From assembly GCF_000315625.1 (NCBI RefSeq), contig NW_005434647.1, forward strand, positions 356,936-420,935: a stretch of DNA of 64,000 bases. The letters are read 5' to 3'. This DNA is from Guillardia theta CCMP2712. Its lineage: Eukaryota > Protista > Cryptophyta. Of the stretch, positions 1-64,000 are shown piece by piece (within the stretch, counting starts at the first letter, position 1; each line of letters begins with the position of its first letter). The notes under the pieces were generated by a model. The model saw only the letters and a program-made list of their open reading frames with translations. It was not told the origin of the DNA and did not search any database. Position numbers and translations under genes: made by a program.

Positions 1-3000
1 TCTCCACCATCGGCTTCCTCCTCCTCCGCGGCATCGTCGGCAGGTGATGGAGGCACCGAGACGTCCGCCCGCCCCGGCCTTGTTTTTGTTGTCTCGATTA
101 TTCATTTTTGAGAATACTTTACACGCCCTAGCTCGCCCACTAGGTCCATTCCTCCTTTCCTCAACTCCCCCCCCCTTCCCCCTCCCTTCCTACCACAGCA
201 GCACGCCTTCTTTTCCCTCCCTGTCCCCCGCACGGGCATCTGACTACCTTGAGTCGTTCAGCTGCCGCCAGTGCTGACTCCGGGATATGATAGCATCCAC
301 CTCCCTCAACGCCTCCTGGCTGCTGCTCGACAGCCTGTCCCTCACCTTGCTGCTGGACTTGAGGAAGTGAGAGGCTGGAACCCGCTGAAGGTCAAAGGAA
401 ACTCTCTTGCCCCCTCTCATGATGTCAACGTTGATCGTCGATCCTACCGGCCCCTTGATGAAGTCCAGAGCGCCCCGCGCGTCAACGTTGGCCATGGAGA
501 TGCCATCGACCGCGAGGAGAAAGTCGCCTGGATGGACTCCGGCACGCTCACCCGGGCTGCCTGCTGCCGTGCTAGACAAGAGGAGGTCAACAAGGTCGGC
601 AGTTTGCACAAGTGCGCCTACCTGGACACTAGCAAGGCTCCATCATGCCTCTGTTGCAGTTGGATCCCAACTTCTCCTTCCTCCTTCCACTCTAGCGGGT
701 CTCGATGGCGCTGGCCCCTCCTCGCGTCGAGCTCTTGGGGGCTAGATGCAGCAGCAGATTGTGCAGGCACGTGGGAAGGGGGGTTGCTTCCTTCATGATG
801 GTTGCTGACGACCTCTACCACCCGAGTCTCATCGCGGAGGACGCGAGGGCTGCTGGGGAGGACAGACACATGAGCTGGGTTTTGACTGTGCCTTCCTTCG
901 TCATTGGACTTGGCATGCTGTTGCAAGGGGATCTTCGACGACCGGTCAGGTTTCAACTCGTTATGAGTACTTGCGGCATCAATCGGACTATCCCAGGTGG
1001 CGGGTTCAGCACTCCCAAGAAATCCCTGGAGGAGAGTCAACACAAGACGCAGGCACATGCATGAATGTCAGACACGCACCAGGGAATCTTTGTCCCTTGT
1101 AGAGACAGCCTGCTGCCGTTCGACCAGGAATTGAATCTCCTCACCTTCTCTGACCAGCCCTGCGATCGTATTCTCATCACATCGACGAAGAAGAAAACAG
1201 CAGGAATGGTATCACCGAGGGACACTCTTGATCCTACCGGACCGCAGATTTTTTGGGCGATCGCATGGCCATCCATACCATGGACATTGAAGTCATCCAC
1301 GCTCACCAAGAAATCCCCAGGACGAATCCCAACTCTCTCAGCAGGTCCGCTCTCCCTTACTTGCTCTACAACTATCTTCCCGTCTTTCCACTTCTTCAGC
1401 TGCAGCCCAACACCGCAAAGTTCGGGGCCCTGCTTCTCCAGCACTGCCTCGCCTGCCGTGTTTGTTGCACTGGGGGCTGGACCGACTGCCAAGTCAACAC
1501 GAGGAGGCTGAGACTTGCCTTGACTGGGTCCCAAGTACATCGAAGCTTCATGCGCCCATGTTGGTCTCTCAACTATCTTGACATAGGAGGGAAGGGACGT
1601 GTTCAAGTCATGCAAGTGCCTCTGAACTTCGATCCGCCGCTGCTCCTGAGCATCCAGCTCTTTGAACCTCTCGATCGCCGAGACTATGTCATTCAGCGCC
1701 GCCTCCGACGACCAGATCGAGTCCCTTCGCTCCAGGGTGCGGAACAGTTTCACCTGGTTCTGCCTGATCGCCACAAACACGCTCGTGCCCGGGGGGCCCG
1801 ACAAGGCCTCGACCACCTGCTTCTGCGTCATCCCTTGCGCGCCCTTGTTCTCGATGTACAAAATCTCGTCTCCTTCTCTCACTCCCTCCACCTCAGCCGG
1901 GCTCCCTTCATGCACATGCACTACGATCACCCTGCCATCGTGTGACTTGCATGTCTGGATGCCCACACCACACCAACGTGCGCTCGGCTCCTCCATGGGC
2001 GGGTACACATCCCTGGACATGTACATGTACATGGGTGAAATGCGGGCCGCCTCCCCCTGCTGGGGATCCTTGTTATCCTGCTTCATCAGGAGCAGCTGGC
2101 TGAGGTGTTTCATCCCATCCGAGGAGCCCATCGTGGCTCTGGCAGGGCTCCGTGAACGAGGGTGGGGACGATGTGAACTCCCTTCCATCCTGCTGTTCAG
2201 CCAAGGGGTCTGCATGGACTGATCCAAGTTCTGCCTGACTTGCTCTTGCTCAGGGAGGTACCTGCTCGGAGCGAAAACACTCGGGCTGACCGAATCAGAC
2301 TTGAGATCTTTCATGAGATGTACAGAGTGCGAGGCCTGTCCTGTCCCTCTCTTCTCGTCGAGGAAAATCGAGGAACTACTGAACGACTCCTCGTTCTCAG
2401 CTGAGCCTGGTGAGGACGAGAAAAGATTCCTCCTCCTCGGCGTTTGGACCCTCAAGGGACTTGACCCTGTCAGTCCTTGGGAGGTGTCAGAGAGTCTTGC
2501 GTGATGAGGCTCCTGGGAGTTCGCTGCTTGCCGCCGTGGGGGGGTGGTACCGTGGTAGACGGAAGAGGTCGGAGCAGCGTGCGATGACGATGCTCTGTGA
2601 GAATGGGCAAGGTCAGTATCCTCTCCGAGACTGCGACGGGACGATCGCATGGCTGGAGGCTGCAAGGAGGGCGAACCGTCCGGCCGAGGGAAAGTGAAGG
2701 GAGGAGAGTTTGTGGAGGCCTTGCCATATCCTGCTGACTGAGGAGACGACCATCCGAGGGAGGAAAGGCTGTGGAGAGCAGTGGGCGGAGAGTGTCTGGA
2801 TAGAGAGGGAGGAGGAGGAGGAGGAGACGGCGACGTTGGGGCATGCGGGCGGTCACGATCCTCTGCCCCTCCCCGTAAGATCCGCATTTTGCCCTGCCAG
2901 GAAAATTCCGATGCAGAAGAAGGGTGGGTGTATTTTAGCCAGGGAAAGGGGGGTAGTCTGGTATAACCAGCAGAATGGCTGAAGGCGCAGAGCAGGCCCA

Positions 3001-3029
3001 GGAGCGGCAGAGGTTGGAGGGAGGGGAGC

Positions 3030-3067
<38 letters not shown>

Positions 3068-3073
3068 AGCCAT
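1..3073 (-). CDS. Multi-PDZ protein (at least 3 CtpA/Tsp-like PDZ domains); 3' end lies beyond window start; start codon uncertain (2887, 3073 or 3085)
   Basis: Three PDZ units (CGVGIQ...GSPAEVEGVREGDEI; CGVGLQL...GPAERVGIRPGDFL; GEVGIQL...GSPGERAGVHPGDFL) joined in frame by short GT-AG introns; last exon runs off position 1. Confidence 0.8.
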
Positions 3074-3711
3074 GACGACGACCATGACGAGGAGGAGGAA
3101 GACGACGACGACGATGAGGACGATGAGGACGATGAGGATGATGAGGACGACGATGACGATGAGGAGGGCGGAGGGGGGAGGCGGCGCAACGTGCGGCCTT
3201 CCGATGGCAATGGGCTCTCCCTCAAGCTGATGCGATTCTTGCAACGCTCTGAGTTTGACGAGGAACTCTACGAGTTTCTCTACCATGGGCTCTCAGATAT
3301 TACCGTCGCCCCCATAGGCGAAGAGCAGGTACGGTGCTCTACCTCCGCAGCGTCCCTGCAAGCGCTGACGATCCTCCCCGCAGCCGCTGCAGCTGTTCTC
3401 CCTCTATCAGGCGTTCACAGATGTAGCCGATCCTTGCACCGTGGCACCTCTCTAAACCTCCATGTTGGCAGATGTTCGACGAACGGTTCCGTCGCTTCAT
3501 GTCGCAAAACGGCTACTCTTCGTTAGAAGCTGTCTACAGGAAGCTGGAGGAAGAAAACTCCAACAAACCGAGGGTAAGCAAGGTATCCCGCCTGGCCCTG
3601 CTGACGGCTGCATCCTAGACTAGAAGGTTTCTCAGTAGCCTGCATGCTGGGATGCAGTACGAGTCCTTCGTTGAGCTCGCCCTGGAGTTTCAAGAGGCCC
3701 CTGACGAGTGA
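2975..3711 (+). CDS. BART (ARL2-binding) domain protein with acidic N-terminus
   Basis: Exons 2975-3328, 3384-3422, 3472-3573, 3619-3711 (GT-AG introns of 55/49/45 nt, all phase 0) give LMRFLQRSEFDEELYEFL...LFSLYQAFTDMFDERFRRFM...FLSSLHAGMQYESFVELA, matching the BART helical pattern; start could alternatively be M at 3230. Confidence 0.72.
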
Positions 3712-3879
3712 TGGAAACAGAACAGGAAGAGGAGACCTCCAAGTATGTCTAACAACTGTCGCGTGAGGGATCGCATGCTGGCTGAGTTTGATCCCGACTT
3801 CTGTGCTTCTTGCTTGCGCCCTCCACGTCCTCCACGTCCTCAGGCTTCGACATCCGATGATCTTGTCCGACGAGCTCTT

Positions 3880-4930
3880 GATGCCGCACCGTACGGAGTC
3901 CGATCACAGAGAAACACTTGTCATATCATAAGTAGTATCACAGAGTTCCTACAGTCACTGTCACTCCGGAGTCACGCGGTCCTGCTGAACTTCGAACAGG
4001 CTCCGATTCGCTGCCAGCCGCCTCACCGTGGCCCTCAACTTACTGAACTCATCGTGGCTGAGTCAGCGGCCTGGCGGTCACCGGGTGCAAGCAGTGGCAC
4101 GGTGAGGGCCTCTCGCCGCCAGTGCGGCCGGTCCGATCCGAGCCGCCGTGACCGTCCGGTCGGCAGCCTCAGTCCGCCGGGCGCCGGGAGACGCACTTAA
4201 CTGCGCGCAGGACAATTCCCCCGCGCCGGCATGCGGGATGCGCCCGCGCGCGGCCCGGGCCGGCCGGGCGGCGGGCCCACACTCCGTGCCCGGGCAGCCC
4301 TGAGTCGGCGGGCCGGGCCCATCCGGCCCAAAAGTAGAATTGACGCAGAATGATAGTCTAAAGCATTAAAAAAACATTTTGAGGCCAGGCCAGGCCCCGG
4401 GTCACCGTCCAGCTCTTCTGGCAGAGCGGCTGTGACTCAGTGACAAGTGACTCTTGCTCAGCCGCCACTCCGGGGCCGCCCGCCGGGCGCGGCCCGCCGC
4501 CGCCTCGGAGCCGCCCGGCTGCCAGCGGCCGCTGGCACCGTACGGTACCGTCAGCCCCTCCCGGTCCCGGACGGTCCGGCCCCCGAGCCTACGGCGGGAG
4601 CGGCCTCGGCTGAGTGCCAGACCATCGCCGGGACGCGGGGGGGGCCGCAGAGTCGGCCCGGATCCGATGATCATCGTCCGGGGTACACGGGCAATCATCG
4701 GCGGCGATCATCGGATCCTATCATGGCATCAGTGATGATCGGATCGGGACCCTAAAGCCTGGCGTGCCGCACTGAGCTGGCTGCGGCCGCCGGGCGGCCG
4801 CCTGGCCCGGCCGGGCCGGGCACCGTGAGAGTCGGACCGGCCGCGGTCTGCCGCCGGGATCTGTCACATCTGTGCACTGAGTGCCCAGCCTGATCCGAGG
4901 CTGTGCCACGGTGCGCGGCCCAGGGCTGTG
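3880..4930. repeat. GC-rich intergenic tract built from short palindromic words
   Basis: Dense CCGG/GGCC, CGGTACCG, TCAGTGAC, GGATCCGATGATC words; ORFs here are low-complexity R/P/G/A on both strands. Confidence 0.6.
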
Positions 4931-5601
4931 CCGGGATAGCAGGGAAAAGAGCGGGGATGAGGGTAGTCCATGCGATACGGCCATGCGGGTAGGGCGAGAG
5001 AAGGGGGGAAGGAGGGCGAAGAGGGATCGGTCGTGGGAGGAGTGAAGGAGGGCGAGCTTGGAGAGAGGAACCAGCTGGTAGATGGATGGTTGAAGGAGGC
5101 AGATGTGATGAGCAATGACAAGGTGAGAGGAAGACAGTGCACTTAGAATCGCTATCATGCTTTAGGTATCACGACCTGCCTTGTCGATGAGATCAGAACT
5201 TACCATGAGCGACTTGTCGGTCGTTTCAAAACTCTCACTCTGACCATGCTTCTTTCTTTGTAGTTTGGAGCTGAAAATGCCAGGCTGTCAAGGCCCTGCC
5301 TTGAAGAACCTTGAAGCATATCTGTAGTGCTGGACCTGATTGCCAAGTACCAGATGCTTTCCTGAAGAGGAGGATCCTTTGAAGTCAGCTTCAACCCGCT
5401 TTCCGGAGCAAACCTGCACTCGGCCTCTCTGTTGAAGCTCCCTGACTGACTATCTCTCCCCCTCCTCGTCAATCCCCCTTCGGTTCCCCACCTTCGCTTT
5501 CCCCCCTTCTCTTGCTCCTCCCCCTCCCTTCTTGCCTCGTTCTGGCGAGGATCAGGAATCTGATCGACGTTCTGTTCGGCTGTTCTAATAAGTCAGCTAT
5601 C

Positions 5602-8139
5602 ATGCGTAGCAGTGTTTTATTGTGCTTCCTCCTCCTGGACCTTACGATCAGTGCGATCATGGGCTTTTGTGGCCTCCATGAAATAGAGCGAAGAAATTTC
5701 GTGCTTGGCCGTCTATGGAAGGCAGACTCGGACACCTCGCGGACAAGAAGGGTTCCTCTCCTTCCCTCCCTTATCCTCAGGGGTGGTGGAAGTTCCTCAT
5801 CCCAGGAACGAACAGAAGAAACTACTAGCAGCGAGGACTTCACCGTACTGAAGAAGGAAGATACACAGCAAGCCACTGACTACTTCAAAATCTCAGCGGA
5901 CAGGGAGAAGCAGGTCCAGGCAAAACTCAGCGAGATGAAGGATTTCGACCAGAAGGCTGCGGAGGAGCGGAAGCGAAGGATCGACATGGCAGTCAAGCAT
6001 GCTCAGGATGTCATAGAGAACATCACGGGTGGGTATACCATGTATGGCGACCCGCCAGCGGAGCAGGCAGACCCGATGCTGGAAAACTTGACGGTCTACG
6101 ATCCTTGGCGCCATGATCCCTACCAGTCCAGTCTGGCGTTCTATGAGAACAGACCCGTCTTGATCAACTCACTGCAGGAGGACTACGACAACAGTTCCAA
6201 GACAAGACTGCTTCCTCCTGGCGAGTTGAGTTGGTACCTGCCTGACGGAAGTATCGCTCCGCAATACGGCAATGCGCCGGGACAGATGGGCTTTGGGACC
6301 AGATCAGTTGGGGTGGACGAAATAGCCCAAGGTCTGCTGTACACGAATGAATCATACGAACCAGATGCGCAATGGAGGAAGGACGACGAGGAGTTCCTCA
6401 GGAGGATCAAAGAGGAACGAAAGGCCTTCGGGGACGATTGGTATCGGTTCCTGCCCGAAGAATTCGAGGAGTATGAAGATGAGAAGAAGATAGAGCAGGG
6501 AGAGACGATAGATAATTTCAATTTCGAGATGCTGGACTGTGCAGTGCAAGGAGATAACATCAGATTGAGGGAGTGGGTAGCTAAGGGAGCTGATCCTGAC
6601 GCCATTGATACGCGAGTTGAGTACCCCGAGAATGGAGAAGCTCATGGTAGCTTCAGAGCAGTCCACTACGCCACGATGTTCGGACACAGGAGGACTATCG
6701 AGTGGCTGCATGCTTACGGCGCAGACATGAATGCACGAAACTACATACAAGAGACTCCGCTGCACCTAGCGGCGACCGGAGACCACCTGGACTGTGTGAA
6801 GGCTCTTCTCAACATGGGCTGTTCTGTGAATGCGGTGAGACAAGCTTGCATCCTTGGCTTCCTGGCATGATGTTGGGCAGGTGGATGCCAACGGTTGGAC
6901 ACCGCTCTTCAAGGCCGTGCTGTGGAAGGCAACGGACGAGCTCATCATCACACTCGTAAAGGCTGGAGCAGACCTCGACATGTGCAGATCATGACCCGAC
7001 CACGACGTTGATGACTCACTGTGCTATTCCAGGCTTGACGACCTGGGTCGGGCACCGATTGACGTGGCGAACAAGTGGAATCGAACTGAGACGGTTGGGA
7101 AAGACCTTGTGCCTGTATCTCACCTTCATCAGTCTGATCCTGTAAATCGTGCAGATGGAGCTCCTCCTCTCCCTGGGTGCGAAGCCTGCCCACGTAAGTT
7201 TTGGTCTTCTGTCCCTCGCGTCTTGTCAAACTTGCACTGTGAAGGTCCCTGGGACGTATTGCGGGTCCGCCGCAGAACTACAAGGCTGCATATGGGAAGG
7301 AGCTAAGGTGGTTCTTTCCGAGGCAGCGCGCGATGTCTTGAACCTCCCCAAGAGGAAAGAGGTCAGTGAACGGCTTCCCCCTCCTCCCTCCACCTGCTCC
7401 TTACCTCGCCGCAGGTGATCGAGCAGAAGATGTTGGGGAAGTGGGGGTTTGGTCCCATCTTCGAACGAGACGAGGACTACGGGACATACTTGGACGCCCT
7501 CAACATCTCTGACTTGCAGTACAAGCGCCTTCAGGAGAAGTTCGCCGATGCCCATGACGGGCCTCTCTACCCAGGGATCGTTGGGACTGTCGTGAAGGTG
7601 ACTGGGTCCTCCTCGACCTGCTGGGCCTGACGCGGGGGATGGCAGTGCGACCACGAGTGGCGGCAGAACGGCAAAGGCTACTCCTTAATGCCCTACGAGG
7701 TTGAAGTCTCCTTCGGCAATGACCCGGAGGCGCTCGAGCGATGGGGGGTAAGAGACGCGCTCCCTCTCTCTTGCAGTCTGCCGTCGTCTGAAGGGATGCC
7801 CGGTGGCAGGTGAAGGTAGATAAGCAGGACGAGGACGGCCTGCCCGTGGATCAAGAGTACGCTGAAGGGTCCACCAACGAGATCAAGTGGTGGTACACTG
7901 CAGAGGTCTTGTTGTGAGCAGTTTTGAGGCAGGCTCGCTGACCTCTGCCTGCAGTCGGTTCGCCTTGCGACGCCTGAAGAAATCGAGCGATCCAAGGTAA
8001 GAAGTTTCAGTCGCCATGACCCTCAGCCGGAGTCATGGCTGCTCCTCCTGTCAGTGTGACCTCTGTTCGTTAGGAGCTGTTGAAGCAGAATGAACCTGCG
8101 CCGATGGATGATGGGATGGATCTGGAGGAGCAGGACTAG
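5602..8139 (+). CDS. Ankyrin-repeat protein with N-terminal signal peptide and LILRGG motif
   Basis: MRSSVLLCFLLLDLTISA signal-like start; ANK motifs RAVHYATMFGH, ETPLHLAATGDHLDCVKALL, GWTPLFKA; multi-exon, stop TAG 8137-8139. Confidence 0.75.
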
Positions 8140-8169
8140 CGGCCGCGAGAACGAGTCGGCGGTTGAGCA

Positions 8170-9190
8170 ACCCTGGCAGCCGGTGACTCGTGACGGTGAT
8201 GGTGCGACAGTGTCATAGGATCATCGGCTGAAACTTGAAAGTTTCCGAAGTTCGGCCTCGGTTAGAAATGAAACGTAAAACTTGGGCCCGGCAACTTGCC
8301 GTTGAACGCCGCGGCCGCCCAGCGCCGCCCGGCCAGGCGTTGAGGGCCGGGGGCCGGCGAGCCTTGAAGCGCCGCGATTTTTTATATGTTAGTTACCCCC
8401 CAGTCAAGCCCAGTCAAGTCACTGCCGCCTGAGTACCATTCTCACTGGCAGGGTTCGTGATTTGGATCCGATGATCCGAGCGATCAGTGTGCCCGCTGGC
8501 TCGGCAGCCGCTGGGAGAGCCTCAGCGGCTTCAGGCTTGGAACCTCGGTCCTAAAGGGGCGGGGGCGGCCCCCGCGCGCGCTCCTGGATGATCAGTGTCC
8601 ACCGGTTAGCCTCTCAGCAACGGCCCGGCCCCGGGCGGAGTTCCGGCGAGCGGTGGCAACCCGGCGGGCCCCGGGCCCGGTGAGGCCAGCCCCGCCGGCG
8701 GCGCCGCGCCCCCGGGGCCCCGAACGCCGGACTCCGGGAGGCTCGCCGCGGCCCCCGAGTGTCGGACTCGCGAGTGTGGCGGCTCGCCCGGCGTCCGAAC
8801 TTGGTGACCCGGCCGCCGCACTCACGGAGGCCGCTGGGCCCGGCACCGTGGCTGTCCTCAGTCCTGCCACTCGCGACCCGGTACTGCCGACTGCAAGGGG
8901 ACGGTCGGACGGTCCCGCGCAGTGCCCGGCGCCGCCGGCGGCGACCGTACCCGGCGCCCCGCCGGCCCCCGGGGGCCCGGTGAGTGACTCCGGGCGCCGG
9001 CGGCGGCCCGCCCCGCGCCGCACCGTGCGCCGGGCAAGTTGCCAGCCCGGGCCGCGGCCGCAATCGGACTCCGGGACTCCTGGATCATCCGCGGCCATCG
9101 GATCCGATTGCCCCGCGGGCTGACCCGACCGTGACTGCGCCGGGCGCCACTCAGCCCGGGCCGGGCCGCGGCCAGGCCCACCGGGTATTG
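8170..9190. repeat. GC-rich palindromic-word intergenic tract
   Basis: Same vocabulary as 3880-4930, including exact GGATCCGATGATC at about 8464 and 4660. Confidence 0.6.
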
Positions 9191-9309
9191 AAAGTTTTAC
9201 TCATATTTTTTAGGCTGTAGAGCGATGAGGGGATGAGGGCAAAAGTGAACTCAAGAGTTTCACTCAACTCAAAAAAGAATCGCACGAGCGAAGCCGTACG
9301 CGAGGGACC

Positions 9310-10457
9310 ATGGTGAGTGTACGCGCGCGTGATGGAGGAACGGGATGGCAGCACACAGTTGAGGCATGCAGCTTGAGAGACAACGATGCTCTTTGCCTGT
9401 ATTGTTGTTCAAAGTCTGTTAATGCAATCTTCTCGCCCCGTGAACTACTTGTAACGCTCAAGAGGTTGTGGATGCAGGCTGTTGAAATTTCATGGAGGAG
9501 TGTGTATGTACAAGAAATTCTTGAACTGTTTGCTCGTTTTCTAGTCATCTGTTGTTTTTCGCGAGACCGTGCAGTTATCGAGTCTATGAAGAAACTCAAA
9601 TTGATTATTGTGCCGCTTGCTGTGTGACCAAAGTCGACTATTGTTCTTGCCCGTCGGCCCTTGTTATAATCTGTCCTTGTGTTCATCGGATCTCATTATA
9701 ATCGATGTTAAGTCTGTCACTATGATGACCATGCAAATGGAGCGCCCTCACTTTAAAAACCTAGAGGATCGCCGCCTGTGACTCGTGAATGACCTGAAGC
9801 TGCAGGCGGAGACTAACGACAAGGAGAGCAACCCCATGAGGGAGATCAAAATCGAGAAATTAGTCTTGAACATCTCCGTCGGTGAGAGCGGTGACAGGGT
9901 CACTCGCGCAGGCAAGGTTCTCCAGCAGTTGACTGAGCAGGAGCCTTGCTACTCCCGCGGTAAGATGTGAACTCTGAGCTGTTGGCGTGATAACTGGGCG
10001 ATATGATTTTTGATTGCTGCTGTATCTTGTTGGTTTCTCCGTTGCACTGCGGGCTGACGCCTTGTGTTTGACAGCTCGTTACACCGTCCGTACCTTCGGT
10101 ATCAGGCGTAACGAGAAGATCGCCACCTACGTCACTGTTCGTGGTGACAGTGCCAAGAATATTATCTCCAAGGGTCTTGCAGTGAAGGAGTTCGAGCTTC
10201 GTCGCAGAAACTTCTCCCAGAACGGAAACTGGGGATTTGGTATTAACGAGCACATCGATCTTGGTATCAAGTACGACCCCAACGCTGGTATCTACGGTAT
10301 GGACTTCTACGTCATCATGAAGAGGGCCGGAGATCGCGTTGCCAAGCGCAAACTCAGGAAGGGAAGGGTTGGACAACGCCAGCGTATTTCTAAGGAGGAG
10401 GCTATTGCCTGGTTTGAGAAGGAGTGGAATGAGGACTTCGCCAAGGTTTTGAACTAA
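9310..10457 (+). CDS. RPL11: 60S ribosomal protein L11 (uL5)
   Basis: Exons 9310-9312 (ATG only, inferred), 9806-9959, 10075-10457; [55 protein letters not shown]. Confidence 0.97.
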
Positions 10458-11372
10458 ACAATCATGCTTTCGTTGTGAGAGCAGATATTCAGTAAAAACA
10501 GAAAAGCATGTCAAGAGGCCAAAATGTAGGTTACACTGGGTTACACTAATGGAATATTTTTGCAATCGGGTGTATTAGAGTACGATGTCATAGAACAATA
10601 GATCGTGAGATATGCACGGACAGCAACACAGAAGGAGCAAGTACAATATGTAGATGCGGAGGTAACTTGAACGGATTCTTGAGCTTATTTTCCTTGTACC
10701 TTGCAAGATATCTCTTGAGATCCTAGAGCCACAAGCTCGTTAACCCCGTGTAGAATCTACAGGGTGCGCAATGCTGCTGATCAACATGAATGGAAGGATA
10801 CCAACAAGAATCATGATCCTTCTACAGATTATTAGTAAAGGGTACATGCAACCACACAACATATTTAGTGACACTTGCTCCATCACAGTAACCTATTAGC
10901 GCCTTCCACGAACCACGTCATCCCAGAGTCTAACTTTCAGATCACAGCTGCCAGGTTTTAATTTGATCATGTCGGGTTACAGGACTTCATGGAATGGTGC
11001 AGGAAGTTCAACCAGAACCCATCTCCTACTACAACATTCCGGTTCAGGAGGGCTACTAGCACATTTTATCTGTGTTGGCATGCTTTTGTGAAACAGAGTC
11101 CTGTCCTTCGAAGAGTTGCTACATGTATCTTCCCTTCGACTCCCATTCTTCGACTGCATCAAAGGACCCTTCCCCCGGGTAGGAAACCGAGTTAACCCAG
11201 GGGAACTGCTTCTATCTCGACCAAATGCTCTACGTGCTATCCTCGACCATCCTCGAAGGGAGCCACGCCTGATAGAGCTGCCCGATTTTCTACCATGAGG
11301 CACGAGCCATGTTTTCGTAGATCACCATGAATTCCTGCTATATATACCTCCGAAATCCCCAGGCACGTGACC

Positions 11373-11444
11373 GGACCTATGGTCTAGTGGTTATGACTCT
11401 GGACTTTGAATCCAGCAACCGGGGTTCGAATCCCCGTAGGTCCT
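11373..11444 (+). tRNA. tRNA-Gln (anticodon TTG)
   Basis: Acceptor stem GGACCTA/TAGGTCC, D-arm GTC...GAC, anticodon stem CTGGA/TCCAG with loop CTTTGAA, T-arm CGGGG-TTCGAAT-CCCCG. Confidence 0.96.
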
Positions 11445-11446
11445 CC

Positions 11447-11453
11447 TTTTTTT
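11447..11453 (+). terminator. RNA polymerase III terminator (oligo-T)
   Basis: T7 run immediately downstream of the tRNA. Confidence 0.8.
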
Positions 11454-13584
11454 GTCTCCAGCAACCCTGAAATTGCTGGGTTCAAAGCTGCCTTCTCGAT
11501 TTTCCTAAATGCAGACTGAGGCGCGCTCTCTTTTTGGATTCTATCTGTAAGAGCCATAGCCATGTGCTACATTTCCTAAGCCTTCTATGACCTACCTAGG
11601 TCTCAGGACCCCACGTCTTCTCGTGGCCTGCACTGGATGCTCCTTTACCACGTTTCATACCCCATCTACCCCTACCCCCAGATGTGACACGGCTCCATCT
11701 ACTACCCCTGTGATGTTGACCCCACCCCCTTGATTCCATATCCAAACAACTTAGACATGAGTTGGCGGATCACTCTGTTGCTGACTCCTTGTCGAGAAGT
11801 TGAGTTAGTGGGACTCATTCTTCAAACAAGAAGTTATAGTTGTAGTCATATGTGAGAACGTCAATGCCTCCCTTTGCTCTTCCTTTGAGCATTGCTGTGG
11901 TTCTCGGTGTACAGGGGTCATTCAATTGCAGAGCAGCAAGAGGGTAGGGATACTTAGCATTGTCCCATACTCGTTGAGATGGTGGGTCTGAAAGCTCTAC
12001 AGGGGGGTAGGGGGGTAGATTATCGATACGATAAATCCCTAAGAGAACAAGTCGCCAACAAAAATGAGAATAATAGTACCCACCCCTCGATTTATATGGC
12101 ACGCATAATGAAAACAAGGGGTATATCCCTGGGTCAAAAAGGCATGCGGACAGGTACTCGCTGCCTTGCACGAGATGGGGTGGAGTGGTGTGGTCTGAAC
12201 AGGGGTAGCTACCACCCATATAAAGGGAAAGATAAGGGTTGTTTCCGTCCACCCTTGTTTGGAATATCGAAACCTGGTAGGGGTCCTTGAGCACCCTCTT
12301 GAATTCCACGCAAAGGGGGTGGTGTGGGTCTTGCGTCTGGTAGTGCCGTTGGAAACACGGGGGTTCTCAGGAGATGGGGTACTGAATTTGAGGGCAAGGG
12401 TAGGGTGTGCTCAGTACGTACGTGAAAGGTGGGGATCAGGGATTGGATCGAGTGAGGACCGGTGTCGGGAGAAACGTGTCTGGATTGCTAATTAAGCCGC
12501 CAAGTTATCTTATGTCTTAGGGGACTATCTCAATCGACCATGAATCCCCATAGGTATGACATTTCATATATTGATAAATAATGATTCAACAATATGTGGA
12601 TACCCAATTCAATTGTCAAACCATCAAATCCATTTGAAATAACAAAAAGGTAGCTAATTACAAGGGGAGATAGTTGCTTAATAGCACTATTTGGTCCTAT
12701 GGAGGGGTGGTTTGAAACGACGGGTAGTGGAGGCCTGTTGTGCGCGGGGTGGTTCTAAGAGGTGCTTCTGAACTTTGCACACGACCTGAAACCTAGAAGG
12801 GGTGGGAGAAATCTTAGAGGAGGGTCCAACGGGGTGGTAGGGTGGGTAGAGATGAACAAAAGACTTTGTTGCCCAGGTGCACGAAGAAGGTAGGGGTTGG
12901 TGGGGTAGAATTCCTTGGGGTAGGGTCATTGAGAGGGGGTGTAGGGACGATAAGAACTTACGAGAACAAGAAATTTTTTTTTGGAGAAAATGGGGGTGGG
13001 GGTCATTCATTTTGAGGGGTCCAATGAGAAATTTGGTAAACACCGGTGGTGTCACCGCAGCTGACATTGTTGGAATATCAGGGTAGGGGTGTTTGAAATA
13101 CCCGGTCCTCAGAGATGGAGCTAGAACAATTGAGCTCTCTTCAGCACAAAGGTAGAAGGTAGGGTGAAATGTATTATATGAATTAATATGAAAAGTCAAA
13201 GATAAATCATGTGGGATTGAAACACAATCTCATCAGTTGTTTAGGGGAAAAATCGGAGGGGTTCAATCAAACTCGAGAGTGGGTGGTTCGTCAAGGATCA
13301 GTAAGTTCGGAGACAAGGGGGGTGGTGAATGGGGGTATAATTGATGACGGTAGGGGTGTATTGCTTCGCACCTAAGGGGGGGGGGTCAGGGGGGTGGGGG
13401 TAGGACGCGTGGCATACAAAGACGGAGAGGAAGCAGCAGAGGAGGAAACCAACAACCCAGGTACGACCTGACATGAATAAGAACAAGGAATGATGCGATG
13501 TAGAGGAGATAGTTGCCAGCTTGGTTGAGAAAGCATGCAGTGGTTTGCCATCATACATCTTGAAATAGTCCATAGAGCCTGTGA

Positions 13585-14760
<1,176 letters not shown>

Positions 14761-16342
14761 ATTAGTTGATAATAAATGCTACCATATCGGAATTGATTGC
14801 TTCTTGGTAAGCTCAAATTTTTCCACTGCATCCCGTTTGAAGTTGGCTCAATTTCGGTCTTGTGGAAACGTGAGCTTTCGGAAACCCGTTTTGTTTGTAA
14901 AAGGCATCTGCAAAAGACGCAATGCTGCAGGAATGTATGCGTGAGAATCCGCAGTGGAAAATTGTCGTAATTTTCATGACTGGGACATTTTCCAAAGCAG
15001 TACAGAGTAATCACAGAGCAATGATGCTACCACACACCAATCTGATTTCACTTGCTAAGTTCGGCAACATGCCAACTTTACATCATTTCATAGTATGATC
15101 TTACTGAACATTTGGCGTTTCATCAAGATCTCCGATGACTACCTCCCAATTGTAGAGCACAGCGATCGCTACACCGAAGACGAAGAGGTTCTTGATCAAT
15201 TTCTTGTTATTTGCACCATTGGGGCCGTCAAGGAAGCGAGCTACAGAGCTTTGAATTCCCATCCCCGTTCACTGACTTTGACGATGGAAGCTGAAGAAAG
15301 CAAATCGTCACCACCATGAAAACAAGTTACAATGTCTAATAGAAGTCATCGTTTTTTGGTTGGTTCCAACACCGTCATGCATCCCTCCCCCCATCTACCC
15401 TTTCACCATGGAGCGATATCACATTCCACACTCGTGGCATCAACATCAAATAATCCTACCCTAGCTGACATTTTACGCCTGGGATCATGGCATGATTACA
15501 ATCGGCTCTGACTACAAGATTACTTCGAACGATGCAGATCAAACATCCCGGCGTGAAGCGAAAGAGATGACCAAGATCAAAAGCTTGATTCATCACAAGT
15601 CGTTATGGAGGATATAACATGCATACCGAATTATTCTCAATCACCAAATTCCCTTTTCCAGGAGAGCACAACACAAATCCTCTCACATCCCGTAGGGAAC
15701 ACTGCTCTATACGGAAAACAGATATGGGTGTTATGTGATTATAGAGGAATTAACAGGAAAGGAAATGCGTGAGAAGTAACCAACCATATCGAGTAAGGAT
15801 ATGGATCTCTATAACTCGTTTTCGTCACGTCCTAGCATGAAGGACGAGCTCATTAAACCTGATCTTTGTTAACACCTCCTCCTCAAACCTGCACGCCTTC
15901 ATCGGATAGAAGCAAAAAGCACACATCTGCAGACACAACGGCAACCTGAAACTTCCTCCTCCTGCCAGTACTGCTCGTTATCTCCCTGCCCTCTCGCATC
16001 TCATTCCTCATCCTCTTCCCCCCCCTTCCCTCTTCTTCTGCCTTCCTCGCCTCGTGCATGGCTGCAGGGCGCCGCTCCTTCCGTGGGCTCGCCTCAGGTC
16101 GACCTCCTCCCATCCGACCGGGCCCGGACCGGGCCCGCGGCACTGAGTTTATTACCATCCCGCCATCATTTTAACGGACATGGCCTGAGCGGAGAGCAGC
16201 GAGGCGGCGATAGGGGCAAGGCAAGGACAGCGCAAGTCTTCAGGATAGCAGCCGAGTGAGCTGAAGGGAGTAGAAGCTCAGGAGAGGAGGAGAGGAGGAG
16301 AGGAGGAGAGGAGAGCAAGGGAGTGTAGTGTTGACAAGGGGG

Positions 16343-22692
<6,350 letters not shown>

Positions 22693-22887
22693 CGAGGGAG
22701 GGGAAAGGGAAGACAGGGGAGAAGTTTCATGCGTGTTGATGGTAAAGAGCGAGGGAGTGAGGCAGAGAGAGAGACAGCGAAGGAAAGGAGGAGGAAGGGG
22801 CCGGGGTTGAGGGGAGGGAGGGGCTGGAGGAAAGCATTGTCGTCGTCGTCATCGTCATTATCATCATCGTCGTCGTCATCATCATCA

Positions 22888-23996
22888 TCATCGCTTGCCT
22901 GTTTCTTTAGTCAGTCGCTGCTCCGCATCGGTAATATTCTCACCGAGAGCTCCTCTGATTAATCGACTGGCCACAGCTGAGCTGGTCTGGGGCCTTAAAG
23001 AACAACATCATGCTCCTCTCCATTGTGTTTCCAACCAGAATCAATTGAATCAACAACATCATCATAATCATCATCTGCATAACATCGCCGATAGCACCCG
23101 CTCTCCATCGCATCAGGGTAGACACTCGTCGCCAACCTGAGAGGACAGACGATGTCTTCAAGTGGGATGGACCTGGATGCCTCGCTTGCCTCCTCGTACG
23201 ATCGAACCTGCCGGTAGCGATGAGGAGGAGAGCTGGCAAGAGGAGCTGAGCGACAGCAATGATGACCNNNNNNNNNNNNNNNNNNNNNNNNNNNNNNNNN
23301 NNNNNNNNNNNNNNNNNNNNNNNNNNNNNNNNNNNNNNNNNNNNNNNNNNNNNNNNNNNNNNNNNNNGACCTTCATTGGACTTGAACTTAGCATTCTTCG
23401 GTATTACGTGTGCTAGGGGGGGGGGGAAGGAAGGAGAGATGAAGATCGGATGGAGAAGGAGAGGGGAGGTAGCGGTGGACTCCGACGAGCGGTGATGAGA
23501 AAGTTGAGAGAGGAGCAAGGGTAGAAGAGGAAGAGGATGGAGACGGGGACGAGGACGAGGACGAGGACGAGGACGGGGACGGGGACGAGGACGAGGACGG
23601 GGACAAGGACGATGATGTAGAGGAAGAGGACGAAGGTAGAAGTCTGTTTCTCACCTGCTTTTGTTGCACTTCGGAAGACGAGGAGGTAGAGGCCGCGGTC
23701 AACCGGCTGCGTGTTGATACCCGATGCTCGCAGCGACTTCATCAGCTCCTCTATCGCAAACTCGTCGAGATCTGAATGGCAGCAGCGTCACAGGACACAC
23801 GCAGGCCAGCAGGAGCTCAAGCACGTCGAGGGAAGTTGTAGGCCTCGAGGAGGTTGGTGGTCGAGTGCTCCGAGTAGATCCCAGCAGTCCGATGGACTTG
23901 GTCGTGAGAGCTGAAGGAGGGAAGAGGAAGAAGGGGGGTGGATAGGGTGGAGGAGCAGGATCAGGAGCAGGAGCAGGATCAGGAGCAGGAGCAGGA

Positions 23997-24046
<50 letters not shown>

Positions 24047-25261
24047 AGTCAGATCGTGAGGGGATCCCTATACAGCCTCACCTCTCCTCCTCCTGTTCTG
24101 CTGCATCCCAATCCACCTCTTCCTTGACCTTGTCGATCGACTTGAGCTGGAAGCTGAGACTGAGCAATAGCTACCGAAATGTAAAGCAACCTGAAAGTTG
24201 TCGACGCTGGTTTCCCAGTCCTCCTCCTCGTCCTCCTCGTCCTCTCCTCCCTCCTGCTCGCCTTTGTCGTCTAGCGCAATTGTCTGCACATATTCCTTCA
24301 GCTTGTCCAGATCTGCACGTCCCTCGTGAGTAAAGCACCGAAGATGGTGGGACATGGCAGCAACACAGTTAGAGCAGGCACAACCATGATCGATCACTGG
24401 CAAGGAAGAATACAGACAGGCAGCACATAACCTTGATCGATCCCGTCCAGCTTCATTTCCTTCAACTTGTACCACTCTGACTCGGGCGCGCCCATCGGGA
24501 CAACCCAGAGTTCCAGGCAGTCCACGTCGATGCCTCCTTCACACGCGATCCCTGACCTTGATATCGACACGCGCTCATCCCGGGGAAAGTCTCCGTACAC
24601 AAGGCTGAGATGAGGGTAGTAGACACTCGCCGGTTGCTGCAGCCGGTCAAGGAGGGGAGGGAGGGGAGGGGGAGGGCTGACCTGCTGTAGTATGCTGCAG
24701 TCACTGAGCGACTTGATCGCACCCTGCCGCTACCCGTCACCTCCTCGAGGACAAGGCGAGTGTTCAGCTCACCTCGCGCATCTTCAGGAGGGAGGAGAAG
24801 CCGGTGGATGTCGGGAGCACCTCAGCAAGGATACACTGATGCCTGGTCTCCCCGACAGTCGCTGGGAGCAAAGCAAGCTTCAGCGAGCATGCCATGGCCC
24901 CCCCGGACCTCAACCACCTGGCCCGAGATCCAATCGAAAGCTTGACTTCACTGACATGCTGCTCCTTGCCATCCAGTCCGACGCCTCCGTCTACCAGCCC
25001 ATCACCTCCACCCTCACGCAACGATAGCTCACCTCCACCTCCGCCCCCGATCGCTCCGACGTTGCAGCGGCCAGCGTGATGTGCGGGTCGAACTGCTCCC
25101 ATGCTCAGCCGAGCAAGCTCCTCTCAGCTCATCACCTTTGGCGTTCCATGCGCCTCTGCTAGTCCGTGGATGACGCTTGTCAGGCGTGCCGAGTCCTTGG
25201 ACCCCGGACGCAACCACAGGCAGTACAGGAAGGTGTTTGCGGCCATAATCCTTCCTGGCAT
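22888..25261 (-). CDS. 2H-family cyclic phosphodiesterase (CPDase-like) fused via acidic linker to an R3HCC1-like RRM domain
   Basis: Spliced: YCLWLRP...FDPHITL...HQCILAEV...YYPHLSLVYG (HxT/HxS pair); then LLEAYNFPRHLDEFAIEELM...VDRGLYLLVFRSATKA...PQTSSAVASRLIRGALG; one junction near the N gap is unresolved. Confidence 0.68.
23268..23367. other. Assembly gap (100 N)
   Basis: N run. Confidence 1.
23950..24046 (+). repeat. (CAGGAG)n hexamer microsatellite, intronic; same unit on the opposite strand at about 48210-48270 and 51365-51440
   Basis: Directly visible. Confidence 0.9.
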
Positions 25262-25636
25262 TTCAAGTAGGTTACACGTGAGGATTGATCATCTGGAAAG
25301 CTACGAATGATACGTGCCAGCAGCTGCCTTGTCCCAGTATTCGCTCCTCTCCCTTACATCTCTTGCTTTCCTGTCTTCACTTGCGCTTACCTCCTTGCGT
25401 CCCTTCCCTTCGCTTGCGCCTCTGAGCCCCCCCTCCCCTTCTCTTCACGCGCTTCGATCCTCATGCACTGAACCCTCTTAAGCTCTCCTGCCTCTCCTCC
25501 TGTCAAACCTGTGCCCTCCCTCCCTCCCTCCCTCCCCTGCTGTTCCCTCACCCTCCCTTCCTTACGGGCTCAGTCACTTCCATCCCTCCTTTCGTTGGCT
25601 TTCTTTCATGATTCTCCTCTTCCTCTATCTAGCATT

Positions 25637-25740
25637 CCTCCTCCTCCTCCACCACCACCACCACCACCACCACCACCACCACCACCACCTCCTCCTCCTC
25701 CTCCTCCTCCTCCTCCTCCTCCTCCTCCTCCTCCTCCTCC

Positions 25741-25798
<58 letters not shown>
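25637..25798 (+). repeat. Compound microsatellite (CCT)(CCA)n(CCT)n(CAT)n
   Basis: Directly visible, intergenic. Confidence 0.95.
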
Positions 25799-26216
25799 TC
25801 GCATCATAATCCTCCTCCCTCCTCCCTCCAGCTGTCGACCCTGACGCATCCCGAGCCAGGCGGAGTAGCGGCATGGGGGCAGCAACTTCTATTTAGAGCC
25901 TTGACGCTATTTGTCAAAAATGAGTCCCCACCGGTCTGAGGCTGGCCCTGGCCCCGGCGAAGACCGGTCAGGACCGGGCGCCGGCCGGGCCGGGCCGGGA
26001 TGGCCCCGAGTGCGGCCTGCGGGACCGTCGGACAGTCTGTCATACAGGCTGGGACGGTGGGCGTCAGCGCTCAGTGACAGTACCAGTACGGTAACTTGTA
26101 ATGCGCGGCAGCGTCATGTTGTTACTTTCAAATTTGTTGTCTGGGATCACTTGAAACTTCATTGCGTCACATTCATCATGTCTATCTACAGCAGGTCAAC
26201 TTCATCTACAATCAGA

Positions 26217-29200
26217 TCAAACAGCTTGAGCGCTCGCCCTCTTGAACAGAATCTTGTCGTGAGCAGAGGAAGCCCTCGCTCGCCTCCATCGCTCCGTTGC
26301 GGACTCGACCGACGAGAAGCTCTGGTTCAGCGCCGACGTGCCTCCTGCTTGCCGCAGCACATTGCGGTTCTTGACCAGGTAGGAGCGGTTGTAGTCGAGG
26401 TCCATGTTGGATCGTACTTCCTCGCGCGACTGAACCTCCACAACATGCTTCCCACACGTCGTCTCGACGAGGACCTGCACGTTGCTCGTTAGGATCGACA
26501 GCGCTATGGCCGAGGAGGTTCGGAACTCCAGGAACAGCCGCCAGGACCCGAGATGCTCGCAGAAGTGCCCGGTAGCCGCGACGGCAATGAGGTCCCCGAA
26601 CCAGGACTGAGACAAGGCAGAGGTCTGGAAGGAGCTGTAAAGCGAAGCTCCTCCTCCGTACAAGTCGTCCTTCAGCTCATCCCCAGCTGACAAGAACGAG
26701 TTGCAAAGAACACGCGAGAAAGGAGAGGAGTCCAGCTGATCGTTGACAAGCCTCGCGCCTTCTCGTCCAGGCGCGAACGCGCTGACCACAAACGAGAACT
26801 CCAAACTCGACCAGATGGCCAGGCTGGTCTGCACATCATAGTGGCCGCTGACCGCCTGCTTGGGGAAGGGGCAGAGGAGCTTCGTGAACGGAACCCGGTA
26901 GGGCTCACACTCGATCACCTCTTGAGCACCCCGAGGGTCTTGACTGGTCGGGATGCTGCAGTGGACAGTGACGGAAGCGTCTTGCAGCGAGATGACGTGG
27001 TACCCGACGTTCCAGGAGCAGCATTCCCTTTCCCTCACCTTCTTGAAGACCCTCACGTTGGCTGCGTGCGGCTGCATCTCAGTCAGCCCGTTGCCATGGA
27101 GCAGGTCGAGCTTGAGGGTCGCCAGTTCCAGCGAGGAGCGGTTGCAGACCGAGACGGAGAACCAGACCTGCCTCGAGTCCTCGTCTGTGGTGTGCGATAC
27201 CTGCACGTGCACTATGTCGCTGGGGGCTGACACGGTCGTCGAGCCGCACCCTCCGTGCTCCTTGCCCAGCATGTTTGGCAGCATGTTGGAGTGCTTCCTC
27301 TGCGAGCTATCAGGCGGCGACGCCGCTGACATGTTCTGTCCCCAGATGTTCCAGATCTTGTCCTGTATGGTCTCCGACAGGTCCGCCTCCCCTTGGGCCG
27401 GCCCTCTGACCACCTCGCTCGGCCGGACCCCGATGGACTTGAGGAAGGAGCCGGAGGAAGCGTCAGGAGCAATCATGATCGCTCGGTTCTTCTGCCTGTG
27501 CACCCTGTTCTTGTAGACGGTTGTCACATGGCCGTCCTCTGAGGGCGGAGGGCTGGCAGTCAGCGGCCAAACCCCGTACGGCATCGAGTACATCCCATCC
27601 TCCCTCCCCTCGTCACCCTCACCCTTGCCGCCCTGCATCAGGCGGAGGTGCGACCTTGCAAAATGAATCCTCTGGATCATCGACGGGTCCCTGACCTTCA
27701 GGTGATCTCTGTTGGCGGACAGCATCTCCGCAAAGCTCTGGTCCACTGCCGCCGCTTCCTGGGGCCAATGGAAGGCGCATCGGAGCAGGCAGAGGGACAG
27801 GAGCTCTGTGTCTTCCCACCCTAGAACTTCTCCTTTCGATTCGGCAAGCGTCTTCGCCTCAAAAGAGCGAGGACGGAGGTTTCCTGACTTGCCCTCGTTA
27901 ATGAGCAGCTCCTGCCTGCCCCTCTGGGCAGACGTTCCCAAGAACTGCAGGCGGATCATCCTGATCAAGTCCCTTCCCGACTCCAACACCTCTTTGTGCA
28001 AGTCCGCCTTCTCTTTCTCAGTCTCGTTGCCTTTCAGCGCTGTCTCAACGTTGCACAGGGGATACAAGAATTCGCTGAGCACACACAAGACCCTCGATCT
28101 GATAGTATGGAACGAGATGATAGGAAACGCAGACATAACGCTCTTCAGGATCTGCTTCAGCCGCATTGTACTCGGTACGCTGTCCATGTCCTGTCCTGAC
28201 GCTGCCTGATCGGCCCTGTAGTTTCGTTGATGGGAAGAAATCGCCCTGGCGCAGCACCGAGACAGCAGCTGCATATACAATTTCGCTGCTTCGGCGGATC
28301 CAGAGCCGCTCCACCGCAAGCAGATGTGAAACATCTCGAGAAATTCGATGGCTCGGGCCTCGATGAACTGTGAATCCTTCATTCCCTGCGGGCAGGGCAA
28401 AAGGCACGCTTGCGCATAACACGCAACGAAATCTTCCTTGAGGACGTTGGGTTGATCGGGGTCATGTTGAAGAAGATCCATCACTGCAGCGCTATGCAAC
28501 ACGGGCGAACTGGAATGAGATCTTCTCCCCTTCTCCCCCGTTGGCCCAATCCATGCCATAGTCCACAGAAGGATCAGGAGATACTCCACCCTCGACGACC
28601 TGGATTTCACTTCATTGATCTCGCGCAGGACGTTGGGGCAAACCCTCACGATAGCATCGGACGGGAGCAGCCTCACTGCAACCAGCAACAACTTCATCGC
28701 CCTCTCGCTCCCCAGCGATGATTCCCTTCGCTGAAGAATCATCAAGCATCCCTCCACCACCGACTTGATCCACTCGAACTTGGTGGCGCCGTTGAACCGC
28801 GAGAGCTCCAAGATCGCCCGGCAGCTCTCCAAGGCAAGGGCAGAGTCGAGCGAGCAGGCGGAAGGGAGGAAGAAGTGGTCCAGGAAGAACTCGATCCGCT
28901 CGCTGGACTTGTGATGGTACTCCTCATTGTGCTTCGTCTCGCCAAGGTCGCACAGCACCGTTGAGCTGATCACAGTGACCAAAAACCTGACGCAGCGATG
29001 CCTGTATGCTTGCGGGAGGCTGTGGAACCTCTCTGAGATCTCAAGGATCTCACGCTGCAGGACTGACAGTATCTGCGAAGCCAGGAGATCTGGACCACCC
29101 ACCCTTGGCGCCCTCCTGCTCGACTCTGGGACCCCCCATGGGCTCACAGTGAGGGTCGCTGGAGTCTGTCCATGGAAGACGTACTCGAACGAGTCTGGGA

Positions 29201-29804
29201 TCACCTTCCCTACCGTCAGCCCTTGCCTGGTGATCGCCTCAGCACAGACCCTCTCCAGACTCTCTGCGGTCGCGCAGAACACCAGGTCCGAGTCATCCTG
29301 AAGCGAGCTCGACATCATCTTTCCCAGCTCGATCATCGTCTCTAGAGCCTGGGGGCTCCAATCCAACATCATCACATGCACAATCACGTCGATCGACACC
29401 TTCCTCACGTCCTGTATGCTGCTTTGAACCGTGTCCCTTAGCAATGGGACAACTTCAGCCAGTCTCTTTAGGGTTACCTCGGCAGGTATGACTGTGATAC
29501 ACTCCAGAGCACAGAGACAGAGCTCAACGTCGTCGTTCTGTGCATCTCTGGTGATCATATCAAAGACCATGTCCCACTCTTCTCCCACGTAGACGCCACA
29601 GCCAAGAATGAACGAGTAGGCTAGTCGTCGAACCAAGGTGTTTGAAGAGGAGGATCGGATGCAATGCTCGAGAACGGCGGGGAGGAGGAGAGGAGCAGTG
29701 GAGGAAAGGGGAGAGGAGTGTGTTGAGCTCTCTCGTATGATGTACATGAGCATCTCCCCCTGTCTGTGCGGCTCCCGCGCCCCTGCGATCGCCGCCGCCA
29801 ACAT
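26217..29804 (-). CDS. TPLATE: TPLATE, beta-type large subunit of the TSET/TPLATE adaptor complex; intronless, 1195 aa
   Basis: Colinear similarity to recalled plant TPLATE: VRRLAYSFI...WDMVFDMI; SLDSALALE...KFEWI (cf SLDPALIFE...KPEWA); SAPSDIVHVQVSH...NRSSLEL (cf TGSSDPCYIEAYH...NLTELEL); IECEPYRVPFTKLL (cf LRCQPYKIPLTELL); SSPFSRV (cf SKPFHRV). Confidence 0.85.
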   Translation of the reverse strand: MLAAAIAGAREPHRQGEMLMYIIRESSTHSSPLSSTAPLLLPAVLEHCIRSSSSNTLVRRLAYSFILGCGVYVGEEWDMVFDMITRDAQNDDVELCLCALECITVIPAEVTLKRLAEVVPLLRDTVQSSIQDVRKVSIDVIVHVMMLDWSPQALETMIELGKMMSSSLQDDSDLVFCATAESLERVCAEAITRQGLTVGKVIPDSFEYVFHGQTPATLTVSPWGVPESSRRAPRVGGPDLLASQILSVLQREILEISERFHSLPQAYRHRCVRFLVTVISSTVLCDLGETKHNEEYHHKSSERIEFFLDHFFLPSACSLDSALALESCRAILELSRFNGATKFEWIKSVVEGCLMILQRRESSLGSERAMKLLLVAVRLLPSDAIVRVCPNVLREINEVKSRSSRVEYLLILLWTMAWIGPTGEKGRRSHSSSPVLHSAAVMDLLQHDPDQPNVLKEDFVACYAQACLLPCPQGMKDSQFIEARAIEFLEMFHICLRWSGSGSAEAAKLYMQLLSRCCARAISSHQRNYRADQAASGQDMDSVPSTMRLKQILKSVMSAFPIISFHTIRSRVLCVLSEFLYPLCNVETALKGNETEKEKADLHKEVLESGRDLIRMIRLQFLGTSAQRGRQELLINEGKSGNLRPRSFEAKTLAESKGEVLGWEDTELLSLCLLRCAFHWPQEAAAVDQSFAEMLSANRDHLKVRDPSMIQRIHFARSHLRLMQGGKGEGDEGREDGMYSMPYGVWPLTASPPPSEDGHVTTVYKNRVHRQKNRAIMIAPDASSGSFLKSIGVRPSEVVRGPAQGEADLSETIQDKIWNIWGQNMSAASPPDSSQRKHSNMLPNMLGKEHGGCGSTTVSAPSDIVHVQVSHTTDEDSRQVWFSVSVCNRSSLELATLKLDLLHGNGLTEMQPHAANVRVFKKVRERECCSWNVGYHVISLQDASVTVHCSIPTSQDPRGAQEVIECEPYRVPFTKLLCPFPKQAVSGHYDVQTSLAIWSSLEFSFVVSAFAPGREGARLVNDQLDSSPFSRVLCNSFLSAGDELKDDLYGGGASLYSSFQTSALSQSWFGDLIAVAATGHFCEHLGSWRLFLEFRTSSAIALSILTSNVQVLVETTCGKHVVEVQSREEVRSNMDLDYNRSYLVKNRNVLRQAGGTSALNQSFSSVESATERWRRARASSAHDKILFKRASAQAV

Positions 29805-30628
29805 GGCGAGCGGGTCGAAAAATCCTGGGTAAGGAAGATGGGTGATTGTGTCTCCTAAAAAGAGGGGGTGGGGGGTACAGGAAACGTCGTAGGGGTGTGG
29901 TAGAAAGGGGTTTGAATGAGAACTCTGAGGTACTGGGGGGACCAGAGGGGTAGTAGGATGGCAAAGTACCCATGCGTATTAGAGGTTTATGCGTATCACG
30001 GTAGGGTACACGGAGGATTGGGCTGCTTCAATACCTGTGGGGTACTTGAACTAGGGGGTACACCGTTTCCAATTGGGTGCTATTGGTTCAAGGGGGTGGG
30101 GGTATTCAACACAGTCTGCCTCAGGACAGACGAAAGGGCAACCTCGACATGGCATGAGGGAGGAGGAAGAGGAGGAAGAGGAGGAAGAGGAGGAAGAGGA
30201 GGAAGAGGAGGAAGAGGAGGAAGAGGAGGAAGAGGAACGAGAGCAATGTAGGGGAAGTAGAGAAAGTAGAGGATAAGGTGTGCGACGAGTTGATGGCAAG
30301 GTCACAGGGAAGGAGGACATTGCTGAGTTGAGTCAGGGTGAGGACGAAGGTGATGATGGTTCAATGGAGAACGAAACATGGGCAACTAGTCTATACAGGG
30401 TGCAGTAAACGTATCTTAACCATGAGCAGAGGAGAGAGGCAAGGTGCACGAGGAAGTGTTGGGGTCATGACACTATTCGCTTGCAATGGAAAAGTGTAAC
30501 TTGTGGGAGGGTTGACCTTGACCTTGTCGTTTCCTCTCTTGATTTTTTTCTGCTCTACTCTAGAATTTTCTCATTTTCCTGTTGCAGAGTGATTGGCTGC
30601 AGCCTCGGGGTTTTTCCCGCTGTGGACT

Positions 30629-31812
30629 ATGGCCGAATCATATCAAGACCGCGAGGGAGGAGCGAAAGGGGAGGAGCCATGGTGGAGTGATCCGAGAAAT
30701 GGCCACTCGATCATCGACGACCTGTATAGATGGATGCCGAACCTCACATTGCGCATTGATAGATTCCCTCCCCATTGTCTGACGATTGTAAGTTGTTTGC
30801 TGATCAAACAGTGGGGAAGGGAGGGAGGGAGGGAGGGAGGAGAAAGGTCAAGGCTGACGCGGTACTGTTGCAGAGCGGCGCTGTCTCTCTGGCTGTGGGT
30901 GTGATATTCCTCCTCGGGGCCTTCATGAACGTGGTGGAGCCGCACTATGATAAGATCGCCCACTCTGTGCAGACTAGATGCGAGGTCATGTCTGTGACCC
31001 ACGAGAACCTTGTGGAGGACAAACTCTTCCACTACATTGTGAGGGACCAGAGCTCCGAGGCTGCCTGTCTGTGCTGACCTGCCTGTGGTTCCAGTTGAAA
31101 TTTCCCTTGCCCGGCATTCCCGGCTTGCAAGACGGAGAGGCGTTCTGCTATGGCTCACAGAAGTGCAGCGTGTATGAGGTGATGGAAACCTCCCTTGTCT
31201 CGCCAGCATGGTGAAGTTGTACCAGGTCGGCTCTGTTCACGTCTGCTACTTCAACACAGAAGATCACACTGTGAGGTTCTATACAGCCCTCTCAGGTCAC
31301 TCCACCATCCGTGTCCTGTCCTACGTGATCTTGGTAAGTCTCGTCTCTCGGCGTTGCCTATTTCTCGCTTCCCTGACCGTGTCTTGCAGACGATTCCTTT
31401 CCTCATCGGCGCCTTCTGTGCGTCTATCCCAAGACTGCAAGCTGCTCCTGACTCGCTGCCGCAGGCTGCTTGGTCCCCGCAAGCTTGCACTGGAACAGCC
31501 AGCTGAGAGAGCTTAAGGATAGCATGGAGCAGAACAACCCGTTCAAGGGCATTTCGAATCCATTCGCCTCCAAGAAGGACGAGGACGAGTACTACAGCAG
31601 CAACGATGCTGAGGGCTACTACCAGCGACAGGTGCTTACTGCCATCTAGTGTGGGATAGTCTGACGGCCCATGGGGCAGGATGAAATGTACCAGTACAGC
31701 GACGTCAACAGAAACAACAAGGTCTGTTTGCGATCTTGGTAAGGATTGTGGTGGTGGGGGGTTGACAGGTATGGCAGGATAACGGTCAGAAAAGAAGAAA
31801 CCCTGATCAGGT
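30629..31812 (+). CDS. Two-TM protein with Cys-containing loop (DUF3592/KCNMB-like topology); 3' end uncertain, possibly to about 32192
   Basis: TM1 SGAVSLAVGVIFLLGAF, loop TRCEVMSV...YEVGSVHVCYFNTED, TM2 VLSYVILTIPFLIGAFCCLV; short GT-AG introns. Confidence 0.55.
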
Positions 31813-32205
31813 GAGACTCGTTTCCCTCCTCATCGCCCTCCCTGGCTCCTACCGTTTCCTCTCCTCCCCTACCCTCCACTTCTTGTCTCACAGTGCTCGC
31901 AGTCTGGCTCTAGCTTCACGTCGGGAGTTTCATGGTTGAGAATGCAGGTGGGAGTTTAGGGGAAATCTCAATGGGGAGGTCGGAGACGGAAAGCTCTCAA
32001 CGAATGTATGCATATGTTAGTACAAGAGAGGACTAGCCGTCGTCGGTGTCTGTGTGGTTGGAAAGTCGCACTGTGACATCTCTACGAGTGGATATCCCTT
32101 GTTCACAGACGGAGGAGTCCGACGCGCTTCTCATGCTCACAATCGAGGGTTTGCTCCTCATCATGCTTTTATTGAAAACTGCTGCTACATGATGCTTTCT
32201 CGCGA

Positions 32206-35200
32206 TCACGCCAAGTACTGCCGAACATAAAATTAGGATAGGCTGAGGAGGGAGTGGGGACAACAGGAAGGGGATGGGGGGGGGGGGGGGGGGGGATGGT
32301 GATGATGATGATCGGAAGGAGACGATAATGATAGTGAGGAAGAGGAGGAGGAGTAGAAAGAGGAGTAATAACATATTTGATCACCTCGTACTTCTTGATG
32401 TCTCCTCTTTGGCGCTGCAAGAAGTCGCGCTCTATCAGGCCTTCTATTCTCTTCTTTATGATTACAGGGTTGGGGTTGAAGCGAGACTGCGCAAGAGGTC
32501 AGTGCCAGCAAAACGGCCACACACGGAGAACAACCTGCAGCTGTTTTGTGACTTCGGCGACTAATAAGTTGTGTTCCATCACTCTGTCATCACTGTCAGA
32601 TATTCTTCTGCTGCTCCTGCTCTTCCTCTTCCTCTTCCAACTCCTCCTTCTCCCCCTCCCCCTCCTCGTCATATCACCTTCTAGCTTTCATCACGCGTAC
32701 GATCGCCGCGTCAATCTGCGGGTTTCTATCTTCATTCATCTTGTTTCTCGATCTGCAGACAAGGTTCAGTTTTCTTCTGCAAGACGCAGGTCGCGTCACT
32801 TACGCTTGAACCTCCTCGTTGCTCTCCTTGGAAGCTGCGATCGTGCTGACCTGCAGGGGAAGAGTTGAGCGAAGGGGGGGGGAGGGGGAGGGAGGATACA
32901 CCACCTTGAATTTGATCAGCCGATTAGTGAACTTCGAGTTGTAGAAGAAAACATCATCCTCTGAGACATTCTTCGACTTGGGCTCCTTGACCAGCAGCTT
33001 GTGATGTGCGCATGCCAGCGATTGGAGGGTCCTCTGAAGGTCAGCCTTGGGGATGTTGGTTCCAGCCTCGATCTCCTGTTGGAGGTGGGGTGAGGAGAAC
33101 AGCAGCCGGCAGAAGCGAAGCACCTTGAAACTGAGCTGGTTCGAACCTTCGGGCGAGAAGAGGAGGAGAACGACCATGTGGAAAGTCGGGACGTTGATCT
33201 GATACCTGCGATGACGTCAACGCACGACTGCCTCACTCGTCTCATGATCTCTTACGTCTTGTCGTACTTGGCCTTCAGGTCGGCGTTGCCCATGTTAGTC
33301 TGGCAGGGGCGCGTCAAGCACAACCGACAGCATGCGGGAAGCAACAGCAGCGAGTCACCTGCCACGTCAGCTGCCTCCCGTTGTGCTGGGCGAGGTAGAA
33401 GCGCTGGAACACCATGCAGGCATGATCGATCTCGGGCGGTAGCCGACATTGCTGCGCCGGTTGCGTCGGCCAGAAGCCGGTCGTGAGCACTTTGACCTGC
33501 CAGGAGCTGAGCTGGGGGAAGAGACTTGGTGGACGACTGGACCTGAAGGTCTAGAGACAACGAGTTCCCATCCCCCTGCGAAAGGTGCCTGCTGAAGGAC
33601 TGATGCAGGTCTGCGGACGTGTGCATGTCTTTGAACATCCCCTCGAGCTTGGCAGTGAACTGGTACCTGCGATTCGGGAGGGATCAACGTGGTACATTCA
33701 TGAAAGCTGAAAGGAAGAAACGAGAGTTCACTGCAACTTACCCGCACTCTGTTTTGAGCATTTGGATGACTTTCCTTTCCAAGTCCTCAGATTGACTCCT
33801 GTGAATAGTGTCAAACAAAGATGCATTGATGGGTTCATGAAACTTTGAAACACGCCTCACCTGTCTCCCAGAAGCCGCTTTGCCAGGTGTTGTTTGAAGT
33901 ATTTCTCAAACATGTCTTTCTCCTGCAGAAAGCGGAACAGCTGCAAAGTCCTTTCCAGTACGCCCTCCGTCTTCATACCATATAATTCAGTGACTGCACA
34001 GATGCACATGCACATCGCCGCACCTGCTCCTCGCTGATGTTCGAAGGGCCACTGGACTTTGTCTTGGTGCCTCTTAAATGCGTATCCATAGCCAAAGAGA
34101 TGTACTCCGGTGATCGAGAATTCAAATTGATGAAGACTTCAAACGCCTATACTTGCAGATCAGCCCATACCGAGATCGCAAGCTCCGAATCACCTTATGG
34201 AGCTTGTTGATCAAGGATTTCTCTTTCCGAAACGCTTCTCTGACCATCCTAGTATCGTGCATTCACTCCCTTTCATCTGTACACATGCAATTCCCTGACC
34301 TATCATAATTTTCCTTGAGCTCTAGAAGTTGATGCACGAATTGCAGAGGATCTGCTTGATTCTCGAGAGACCTGTTGGAGCACTCAGGGAGCTCAATACC
34401 AATGTAACAAGAGTCATACATGACAATTTCACGCCCTTTCTGTCCCACGTGATCGGCAACCTTTCCTTCAATGATATCTGTGCCGCCCTGCACACGAGAG
34501 AATCTGTATAGAGGGGATTAGCACACCGGCAGTTGTCAATAGCGAGACCCTACAGATCAAACATGCTCTTCAGTTCCTGAATCCTGAAGTCCTCCAGCAG
34601 GCGGATCAGCCCGGAACCTAGATGGGTTCAAACTCAGCATGTGACAAGACCTCGGTTGACGTTTGAAACCTTCTTTCTCCACAAGACTCATCATGTGCCT
34701 TCCTATCAGCTCATTTTCCACCGTTTGTTTAATACCAGAGTCTCCGGCGTTGTAATCTATCGACCTGCCAAGTACATCTCACTCGAGCCACAAGCAAGGC
34801 CTAGACGTACAGGCAGGAAGAAACTCTCTCTGATTCTTCTAATAGTTTGGCTTCGACCTGGATATCATATCAAAACTCATCAAGCATCCAGACTTTGACT
34901 CTACATAGCGAAGATATTCTGGTGTTGAGCTTCCTGTGATTAGACTCTCGGATTGCACCATGTAGTATTGCTGCGAGCTCTCAATGAAACTGTACAGATT
35001 TCAGAATATCATCAATTTGCGCAAGACAGATACTCACGGTTTTTCAAGGTCTTCATGAAAGACAGATTTCCCCATTTCCTGGAGCATCTGTGAAATGCTT
35101 CGCAGAATATCCCGTTCAATCTTTTCGCCATCACGCTCCCTTCTTATCAGCTCAAGGGTCCTGATCCACATGTCTTCAACATGACAATATCGATCATTCA

Positions 35201-35883
35201 TAACACGATCTCACAGCCTGCGAAGCCTGTCCTTCACGCCAGCAGCTCGAACACAGTGTTGGCAGAAGATGCCCAGTCCCATGTCATAAACCTGCGAGGA
35301 GAGGAGAGTCAGCGGAGCCCATGAGCTGATCGACGGGTCGACGAACACAAGGTATGCAGCGCAGAAATCAAGAGGAGCTGAGAGGCTACCGGCTTCTTTT
35401 GGTTCTGTTTGACGTACGTGCGATCCATGTACATCAGGATGTCCTGTACCATCTGCAGGCTCCTCTTGTACTCGGTCCATATCTTCTTGAGCGAGCTCAG
35501 GAACCTGCGACGGCTCTCAGACAGAGACAGCTACTTGTAGACAGGGCTGAATCACGTTTCATCTGTATTCTTCTCCACCCTCTCGCACAACTCCATCGAT
35601 CGCCGCTTCAACGTAGCATCCACGTTGTTGTACAGCATGTCTCCGTGTTTATGCAGAACCATGTTGTAACCCGTCCTGTACAGCTCTTCAAAGCTAAGTT
35701 CTCCTGCATTCTCATTGAAAATTTGGATGATGGCTCCTTCTAACTTTTCCCAGGAACTGTTGCAGGAATGAGGGGCTGAGGTGAGAAAAACATTCAACTT
35801 CACCGCTTCGGCATGTCTGCATCCTTGGGAGGCTGTGTTTTGAAGGCATGTATCACAAAGGCGCTCTTTTTCTGCTGAGACAT
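32206..35883 (-). CDS. CUL3: Cullin-3
   Basis: [14 protein letters not shown]; [23 protein letters not shown]; [17 protein letters not shown]; neddylation motif [12 protein letters not shown]; terminal exon YLA*. Confidence 0.93.
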
Positions 35884-36569
35884 GTTTCCTCTTCAACCCT
35901 TTCCTTGCTGATATCACAAAATGTCAGCTGCCCTTTGCACATCAGTCGCTATGAGCAGTTCTACGGTCAACTATGATCCAGCTCGCAAACTGTCGCCTCT
36001 CCCCGCCCCCTGTTCTACGTGGACCAGCTGCCTTTATCAGATCATATTCTCTCTTCTCTCTCCCTCATCTTCTGCTCGCCGCCGCCTCCGCCTCCACCGT
36101 TCCCGCTCTTACCTGCGCAGCTACTGCATGGTCATCGTTCTCCACCCCCTAAACCCAACCTGTCTCATCGGTAATGTTGACCTACCCCTCAAATCTTCCT
36201 CACCCCACCCCCCAGCTAGAGCATTCTCAATACAAGTGCACTGGTATGATGTACGGGTACTCTTGAATGGAGGGTGATTCCCATTACCCCTACCCCCAAC
36301 TGAGCCTTGCCACTACCCCTACCCCATCATCTGGATTACCGCTCAAGTTACTTTCCAAGGAGGTTGTGACCACAGAAGTTGGTAGACCAGACCATTCCGG
36401 CCCGCCGGGCCCGGGCCGCGGCCCGCCGTGAGTCGACCGTGGTCCGATCCGATCATCAGTGACTGATGGAACGTATGCCAGCCGTGCCAGTCAGATAGCG
36501 CCGAGTTAACAAAAACTCTCCTGTAAACCAAGACGACTTACGTGGCAAGGCGGACGATGTAGCGTGTGG

Positions 36570-36742
36570 GACGAAGAAGGGGGCTTTCCAAGCCGTCTTG
36601 CTAAGGTCCTCTCATGTCTGGATGCTTGGGTTTCACATCCTAGCATACAGTCTATCTCTCATGTGCTCCTCAATTCTGGTTTTGTGTGCATTAAACTCGG
36701 TCTTGAGCAAAAACTGTCTTGTTACAACTAAGGTCGATGTGA
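36570..36742 (+). repeat. Dispersed repeat copy 1 (about 175 bp; inverted copy at 61223-61431)
   Basis: Colinear match including exact 22-mer CTGGATGCTTGGGTTTCACATC. Confidence 0.9.
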
Positions 36743-36779
36743 CCGTCTGCGTGACTTTGGACTAGTACAAGTCTAACAA

Positions 36780-37420
36780 ACTTGTATTCCGTCAGTGACT
36801 CCGACCCGGGACTTGGAGTCCGGCGGACTCCCGAGCCGGAACTCTGCCAAGTGGTCGCCCGGCGATCGGACAGACCGTAAAACGCCGGGCGGCCGGCGGT
36901 GACTCGGACCCGCCGGGTAGTACCGTCCGGTCCCATGATCCGATCAGCCGCACGGTCCGGCCCGGTGCCTCGGACCCGACCGACGGCGGTACGGTAGGGG
37001 CCGTGCCACTTTCGGGTGCCACTGACCGTCACGGCGTAACGGTAGTCACTGAGTACCGGGGGACCCGCGGCCGCCCCGCGGCGCCCGGCCGGTTCCGATC
37101 TCAACGGTTGCCCGGCGTACGGCCCCCGGCCGGGCTGCTGCAGGACCATCGGAAGGGCCTGGCCGGGCACAGTTCGCCGGAGTTCACTCACTACTGTCAC
37201 TGCGGCCCGGACCAGCCTGACGGTCCACTCGGATCGTCGACGGTTCCGGTCACTCAGGACCGTAGTACCGCGCGGCGCGGCGCGGCCGGTGATCGGACAG
37301 TCCGGGCGCCGCCGGGCCGCCCGGCGGCCCGGCGGCGCCACCACTCAGTGGCCCGGCGCCAAGACCGCTAGCGTCACGGTGACTCGTTCAGAGTTGGGCA
37401 TGGATCCTCAAGCCATGCCG
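36780..37420. repeat. GC-rich palindromic-word tract (also 36390-36500)
   Basis: CCGG/GGCC, GTCACTGAGTACC and GATCCGATC words as in the other tracts. Confidence 0.6.
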
Positions 37421-37927
37421 TGACGGTCATGGAGGGAAGAGGAAGGGGGGAGGGAAGGGGGAGGGAGAAAGATGGCGAGGGATCGAGGGTTCGAGGGAAA
37501 AGCATGAGGAGGGAGAGTGAGGAGAGGAATAGGAGAGAGGGAGAAGGGGAGTAAGGTAGGGAGGGGAGTAAGAGCACAAGGAAGGTTAAATCTAGGTGAG
37601 GGAGAGATGGGAGACCAGGCATGGAGGAAGGGAGAGGACAAGAGCGATAGGATGTAAGAGGCGAGATCAGGACAACCACCCAGATGTCTTGTTGTCAGTC
37701 TCATGGGCAGCATGGTGGAGTCGTTTTCTTTGTTTCATGTCACCCGTGCTCCTGAACATGTTGGTACCCCTTCCTCCTTCGTTTGCTCCGGTTTGCCTGT
37801 TCCATTTATGTCATTGAACTGGGTTTCCTTGTTGATTTTCACGGATTCGACCAGGTTGCCAAAATTCCGAGCCGAGAATCGTAGCGAACATCGTTCATCT
37901 CCAGCAGCAAGGGAGCAGAAACTAGCA

Positions 37928-40900
37928 ATGGAGCCAGCGGGAGTTGCTCCCTCCTTCTCTCCTCAAGACCTCAAGGAATGGATTGACTCCAGCAGGAAGA
38001 ATGATATACAGACGTTGAGGAGGCTGTTTGCCAAGGACTCCTCCCTGCTGAATGCCAAGCAGGGGGGGTTGGGGAATACTGCCCTCCACTGGGCAGCAGC
38101 GCGCGACTACTGCGACATCGTGGAGTTCCTGGTGAAGAGCAGCGCAAGTCTGAGCATCAAGAACAACAGCGGTTCCACTCCTCTGCATTCCGCAGCAGCC
38201 AACGGAAGCACCAGGGCGCTGAAGATTCTACTGCAGTCTGGGGTGGACCTCAGCGTACAGGACGAAGATGGTCTGACAGCGCTGGACATAGCCAGCAAGC
38301 GCATCTCGAACGCCGAGCAAGCTGCTGCAGAGGGGAAGCAGGATCGTGAAGAGAATCAATCGTTCTTGGAGACGATGAGGGAGGTAGAGGAGCTGCTTGA
38401 GCTCCAACAACTCATCAACCTCCTAAGGTCTGACGAGTCGGAGGAGGCATGGAATCTGCACAACTTGAACTCTGTGCTGTCGCTGGCAAACATTGATAGG
38501 GCTGGGCTGCTGGACAAAGAGGATCTTTCGAGACGGGTGAAGCAGTATCTTAGCGACCTTGAGGAAGGGAAGGCCCCACTCCGCCAGGCTAAATCGTTCC
38601 TGCAATCCAGGTATGGCCGAACTGAGGACGGGCACGGTGGTCAAAGGAGCCAAGGAGCTGAGACCAGGGGCGGACAGGACTCAGCAGCAAGCTCAGGAGC
38701 GTCGTCCGACAATGACAAGGTAGCGAAGCTGAAACAGAAGGGAAATGAAGCCTTCGGCAATAAGGACATGCCGGGTGCGATCCGCTATTACACGATGGCA
38801 ATCCGTCTGGACGAACACAACCATGTCATGTACAGCAATCGTTCAGCAGCGTATGCGGCTCTTGGCGACTGGTTCCGAGCCCTTGAAGATGCTGAGTTCG
38901 CCATTGAGCTGAGGCCCGATTGGGCTAGAGGATACTCCCGGAAGGGAGCAGCATTGGCCGGTCGTGGGATCTTTGATAAGGCAGTGGAGGCGTATAAGAA
39001 GGGACTTGAGTTGGAGCCAAACAACCAGCAGATGCAAGAGGCGCTTCGCGATGCAGAATTCAAGTGGGCGACTGGTGCCAAAGGCAAACCAGCCATGGAC
39101 GTCAGGGGAAAAGGATCCCAACGGAAGCAAGATAACGATGATGACGACAACGATGATAATGCTGAATCCTGTGAGTCGTCAGCTCAACAGGATGCGAAAG
39201 AAGTGAAGAAGCCTAAGAAGGAGCCGGAAGGCAATCGTCACTCGGTGACCAAAGACATGGGAAAGCAATGGCTCAAGGCCGCCAAGGAGGGAAACCTCAA
39301 AACACTCAAGTCTCTCTTGGAGGAGAGACCAGAGATCCTACGGTATCAGGGAGCTGGCACGAGACAAGCCTCTGTCGGGCATTCCGCTCTGCACTGGTGC
39401 GCAGCCAAGGGCCATTCCGAGTGCTTGGAGTTCCTGCTGGAGTCCAAGGCTGATCCAGATGTGCAGAACAACGGGGGATCCACTCCCCTCCATGCAGCTG
39501 CGCAGAACGGCCAAGAGTCGTGCGTGCAAGTGCTCCTGAGGTACAAGGCAGACCCGGGGATAAGAGACAAGGGGGGAGCGAATGCGGAGCAGTCAGCAGC
39601 GAGGATAGGACACAGTCTCTCGCCGAGCATCTTGTCCCTGCTGCAGGGAGACGAGAGGGCGGCGCAGAAAAGTCCGGAGACTCAGCAGGACCATCCTGAC
39701 AGCGAAGAGGCTGAGGAAGAGAAGGATGCCTCGACGCTCAAGGAGAAAGGAAACGCCATGTTTGCCGAGAAGAAGTTCGCCGAGGCCGTCAAGTACTACT
39801 CGAAGGCGTTGAAGCTCGATGCCAGCAACAAGATCCTTTTCAGTAACAGGTCGGCCGCCTACCTGGGTCTCGGCCGGTGCAAGGCAAGTTGGCGTCCCCT
39901 CGGTCATATGTTGCCATCTTGACGCCAAGGACAGGAGGCGATCCGAGACGCCCAGCAGTGTATCGACCTGGACCCTGACTGGGCCAAGGGTTACTCAAGG
40001 AAGGTGCGTGCTGGAAGCCGAGGAGGCTGCGCTGGAGCTGACGAGCCCTCAGGGAGCCGCTTGTCTACAGTGCGGGGACACATACGATGCCGTTGTCTGC
40101 TATCGCACGGGGCTCGAGAAAGACCCGAGCAACGGGGCCATGCAGGCAAGACGTCCTTGTCCTGGGCGCCATGAGCCGCCGCTGAAGTGAAGTGAACGCA
40201 GGACGCACTGAAGAACGCGGAGGTCCGACTGCGTGAACTGACGGCTCAGTGGTGCCGAGGAGGCAGGGTTGTGCTCTCCTCCTCCCCTGATCGCTCTTGC
40301 CAGGGACGAGCTGCCGTGCTCCGACGACGAAGACGGCGAGAGGAGCCGGGGAGAGGATGGTGGAGCTCGTGCAGGCGATCTCGACGAGTGGTGGGCGGAG
40401 AGGCGCGGAGGGGGGAGCAAGTCCAACTTCGAAGCTCCTCGTGAGATCGATTTTGCCGACCAATCAGTTCCGAGACAGGTCGAAGTTCAAAGTCCCTTCC
40501 TCTCGACCTCTCCACCCTCCTCCTCTCTGGGACCCCTCGCTCACGATTCCTTTGCAGGTGGGAAAAGAGTTCATGGACGCTGCCAAGAACGGGCACCAGG
40601 TCATCCCCTCCTCCTACCCCCTCCCCCGTCAACGCGTCAGCTGAGATACCTGCTGGCAGCCGACCCTCGAGCGAATGCTCCTCGAGAGACCAGACCTGCT
40701 CTGGTATCGAGGGCAGGTCAGTCAGAAGGAGGAGATGAATCGGTGCTCCGGGTGACCACAGCGGCAGGGAACGTCATACGGGTTCGTCGGGCACAGTGCT
40801 CTCCATTTCACCGCTGCCAAGGGTGGGAGAAGAGGAGGGGAGGGAGAGAGCAAGAGAGAGAGGCCAGGATGGCAGAGAGCGGCAGAGAGAGGAGGAAGAG

Positions 40901-42626
40901 GAAGAGATGGAGGGACAGGCGGGAGGGAGGGACAGGCGGGAGAGAGTGAGGGAGAGGATGGGAGGGAAAGGACGGGAGCGTCACACTGCCGGCCAGGTCA
41001 CATGGACTGCATGCGCCTCCTCATGCTCGCCGGCGCGGATGTGAACGCGCAGAACAGAGGAGGGACGTCAGTGAGTTGGGGAGAGGTGGCGGTGCGTGGC
41101 AGTCGCTCAAGCTCTCGGGCAGGTCCTCCACTCCGCCGCCATGAACGACAACGTGCAGGCCGTAGAGCTGCTGCTGAGCAGCGGAGCGAACCCCAACACC
41201 CCCGATCAGGTTTTGCTGGACTCAAGCTGGGAGGAGCCTGGAGGAGCTAGGTGACCGTCGTGCAGGATGGGGAGAAGGCTGAGGACAGCGCGAGGAGGAG
41301 GAGCAAGACTTCAGCTGCGAACGCGATCGCCAAGTTCTCGAGGTCCTCGGTTACCGATCTGATCTCGGTCTGCATGCCCAAGGACAAGAACGCGAGGGAG
41401 AGGTCCGTTCCTCCTCCCGCCCCCCTGCTGCTCGCCTGAGCCATAGGACGCGGCAGGATGAGGGCATTTCTGGTCAAGCTTGACCAGGCCAAGGCAAAGT
41501 TTGCCGAGAGCCACGAGGGCAAGCAGGAGAGCGGGTCCTCTGCTGCTGATGTCAAGGCTGAACCCCTGAGTCGGGAGGAGGGCAGGGACAAGGAGTCGGT
41601 CGATGGCGGGGAAGGTTCACCCCCGATGCTGCTGACGTACAGCTCGTGAAAATTTCTCCAGGGAGTTCGAATGGGAGACATGAAGGGCCCGGATTCGCTG
41701 AGGAGAAGAAGGAGAACAAGGAGAAAAAGGAGAAAAAGGTACTTCCCTCCCTTGCCTCCGTCCCCTTTCCCTCCCTTCCCCTCCCATCTCTCTCCTCCCC
41801 CCCCCCTTACTGAAACTTGTGATGTCAGCGGGTGGCGAAACAAGAGGATTTGAGCTCAGACTCCGACGACGGCAGCTCCAGCGAGGTTCAGCTGCTCCCC
41901 AGCTGCAGGGGACGCTGAAAGTCCCTTGTCAGGCGATGAAAAAGAAAGTTGAGGCGGTCAAGATGAAAGGTGATGCGGCGTTCAAGCGCAAAGACTACAC
42001 AGCAGCGGTACGTCACGTCAACTGGAGTCCTCCTGGCTGTCTGACGTCCTTCCCTGGTCAAGGTTGCGAGCTACTCCATCGCGGTCCGGCTGGACCCTAA
42101 CAACCACATCCTCCTCTCCAACCGCTCGGCCGCCTACGCTGGCCTTGAGGACTACGAGCATGCTCTTGTTCGTGCTCAGCGAGCTTTCCTGCCGTATTTG
42201 ATTGAGCTGCTGGTCCAGGAGGATGCGAACAAGGTCGTCAAACTCGCTCCTGACTGGGCCAAGGGATACTCGAGGAAGGGAGCAGCGTTGCACGGACAGC
42301 GGCAGTGGGCGGAAGCCGTGAAGGCAAGAGAGAGAGGGAGAGGAGGGGAAAGGGAGGGGACGCAGAGGAAGGGATGGAGAAGAAAGAGGAGGACACAGGG
42401 ATGGAAGAGGAGGGAGGAGGAGGAGGAGGAGCAAGATGGGGAGGAGCTGAATCCCTGGCAGGTCTACAAGCAAGGTTTGAAGCTTGACCCCGACAATGCC
42501 TTGCTCAAGGTGGGAGAGGTTCTTGGGGCAGAGGGGGGACGTGACTCGCCTTGACAGGACGGTGTCAACACAGCCATCGCGTCCATCCGGGAGGCTACAG
42601 GAGAAGAACCAACGTGGCTGTACTAG
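37928..42626 (+). CDS. (Ankyrin - STI1/HOP-like TPR) x3 protein
   Basis: [25 protein letters not shown] followed by [11 protein letters not shown]...SNRSAAY...[11 protein letters not shown]; module repeated three times; an alternative upstream ATG exists at 37703. Confidence 0.85.
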
Positions 42627-42869
42627 GATGACACGAGAGTAGCAGATACGAATAACCACTCACAGTAGCTGGAGAGCTCACGAGGAGGAGGAGGAGGAGG
42701 AGGAGGAGGAGGGCGAGCGCCAGGAGGCCCGGAGAGGTGGCCCGGAAGAACGGGGGAAGGAGATACCAACTTCCAGGGAAGTAGCAGGATCTCCAAAGGA
42801 GGATGCGGAGAAGGGATGAGTTGGGGAAACGAGGAGGATGAGAGGAGAAGAGGAGGAGGCTGTGGACCC

Positions 42870-44145
42870 TTAGAGGGTGGAGGGGATGGTCGCCAGGGTA
42901 GCCCGGAGGCTCTTAAGGGCAGCCAGCTCGTTGGTGAGGGTTTCAGCCTCTGCCTCGAGCATCTCGAAGGAGCGATTGGACTCTTCTTGCTTCTCCCTTA
43001 GCTTCGCGCTCAGCTCCTCCATCTCTGCGCACCCCCCCTCATCGTCAGTCCTCTGGCAACCCACAGCCTCCTCCCGTCCTCACCCTGAAGGAGCGACCTG
43101 TACACCTCCTTGGGGGGAGCGCTGGCCCCCAGCAACGTCTTGCGAGCCGTCGCGTGCTTCGTCAGCTCCTGCATGCGAAACTTGTAGTCCAGGGCCTTGT
43201 CCAACATATCTCCCTCCATCGGCGTGTTCTTGAAAGCTCGTCAGGCACGATCGGAGGAGAAGGAGGAGGATGAAGAGAAGAAAGATAGCAACTAGAAGAG
43301 AGAATGAGGTGGAGGGCATTGGGGATGAAGACAACAGGATGATAATAATGATGTTGGGGAGGAGGAGGAGCAGGGGGGTGAAAGGATGAGAATCGTTTTC
43401 ACCCTGATGAGGCTTATGTGAAGGATTCGATCTTTCCTCGCCACCTCCAGCTCCACCCGCGTGAATGGCAGGCCCTTGACCATGTTTGCGATCTCTTCTA
43501 CTGTCGATCCGGCCACGTCCTGCCTGCCTGTCACTGTGAAGGTTCAGCAGGGAGGGAGGAGACCTGGTTGTCGATGGAGAGGATGTAGTCGTCAAGGCAG
43601 AGCCTCTCCGAGAGCTGCGCGGGGCCTCCATGCAGGAGCTTGAGGACCTGAAGGCCCTTGCCGTCGAAAGGAGCGAGAATCTGCGGGGTATATGAGAAGC
43701 AAAGAAGAGGAAGGAGGAAGAGGATGGAGAAGGGGAAGGAGGAGGAGGAGGAGGAGAGGGGATTTGAGACGGACCAGGCCGAGCCCAGCGATCGAGTCAG
43801 GACATTGGCTGTACTGCGAGTGCTTCCTCATCAGGGTGACTCTCTCCGAGGGCCCGTCCCCACCCTTCACTATCGTCAGCTCCACAAGGGTCCCTTCCTC
43901 CCCGAGTATGCGCTTGGTTGCCTTGGCAGGAGAGCCGTCAGCCCGCTGGCACAGCATGGCGGCGCAGAGGGCACCTGCTCCACATGGCGGAACGCCTCGC
44001 CATTGACCGCCACTATGTGGTCGTTGAGGGCAAGGCAACCGCTGAAATGGGAGGGGGAGCCCCAGCCTACGTTGGTAATGGACAGCCTGCCGACATCAAC
44101 CTGCAGGAGAGCCGCCCCGATGCCCGCCTTGACGCCTTCCGGCAT
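42870..44145 (-). CDS. Two-PDZ protein with C-terminal coiled coil
   Basis: AGIGAAL...DHIVAVNG...GEEGTLVELTI; AGLGLIL...DYILSID...KGLPFTRVELEV; EELSAKLREKQEESN coil. Confidence 0.7.
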
Positions 44146-45245
44146 GACCTAGCGAGGACAAGATCACCTCTCCCTTCCCGCTCCTCCTCCCTGCACCGCT
44201 AGCCTCCTGCACCTCCTCTATCCCCTTACTGTATCTCTTCTGCTACTTGACACTATTGCAAGGTTCCCGTGACCTTCTCGTATTCTGACTTGTTGGGCCT
44301 TGTTAAAATTTCTATGCTCTCTTGACGCCTCATCTCTTCACTCCTCACCTGCGTGTGAACTACTTGCTTAGTTGTGAAGACACGATTTGTTCTTCATCTC
44401 AACACTTTCATCCCGCATATGTTTCACATGTTTTTTTTATCCTGCACTTGGAATCTCCTCCTCCTCCTCCTCCTCCTCCTCCTCCTCCTCCTTCTCCTCC
44501 TCCTCCTCCTCCTCCTCCTTGCTGGATCTTGTTTGCTATACCTACTTGCCCCCTCCCTCCATCCTTCCCTCCCTTCGCGACCTCTTGTCAAAGTCAAATT
44601 ATTTACTCAACCGACGGTGAGGCCCTTTTCTAGAGAGTGGAAGAGAGGAACTATAGAAAGAGGAATGACGACGAGGAGGAGGAGGAGGAGGAGGAGAAGG
44701 AGGAAAGGAGGAGGAGAAGGAGGAGGAGGAGGAGGAGAAAGAATGAGTAGGAGCAGCGGCGGTGGCAGCAGGAGGTGGAGTGAGTGGAAGAACAACCATT
44801 TAGTCGTCATAGTTTCAGCTGCCCCAGCAGTGGGTGGTGGAGGAAGAGGAGGCCGAAGAGGAAGTGGAAGGAGAAGAATGGAGATGTGCTCAAGAGGCAG
44901 CGGACGGTTGCAGTTGTGAAATGTCTGCTCGAGAAGCAGCAGCACACCGTCAAGCATGTTCATGCGTAGAGGGCAGGAGCGATGGAGCTGAACTCTGAAG
45001 GATCGGAGAGAGAGAGAGAGATGCAAGACAGGAGGGATGGAGTCTTCCTCTTACATCAAGAGCGATGATTGTATCTCTTCAGCATGGCGACGTTTTACCT
45101 TTCATCAAGAGAAACAAACAAGCGTTCGAGGCCTGCTAGGATCGGCTCCAGGACGTTGGGACGGGGATGGACTGGACGTGGAGGAGACGAGCACTTGCCT
45201 GTTGCTGGACCTGATAAGGTGAGCAGCAGATGACGAACAAGCACT

Positions 45246-45728
45246 TCAGTCCTCGTCATCGCCTCCAGCATCTGCTGCCGCGTCCCCGGCAACTTCCAGC
45301 GCGTAGCATCCAGGCTTGAGATCCTCTAAAGAAACGAGCAGTCAGCAGGCTCGCACGCAGGGGAACAAGCGCATACGTTTGTCCAGCCATCGAGAGACCC
45401 AGCTGTGTTGAGGTTGGGTGATGGCGGATATTCTGCATGGATCGCTATCTCACCACACAAACAAGCGTAACAAGAGTATCACCCTGTGAAGTTCACGGTA
45501 CAGTATTCGTCCGCATAGTTCTCACGGGTCCCACAGTTGGCACAGCCTTGCCTTGATCCCCCAAGTCAGGAGCCCAGGGAGAGAGGAAAGGACTAGCTAC
45601 CTGTCAAACTGCCGAGCAGGCAGGACCAAATGACACTTGAGGCATGCTCTCAATTGGCGAACATCGTTGGGGACGGCCGCTTCCTCTGCTGCTTGCTTCA
45701 GCACACCCACGATGTCGGTATCTGCCAT
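45246..45728 (-). CDS. SPT4: Transcription elongation factor SPT4
   Basis: Four small exons splice to MADTDIVGVLKQAAEEAAVPNDVRQLRACLKCHLVLPARQFDRQGCANCGTRENYADEYCTVNFTGISAITQPQHSWVSRWLDKQDLKPGCYALEVAGD...; not in ORF track. Confidence 0.93.
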
Positions 45729-46074
45729 GGTCTGAGGACGAGGGAGAGGCCTGGATGGACGTGGACGACAAGCTCCGTGCCCTGTAGGAGACGGGAGAAG
45801 AGGAGCTGGAAGGGGAGTGGGAGGGAACGACGAGCGGGGTGGGAAGGCAGTGGAGGAGGCGGTGAAGCAAGATCTTGATTTAGGTGGGGTGGGTGTTGTC
45901 CATCACCGGGTATCATCCCAATAACAAAGGTGTCAATAGTATGGTAGGGTACTCTTTCCAATTTGCTAAGGGGTGGGGTCCACCCGCAAGCAGGCTCACT
46001 TCAAGAGGGAAAATGGGAGGAAGGGAAAGTTCGGCGGGCAGGGGGTCTTCAGGTTCGAGATCCTAGCGCATGGA

Positions 46075-46673
46075 ATGGATACACCAACACAGCTCCTCCT
46101 GATCCTTCTCCTCCTTCACCTCGTACACTGCCTCGCGTTCCCCCTCGATCCCCTGCCATGGCTCCGTCCGGCGCACCTTCAGCAGTCACGATGTACTGCA
46201 AAGCGGCTATGGCCGCACACAACCCTCTCCACAAGCGCGGGAGGGAAGAATGAAGGTGTGAACATGCAGACGGTGCGCTAGGACATGACTTGCAGGGCAG
46301 GACCTGTCGGCAATCCTTGCAACCGGATCTGCCGGTACAACCCCAACTTCTTTGATGGACAAGTCTGCATCGGCTGCTTCCGAGATGCGTTCGAGATCAG
46401 ATCATGGAAGACGTGAGCCGCAGGGACACGAGGTCAGAGGATGACTGAAAGATATGGCAGGCTATCTGCGTCAGAGAGAAGCTGGGTGCTGCAAGACGCG
46501 AAAGAGAGGGAGGAGGTGAATGCAGTATCTCTGCTTGCCTGCCTGCCTGCCTGCCTGCTGCTCTGCCCCTTCCCCCACACTCCTTGTCTCCTCTGCTGAC
46601 AGTCTACATTATGCAGGAGTGGAAGTCTCTAGAGGCCAAGGAAGGATCGAAGGCTTCGGAGCAGCAGGCTTGA
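46075..46673 (+). CDS. DUF1289 (YdhL-like, predicted Fe-S) protein with bipartite plastid presequence
   Basis: Signal LLLILLLLHLVHCLA|F; spliced NPCNRICRYNPNFFDGQVCIGCFRDAFEIRSWKTLSASER (CxxxC...CxGC.R...EI..W pattern). Confidence 0.8.
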
Positions 46674-46755
46674 AGCACTCTCTCCTTCACCTCAACTCCG
46701 ATCAACTCTCAATGTACAACCTAAGTTTTACACCCGACCGTCTGCCTCCCCCGGC

Positions 46756-48208
46756 CTATCTGCTCTCCGCGCGCATCCCCGTCCCGCCGCACCACGAGCA
46801 TGGCACGACTCCCTTGCCCCCACACGTCTCGCAGCCCGTAGACTTGGTCCTCGTCAGAACTCTGGCAGCCGCGCATGCAGCTGCTCACCTTGCCTTCCAC
46901 CGCATCCTCCGCTTTCGCTGACGAGGTCGTGGAGCACTTGCTGCAGCTTCAAGGCCGTCAGCTGCGAACCCTCCTCGATCGTCGTGTCCTCACCCGACGA
47001 TCCCTTTCCCGTTGCAAAGCCTACACGCGTTCTCTCCCGTGATGTACCGGATCTCAACGTTCTCCAGACCTGAATCTTTCACCGGACATGAGGGAGGGGG
47101 AGAGGGAGGAGCCACTGCGGGTACTGACGCTCACTGTGTCCTACCTTTCTTCGAGGTCAGCTTCATGGAGTCCATGTACTCCCTCCACGCCTTGTCGATG
47201 GGCTCTTGGGACAGACCCGCGTCTGACTCACTCCCTCCTACGGGGGCTTCCGGCGACTTTTCAGTTCGCCCCTGCCAGTAGCATCAGGCACCTGGAGAGG
47301 ACCATCTTCCTTACAATGGGCGGCAGCTCCTTTGAGGAAGAAGCAGTCCTTTCGATCCAATCTCCGTTGGGCCGCACTGTTGTGCCCTCCTCATCAGCAT
47401 CCGCTCCGCCCCCCCCCCCCCCCCCCCCCCCCCCTCGCTCGTCCCTCCTTCCTTTCTTCTCCCTTCCTCTGCCCCCCGACAACGGCATGTCAAAGCGACC
47501 TTCGAAGGTCTTGAAACGAACTTTGTCCTTCCCTGTATCATAGTCAGCTCAGGGGTAGCGGCACGAGCCTCGTCCTCTCACCGAATCGGCTCTGGATGGA
47601 GCGCGAGAGGGCAACGCAAGAGGAGAGTCGATCGAACTCCTCGACATACTGCACTCCCGCTTGCACCTTTTCCGTACCTCCTTCACCCATCCCACCGTCA
47701 GGCACGCGGGTCAAACCCCCTTCCTGTCAAACTGACCGTTGGGGCTCTCGTAGAAACCGTCCGTCGTCGCCGAGAACTGCAGAACAAACCTGGACTCCCT
47801 GTCGATATCCCTGACGTTGTATTCCTGACCGAGAAGAGAGATCGACGTTGCCTCTTTCTGGCCCAGCAAGTTTCTCCCATCCGAGGCTGTCACCAGGTCC
47901 CATAGAAACGCCAGGACTGCACCACTGGTTGAGATCACTCTCCTTGCAACAACAGCTCTTACCAACGACTCCTCCCAAGCTCGCGAAGCCAGCAGGGGAG
48001 AACACGAACTGAAAGGCGTCGAAGAGGAGATCAGCAGCTGGTCCCGCCTGCCATCATGGAGGCCATCAGTGCATATCTCGACCTCGACCTTCCCGCCCAC
48101 GTTCGACACACCTCCTCGGGTCTCGCCGACATGCGGATTCCTCCGTGACTTGGTCGATTCTGCTTCAGGAGCTGCCATCCATGGACATACCCCTTCCTCA
48201 GGCACAGG

Positions 48209-48269
<61 letters not shown>

Positions 48270-48333
48270 TTCCTGCTCCGAGCGGTTGCACAAAGCAGGG
48301 CTCCAGGCTGGGACGGTCACAGTGGAACACCAT
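46756..48333 (-). CDS. Protein with C-terminal DnaJ-type zinc finger and no J-domain; 5' end uncertain
   Basis: Spliced C-terminus CRLCNGKGIVGCSKC...CETCGGKGVVPCSWCGGTG; stop TAG at 46756. Confidence 0.6.
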
Positions 48334-48825
48334 GGCAGCCAAGAATTGATCCCAACGAGGGGTAGGGGTACCAGATTACTATATGCATTAGGGTACTGTT
48401 CAGTATTTAAATAGGGGGTAGTAAAGTATTTGAGGGGGGTAGTGGGGTGGATCACATAAAGCCCTATGCACCCCCACTGTAAAATTCAGTGCTTTCAGAA
48501 CATCGACGGGAAGAAAACTGGAGAGAGAGTACAAGGAGGTTCGCTGCTATCATGATGAGGACGACGACGATAGAAAGGGATAGACAGAGGGGAGAGGGAG
48601 GAAGAAGGCGGTTCGTTGAGAGGTTGGAGATGTTAAACAAGAACGAGTTGAGCTGTTGGTGGCATGGGGTTAGTATGGAGAGCCAGGGCTGACTAGCTGA
48701 TAGATGAAGAGCAGAGAAGACAATGAGAGACTAATACGTCAGCTCCTTGGAGTGTTCTCGATGCGAATGAGGGTGCTAAACTTTCCTTCCCAAAGTTCTT
48801 TGATTGTAATACTCGAATTCCTCTA

Positions 48826-49876
48826 TCAGCCCTTTGCTTTCATCGCTTCGTACTGCCTGCACTAGGAGGTCAGTCGACCTGCAGACGCCCACGAGGAGGT
48901 TACTCTGGGGTCTTCGTCTTCATCGTCAACGCATGAATGGTCTTCATCTCTTCCTCGATCGCCTCATGCACGCTCCGTTGTCTGCCCAACTCCACGTTGA
49001 GCTGGTTGGAAACATCTGCTACCTTCACCTGTCTAGCAGCGACATCCCAACGAACTTCTCCGAGACGACCAGGAGGTCAAGCTTCGCCCCGCAACCTGCG
49101 GGAGCCTCAGTAACCTTTCTAGAGGAGGAGAGGAGCAGGCAGGGCAGCTGAAGAGACAAAGGGCCATGAGGGAGACGCATCAGGTTCAACATGAGCCTTC
49201 CCCTCCTTCAGGAGGAGGGCAGGAGATGATCGAAGAAAGAGATCGAAAGGAGGAGATGATCGAAGAAAGAGATCGAGAGTTAGGATCGAAGAGGAGGGTC
49301 GAATCATTGCTGCCCTTTGGACTCACAGAGCAAATAAGTTTAAGACATTGGCAAGTGGAGGGGAGGGAAATGTGGTATTGGGGCGCGCAAACAATGAAAA
49401 TGTCCGGACAAGAAAGAAGATTTCATGGCAGCGTGTCTGCTGTTACCGTCCGAAAGATCCACGACTTCCACAACAGTCGCCTGAGTTTCCAACAACACCG
49501 TAAGAGGCTCTGATCAAACCTTGTTTCTATCCAGATAGCACTTCTTCTCTCTCGCTTCAAGTGTGCACACCTCCAACCCCTGCCCCTTTCCCGTCCTCCC
49601 TCCCTGCCCCCCCCCCCCCGCCTCTCCCAGCTGTTTTGATTTTTCCCTGTTGTCGTCATTGTAATCCCTCATATCTTATCCTTTCTTGTCACATTCTAGC
49701 CTGAGGCTGATAAACGAGCACCCGATCCGAGATCATTCTGACTTGTACAGTCCCTTGATCCTGTTCCCTCTGCTCTCCTCTCATCTTCTCTCCTCTTCTC
49801 TCATCTCCTCTCCTCTCCTCTCCTCTCTCACCTTCAGCTTGTCCCGCAGCTTCTGCTCAATCGCTTGTGCCGCCAT
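48826..49876 (-). CDS. BOLA2: BolA2-type cytosolic BolA protein
   Basis: Five exons: MAAQAIEQKLRDKLKATVVEVVDLSDGCGAKLDLLVVSEKFVGMSLLDRQRSVHEAIEEEMKTIHALTMKTKTPEQYEAMKAKG*; GCG and IHA ligand motifs; not in ORF track. Confidence 0.92.
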
Positions 49877-49986
49877 TGTATTCCTCACCGTCCCGGCAAG
49901 CCCCTACCCACCCAATCCCTATCCACTAAATTCTTATTGAAAGGGGGGGGTAATGAGTATGACAGGGTGGGTCGACTGTCGGGGCA

Positions 49987-51363
49987 ATGGCGACGGCGGA
50001 GGAGCGTCGGGCGATGGCGATCGAGAAGCTGTCGAAGGCGATCTAGGAGGAGCATGCACGGCTCACTGACTTGACCTTGTCAGATCCTCAAGAGAACCCC
50101 CGTCAAGGACGAGAGCGAAGAGGTTCAGGTGCTGGAGGACATACTGAAGGCGAGCAGCGTCGAGGTGCGGAGGGAGGGGACAGGGAGGAGTTGACCCTGG
50201 GGATGATGGTGCCCGTCGGACAGCAAGTGAGATCCATCGCAAGCAGACGGTTGGAAACAATCCGCTCAGGACAGGCAGCAGCTCCCTCCGGTGAAGCCTC
50301 CTCCTGCGCCTTCATGGTAAGACGAGGCGTGACCGCATCCTAGCAGGCGGCAAGGAGAAGAGGGAACACAGCGCAAGAGTCGAGGAGACCCTGCGAGCTC
50401 TGCATGCTAAGAAATTTCAGTCGGAAGCCACGACGGGGGAGTACTGGGAAAACGCCTTCTCTCATGGGTTAAAGGTGTACGAGGACTACAATGACACTGG
50501 GCCATCCTTTACAAGTACGTTGTCGGTTCGAGACTATGAAATGCTGAAAGAGACGCTCGACGACAACGGTTTTTTCGCCTCCCCGAGTCTGGACTGGGGA
50601 AAAGACATCTGCTTCAACGAGGTGAATCGGGGGGCATGGTCTCTTGACGAGTCATCAAGTTGGTCAGATGATCGAGGCGATGAAAGAGTTGAAGAGCAAG
50701 GGTTGGCCTGCTTGCTTCATCTTCGCATACCAGCAGGTCCCTCTGCTCTCAGCAAGAGTGTTGAGACTTTTGATCTGATCCCAGCCATGGCACCTGATCG
50801 ACAAGTTGTTCGACTTCGCTGAACAGATTCTCGGTGTTGATCCCCCCCCCTCCCCCCCCTCTCTTTCCTTCTCCTTCTCTTCTTCCTCCTCCTCCTCCTC
50901 CTCCTCCTCCTCCTCCTTCTGTTGAGGCCTTCTTGCTATAGAGACCGACCAGATCGCGATCGAGCCCTCCGTGTTTGCCTGGCACCTGGGTGACCGACGA
51001 TGAAGGGACCAAGAGATCAACTGAGTTCTTCCCAGATCCTCCGGTTGGAGAGCCCTGGAGGGCCGGCAACAACGGCTTCAACCTGCCGCACAGGTAGCGA
51101 CTGACTGTCCCGTCCCCTTGAGACTCTAAGGGCTGACATGACAAGGGACTTCACCTATGACGAGACGTTCGATGAGGAAGGGAACCTCAAGGTCCGCTCC
51201 CCCCANNNNNNNNNNNNNNNNNNNNNNNNNNNNNNNNNNNNNNNNNNNNNNNNNNNNNNNNNNNNNNNNNNNNNNNNNNNNNNNNNNNNNNNNNNNNNNN
51301 NNNNNGGACAACACACACTCGGCCTCCGCCGCAACCCCCCCCCCCCCCCTTCCCCTCCCGTCC

Positions 51364-51442
<79 letters not shown>

Positions 51443-52795
51443 TTCCTTTTCTTCTTCCTCCTTCCCGTCGCTTCTTTTTCCCCTCCTGCTCCCTCCCCTT
51501 CCCCCAACGTCTGTACCCGTGGGCTGCCATTTGCACTATCCGCTGTCTCTGCTTCCCCATTAGCCTCAACCTCTTCGTTCCTCTGACGTCTCGAAGCATC
51601 CTGCTCATCTGAGGAGCGCGGTAATGGGTCAGAACAGCAACGTCATCGAACTACGTCAGCGTGCTTTTCCCCTCCTCCCCATCCCTCCTTCCCTCCCTCC
51701 TTGCGCCCTGTTCCACCCCCTCTCCTCTTGTCCTCTTTCTCCCTCATGCCGTCCCTTCTCTTCCTCGTCCCCCCCCCCTGCCCCCACCTCCTTTCATCCT
51801 CTTGGTCAGGTTTCCCCCTCCAAGGAATCAGACCTCTCGAAGCTCAGGCTGGAGCAGGTGCAGCCCGTCTGACTCTCCTCCTCTTCCCTTCCACTTTTGC
51901 TCCAGCAGCAGCCATCGCCTTTCGATTGCTTCCTCTCTCTTACCCTCGCTTCCCTCCCCTTGCCTGCCTGTTGCCGCCGCTGCTTCTGCTGCTTCCCTGC
52001 CTCCCATCCCAGCTTTCCCTCCCACACTCCTCCATTGCAACCTGTTCCTCTTCTTCCGCTGTTGGTAATATCTGAATATCTGCTGGAGTTCTGGGATGGC
52101 ACGGCAACACCATACACTGGGGCTCCTGTTGCTCCAAGAATGCGTCGCATCCAAGGTCTGACGAGGAGTAAGAGGAGGAGGAGGAGGAGGAGGAGGAGGA
52201 GGAGGAGGAGAGCTGAAAGTGAAGTGAAAGGGAGGAGGAGGAGGAGGAGGATGACGTAAGGGTGGTAGGTCGAGCATTGCCTTCACTTTCTGCCGATCAA
52301 GGTGCGAATGTTGGGGAACCAACTCTTTGATTGCTGAAGACAAGTTGCCAGCGTGGGGAGTTTGGAGGGAAACACTCTACTCTCAAGGTCTCTCCCCTCC
52401 CTCCTTCGTCGCCTTCCCTTTCTCCTTCCATCGCACTGTACCCTCCTCCCTCACGCTCTAAGGGCCTCTATCCTCCTCCCTCCTCCCTCCTCCCTCCTCC
52501 CTCCTCCCTCCTCCCCTCCTCCCTCCTTTCAGCGCTCACCCTCACCCTCAAACTTGTCCCAACCCGCAGGGAGACCGTCAGGTCCCTGGACCTTCAGAGT
52601 CGGTGAGTCTCACCAGTAGAGGAGGATGGAGGCTGAGCAGGAGGGCAGGCTCGCAGCTGTAGCCCGATCGCTCCTCATGCACAAACGATGGTACTCGCTC
52701 AAGGACGACCTGGTGGCTCCTCCTTCCTGCGTCTCGAGGGGCTGACTGGTGCTACGCAGCTGCCGAGCTCCATGTACAGAGAGCACAGCAAGTGA
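49987..52795 (+). CDS. Phytanoyl-CoA dioxygenase (PhyH)-like Fe(II)/2OG oxygenase
   Basis: PSVFAWHL, FNLPHRD (HxD), LGWHGNTIHWGS...PRSSIAFTF; spans an N gap. Confidence 0.75.
51206..51305. other. Assembly gap (100 N)
   Basis: N run. Confidence 1.
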
Positions 52796-52876
52796 AGTTC
52801 TCAGCAACAATGAAGCGATGAGATTCATTTTCAGACTTCTCCTCCCCCCTCCCTCTTCCTCTCCCTCCTCTTCTGC

Positions 52877-55800
52877 TCATGTCTTGATGATGCCATTTGT
52901 CATCGCCGAGCCCCCATTCATGTGCTCTTTCTTCGCCTCTGTCTTCTTCGTCTTACGCCCCCATACCCTAATAGTGTTGTCGTCCGACGCTGACGCGAAC
53001 ATGACAGCATCCTTGGGGTTCCATGCAACCTGTCCATCCTTCAGCCGCACAATCCTTCTTCCTCTCTCGTCACGTCCTCCCTCTTCAACCTCCCTCTTCA
53101 ACCTCCCTCCTCCCCTTCCTCCTCCCCCTCCTTCTCCCCCTCCTCGTCCTGCCTCACATCACTCACCGAGTTAATCGTGCCCGAGTGTCCTTGGAGTGCA
53201 TGGATCAGAGCAGCGCTGTCTCTGTGCCACAAGAAGACCCGGCAGTCCTCACTTCCCCCAACAACGAAAGCGTCGCGATTGCCTCCAAAGCTTGATCGGA
53301 TTACATACCGTCCCTGCTCACGCCCTCAGATCTCCTGAGGGATGGCGATGCTCGCTCACCTGCTTGTGCCCTCGATACCTCTTGAGCAGCTTCTTCTCAT
53401 CCAGGTCCCACAGGTGCACCTGCGCGAGGATGCTCAGAAGGAGGAAGAGAAAAGCAAGAGAGCAGAAACTGAGAGGGAGGAAGTAAAAGAATGAAAACCA
53501 AAGCGAGGAGTTAATGCTGAATGGGTGGAAGAGACAATCAAAGAAAGGAAGGAAACCAATGCGAGAGAGAACAGGGGAACGAAGGGGGAAAGGAGGCCTT
53601 CCGTCACCTCAGGTTGGGGCTCCTGCGTTGCCGCGTTGCACGTTGACTGACTGTCGCTCGACACATTGACGAGGGCATAGCGCCCGTCATGGCTGATACA
53701 GACCGACGTCATGCTCCCTTGCTCGTTGAAAGTCATTGTTGCCGCCTTGTTCGACTCGACCATGTGAGGTAGCGAGTACACGCGTATCCGCTGCTCTGGC
53801 GAGATCAGGACGAGCCGCCGTCCGTCTTTGCTAACCGCTAGGTCGGTGACCCGTTCCCCCGAAATGATCTTCTCCGGCTCCTCATTCTTGGCGTTCCAGA
53901 CGATGAGTTTCTTGTCATAACTTCCAGACACAAACCTATCGTCATCGTGCAGCCATGCGATCGCGCTGACACTCTCTGTATGAACTTTGAACTCTCTCAA
54001 CATGTCCCCTGTCTGCGTCTCCCACAACTTGATCGTAAGATCTCCACCACCGGAGAGAAGCCACCGATCATCTGGGCTCCATGCCACAATGTTGACAGCT
54101 TGCTCATGCCCCTTAAGAACCTTATACACATTAAATTGTTCCTCCACAGACCATATGATGACTGTCTTATCCTTGCTCGCTGAAGCCAAAAACTTCCCAT
54201 CATTCGAGAATTGTACATGCCATACTTCGTCCTTGTGAAGCTCCAGCAGATGTATCGTTTCATTTGGTACTAAGTCGTCTGTCGCATGACAGTCGACGAG
54301 GAGATTACTTGTGACAACAAGTCAGAAACCCGACACCAAACAAGCAAGAAAGCCTCACGTCCAGGGCTCGTTTCTATTATATCTTAGACATTGACTCATC
54401 TGAGGATTCACAAGTGAGCAAAATGCAATTCGAGAAAGGAAAGCATCAAGACCTGGTATTTCAAAGCTTGCTGCAAAAGGTAATCTAATCGACGAGGCGG
54501 AATGATGGCGCTCGGCGGTAGCTCTTGTTCGATTTGCTGCATCCAGCCGGTGACATTCAGCCTCTACAGTCAACAGGACGAACCTTCAAGACTTCCCGTC
54601 TTCCTGCCTGGTTTGCACCGAGCCATCTTGAAACAAATCATAGTCATATAACCGATCAGGGCCCTGAGGACAATGGATACTTGGCTTGTTTCTTCAGCGT
54701 CTCTTCGTCCTTACACAAAACCAAACAAGCAAGGCTATGCGACATTTTTGAGTCCTGCAGAGATCTTAAGCTACATAGTGACTAGAAGGATACTCGAGAC
54801 CTCTGTGAGTGGAGTGATCTCTGCGCGTAGGCAGTTCATAGCTTCCGCAATCCTCTCACTCTGAAGCATCTCAAGAAACTTCTGTCGCTTGATTACAAGT
54901 CGGCATCTGTAAACATGTACAATTACAACGCAAACAGCCACAAAACATCAAAGCATCAGAATGACAAAGTTCGATTTTTACGACACAGCAGCTAGGTGAG
55001 TCTCATACTTCAATGTTTGTTCATCATTGAGCTCTAATTGAGGGAGCAATGATTCAGCCTTGTCCCAGCAACCTTGCAAGGCTGCTTGTTCCAACTCCTC
55101 CACAGCTGGACTTCTTAATCTGATTCCTGTTTCTTGTTCCAGCATCTCTGCGCTCTGGCTGCATGACAAAATCACAAATGGGGAAAAATCTCGAAAAACT
55201 CACCGGCAACCCAGATGTTCTAAAGCTTGGATCACTATTCTGATGTAATCACGATGATGAAAGGGGTGTTCCCTGTTTGCAATCCCATTTACCGCCTGCC
55301 TTGATGGTAAGATGCACAGGATCTTCTCGACTGCAGCAGCAGCAGGCAGCTGCTGTAGGCATTTCGTGCTCAACTGACCTCCTCCCCTTCACCATCTTCT
55401 TGAAGGCCCGCTATTCTCATCTGACCGTTTGGAGCGCTGATGCTGTCTGCTGCTCCATACTTGCCATCAAAGGCAAGACAGGTCTTTTCCTTCTCTGAAG
55501 CCCCATCTTCGGTCTCGCACTCCCTGCATATTTGTGCAGATTCTGCAGGTTGTCAGTGTGGGGCAAGTCTCGCAAAGTGAACAACAACCTGCATAAACTT
55601 TCGAGCCGCCGGCATCTAGTATTATAAGCAAGATTCAGAACTTCACAGAGATTGTTCATCGAGCATCATATCACACATCACGAGAGTTTCTTTCACAAAA
55701 CAGTTCGGAATCAAACCAGACAAAATAGACTTGTACGAAGAACGAATTACCTCCCTCCCTTCTACCACCCATGTTGGAGGCAGCGCTTCGAGGGCGCTTG

Positions 55801-55928
55801 CGGGGAGGGGAACCGTCCGATCCAGACAAGGACGTGGTGACTGGGAGCAGCAATGTGCTCGTTTGCCTGCTCTCTGTCGCGTCCTCCTCGCAAACCCTGT
55901 TAGAACGAATCGTCAAAGAAAGGGTCAT
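52877..55928 (-). CDS. WDR26: WDR26/GID7 (LisH-CTLH-WD40), CTLH E3 complex subunit
   Basis: Lis[13 protein letters not shown]...[24 protein letters not shown]40s HKDEVW...[20 protein letters not shown] through [13 protein letters not shown]; start uncertain. Confidence 0.88.
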
Positions 55929-56244
55929 GATTGATAGAGAATCGCCAGCATCTGATAGCTAAGACATGCAGAAACACGAAAAGAGGACATGATCAAGATA
56001 CGCCAGAGGGAAACAAAGTCAGAAAGTAGCAATGGCTGCAACAAAACTAATGGACGGAGAAGACGCAATGCGGGAAGGCAGGAAACTCTAAGTTGGACGA
56101 GATAACTCGGAGCAGAGGATGGTTGCTAGGGAGATGGAGGTGAGCAAGGAGGGCAAGAGCGGAAGGGGAGGAGGAGAGGAGAAGTTGAAAGGCCGATAGC
56201 CGCTCATTGTCCCAACTTGCAGTCTGTCATGGCATAGTGTAGCT

Positions 56245-56860
56245 TAGGGGTTCGAAGGGGTGGGAGGGGGATCGGGGTCAAAGAATGATGGTGGGGTAGT
56301 CTCCAAATCTCATGAGGGGTGATACAATTACAATACTAAAAGAATTCTATGTGGTAGGGTGGGGTGAAGACTGTAGATGGTGACATGGGGTACAGGGTGT
56401 CCGAGAACAGAAGGGTAGGGTACAAAAATAGGGGTGTCTGGACACTGGGGTTAGAAGTGGGATATCAAAGGTAGGGGTAGTCACAAGTAATAGCATGGGG
56501 TGTTACAGAAAGAGTGCTTTAGGGAGATGGAGGGTAGTCAGTTGAACGAGGCGGGGATGAGGGTTAAGAAACATATTTTCGCTAGTGGGTGGGGTTATGG
56601 TGACGTCTATCGTATATCACCGGTATTTTGTCAAGTAAAAAAGGGGGTACACAAAATTTGGGGTCATTGACAAATAGATCCAGTAGGGTAGGGGTGGAAG
56701 AGATATTGGGGTAGGGGTACTGAGATGGGTCTCCAAAGGGGGTGGAAGTGTGAGGGTTGTAGGTGCTGTTCAGGAGGGGGTAGGGGTACTCCACATGGAA
56801 AAGAATAGAGGGAAAGGTGGGGTGGGGTGGAATAAGTTAAGAAGGGGAACTGCACCGGTG
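56245..56860 (+). promoter_or_regulatory. GGGGT-rich, GpC-poor upstream tract (putative promoter class)
   Basis: About 20 GGGGT and only 6 GpC by manual count in about 600 bp, between divergent WDR26 and HLS1-like genes; similar tracts precede other start codons. Confidence 0.45.
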
Positions 56861-57291
56861 GATGTCGAAGGAAACCAGATTGTACCTTACCCCCTATATA
56901 TCCAACATGTGGGGTCGTAGCACAGGGTGGTCAATCGTGAAAGGTTTCCCCCGGAGGCATAGGGAGAGGAAATGGAACGACAGGAGGGGGAGAGGGAGGA
57001 GGGAAACGTTACACGATGACAGGAAGCAGATAGATGTTGAACACGACACAGACCTCTAGCTTCGGTAGGAGGAGATCCAGACATGAGGAGTAGACAGGAA
57101 AGTTTAGGGGATGAGGCATGAAAGCGTTGTAGATAGAACACACTTTTGAGTTTGAGACGAGAGCGATGTAAAGATAAGTGTGAACTGTTTGATTGATGGT
57201 TCGCTGATATGGCGTGTTTGATTCCCTCAGGTTGCATATTGTCTCTGACCAGGACGCCCTTTCGCTTTGCGGCACATAGGGAAGGGGTGCC

Positions 57292-58670
57292 ATGGCTGTG
57301 CACATCAGGAAGTACAATGATCACGATGACGCGGCCGTGAAGGAGCTCTCGGAGAAGACGGTCATGGGAAGCTCCATGGCGTCGATCATCAGGAAGCTGA
57401 TAAACGTGAGTTTGTCTCCCTCATGATGTTTCCCTTCGCACTGCGAGTCTTTCATTCGATCTCTTCTTCGAGCCCTTGCCCAATCTTTTTGGACATGCGA
57501 CAACCTGCCCTCTGCTACACTCTTGGAGGTCAAGGAAGTCGCGCTGATGGTTCTCTCCAGGTCTTTCCTCGCTATTCGGGGACTTACAGACACAGGGCGT
57601 CGGAGTTCCGACGCAACGAGATCTTCGTGGCCGAGATCGAGAGGCAGCTGGTGGGGGTGGTGAACTTGGGGATCAAGGACGTTTACCTCAAGGGGAAGCT
57701 AGCAAAGATTGGGTATGTGTTTGGTCTGCGGGTGTCTGAAAAGCATCAGGGAAGGGGCATCGGGATGAAGCTCATGCAGGAGGTGGAGTTTGCGGGGAAG
57801 GCGGCCGGCTGCTCGCACTTGATCCTGACCACCAACCGAGACAACAAGAACGCTCGGAGGCTGTTCGAGGACAACTTGGGTTACTCGTGCATGTCCGATC
57901 GGTACATCAGCTTCAGCCCCTTGCACGCCGTCAAGGATGAAAGCTGCACGCCGGTCCAGCTCATCACATCGCGGGAAGAAGCAAGCAGGGTGCACCAACA
58001 GTTCCACGTGGGGAGGGACTTCTCCCCCGTGGATGAGCAGGAGATCGTCACGTCCGAGGCGTTCCTAGGGGCCCTCTACACGAGGAGGGAGCAGGACAAG
58101 TCAGAAGCCTGCGCCTTCCTGTGGGACGCCTCCCTCTCGAAGAAGCTCATCTTTGCCGGGCATCTGCCTAGCTTCTTCAGCCGCCCCACGTCCTACCCTG
58201 GAGTGCTACTTGTCTGTCTGGGGGTGGCAGGAATTTGCGTCGCTCACCTATCCTCCCTCTTCCTGCAGAAGCGCATGGGGCTGCTGCTGGGAGAGGTCGT
58301 CTTCGCGGCCACGTGCGCATACTTCTGGCGAAAGTTGAACAACTTGATCAGCTTCGTAGCTCAGCGTGAGATGAAAACTGTCAGAATCTTCGGGCACGCA
58401 GGCCGAGGTCCCAATTCTGGCACTCTCTTGAAGAGCATCTTTGACGAGGCCAAGGTCAGGAGCAGGAGAGAGTTCAAGGCAGCGGTGGTGGTGTACAACA
58501 CTGACACTCTGGATCCGGTGCTAGACGACCTCTTTTCCCCGACTAACGTGTTGGGGATGCCAAAGAGGAAGAGATCCTTCACTCTCTTCCTGCAGAAGAA
58601 GCTGAGCGACGACGAAGACAACCTGCCTCCCCACCATCCCAACATGTACTTTGACCCCCGGTACATCTAG
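57292..58670 (+). CDS. HOOKLESS1-like GNAT N-acetyltransferase with hydrophobic insertion
   Basis: Exons 57292-57405 and 57561-58670; HIRKYNDHDDAAV, IGYVFGLRVSEKHQGRGIGMKLM, TNRDNKNARRLF..NLGY, C-terminal YFDPRYI (cf HLS1 FVDPREF). Confidence 0.8.
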
Positions 58671-58890
58671 CCCATGGCCTGTTCAGGCCTCTGGCGTCAC
58701 GAAGTTTCCCAGTGCCTTGACTTCTCTCCTCCCCTTCCTCTTTTTCAACCCGATGACGAAGACAGCAATGAGTTTGAGCAGCACACTACAATCTTCATTG
58801 CTCCCCTCGGTCCCTTGTCCTTTCCCTACTCCTTCTCCTCTCCGCTGTTCGCTGAGCAGGAACAATAAATTTTCCTCGTTGCTCCAAAAT

Positions 58891-60741
58891 CTACTTTGCG
58901 GCAGAGATGCGATCAAGCCCGCCGACCATGCAGTCTTGAAGCAAACCTTTGCAACCGTCCTGCAAAAAGAATCAATAGATCTCGGCGTCGTCTCCAGTCT
59001 GAACCTCGATCAAATCAAGAACCTTCTCAAACACCTGCTTCCATATCAGATGTATGCGCTGAATTTTTCCTTCTCCCCAACCTGTCCTGATGGCTGCATC
59101 CCTCTCCCTCCGTAGTATGGATCAGGAATATCCTGGATCCAGGTTAAAAAGCGGAAGAAGAGGTCGAACGAACTAGCGAGGGATGTAAAAGAAGAACAAC
59201 GAAAGAGGACGACGAGAGCGGTGAAGGAGAATGGGCGTACAGTTGTCATCGTTCCACTCCGGCAATATTCGGTGAGTCTCTTCACCTTGCAACAAGATTA
59301 CTCCTTGCACGACTGGTATCGTCTTGCTGTCTCTTCTCTTTTTCCTCTCCCTTTCTTCTAAAATCTCTCCTCTAACCCATCACCGTTTCCCCCCATACAT
59401 CTTTAACACGCTGCTCGAGCTCTCCTCTTTTCCCCTCCCCTATCTTCCTCTTCTTTCTCTCCCCTTCCTCCCTCACTCCTCTCCCCTGCCTGTACCTTAT
59501 CATCAACACTTCCGCGCAGCCCCCAGTAGGAGGCAGCTGCCTGTACCTCGACACGATTCGCGTTGTCCATGATGACAACAAGATCTGCGCGCTGCAGGTC
59601 TTGAGGCCAGACGAGTCAAACTCTCTCGTTACAGCACGACTCTGCGCTCCTCCCTCACCTTCCTTGGTCATCACCTTTGACTGCCTCCCAGCGAGATTCA
59701 GCCCTGCTCGCAGGTGACCCGTCAGCCTCAGGTTGCAGGTTCCGACAGCATCGAATCCCGGTTACCTCTCCTTGACGCATGCGAGACCATGCGAGGATCG
59801 GACGCTTCTACTTCGATGTTCGACGAGACCTCTGGCTTGAACCAGTTGTTGGTGCCGCTCCCTGTTCCCTCCATCAGTTGAATCTAACCATCCCGACTAG
59901 GAGCTTCTGAAGGTGAATCTTGCCGTCTACGCTGAGATACATCACGCAGCTTTTTTTTCCTATTCTATGTCTCGCTGGAACTTCGACAGATCTCCCAAAC
60001 ATACCAGTGCTGCAGGAGGAAACTTCAAAGTACGAAGACAGTCCGTCGTTCTTGAGGAGAGTCTTCATCGTTTGCTCAGCAGCAGGTGATCTTGAACTTG
60101 TATGAGATGGACACAAACATGACAAGAACAATCACCTGCATGTGTTGCTAAGATCAACGAAGAGAATTCGAACTTTCCTCCCGGCAGCGAGCGCCTCCTT
60201 GGTTACGGAGGCCTCAATCCCTGAATTCTTCTCTTTCTTGGCCACCATCGACCTGAGAAGCAATGAGCGGGGCAGAGAGAAGAAAGGAGGATGCAACGAG
60301 AGTGAGAGCTAAAGAAGTCGAACCTGTGATATCTCAGCCGCTCTTCGTGATACTTTAATCTTTCCTCGTGATACTTGATCCTGCCAAGTAAAGTATCGAT
60401 ACCAACGATACGAGCAAAGCAGGGAATAACCTGGATTCGTGATATCCTTTGTCCATGTTCTGATCCTTGGGAGCCCATGGACCGATAGGCCATAGCTGGG
60501 CTACGACATCCATCCTTCTGCGACTTGCCATGCGAGTAGAATGGGCAGGACATCTGAAAACCTAGTAAAAAGTTGACAGCAAACTCGACATGATCTCTAC
60601 GCACTTCTTGGAGACGAAGGAAGAGGAAGGGGAGAAGGAAACAAACAAGGAAGGTTTCGATGCAGAGCATGACATGAAGGCCTCTGCTGAGCCCGCCAGC
60701 ATAATCAGCCCCGCCAACATTCGCAATGTCGCTCCTGTCAT
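58891..60741 (-). CDS. Plastid-targeted low-molecular-weight PTP-like protein with Asp in place of the nucleophile Cys
   Basis: Signal MTGATLRMLAGLIMLAGSAEA|F; RILFVDLSNTCRSPAAE; DPRMVSHA; DIPDPYYGG; FEKVLDLIEDGCKGLL. Confidence 0.85.
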
Positions 60742-60956
60742 GGCGCAGCGTGTAGACTTATTACACCCCATACTGACCCCTCAATTCTCCCTAGTAACCA
60801 CCCGTTCCCAGACCCCTTCCATCAATTGTCTCAAGCGCTATCTATCACTTGCAGCCTTCACTGAGTGCCTGAGGCTCACTGAGTCAGGACGCACGCGGTC
60901 ACTTTGCTTCCAACTTGATCACTTGTGGACAACCCTGGCAAGCCTGCAGGCGAACA

Positions 60957-61024
60957 GAGCGATCTCTTAGTCTCATCTAGTACACGAGCGATCTCTTAGC
61001 TTCATCTAGTACAAGAGCGATCTC
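60957..61024 (+). repeat. 29-bp tandem repeat, 2.3 copies
   Basis: GAGCGATCTCTTAGTCTCATCTAGTACAC / GAGCGATCTCTTAGCTTCATCTAGTACAA / GAGCGATCTC. Confidence 0.95.
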
Positions 61025-61222
61025 CGAGGTGGTGACTTAGAGTCACTGGCGGATCTAGCCGGGCCCGGGGCGCCGTACTCAGGCCCGCCCCATTTGCCCC
61101 CGGGCGCGGCCGGACGGTTTTGACTGTGACGTGAGCCTACGTGCCGGGAGAAGCCACGGACTCAGACTGATGGAGTACGAGTTCAAGTTGTTAGCCTTTA
61201 CCATGCCAAAGTAATGCAGATA

Positions 61223-61431
61223 TCATGTCGACCTCAGCAGCAACAAGTCTGGCACTTTTTGCTCATGACCGAGTTTGAATGCACACTGCGAAACAGGGGT
61301 TGACAAGCACTTGAGAGATAGACTATATGCTAGCCTAGTAGCCTCAGGCCTGATGTGAAACCCAAGCATCCAGGCATGAGAGGACCTCATTTGCGGCAAC
61401 ACGGCTAGGAAGGCCTCCGAGGCTCTTCGTC
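61223..61431 (-). repeat. Dispersed repeat copy 2 (inverted relative to 36570-36742), carrying an extra 18 bp
   Basis: Reverse complement aligns colinearly with copy 1. Confidence 0.9.
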
Positions 61432-61839
61432 AAACATACTACTATCCATCACATTCTCATCAATCTGAATGCCTCCGGTACTAAACGGCGCCTCAGCTGA
61501 TGCATCACAGTATATCCTCTCCGAATCTCAAATCTAGTAAGACATCGGTCGCCAGGACTTGAGCTCAACTTGGCAACTTAAATGGACTTCTGAGGGGACA
61601 AAACTGATTTACAACCGTCAACACTGAACGTCGAGACTCTCGAATTAAGACTCGTGACTTGATAGAGGGTCGGATGAAGAGTTCTTGGCGACGTCACTCC
61701 ACGACTCATCCCAGCGCTTCAAGTCAAACGACGACGATGAGGACGATGAGGAGGAGAGGGAGGGGCCCATGGCAAGAAGGCGGAGGGAGGAAGAGGAAAG
61801 TGAAGTCAGCACACCTCGGAGCAGAGGATCTCGCAACAT

Positions 61840-64000
61840 CACTTACATCAGGTACCCTCGCTCCAGCTCCAGCAGCACCTGCCTGGCCGTCTAGATCGTC
61901 TGAACTTGGAGGAGGAGGAGGAGGAGGAGGAGCCTGAGGTTGCTGCCCGGCCGCCTCTGCTCTGGGCGGCTGCGAAGCAGCAGCGGCAGCAGTGCCTGTC
62001 CACCGAGCCTGCACAACCTCAACATGACGTCATCATGGACTGGCTCCACCTGCAGCCAGGTCTCGTAGTCGTCTTCCTCTCCTTCAAGGCTCTCCCTCTC
62101 CTCGCCTGCTATCCCCGTCAGGTCCCGGGGGAACTTGGAGCGAGCGGGAGGGAGACTCAATGGATGGGGGAAGGGGGAAGGAGGTAGTGACTCACTGTAG
62201 CTCTGGGAGAAGGTCTCGCACAACTTCAAAACGATGAAACGGAGGTCGCCCATGGTCGGCAGCACAAGTCTAGCTCGCCACGTCATCCGGGCACCGCCAT
62301 GACACCCGGCCTCCCCCATACCTCTGAACGCTCAGGCCCCGGTGATCTTTGGGCTCATACTTGCCATCGGCCTCTATGGCTCGAGTGAGCTCGCCGAGCC
62401 TGTAGACCTGCTGGGGAGTCAGCTGAGGAGGAGGAGGAGAGGGGAGGAGGCGCACAGAGGATCCCTCCATCTTGGCGGTGAAGGGCGTTGTCTTCAGTCG
62501 CTGCATGACTTCCTCCTCTGCCCATCAGCCCAGGTGAGGAGAGGAGAAACAAGGAGTGATGATGAGGGGAGAAGCAGGGGGCGAATGTGGGAGGGAGGAC
62601 GAGGGAGAGTTGGAAAGGAGGAAGAGGGAAAGGGTAGGGGGGAAGGACGGATGAGTCGGAGAAGACCTTCAGCTTCCTTGACCAGCACGTAGAGCTTCGT
62701 GTCGTCGATCCACTTGATGTTGCAGCTGGTCTGGAAGAGCCTGAGGGACGAGGAGGCAGGTCATTAGCGCCCTCTTGACCGCCAGCAACAGTGAGGGCTC
62801 ACGCTTGGACGTCCTTGTTGCAGACTTTCTTCCGATTCTTCGATCCTGCTGTGGAGATGAAGAAGATGCAGCCCACGACGCCCTGGATGCTGCGAGCAGG
62901 GATGGGAAATCAGCAAGAGCGAGGGGGAACCTCTGACGTCACCTCATCCTCTCCTTGTACTCTGCCGACAGCCTACAGACGTAGTTGGATACATTCCTCC
63001 TGACATACTGTGGAGGTTGTGCAGGACGGTTGATGTAGCCTGAAGGTCGACGAGGGTGAAATTTCATCACAGCGCACCAAGCCCCACCTGTCCCGACGAG
63101 CTGCGGAAAGTCTTCTTGGACTTCCTCTACCCTCCTCCTCGCGTCATTGCCGTAGCTCGGGAAAAAATCCTCGTCGTCGTCGATGAGGAAAGGAAAGTTC
63201 TCTTCGCGTCCAACTCCAGCCATGCTGCGTTGTTGAGACCCAAAGTTTGCGGATTGCCCGGTAGGTACATTGCGATCATTTCGAAAACCCCTCTGCTGCC
63301 CCTGAAATCGATTCTCAGGTCTTCCAGTCTCCCTCTCTCGTGTCCTTCCTCCAAACACAGCCTCCATGATCGCAGCAGCCTGTTCCCTAAGGGCTGCGGG
63401 GGGGGGGGTAAGGTTCGGAGGGGGAGGAGCGCGGTAGAGACCTGTTATCCTCTCTGTCGGATCGTTCAATCTCTCCTTGAATTCGAAGACTTCCTTCACT
63501 CCGACCTTCTTGAGCCGGCATGCGGCAAGGTGCCGGTCAAGAGCTTCGCAGTCCTCCTTAGTGATGGGTCGGCGGCTGATCGTTCCTTACATCAGCTTCC
63601 AGTGCAAGTGAGGTACAGCCGTTTCTCACCTGACTGGGTGAGTGAAGGTTCCCGAAGACACGAGGTAGTTGGCGAGGATCTGGGGGTCGAACCAAACCTA
63701 GAGGCTTTCGTGAGTCCCTTCCGGCCCTCGTGAGGCAACTTCACCGAGATGTCATCGTTGGCCTTGAGATCGAACGGTTCATATCTCAGCTGGCCGATAG
63801 GCTCTAGCGAAATCGGGTCGTCTTCCTGTAGAATCTTCCACCACTTCCTCCGCTTGTCGTTGTTGTGCTTCGAGATGTTTTCCTTCATGTTCAAGGTGGA
63901 TTTCTGCAGAATAGGAAAGTTTTAATCTGGTTAATGGCGGAGACTCGTCAAACCTTGTCCTCCTTAAGTTGATTGTCTTGAGGTCCCTTCTGCCGTCTTG
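61840..64000 (-). CDS. Partial multi-exon gene: U-box/RING-like segment, PARN/R3HCC1-type RRM, possible degenerate R3H; 5' end beyond window, 3' end uncertain
   Basis: DPISLEPI...FDPQILANYLVSSGTFTHPVSRRPIT; CNIKWIDDTKLYVLV; LVLPTMGDLRFIVLKLCETF. Confidence 0.5.

Follow-up and report, generated by a model that had tools for sequence, protein, structure and literature searches.

A cryptophyte clade of LMW-PTP family proteins with aspartate in place of the catalytic cysteine, seen from a Guillardia theta gene

The gene and its exons

The window analysed here, a stretch of 64,000 nucleotides of Guillardia theta DNA, contains a nuclear gene of 12 exons on its minus strand (58891-60771). All 11 introns are GT-AG, no stop occurs inside any exon, and the exon peptides map in order onto the database model of the gene, P0007, which has 241 amino acids and covers exons 3-12 together with the end of exon 2. 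Inclusion of exon 1 and the whole of exon 2 gives an extended model of 329 amino acids, 88 residues of which are N-terminal to P0007. The Pfam, structure, homologue and tree work was carried out with P0007, and the 88-residue extension was examined exon by exon and against the orthologues. Every feature described below lies on the minus strand.

Exon 1 (60605-60771), which is absent from P0007 and is proposed in the present analysis, provides the start codon, a hydrophobic signal peptide ending in G-S-A-E-A, a Phe and the start of a Ser-rich transit peptide. An in-frame TGA is found four codons upstream of its ATG, and its GT donor and phase match exon 2. Exon 2 (60431-60553) encodes the remaining transit peptide and a linker; P0007 begins with its last eight codons, M-D-K-G-Y-H-E-S, and its A-Q-L-x-P stretch aligns with the orthologue motif A-Q-[LM]-N-P-V-E. 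Exon 3 (60324-60380; P0007 residues 10-27) carries the Y-H-E-E-R-x-K heptad repeat of a His/Arg-rich helix.

The P-loop is divided between two exons. Exon 4 (60136-60252) runs from a linker through strand beta-1 into the loop, of which it encodes the first half, F-V-D-L-S-N-T-C, in the context R-I-L-F-V-D-L-S-N-T-C. The codon at the position of the nucleophilic Cys is GAT (60153-60155), which specifies Asp61 in P0007 (149 in the extended model). The exon ends at 60136 with the AG of a split Arg codon and is followed by a 45-nt GT-AG intron (60091-60135), which separates Cys from Arg and has an in-frame TGA as its first codon. Exon 5 (60005-60090) resumes with A|TCA CCT, giving R-S-P-A-A-E, and continues through helix alpha-1 and strand beta-2. 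The spliced loop thus reads V-D-L-S-N-T-C-R-S-P, that is, Asp-x5-Arg-Ser, and the junction is spliced identically in P0007 and in the Hanusia phi transcript P0001, to which exon 4 is 87-88% identical. The read-through intron tail of P0001 shows no resemblance by eye to the window intron, in contrast to this 87-88% identity of the exons.

Among the downstream exons, exon 6 (59766-59861) encodes an enlarged and rebuilt W-loop, G-T-N-N-W-F-K...E-V-E-A-S-D-P-R-M, and exons 7 (59659-59703) and 11 (59005-59034) were mapped onto P0007. Exon 8 (59496-59599) encodes D-L-Q-R-A-D-L-V-V-I-M-D-N-A-N..., its acceptor having been fixed by tblastn with prokaryotic LMW-PTPs. Exon 9 (59241-59285; V-K-R-L-T-E-Y-C-R-S-G-T-M-T-T) contains a clade-specific R-S-G-T and is present in P0007. 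Exon 10 (59082-59132) holds the general-acid D-loop, D-I-P-D-P-Y-Y-G-G, and a clade-specific six-residue insertion, and exon 12 (58891-58959) encodes the C-terminal helix and a TAG stop. Pfam and PDB searches with single exons were weak: only exon 5 scored, reaching positions 12-39 of Pfam LMWPc (E = 0.08) and the structure 2cwd (E = 0.95).

Searched as a whole, P0007 matches Pfam LMWPc (PF01451) with 89.5 bits against a cut-off of 23.2, over profile positions 1-144 of 144. Among proteins of solved structure, Synechocystis Slr0328 (5o7b, 1.7e-15) is the best relative. The AlphaFold2 model has a pLDDT of 87.5 overall and above 90 across the domain, with the four-stranded alpha/beta fold and the P-loop predicted between beta-1 and alpha-1; the top Foldseek matches of this model are all LMW-PTPs, with TM values by target of 0.82-0.90. 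Two specialized members of the family were considered and rejected. For a thioredoxin-coupled arsenate reductase (ArsC), TIGR02691 gave 20 bits against a cut-off of 174, and the nucleophilic Cys is absent. A protein arginine phosphatase (YwlE/DARP) would agree with the Thr of the P-loop, but the Cys is lacking, the D-loop is of the D-P-Y-Y type and the YwlE match is about 1e-5.

A single replacement of the nucleophile

In the HMMER alignment to Slr0328, the Asp falls on the nucleophilic Cys of L-F-V-C-L-G-N-I-C-R-S-P. The splice reading and this alignment together bear out the preliminary description, which had recognised the family (a fold TM of 0.9 accompanies the Pfam score), had read the GAT as Asp in place of the catalytic Cys and had noted that Cys (TGY) to Asp (GAY) takes two base changes. 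It had also described the Asn, the second Cys, Arg-Ser and the DPYY loop (59132-59082) as intact in an otherwise undamaged gene, and all of these are present (N64, R67, S68 and P195-D-P-Y-Y-G200 in P0007 numbering). Relative to the canonical type, the window shows two further departures in the P-loop, Gly to Ser and Ile to Thr.

The same substitution occurs in a group of 44 sequences, all of which read [VLI]-D-L-[SAG]-N-[TV]-C-R-S, so that the Asp withstands the comparison with orthologues that the preliminary description had put forward as its own refutation test. All named members are cryptophyte algae; the group includes Hanusia, Teleaulax, Proteomonas and Baffinella, as well as Tara Oceans contigs and several transcriptomes. 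Every other homologue checked has Cys (224 of 224, from sets of 105 and 119), and the alignment column at the nucleophile contains Asp in 15/15 clade sequences versus Cys in 105/105 others. The Asp sequences form one clade with a support of 100/100, or 99 when the P-loop columns are removed, on a stem branch of 0.58, and this clade is nested inside the plant APH/cyanobacterial Slr0328 type. As judged from tree and alignment, Cys was replaced once by Asp in this clade, and the Asp has persisted from then on.

The surroundings of the Asp are equally distinctive. The P-loop Asn, second Cys and Arg-Ser are invariant in the clade; in both the Asp and the Cys groups, N64, R67 and S68 do not vary and P-D-P-Y-Y-G is 100% conserved. 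The Ile of the P-loop has become Thr in 93% of the clade and the Gly has become Ser or Ala. The substrate loops carry clade-specific changes, namely the enlarged, remodelled W-loop and the six-residue insertion after the D-loop, and His123, Arg186 and Gly188 are newly invariant. The His/Arg-rich heptad helix at the N-terminus is also specific to the Asp clade, with His and Arg 92-100% conserved at a seven-residue period; AlphaFold2 predicts it in P0007 as one long helix (residues 3-34), and a homodimer prediction for P0007 scored 0.20, the mark being 0.32, which weighs neither for nor against dimerisation. A search with the heptad helix matched only mitochondrial IF1 (1hf9), at a non-significant E of 2.9; the two share a similar H-H-E-x-E-I/E-I-E-R pattern, which at this E value is a lead only. 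The His-rich helix of IF1 is a pH-sensitive oligomerisation switch. Read from these sequences, the single-origin clade, the rebuilt substrate loops and the added conserved helix go beyond the preliminary description.

The gene is single-copy, and a search of the genome found no canonical (Cys) copy of the APH/Slr0328 subtype. Apart from this gene, the genome encodes a canonical protein whose P-loop is YwlE-like; that protein, too, has a signal peptide with Phe after it. An exhaustive phmmer search with the 39-residue P-loop exon matched only the Hanusia fragment. With this fragment as query, a metagenome scan gave no match, and a word search restricted by a length window recovered only the fragment itself. 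A scan of genome contigs returned only prokaryotic Cys-type LMW-PTPs, which served as alignment references. No description of the Asp clade was found in the literature searched.

Soundness of the gene model and predicted targeting

An Asp at this position could reflect an error of sequencing or assembly, or a gene decaying as a pseudogene, and we regard either as having a negligible chance of being true. Sequencing error, already thought unlikely in the preliminary description, is ruled out because the 43 further sequences of the group come from other data sets (other assemblies, transcriptomes and metagenomes) and all show Asp, encoded by both GAT and GAC. The Tara Oceans copies differ from one another at three nucleotides, all at third codon positions. 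Editing of the RNA back to Cys is ruled out as well, since several of the Asp sequences are transcripts. Decay is refuted in practice by the regular introns, the stop-free exons, the coverage of the full Pfam profile and the transcripts known in four named relatives. A separate question is where the protein goes. The exon 1 join could be wrong, leaving a cytosolic protein that starts at the Met of P0007, or the presequence could deliver the protein to the ER or the periplastidial space only; P0007 indeed starts within exon 2, without a signal peptide, and the Hanusia fragment begins at a later Met. Against this stand the in-frame stop just upstream of exon 1, the in-phase GT-AG joins and the total length of 329 residues, close to that of the complete orthologues (304-326 amino acids), all of which open with a signal peptide and have Phe or Trp directly after it. 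The part of exon 2 upstream of the P0007 Met, moreover, aligns with the A-Q-[LM]-N-P-V-E region of the orthologues. By inspection, the presequence has the bipartite layout of nucleus-encoded stromal proteins of complex red plastids, a signal peptide and then a transit peptide: in the window it runs L-A-G-S-A-E-A and then F, and in the orthologues the corresponding residues are G then W, or A then F. An F, Y, W or L at +1 is the rule for stromal, not periplastidial, proteins (PMC12136025), and the Arabidopsis homologue AT3G44620 is found in the chloroplast proteome (PMC2291561). We therefore consider a non-stromal location quite improbable and infer that the protein is imported into the plastid stroma, in line with the plastid location proposed earlier.

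Catalysis or binding at an aspartate P-loop

The loss of a catalytic residue marks a pseudophosphatase, and here the nucleophilic Cys is replaced: the Cys-x5-Arg-Ser/Thr signature gives way to Asp-x5-Arg-Ser in the window and in 44/44 group sequences. Sequence alone is insufficient for such a verdict, because LMW-PTPs of Drosophila that had been classed as pseudophosphatases turned out to be active in assays (PMC7772506). What can be said from the residues present is that a thiophosphate on the first Cys would be impossible in the Asp protein. The overall explanation that we consider best, at about even chances of being correct, is an intact and conserved Asp-clade gene with a stromal product that would carry out Asp-based catalysis on a changed substrate. 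The P-loop would still seat the phosphoryl group. Thiol chemistry would be gone, and the Cys-Cys switch could no longer inactivate the protein by oxidation. The Asp carboxylate could be the nucleophile and form an acyl-phosphate intermediate, or it could activate water as a general base, and the substrate may have become a labile one such as a phosphoramidate. The preliminary description had set a stromal pseudophosphatase, acting as a phospho-ligand or redox sensor, beside an enzyme with altered chemistry. The Cys-Cys switch is what makes canonical LMW-PTPs redox-sensitive, and with the first Cys gone the redox-sensor idea is not favoured.

Carboxylate-based, oxidation-insensitive catalysis is favoured over pure phospho-ligand binding because the general acid and the other catalytic helpers are invariant down to 47% identity. 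The opposing possibility is that the protein binds a phospho-ligand without catalysis, as a true pseudophosphatase or a naturally occurring substrate trap; this falls short of being probable and nevertheless has substantial weight. In such a protein, the P-loop and D-loop would hold a phosphorylated protein or metabolite, with the Asp mimicking the charge of the thiolate without reacting, and inside the plastid the ligand would be shielded, sequestered or scaffolded, perhaps by way of the N-terminal helix. The only precedent cited points this way and against the favoured catalysis: a classical PTP with a Cys-to-Asp change is reported to be able to bind substrate and to be catalytically deficient, and the D2 domain of PTP99A, which naturally bears Asp, is inactive (PMC3172300). 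The invariance of the Arg, of the backbone-shaping Asn and Ser and of the two pocket Tyr is in keeping with a binder, and the rebuilt W-loop and added helix fit a change from enzyme to reader. Energetics are a further consideration, as formation of an acyl-phosphate from an ordinary phosphomonoester is uphill. Known Asp-nucleophile phosphatases use Mg2+, and no metal site is evident in the protein. On the other side, every group sequence that extends over the D-loop (42 of 44) has the general-acid Asp, a residue that a mere binder should not require; this conservation fits a pure binder too, because the D-loop with its pair of Tyr contributes to the form of the binding pocket as well. The gained Thr of the P-loop looks like a retuned active site rather than a relaxed one. 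This residue is a determinant linked to phosphoarginine preference (PMC7772506), which is why a phosphoramidate-type substrate is possible for the catalytic reading.

Taken to its full extent, the catalytic reading becomes a metal-independent Asp-nucleophile phosphatase on a Cys-x5-Arg P-loop, acting in the stroma on a high-energy N-phospho substrate. The phosphoryl group would pass to the carboxylate as an acyl-phosphate; the donor hinted at by the P-loop Thr is phosphoarginine or phosphohistidine. Oxidation, which shuts down thiol phosphatases in the light, would not inactivate such an enzyme, and stromal pH might gate its activity or oligomeric state through the His-rich, IF1-like helix. 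All of these features together we consider unlikely.

Thiol catalysis is the defining feature of the Cys-x5-Arg phosphatases, in which Cys-to-Asp changes are known to us mainly as laboratory mutations or from tandem domains that have decayed. In the present case, an entire algal lineage carries Asp at the nucleophile with all other catalytic residues frozen, in its only copy of the plastid APH/Slr0328-type enzyme. It offers a natural protein in which to ask whether a carboxylate can be functional in a PTP P-loop or whether the protein is a purpose-built phosphate reader. If catalytic, it would represent redox-proof phosphatase chemistry in an oxidising organelle; if a binder, it would be the first LMW-class pseudophosphatase, as far as we found described. 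Either outcome would be informative for signalling by phosphorylation in complex plastids, a subject that to our knowledge is poorly known.

By sequence, the best relatives are plant APH (AT3G44620), an active tyrosine phosphatase (PMC9345830), and Slr0328; 5o7b matches at 1.7e-15, and plant and cyanobacterial proteins at E values of about 1e-20 to 1e-23. The Asp protein has in common with them the fold, the P-loop Asn-x-Cys-Arg-Ser-Pro-Ala-Ala-Glu, the D-P-Y-Y-G-G loop and a C-terminal F-E-K-V-L-D-L-[LI]-E-D helix. The Asp clade differs from them in its changes of Cys to Asp, Gly to Ser/Ala and Ile to Thr, in the loss of the Y-H-E-G motif of the W-loop and in the gain of the insertion after the D-loop and of the heptad helix. 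The nearest canonical relatives form its sister group and comprise green-algal LMW-PTPs (Scenedesmus/Tetradesmus) and the unnamed algal proteins P0136-P0139, with E values of about 1e-27 to 1e-30. These share with the Asp clade a W-loop insertion of about 12 residues with a conserved Trp, but retain F-V-C-L-G-N-I-C-R-S-P and Y-H-E-G and have neither the heptad helix nor the insertion after the D-loop. YwlE of B. subtilis and DARP of Drosophila resemble the Asp protein in fold and in having Thr for Ile before the second P-loop Cys (PMC7772506); they differ in keeping the nucleophilic Cys and in a narrower pocket, and their sequences are far more remote (E about 1e-5). PTP99A D2 and PTP1B C215D show the same Cys-to-Asp change at the nucleophile of a Cys-x5-Arg loop, a change reported to permit substrate binding (PMC3172300), but belong to class I, whose fold differs from that of the LMW class. 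In PTP99A D2, further catalytic motifs have decayed and restoration of the Cys does not bring back activity, whereas in the Asp clade the other catalytic residues are invariant. PTP1B C215D is said, in work by Romsicki et al. from 2003, to keep a weak, acid-shifted and oxidation-resistant activity.

Gene structure and the aspartate codon

The exon structure of the LMW-PTP gene was drawn by eye and then refined by tblastn with prokaryotic LMW-PTPs and by P0007, the 241-aa database protein model of this locus, which was retrieved by query alignment of the exon pieces and references. The gene comprises 12 exons on the minus strand, from 60771 to 58891. When each exon was checked separately by script, 11 of 11 introns were GT-AG, the exon peptides fell at consecutive P0007 positions and every split codon yielded the P0007 residue. 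No second genomic placement of P0007 was found elsewhere in this genome.

At the nucleophile position of the phosphate-binding P-loop (canonically Cys-x5-Arg), the codon at 60155–60153 (minus strand) is GAT, encoding Asp. The P-loop exon terminates in R-I-L-F-V-D-L-S-N-T-C plus the AG of a split codon at 60136, followed by a 45-nt GT-AG intron (60135–60091, minus strand) in which TGA is the first in-frame codon. The exon after it opens with A, then TCA CCT, giving the spliced reading V-D-L-S-N-T-C-R-S-P-A-A-E, and the identical junction is found in P0007 and in P0001, a Hanusia phi transcript fragment of the orthologue. The preliminary description, which had reported GAT in place of the expected family nucleophile and a minimum of two base changes from Cys, was correct on both points. 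The general-acid D-loop, D-I-P-D-P-Y-Y-G-G, is encoded at 59132–59082 (minus strand).

The start Met of P0007 lies within exon 2 (M-D-K-G-Y-H-E-S). Upstream of it, exon 1 and the greater part of exon 2 (within 60431–60771, minus strand) encode an N-terminal extension, assessed exon by exon by reference to orthologues, with an ATG at 60771 and an in-frame stop four codons further upstream. The extended model has 329 aa, compared with 304–326 aa in complete orthologues, and the P0007 annotation seems to lack 88 N-terminal residues, among them the signal and transit peptide found in every complete orthologue. The hydrophobic signal peptide encoded by exon 1 ends in G-S-A-E-A and is followed by Phe; full-length orthologues have a presequence of like layout, in which +1 is Trp or Phe. 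Among algae whose complex plastids are of red origin, F, Y, W or L at the transit-peptide +1 position marks stromal proteins, and its absence periplastidial ones (PMC12136025); the Arabidopsis homologue AT3G44620 has been found in chloroplasts (PMC2291561). Thus, a predicted stromal location of the Asp-type protein is well supported at the sequence level.

A 415-aa open frame on the plus strand (57423–58670) converges on the 3' end of the gene, and roughly 220 bp separate the two stop codons. On visual inspection, its product resembles an acetyltransferase that has a membrane segment at the C-terminus.

An Asp clade within the LMW-PTP family

P0007 covers the entire Pfam LMWPc profile at 89.5 bits (cut-off 23.2), and ArsC models scored far under their cut-offs. 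Among solved structures, the closest is that of the cyanobacterial LMW-PTP Slr0328 (5o7b, 1.7e-15); in the alignment to it, the Asp takes the place of the nucleophile Cys, and the Gly and Ile of the P-loop are replaced by Ser and Thr, respectively. The AlphaFold2 model, built with 134 homologues as input, reached a pLDDT of 87.5 (above 90 in the domain) and a pTM of 0.82, and LMW-PTPs made up all of its best Foldseek matches (TM by target up to 0.90).

A word search with P0007 recovered a sharply set-off group (E 1e-60 to 1e-88, 47–63% identity) that includes Teleaulax amphioxeia, Proteomonas sulcata, Baffinella frigidus, Hanusia phi, other transcripts and Tara Oceans metagenome contigs. One member is annotated just as 'phosphotyrosine protein phosphatase I superfamily'. 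The motif [VLI]-D-L-[SAG]-N-[TV]-C-R-S is present in all 44 group sequences, 43 of which come from data independent of this assembly, and the Asp singled out earlier is conserved in orthologues; the D-loop is intact in every sequence that covers it. Cys occupies the nucleophile position in 105 of 105 other eukaryotic and cyanobacterial homologues and in 119 of 119 bacterial ones. The Asp is encoded both by GAT (here and in the Tara contigs) and by GAC (in another lineage); the Tara copies differ at three sites, all third codon positions. The exons are 87–88% identical to those of Hanusia, and the read-through intron tail of P0001 is, by eye, unlike the intron here. RNA editing that restores Cys is excluded because several group members are transcripts.

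In a maximum-likelihood tree, 15 Asp representatives formed one clade (100/100, stem of 0.58 changes per site), which was kept after dropping five P-loop columns (SH-aLRT 99). The clade is nested within the plant APH (AT3G44620)/cyanobacterial type, and its sister comprises green-algal and other algal Cys-type proteins, which share with it an enlarged W-loop. A search with the Pfam model and a canonical algal query, run exon-wise in six frames and hence of limited sensitivity, found no Cys-type copy of the APH/Slr0328 subtype in this genome; therefore, the Asp form here seems to have taken the place of the canonical plastid enzyme, not to have been added to it. The only LMWPc matches which that search gave elsewhere in the genome were two distant canonical genes (L001 and L002) and the degenerate L003.

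L002 (G000:C37:537316-540603, open frame 1327–2025) is a single-exon gene whose product, a candidate plastid arginine or tyrosine phosphatase, combines a canonical P-loop of the YwlE kind (C-T-G-N-T-C-R-S-P) with a D-P-F loop and carries a signal peptide of its own, after which comes Phe. L003 (G000:C14:676393-679680, minus strand, about 1501–1788) is an LMWPc-like frame of 29.5 bits beside an extended Ala-Pro repeat, and its P-loop region (V-L-F-V-S-N-M-C-Y-R-A) is degenerate; it could be a further non-canonical member of the family, or the frame may arise artefactually where an intron was read through. In the Tara contigs L013–L015, the orthologue (3001–3963) is intronless, against 11 introns here, and these compact contigs (up to 22 kb) leave spacers of about 130 bp to neighbours encoding a 555-aa TPR protein and a 200-aa protein. 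Many Oscillospiraceae-type gut bacteria carry a fusion of canonical LMW-PTP and barstar (PF01451 and PF01337, about 235 aa; L005 from the MAG Candidatus Limivicinus, P0002, P0006–P0022).

Retained pocket and altered surroundings

Invariant in both the Asp and Cys groups are the F-V preceding the nucleophile, Asn64, Cys66, Arg67, Ser68, Ser92, Asp117, Arg119, P-D-P-Y-Y-G (195–200) and the F-E-K-V-L-D-L helix. The phosphoryl-binding, phosphoryl-polarising pocket is under strong purifying selection, and the loops that face the substrate were remodelled when Cys gave way to Asp. Specific to the Asp clade are Asp61 (100%, against 100% Cys in the other group), Gly63 to Ser/Ala, Ile65 to Thr (93%), loss of the Y-H-x-G W-loop motif, His123, Arg186, Gly188, Thr191, a G-Q-x-S-G-Q-V insertion past D-P-Y-Y-G-G, a C-terminal D-C pair and, N-terminal of the domain, three and a half Y-H-E-E-R-x-K heptads.

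These heptads (60324–60380, minus strand; P0007 residues 5–28), whose His and Arg recur with a 7-residue period and are 92–100% conserved throughout the clade, are absent from Cys-type relatives and form a single long helix in the AlphaFold2 model. No Pfam family covers the helix, and its sole PDB match, the His-rich coiled coil of the mitochondrial ATPase inhibitor IF1, is non-significant (E 2.9). A role in pH sensing or oligomerisation is a possible lead.

Catalysis or phospho-ligand binding

The interpretation offered in the preliminary description finds partial support. Lacking the first Cys, the protein cannot form a thiophosphate intermediate on it. In LMW-PTPs, the Cys-Cys oxidative switch also involves the first Cys; its loss would remove the switch, so that stromal oxidants should leave the protein unaffected, a point that speaks against the 'redox sensor' role put forward in that description. 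Catalysis may be retained via the Asp carboxylate, a reading to which we give an even chance and which we favour because the general acid and all helper residues are invariant over deep divergence and the P-loop gained a Thr of the phosphoarginine type. Phosphoramidates are energetic enough for carboxylate phosphorylation. The main rival, a protein that would be a pure phospho-ligand binder, is a serious possibility that falls short of being probable: Cys-to-Asp PTPs have been described as substrate-binding yet catalysis-deficient, and the natural Cys-to-Asp case, PTP99A D2, is inactive (PMC3172300).

Searches of the paper library used here on LMW-PTP pseudophosphatases, Cys/Asp variants, Guillardia and plastid LMW-PTPs found no description of the Asp clade. 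It is a variant within a known family, not a separate kind of system, and it resembles YwlE and DARP in its P-loop Thr, a residue tied in both to phosphoarginine specificity (PMC7772506).
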